From the sequence record OR846308.1: a stretch of 1,140 nucleotides of DNA. One strand, given 5' to 3'. The position numbers and the translations under genes were made by a program. Shown here piece after piece: positions 1 through 1,140 of this stretch; positions within the stretch are counted from its first letter, which is position 1; every line of letters begins with the position of its first letter. The DNA is from a phage. The notes under the pieces are model-generated. The model saw only the letters and a program-made list of their open reading frames with translations, ran no database searches and had not been told where the DNA came from.

Positions 1-24
1 CATTATCGGTTTTCCTTTTGGTTT

Positions 25-59
25 ATAAACGAAAACGCCAGCCCTGTTCAGGCTGGCGT
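25..59 (-). terminator. Rho-independent terminator for the minus-strand operon
   Basis: Perfect 9-bp GC-rich inverted repeat: arms 35..43 (ACGCCAGCC) and 51..59 (GGCTGGCGT), 7-nt loop 44..50. On the minus-strand transcript the stem is followed by UUUCGUUUAU (plus-strand 34..25). It sits 28 nt downstream of the small ORF stop. No T-run follows the hairpin on the plus strand, so it is directional. Confidence 0.7.
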
Positions 60-87
60 CAGTGGAATGAAGTATGGTGAGTGAGAC

Positions 88-285
88 TCACCGGTTCTGT
101 TGCAGAAGCTGCAGTTGGCGCAGGGTACGGACATCTTCCCTGACCTGTTCGATACAGGGCAACAATGCTGCCGAATCCGTTTTATCCTCATCGTTGTCGA
201 AGATAATTCCGGATTCGCTGTCGATATTGTCCTGCAGCCACGCAATCAGAATATCCAGTGCTGTTTCCGTGGTTAATGATTTCAT
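88..285 (-). CDS. Small acidic hypothetical protein, ~65 aa (possibly DUF957-like); alternative upstream start at 330 would give 80 aa
   Basis: Minus-strand ORF with stop TGA at 90..88. Preferred start is ATG 285..283, preceded by AGGAA (294..290) and lying 11 nt after the YeeW-like stop. The ATG at 330..328 has no visible SD and would overlap the upstream gene by 34 nt. Product MKSLTTETALDILIAWLQDNIDSESGIIFDNDEDKTDSAALLPCIEQVREDVRTLRQLQLLQQNR has about 13 acidic and 6 basic residues. Amino-acid composition looks protein-like, unlike the alternative-frame ORFs. DUF957 assignment is from memory and tentative. Confidence 0.6.
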   Translation of the reverse strand: MKSLTTETALDILIAWLQDNIDSESGIIFDNDEDKTDSAALLPCIEQVREDVRTLRQLQLLQQNR

Positions 286-294
286 GTTGTTCCT
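286..294 (-). promoter_or_regulatory. Shine-Dalgarno for the small acidic ORF
   Basis: Minus-strand TAA-CC-AGGAA-CAAC-ATG: AGGAA at 294..290 with a 4-nt spacer to ATG 285..283. Confidence 0.5.
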
Positions 295-296
295 GG

Positions 297-788
297 TTAC
301 CAGTCGAAAGTGGGTAAACCCGGCAGGCATTCAGCGCTGGCATCCAGATGAATGAGACTGACGCCATAACGCCGGATGAGTGTGACGACCAGACGACGGA
401 ACGTTTTTGACAGACCCAGGCGTTTAAGCCGCAGAACCGGGTACGACCACGCATCGGTACGCAACAGATAGCCGTTACCGGTAAAATGAATCCATTCTGA
501 TTCACCGAAGTCACTGGTCTGGTGTGACAGCGAGTACAGCCAGGCGTTGTCCGTTTCCGTGATATGTGCGGTACTGCAGCGTATGCCGGTAAGGGCAGTA
601 AATGGTGGCGTGCAGTCTGCTGAGGTCCGGTCAGATTCATCAACAACACGAAGGGAGTAGCCGTTATCGCAGACCATGTTAATCAGTTCAGCGAGCTCAA
701 TACCATCAATGTCAACGACAATTCGCCCCATGTTCAGTGCCTGTACGTTAACGCTGTCGGCTTCCAGTGTCAGGGCCAGTTTCATCAT
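297..788 (-). CDS. yeeW: YeeW-like hypothetical protein, 163 aa, function unknown
   Basis: Uninterrupted 163-codon minus-strand ORF, ATG at 788..786 (second in-frame ATG at 785..783), stop TAA at 299..297. The start overlaps the toxin stop (ATGA). A GGAGG Shine-Dalgarno (797..793 on the minus strand) lies 4 nt before the first ATG and 7 nt before the second. Position directly downstream of the toxin and the N-terminus [26 protein letters not shown] match my recollection of YeeW-family proteins; recollection only. Confidence 0.75.
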
Positions 789-797
789 TTCGCCTCC
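783..797 (-). promoter_or_regulatory. Ribosome-binding site and ATGA stop/start overlap coupling the toxin gene to the YeeW-like gene
   Basis: Minus-strand sequence GGAGGCGAAATGATGAAA: GGAGG sits inside the last toxin codons, and the toxin TGA (787..785) overlaps the downstream ATG (788..786). Confidence 0.6.
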
Positions 798-1140
798 GGA
801 TACTTACCCAGGGTAATGTTATTTACCGTTCTGTAATTGTCGCGGGTCATCAGGCCGGTCGCCCTGCGAGCCCGGAGGATATCGATGCTGTTTATTAACT
901 GAGAGCGGGTACAGGCGCTGAATCCCGGCTGGTCGGTACGCACCAGCACGTATTTTTCCACGAGAAAGTTCACCGCATCACACAGTGAAATACCTGCCTC
1001 AATATGCTGCTCAATCACACGTTCATCAGCGAACGGTGTGTCATTCAGCGTGAGGCCGTAGTGCTGGTCCAGCAGACGGCCAAGCAGTGTCTGCCAGATG
1101 GTGACGGGAGACGGGCAGCGAGATACCTCCCGTACATGTG
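785..1140 (-). CDS. cbtA: CbtA/YeeV-family type IV toxin (cytoskeleton-binding toxin targeting FtsZ/MreB), C-terminal part; 5' end lies beyond the window (frame-aligned codon begins at 1138), stop TGA at 787..785
   Basis: The minus-strand frame is open from the window edge to the TGA at 787..785. It translates to ...[117 protein letters not shown]. From memory this is near-identical to E. coli CbtA-family toxins (YeeV, and most like YpjF); no alignment was run. The listed 77-aa ORF (785..1018) is only the stretch after an internal Met. A full-length protein of about 124 aa would start roughly 20 nt past the window end. Confidence 0.88.

Follow-up and report, generated by a model that had tools for sequence, protein, structure and literature searches.

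The closest described relatives of the protein treated here make up the DUF957 family (legacy Pfam PF06117), represented by L0009 of the EDL933 LEE flank, Aec78 of the APEC AGI-3 island and orf55 of the Shigella SRL island. Like the gene studied here, these lie after a DUF5983 gene (L0008/YeeW/Aec77) and before a DUF4942 gene (L0010/Aec79), and the order tabulated for the SRL island is YeeV/L0007, YeeW/L0008, L0009 (DUF957) and L0010 (DUF4942) (PMC6980539). A second description concerns AntiFam entry ANF00264, found just after DUF5983 beside cbtA or cbeA and sometimes fused to DUF5983 (under Aec77 or CP4-44 names); the authors of that 2026 paper judge the 'spurious' label to be false and modelled a confident AF2 homodimer (PMC13294457). 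Compared by description only, ANF00264 and our ORF are alike in position and in likely quaternary structure. ROP-like helical-hairpin homodimers, which are four-helix bundles, also count among the closest known systems. ArdA and Ocr are acidic proteins encoded by mobile elements, expressed early or from establishment regions, and act as dimers.

We analysed 1,140 nt of record OR846308.1, and the window below means this whole stretch. All of its genes are on the minus strand (Table 1). Aligned over its entire length with the selC/LEE-flanking island of E. coli O157:H7, the window shows 98.1% identity, and there PGAP labels the genes of the matching locus 'TA system toxin CbtA family protein', 'DUF5983 family protein' and 'DUF957 domain-containing protein'. 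The ATG of the DUF5983 gene overlaps the cbtA stop codon (ATGA at 788..785). Rfam gave no RNA family within the window.

Table 1. Features of the window, in order of transcription
Feature	Coordinates	Strand	Basis
cbtA (yeeV-type) toxin gene, 3' part, cut at the window edge	785..1140	-	Pfam CbtA_toxin, 6.2e-58
DUF5983 gene, 163 aa, N and C domains; upstream neighbour and fusion-partner family	297..788	-	Pfam DUF5983_N, 1.7e-31; DUF5983, 1.7e-22
Non-conserved upstream extension from the alternative ATG 330, outside the protein; overlaps the DUF5983 3' end in another frame	286..330	-	No Shine-Dalgarno; relatives differ
Spacer, 11 nt, from the DUF5983 stop (TAA 299..297) to the DUF957 ATG	286..296	-	Read from the sequence
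DUF957 CDS, 65 aa, ATG 285..283, stop TGA 90..88	88..285	-	ORF and translation; exact RefSeq match; PGAP start in O157
Intrinsic-terminator-like hairpin (stem 60..34) and U-run, between DUF957 and the next gene	23..60	-	Terminator scan; folding energy
DUF4942 gene (L0010/Aec79), 5' end: Shine-Dalgarno AAGGA 17..13, ATG 3..1; remainder outside the window	1..17	-	Sequence; O157 annotation

The ORF listing gives 80 aa from ATG 330 (88..330) and 65 aa from the internal ATG 285, and the initial annotation had left the choice between them open. Both codons are present, but the Shine-Dalgarno and homologue evidence settles the choice. A Shine-Dalgarno AGGA (294..291) stands 5 nt ahead of ATG 285, and inspection of the sequence found none ahead of ATG 330. 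Conservation among homologues begins exactly at Met-1 of the 65-aa form, with M(K/E/M)(S/P)LTTE, and what precedes it differs from one homologue to another without relation (MSAGPAHF..., MASVSFIW..., MFFPYRPD...). The 286..330 extension carries in-frame stops in the O157 copy (L001) and in one further locus (L011), and PGAP picks the 65-aa form in O157. For these four reasons (Shine-Dalgarno, conservation from Met-1, stops in the extension and the PGAP call) we place the start at 285.

Translation from ATG 285 yields MKSLTTETALDILIAWLQDNIDSESGIIFDNDEDKTDSAALLPCIEQVREDVRTLRQLQLLQQNR, with 13 D/E and 6 K/R residues, a net charge of -7 (-7.5 at pH 7), a pI of 4.16 and the acidic stretch DNIDSESGIIFDNDEDKTDSAA at residues 19-40. 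The first description of this ORF as a small, strongly acidic product of 65 aa with a charge near -7 thus holds in coordinates, composition and quoted stretch.

This protein is identical to RefSeq WP_032167930.1, 'DUF957 domain-containing protein' (also L0009 or Aec78). We found 367 homologues, with E-values down to 1e-36 and many of them named DUF957 or 'Aec78', so that the family name suggested earlier is the correct one by both the exact match and the homologue names. Hundreds of DUF957-named proteins are 85-94% identical to the window protein, which has Ser for the usual Cys at residue 23 and Val for Ala at residue 48 and shows no substantive difference from the family. Judged by these matches, DUF957 is already known as an annotated family and is not new. 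Among 5426 complete E. coli genomes, 3968 (~73%) carry the gene as a PGAP-annotated CDS, nearly always on the chromosome and in as many as 9 copies (median 2). The family is narrow, with only 90 clusters (50% identity) at E<=1e-3 among 1.8 billion representatives.

Domain libraries were nearly silent. A Pfam-A search (2025 copy) returned no match at E<=1 for the window protein, for a Serratia homologue or for longer relatives, and the precomputed Pfam columns are empty for all 120 homologues listed among the 367 found. The Pfam search for DUF957 proposed at the outset therefore gave a divided result: the name is right through RefSeq and NCBI, but a Pfam-A model match was not obtained at this threshold. 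The DUF957 model appears to be absent from the Pfam releases searched, while the name persists in NCBI annotation. Searches of the 65-aa and 80-aa forms and ten longer relatives against Pfam, NCBIfam, PHROGs and PADLOC yielded either nothing or weak Zn-ribbon matches in fused tails, and sequence searches of the PDB, with single sequences or profiles, yielded nothing for DUF957 or DUF4942. Two genes of K-12 were considered as DUF957 and rejected: ypjJ is a YeeT-like gene between yfjY and yfjZ (PMC10846083), and yeeW is a truncated DUF5983 with the N-domain only. In K-12 yeeW is followed by a remnant of DUF957 residues 36-65, and CP4-44 has no intact copy.

The order cbtA, DUF5983, DUF957, DUF4942 recurs across genera, and its last three genes stand in the order of the window at further loci as well (L002-L004, L008, L027, L032). 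The full module reads DUF945/932 - antirestriction (PF03230) - RadC - DUF987 - CbeA - CbtA - DUF5983 - DUF957 - DUF4942 and is found in tRNA-associated enterobacterial islands. The initial annotation had expected an island of a type that carries anti-restriction genes, and a PF03230 gene (KlcA/ArdB type) indeed stands a few genes upstream wherever a complete copy was examined. Three independent clusters (P0157, P0158 and P0165) are fusions of DUF5983_N to DUF957. One contig (L022) has such a fusion followed by DUF4942, with neither cbtA nor cbeA; in GCA_000496755.2 the N-domain is fused to DUF957 and the C-domain of DUF5983 is encoded on its own at another place in the module; and in Serratia the DUF957 start overlaps the cbeA stop, with DUF4942 still downstream. 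We conclude from these three cases that DUF957 is stably associated with the DUF5983 N-domain through fusion and with DUF4942 through adjacency, rather than with cbtA and cbeA.

On the downstream side, the DUF957 stop is followed by a hairpin at 60..34 (11-bp stem, dG -20.8 kcal/mol) and then by UUUUCGUUUAU. None of 200 shuffled sequences folded as well (z = -5.09), and together with the terminator scan this bears out the terminator proposed just after the ORF. Of 12 loci from Escherichia, Shigella, Enterobacter and Serratia, 11 share the hairpin at the sequence level; almost no covariation was seen, and because the conservation is of the sequence itself, covariation lends no independent support. 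The gene had also been called last in its operon, which is true up to the terminator but not beyond it: 9 nt after the AAGGA an ATG at 3..1 opens a co-directional DUF4942 gene, missed earlier because the window edge hid the rest of it. In O157 the CDS at this position is the start of a degraded DUF4942 gene. Intact genes of 280-285 aa occupy the same place at other loci (L002-L004, L009-L011, L013, L015, L016, L027, L032). Such genes begin 75-96 nt downstream of DUF957, across the same hairpin, in E. ruysiae, E. albertii, Shigella, several IMG/VR contigs, a plasmid and a metagenomic contig. Overall, DUF4942 is directly 3' of DUF957 in Escherichia, Shigella, Enterobacter, Serratia and unplaced metagenomic loci.

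From the DUF957 stop to the DUF4942 ATG is a distance of 87 nt, in frame and free of further stops. An in-frame, open junction of this kind accounts for natural read-through fusions of DUF957 to DUF4942 in metagenome data (P0212, P0215 and P0216). Conserved read-through of the stop codon into DUF4942 was considered and set aside: an in-frame, open junction is present in E. coli and Serratia but not in L016, L022, L030 or L032, so this is probably coincidence. To stand in for a complex, one of the fusions (P0212, DUF957-linker-DUF4942) was folded as one chain from a combined alignment; the model was poor (pLDDT 52.8, pTM 0.44), with no confident interface and no usable DUF4942 fold.

By tblastn, relatives of the DUF957 domain were found on 1334 plasmids, 1222 of them conjugative, mostly at ~50% identity over residues 10-53. 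On the IncHI2 plasmid p14EC029b, a series of small ORFs all pointing the same way includes one for a 103-aa 'DUF957 domain-containing protein', 4 nt ahead of a DUF3085 gene. A K. pneumoniae MOBH plasmid has a relative in a comparable array, which continues into psiA, and another relative is 600 nt from a NikA/relaxase pair. Longer relatives are among small early genes adjoining gp32, RecA and exonuclease genes, and others lie in lambdoid-type regions. A published table of the 'Top 100 leading region families' includes DUF905, DUF945, KlcA, DUF4942/methyltransferase and DUF5983; DUF957 itself is not in that table (PMC11541004). This genomic company is the one expected of establishment or anti-defence genes, as an association only. 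The plasmid relatives do not adjoin DUF4942 or DUF5983, and since they lie elsewhere, with DUF3085 as the next gene on the IncHI2 plasmid, the partner of DUF957 may not be a neighbour.

AlphaFold2, run with a 39-sequence alignment, predicts a two-helix hairpin (pLDDT 88.5, pTM 0.72) with a helix at residues 6-22, a short acidic beta-turn region at 27-37 and a second helix at 38-64. Fold searches with this model retrieved generic helical hairpins only, and no DNA mimic. The connecting turn, IIFDNDEDxTDS, is nearly invariant; it is the most conserved part of the family and bears most of the negative charge (loop -4.8, helix 1 -2.9, helix 2 +1.3). N20 and D30 are invariant in the 39-sequence set, and L10, W16, L17, F29, N31, D32, T36, S38 and P43 are at least 90% conserved in a 36-sequence alignment. 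The near-invariant positions of the family signature, L..IL..WL.DN[IV]D....[IL]IFDNDxDxTDS..LLP, are all present in the window protein.

From the predicted fold, the conservation and the gene neighbourhood we infer, with a probability of roughly 0.4, that DUF957 is a small, probably dimeric acidic hairpin that binds another protein through its invariant acidic turn, within an establishment module resembling plasmid leading regions. The protein would probably be a homodimer forming a four-helix bundle; a natural tandem duplication of the domain (P0185) hints at a dimer, as would the AF2 homodimer published for ANF00264 if that entry is the same protein. The invariant acidic turn would dock onto a basic surface of a partner protein, most likely DUF5983 and/or DUF4942, and the role of DUF957 would lie in an 'establishment' programme common to island modules and plasmid leading regions. 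Counted against this are the strong terminator that separates DUF957 from DUF4942, the plasmid relatives that adjoin neither proposed partner, the absence of DUF957 from the leading-region table and library searches that turned up no homologue of known function. It is doubtful, though conceivable, that DUF957 is the core of a widespread, unrecognised establishment or anti-defence family, in which the dimeric acidic hairpin would serve as a decoy to some DNA-binding defence protein of the host (restriction or other), possibly together with DUF5983 and the methyltransferase-associated domain DUF4942.

The initial annotation offered a DNA mimic or an anti-restriction or anti-defence factor as a hypothesis. 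Spelled out, DUF957 would be a stand-alone mimic whose acidic surface imitates the phosphate backbone and, like ArdA or Ocr, blocks type I restriction enzymes or some other defence protein that binds DNA. We consider this unlikely, although several observations suit it. A charge of -7 in 65 aa is considerable, and the acidity noted for this one protein extends to the whole family as a trait, the mean domain charge over 39 homologues being -6.4 and longer relatives reaching -10 to -25. The genomic company also resembles that of ArdA and Ocr (KlcA, leading-region families), in that the module carries a KlcA/ArdB-type antirestriction gene and relatives occur in leading-region-like plasmid arrays and phage early regions. 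Small dimeric DNA mimics of similar size exist, such as phi29 p56. Against this, DUF957 has no similarity to ArdA, Ocr or another family in the Pfam, PHROGs, PADLOC and PDB-sequence searches and none to ArdA or Ocr in the fold searches, and it is much smaller than those proteins, with two helices. Its charge density is ~0.11 per residue, and that of Ocr is higher. In the structure prediction, proposed at the outset to look for a mimic-like charge distribution, the charge is concentrated in a single turn at one end of the hairpin, with helix 2 slightly basic, which does not resemble an extended phosphate-like array spread along an elongated surface. The strict invariance of F29-D30-N31-D32, T36 and S38 suggests specific docking or a structural turn rather than diffuse charge.

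The same turn could instead be a cation site, making DUF957 a small metal-binding helix-loop-helix protein like the Ca2+/Mg2+-binding EF-hands; this is improbable, and it would be compatible with the docking hairpin preferred above. The EF-hand consensus is a 12-residue loop between two helices, with D at position 1, D/N at 3, D/N/S at 5, G at 6, a hydrophobic residue at 8 and E/D at 12. DUF957 has a helix-loop-helix with a 12-residue acidic loop, helix 2 starting at loop position 9, and the spacing F-D30-x-D32-x-D34-x-T36 fits EF-hand positions 1, 3, 5 and 7. The loop nonetheless departs from the motif at three places, with K/N instead of Gly at position 6, D instead of a hydrophobic residue at 8 and L instead of the essential Glu/Asp at 12, and no EF-hand or related Pfam match appears even at E<=1.

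Position in the islands raises the prospect that DUF957 belongs to the CbtA/CbeA type IV toxin-antitoxin module as its third member, modulating or chaperoning the toxin or the antitoxin. DUF957 is the second gene downstream of cbtA in most islands, the Serratia copy overlaps the cbeA stop with its start, and downstream genes associated with cbtA have been noted (PMC13294457, PMC10790755). We hold this to be very improbable: the arrangement DUF5983_N-DUF957 plus DUF4942 occurs with neither cbtA nor cbeA nearby (L022), plasmid and phage-region relatives lack both genes within the inspected flanks, and the upstream neighbour alternates between DUF5983 and CbeA while DUF4942 downstream is constant. 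Co-occurrence with cbtA or cbeA is thus not obligatory.

To ask whether the ORF is a gene at all, we compared 17 different nucleotide sequences of it, taken from Escherichia, Shigella, Enterobacter and Serratia and from IMG/VR or metagenome contigs. Pairwise Nei-Gojobori dN/dS over the 17 loci had a median of 0.156 and a summed ratio of 0.135. In a six-frame control with 15 sequences the DUF957 frame alone was free of stops, with a ratio of 0.13, and the other five frames had 10-48 stops and ratios of 0.28-2.1. The first reading had named a non-coding substitution pattern, or conservation no better than chance, as grounds for dropping the ORF; the substitution pattern is that of a coding frame, and relatives are strongly conserved. 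On this comparative sequence evidence DUF957 is a real, separately translated protein-coding gene under purifying selection.

Relatives have 11, 16, 19 or 29 nt between the end of DUF5983 and the DUF957 start codon, and because this distance varies the frame relation of the two genes is not conserved; in Serratia DUF957 is preceded by cbeA and not by DUF5983. Here our locus parts from the account given of ANF00264, in that the programmed frameshift from DUF5983 suggested there (PMC13294457) finds no support: spacer and frame vary, and DUF957 has its own Shine-Dalgarno and ATG. That the ORF is spurious or an out-of-frame DUF5983 tail (an AntiFam-type 'frameshifted phage protein' or a programmed-frameshift extension) could be argued from the ANF00264 entry reported at the position after DUF5983 (PMC13294457), from the want of a fitting model in the Pfam-A copy and the precomputed Pfam matches and from database proteins that join DUF5983 fragments to DUF957 (such as P0123), but this is effectively excluded, as far as sequence comparison can judge, by the selection analysis, the gene's own start signals, the variable spacer, the Serratia gene behind cbeA and the plasmid copies of the domain without DUF5983, and the fusions themselves resemble frameshift or assembly variants with unrelated N-terminal extensions.

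The DUF957 gene of the window is itself ordinary, being already annotated and having an exact RefSeq entry. Its family is very common in islands of pathogenic E. coli, Shigella and Salmonella and on large conjugative resistance plasmids, and yet it is unrecognised by current domain libraries and may even be listed as spurious. Being under purifying selection and travelling with genes of the leading-region type, DUF957 is a reasonable candidate for a plasmid or island establishment factor or an anti-defence factor.

The start codon of DUF5983 overlaps the stop codon of the toxin gene cbtA, an arrangement that suggests translational coupling of DUF5983 to cbtA. The DUF5983 protein itself is modular, as seen in three of the compared loci (L009 2049-2744, L030 3774-4094 and L032 4252-4995). 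Its C-domain can stand alone and in Serratia is joined to an unrelated N-terminal region (231 aa), a 247-aa form has a Cys-rich insert separating the N and C domains, and the N-domain is found in fusion with DUF957.

Features of the module in the window
Feature	Window position	Strand	Remark
cbtA stop / DUF5983 ATG overlap	785-788		ATGA
Alternative open frame over DUF5983	188-649	minus	153 codons without a stop
DUF957 stop (90..88) / DUF4942 start (3..1)	1-90	minus	in frame, 87 nt apart

An alternative frame is open over DUF5983, and in copies with another spacer length it continues into DUF957, giving open frames of 170-200 codons in loci L002, L004 and L014. The spurious N-terminal extensions of many DUF957 proteins in the databases (e.g. 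P0009, P0021 and P0038) are the product of this frame.

On the other side of DUF957, the spacer to DUF4942 is free of further in-frame stops; it is likewise open and in frame in Serratia, and metagenome data contain DUF957–DUF4942 read-through fusions of 375-378 aa (P0212, P0215 and P0216). The open in-frame spacer is absent from loci L016, L022, L030 and L032, and is therefore, as judged from this comparison of sequences, probably a coincidence.

Within the DUF957 protein, residue 23 (codon 219..217) is Ser in the window and O157 copies and Cys in 24 of the 39 family members; the second common Cys, at residue 44, is retained. Neither Cys is invariant across the family. Duplications were also seen, one of WLQDNIDCESGIIFDNDED internal to the homologue P0001, and one of 12 nt (CTCACTCATCAT-like) 3′ of DUF957 in loci L005 and L013, where the spacer to DUF4942 goes from 84 to 96 nt.

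A plasmid relative occurs in IncHI2 p14EC029b (L026 8974-9781), a 103-aa DUF957-domain protein followed 4 nt on by a gene for DUF3085, which a 2026 NAR paper (PMC12826799) reports to show the strongest enrichment of any family in conjugative plasmids of broad host range.

The closest complete genome is O157 PV15-279 (L001 11045-14626), in which cbtA, DUF5983 and DUF957 are intact despite an ISEc31 insertion that truncates the antitoxin gene cbeA, and in which the DUF4942 gene 3′ of DUF957 is split by stops into three fragments. In K-12 MG1655 (L028 3441-3758), yeeW is the DUF5983 N-domain only (64 aa), with a remnant of DUF957 (residues 36-65) immediately downstream. A single deletion seems to have taken out the C-domain of DUF5983 together with the N-terminal half of DUF957, and may be the reason that the DUF957 family was never studied in K-12.

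Follow-up and report, generated by a model that had tools for sequence, protein, structure and literature searches.

The 1,140-nucleotide stretch of phage DNA analyzed here (sequence record OR846308.1), referred to below as the window, ends within an open reading frame located on its minus strand. This locus raises the question of whether the truncated frame represents the major part of an intact toxin gene of the CbtA family or the remnant of one, whether the toxin is accompanied by its antitoxin, and which of the two cytoskeletal targets of the K-12 prototype would be recognized by this particular allele.

Reading Frame of the Toxin Gene

Translation of the minus strand between positions 785 and 1138 yields an open frame of 117 codons, followed by a TGA stop at 787–785. 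The frame begins at position 1138 and runs off the edge of the window, with nucleotides 1139 and 1140 completing the codon before it. An initial annotation, made from the sequence alone, had described a gene cut by the window edge and spanning 785–1140. The frame is indeed open at the edge and that span is correct to within two bases, with 1139–1140 belonging to the codon that precedes the frame, whereas the 118 translated amino acids mentioned there are in fact 117 residues plus the stop codon. The other two minus-strand frames of this region are full of stops, and the plus strand of 785–1140 contains no long frame. Since the toxin frame is open at the edge, the listing of open reading frames includes for this region only an internal piece of 77 residues that starts with GTG (785–1018).

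The part of the gene located beyond the window could be reconstructed from its relatives. The annotated homolog from O157:H7 is 375 nucleotides long, and the last 354 of these are present in the window. In all 19 public loci that contain the exact bases 1100–1140 (18 metagenome contigs and one viral or prophage contig), the ATG of the toxin is found exactly seven codons upstream of the position corresponding to the window edge, with the intervening codons encoding MKTLSDT, so that the predicted length of the toxin is 124 residues, of which residues 8–124, as well as the stop codon, are encoded by the window. The initial annotation had anticipated approximately seven missing codons, a number with which the start of the Pfam match at profile position 8 also agrees. 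An exact scan of the species-representative genomes did not find the 41-mer comprising bases 1100–1140.

Open reading frames are also present on the plus strand (for example, 74–355 and 767–898), but were taken to be shadows of the minus-strand frames, which have Pfam matches and low dN/dS ratios. Additionally, terminator-like matches located inside coding sequence, at 928–947 on the plus strand and 989–969 on the minus strand, score slightly above the expectation from shuffled sequences.

Family Membership and Selection

The toxin fragment scores 194.1 bits (E = 6.2e-58) against the Pfam family PF06755 (CbtA_toxin), for which the cut-off is 25, and the match covers profile positions 8–112 of 112. 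A search of 5.8 billion proteins yielded 2932 homologs at E <= 1e-10, of which nearly all belong to Escherichia and some to Klebsiella, Citrobacter, and Enterobacter. Many of these homologs go by the name CbtA, YeeV, or "TA system toxin CbtA family protein". Among the K-12 paralogs, the sequences of which were taken from NC_000913.3, the identity is 91% to CbtA, 61% to YpjF, and 58% to YkfI, with no gaps inside the CbtA body. Assignment to the CbtA family, as made in the initial annotation, is borne out both by the profile match and by the gap-free alignment.

The dN/dS ratios of the toxin, calculated against nine distinct gap-free homologs, are in the range 0.07–0.17. Taken together with the open frame and the family match, these values indicate that purifying selection acts on this coding sequence, which is not a decayed remnant. 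In comparison with 55 full-length cluster representatives of the family, only Val12, Gly27, and Val71 are rare, all three of them located in variable columns, and none of the invariant columns is substituted. Residues 8–27 belong to the type that is commoner among natural alleles. We consider it nearly certain that an intact toxin gene of the CbtA family is present here, with the last 117 of its 124 codons located at positions 785–1138 of the minus strand. Such genes occur in several copies in Escherichia and Shigella, where they are carried by P4-like cryptic prophages and by integrative islands.

Other resources contributed little to this assignment. None of the three proteins of the window matched NCBIfam, and the matches to PHROGs were weak and limited to families of unknown function. 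Searches of PADLOC yielded no match for the proteins of the window, and therefore the module is not a catalogued defence system. In a sequence search of the PDB, no protein related to the toxin was found among the solved structures.

Downstream Genes and the Probable End of the Operon

The toxin gene is directly followed on the minus strand by a complete gene (297–788) encoding a YeeW-like DUF5983 protein of 163 residues, which matches Pfam PF25638 (1.7e-31) and PF19419 (1.7e-22) and carries the name "DUF5983 family protein" in the E. coli records that match the window. Its dN/dS ratios are 0.14–0.32. The stop codon of the toxin and the start codon of this gene overlap in the sequence ATGA at 788–785, and a GGAGG motif resembling a Shine–Dalgarno sequence can be read inside the 3′ end of the toxin gene (793–797, minus strand), positioned 4 and 7 nucleotides before two ATG codons of the DUF5983 gene. 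Judging from this overlap and the motif, translation of the DUF5983 gene is probably coupled to that of the toxin. That a DUF5983 gene accompanies CbtA on its downstream side has been noted earlier (PMC10790755; bioRxiv 10.64898/2026.06.09.728211).

The second downstream frame (88–285, minus strand) encodes 65 residues, begins 11 nucleotides after the stop codon of the DUF5983 gene, and has the sequence AGGA preceding its start. Homologs of this protein are annotated by RefSeq as DUF957 domain-containing proteins, and comparison with 12 of them results in dN/dS ratios of 0.10–0.32. No match to it was found in the 2025 copy of Pfam, in NCBIfam, PHROGs, or PADLOC, with only weak PHROGs matches present across the proteins of the window. 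A preprint from 2026 makes the case that the AntiFam entry ANF00264 is a real protein linked to cbtA (bioRxiv 10.64898/2026.06.09.728211), and the frame found here may be an instance of that entry.

A terminator scan and RNA folding identified a hairpin resembling an intrinsic terminator at 34–60 on the minus strand, with an 11-bp stem followed by the U-rich run UUUUCGUUU. The folding energy of this hairpin (60–34) is −20.8 kcal/mol (z = −4.9), and none of 200 shuffled sequences folds as well; it probably marks the end of the operon. No RNA family from Rfam was found on either strand of the window.

Gene Order and Distribution of the Module

The window corresponds to the 3′ end of a conserved module with the gene order DUF932–antirestriction–RadC/JAB–DUF987–cbeA–cbtA–DUF5983–DUF957. 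The downstream half of the order characteristic of CP4-44, namely cbtA–DUF5983–DUF957–terminator, is present in it. This arrangement is the standard one for P4-like cryptic prophages and islands, known from CP4-44 in K-12 as well as from many pathogenicity islands. The full order DUF987–cbeA–cbtA–DUF5983–DUF957 was found in loci L005, L007, L009 (with the contig ending inside the DUF987 gene), L010, L015, L016–L034, and L035, whereas the shorter succession of toxin, DUF5983, and DUF957 genes occurs in at least 25 loci, recurs in essentially every related locus, and is also annotated in E. coli records. CbtA-type copies are present in 4894 of the 5426 complete E. coli genomes (~90%), with a median of three and up to 11 copies per genome.

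The same module, from DUF987 to DUF957, is found in a 43-kb sequence catalogued as viral in IMG/VR (IMGVR_UViG_2778261064_000026, locus L034), which is consistent with the origin of the module in P4-like prophages. In turn, nearly identical cbeA–cbtA sequences of the E. coli type are located on very short contigs assigned to Arthrobacter sp. GMC3 (L013, a contig of 679 nucleotides), to a metagenome-assembled genome of Lachnospiraceae (L009), and to one of Segatella copri (L014). Their presence in unrelated phyla most likely results from contamination or mis-binning.

The family is among the best-sampled toxins of E. coli, is routinely annotated in RefSeq, and has a mechanism that is characterized in K-12. 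The toxin gene is of an already known kind with nothing new about it, and finding one more copy is of little consequence.

The Expected Upstream Antitoxin

The initial annotation expected a cognate antitoxin gene of the CbeA/YeeU family just upstream of the toxin, beyond position 1140. The start codon and the promoter of the toxin gene likewise fall outside the window. A full-length CbeA/YeeU homolog is located upstream of the toxin in 28 of the 29 related loci that include enough upstream DNA. It is present in 10 of the 11 loci in the first set of relatives, where it ends ~90–135 nucleotides before the match, as well as in 18 of the 19 loci in which the terminal 41-mer occurs, with the antitoxin of the remaining one (L028) cut by the end of the contig. 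The sole exception is the copy in O157:H7 (L001, 7249–8626, NZ_AP018488.1) that lies beside LEE and the tRNA-Sec gene selC. In this copy, an insertion of ISEc31 has removed all but the last ~55 codons of YeeU, whereas the genes of the toxin, DUF5983, and DUF957 are intact, and the junction between ISEc31 and the YeeU gene is found in 271 complete genomes. Since this very copy is the closest relative of the window over its whole length, the expectation of an upstream antitoxin is likely to be correct but is not safe.

The source copy might thus have lost its antitoxin to an insertion sequence in the same manner as in O157:H7, in which case the toxin gene would be either silent, with its promoter cut off, or held in check in trans by the antitoxins of its paralogs. 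This explanation draws on the backbone of the window, which is identical to the O157:H7 LEE/selC copy over positions 1–263, 364–695, and 803–1104, with whole-window identity falling to 94.8% at the next-best match, as well as on the many genomes that share the ISEc31 junction. However, the last 36 bases of the window differ from the O157:H7 copy at four sites and are found exactly in the 19 loci mentioned above, every one of which has an antitoxin gene upstream (18 of them complete). With nearly all other related loci also carrying a full antitoxin, we consider such a loss unlikely, but far from negligible, and regard an intact antitoxin upstream of the toxin as likely on the basis of the related loci. 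Whichever applies to the window, its closest relative is a natural antitoxin-less "orphan" toxin of the CbtA family, bordering the LEE island.

We can speculate that the DUF5983 protein is a functional third partner in such modules, for example a second neutralizer or a modulator of the toxin. Such a role would explain why the genes of the toxin, DUF5983, and DUF957 stay intact in the O157:H7-type copy despite the destruction of CbeA by the insertion sequence, although we regard it as quite improbable.

A Mosaic Allele

The substitutions noticed in the initial annotation had led to the suggestion that the gene might be a distinct allele. Indeed, the best match among 5426 complete E. coli genomes is 98.1% identical over the window and 98.6% identical over the toxin gene, and the toxin differs from the nearest protein by three substitutions, A12V, I19V, and H120Y. 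The 22 nucleotide differences from the O157:H7 LEE/selC copy are located at 264–363 (13 differences), 696–732 (4), 802 (1), and 1105–1136 (4), with 21 of them thus falling into three short patches, each of which matches other paralogs. The patch at 264–363 corresponds to another paralog, such as the O157:H7 copy next to tRNA-Ser (99.3%), whereas the patch at 1105–1136 is found exactly in the 19 loci with the terminal 41-mer, none of which exceeds 96.1% identity over the whole window. The allele is therefore a patchwork, consisting of the backbone of the O157:H7 LEE/selC copy and three short patches of other paralogs. Such a pattern is a signature of either gene conversion between paralogs or chimeric assembly of short reads, and amounts in both cases to a recombination of known sequence.

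If the second of these processes were responsible, reads originating from several paralogs would have been merged into a chimeric contig, and the sequence would exist in no cell. The tight clustering of the differences in patches that match other paralogs, the presence of up to 11 copies in a single genome, and the failure to find the exact window sequence in the 5426 E. coli genomes, in the species representatives, or in the metagenome contigs containing the 41-mer, are all compatible with such an origin, as is the absence of the exact DUF5983 protein from an index of 153 billion genes. On the other hand, gene conversion between paralogs would yield the same pattern, all three reading frames are intact and in frame, and P4-like prophages have been described as pervasively mosaic (PMC5371832), which counts against an artefact. 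We consider an assembly artefact rather unlikely, and the allele illustrates the exchange of short patches between paralogous copies.

It is very improbable that the gene is a decaying pseudogene, left over in a cryptic prophage and devoid of remaining activity. In favor of this reading, the window contains only part of the gene, some relatives have frameshifted or split copies (L011, L012, L025, and L026, each found as two tblastn pieces), and yeeW, downstream in K-12, is a truncated remnant. Against it, the 117 codons seen here contain no stop and align without gaps to the functional CbtA of K-12, their dN/dS is low, the invariant columns of the family are preserved, with the rare Val12, Gly27, and Val71 confined to variable positions, and the genes downstream are of full length.

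Predicted Mechanism and Key Residues

CbtA from K-12 has two binding partners, namely FtsZ, which it contacts at the H6/H7 loop, and MreB, which it contacts at the flat face of the double protofilament. The two interactions are independent of each other and together stop both division and elongation (PMC5624674). The antitoxin CbeA makes no contact with the toxin and counteracts it by stabilizing its targets, which is the definition of a type IV system (PMC5371832). By homology to CbtA, YpjF, and YkfI from K-12, from which we infer the toxicity and targets of the window's gene, the small toxin encoded there would bind the same H6/H7 loop of FtsZ and the same double-filament face of MreB. Binding to these targets would block cell division and elongation, and overproduction of the toxin would result in lemon-shaped cells. 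Under normal conditions, the toxin would be offset by the CbeA/YeeU-family antitoxin expected upstream, acting on the cytoskeletal targets and not on the toxin itself, as in other type IV systems.

Two residues are of particular importance for target recognition. Substitution F65S abolishes the binding of FtsZ by CbtA, YpjF, and YkfI, whereas R15C abolishes the binding of MreB by K-12 CbtA; a cysteine at position 15 is natural in YpjF and YkfI (PMC5624674). Phe65 is present in the window's toxin within the segment AVNFLVEKY and is found in 53 of the 55 family representatives. The Arg15 of K-12 CbtA is, however, not retained, with Arg14-Cys15 occupying the place of Ser14-Arg15 (the codon for Cys15 is located at 1093–1095 on the minus strand). 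Cysteine is the majority state at this position, present in 31 of the 55 representatives, and its wide distribution in the family, including YpjF and YkfI, means that it has no bearing on family membership and concerns only the question of MreB behavior similar to that of the K-12 protein.

In view of the loss of MreB binding by the R15C variant, dual targeting is not assured for the allele in the window. Inhibition of MreB is still plausible, and YpjF and YkfI block elongation despite having Cys15. With Phe65 kept and Arg14-Cys15 in place, inhibition of FtsZ is the safer prediction of the two. Related to the proposal of a third partner made above, alleles that combine Cys15 with a CbtA-type body may inhibit FtsZ only, yielding filaments rather than lemon-shaped cells. 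Such alleles would allow the effect of R15C on MreB binding to be tested in a natural background.

Comparison with Known Systems

The closest known counterpart is the O157:H7 copy (WP_000854712.1) located at LEE and the tRNA-Sec gene selC. The two toxins share 114 of the 117 visible residues (97%), and at the DNA level the gene is 98.6% and the whole window 98.1% identical. Both include the rare Gly27 and Val71, and the downstream DUF5983 and DUF957 genes, as well as the flank, are alike. In addition to the three amino acid substitutions listed above, the copies differ by 17 more bases outside of the toxin gene, grouped in patches. The antitoxin belonging to the O157:H7 copy is truncated by the insertion sequence.

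Comparison with CbtA from K-12 (YeeV, located in CP4-44 together with its antitoxin CbeA/YeeU) reveals an almost complete identity of residues 28–124, with A71V being the only exception, and with Phe65 and the C-terminal sequence GKYPEAK conserved in both. In K-12, too, the toxin is followed by a yeeW/DUF5983-type gene the start of which overlaps the stop codon of the toxin, although yeeW in K-12 is truncated to 64 codons, whereas the DUF5983 gene in the window has its full length of 163 codons. The toxins differ in residues 8–27 (PGQAASSRPSPVEIWQILLS in K-12 CbtA), a region that includes Arg15 in K-12 and Cys15 in the window.

The remaining K-12 pairs, YpjF/YfjZ from CP4-57 and YkfI/YafW from CP4-6, are more distant. 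Their toxins belong to the same Pfam family and include both Cys15 and Phe65. Experiments have demonstrated toxicity and FtsZ binding for the two of them, as well as binding of MreB by YpjF (PMC5624674, PMC5371832). At 61% and 58% identity, YpjF and YkfI are shorter (109 and 113 residues, respectively) and do not have the C-terminal tail that is present in the window's toxin, and the spacer between antitoxin and toxin comprises 20 nucleotides in these pairs rather than ~88.
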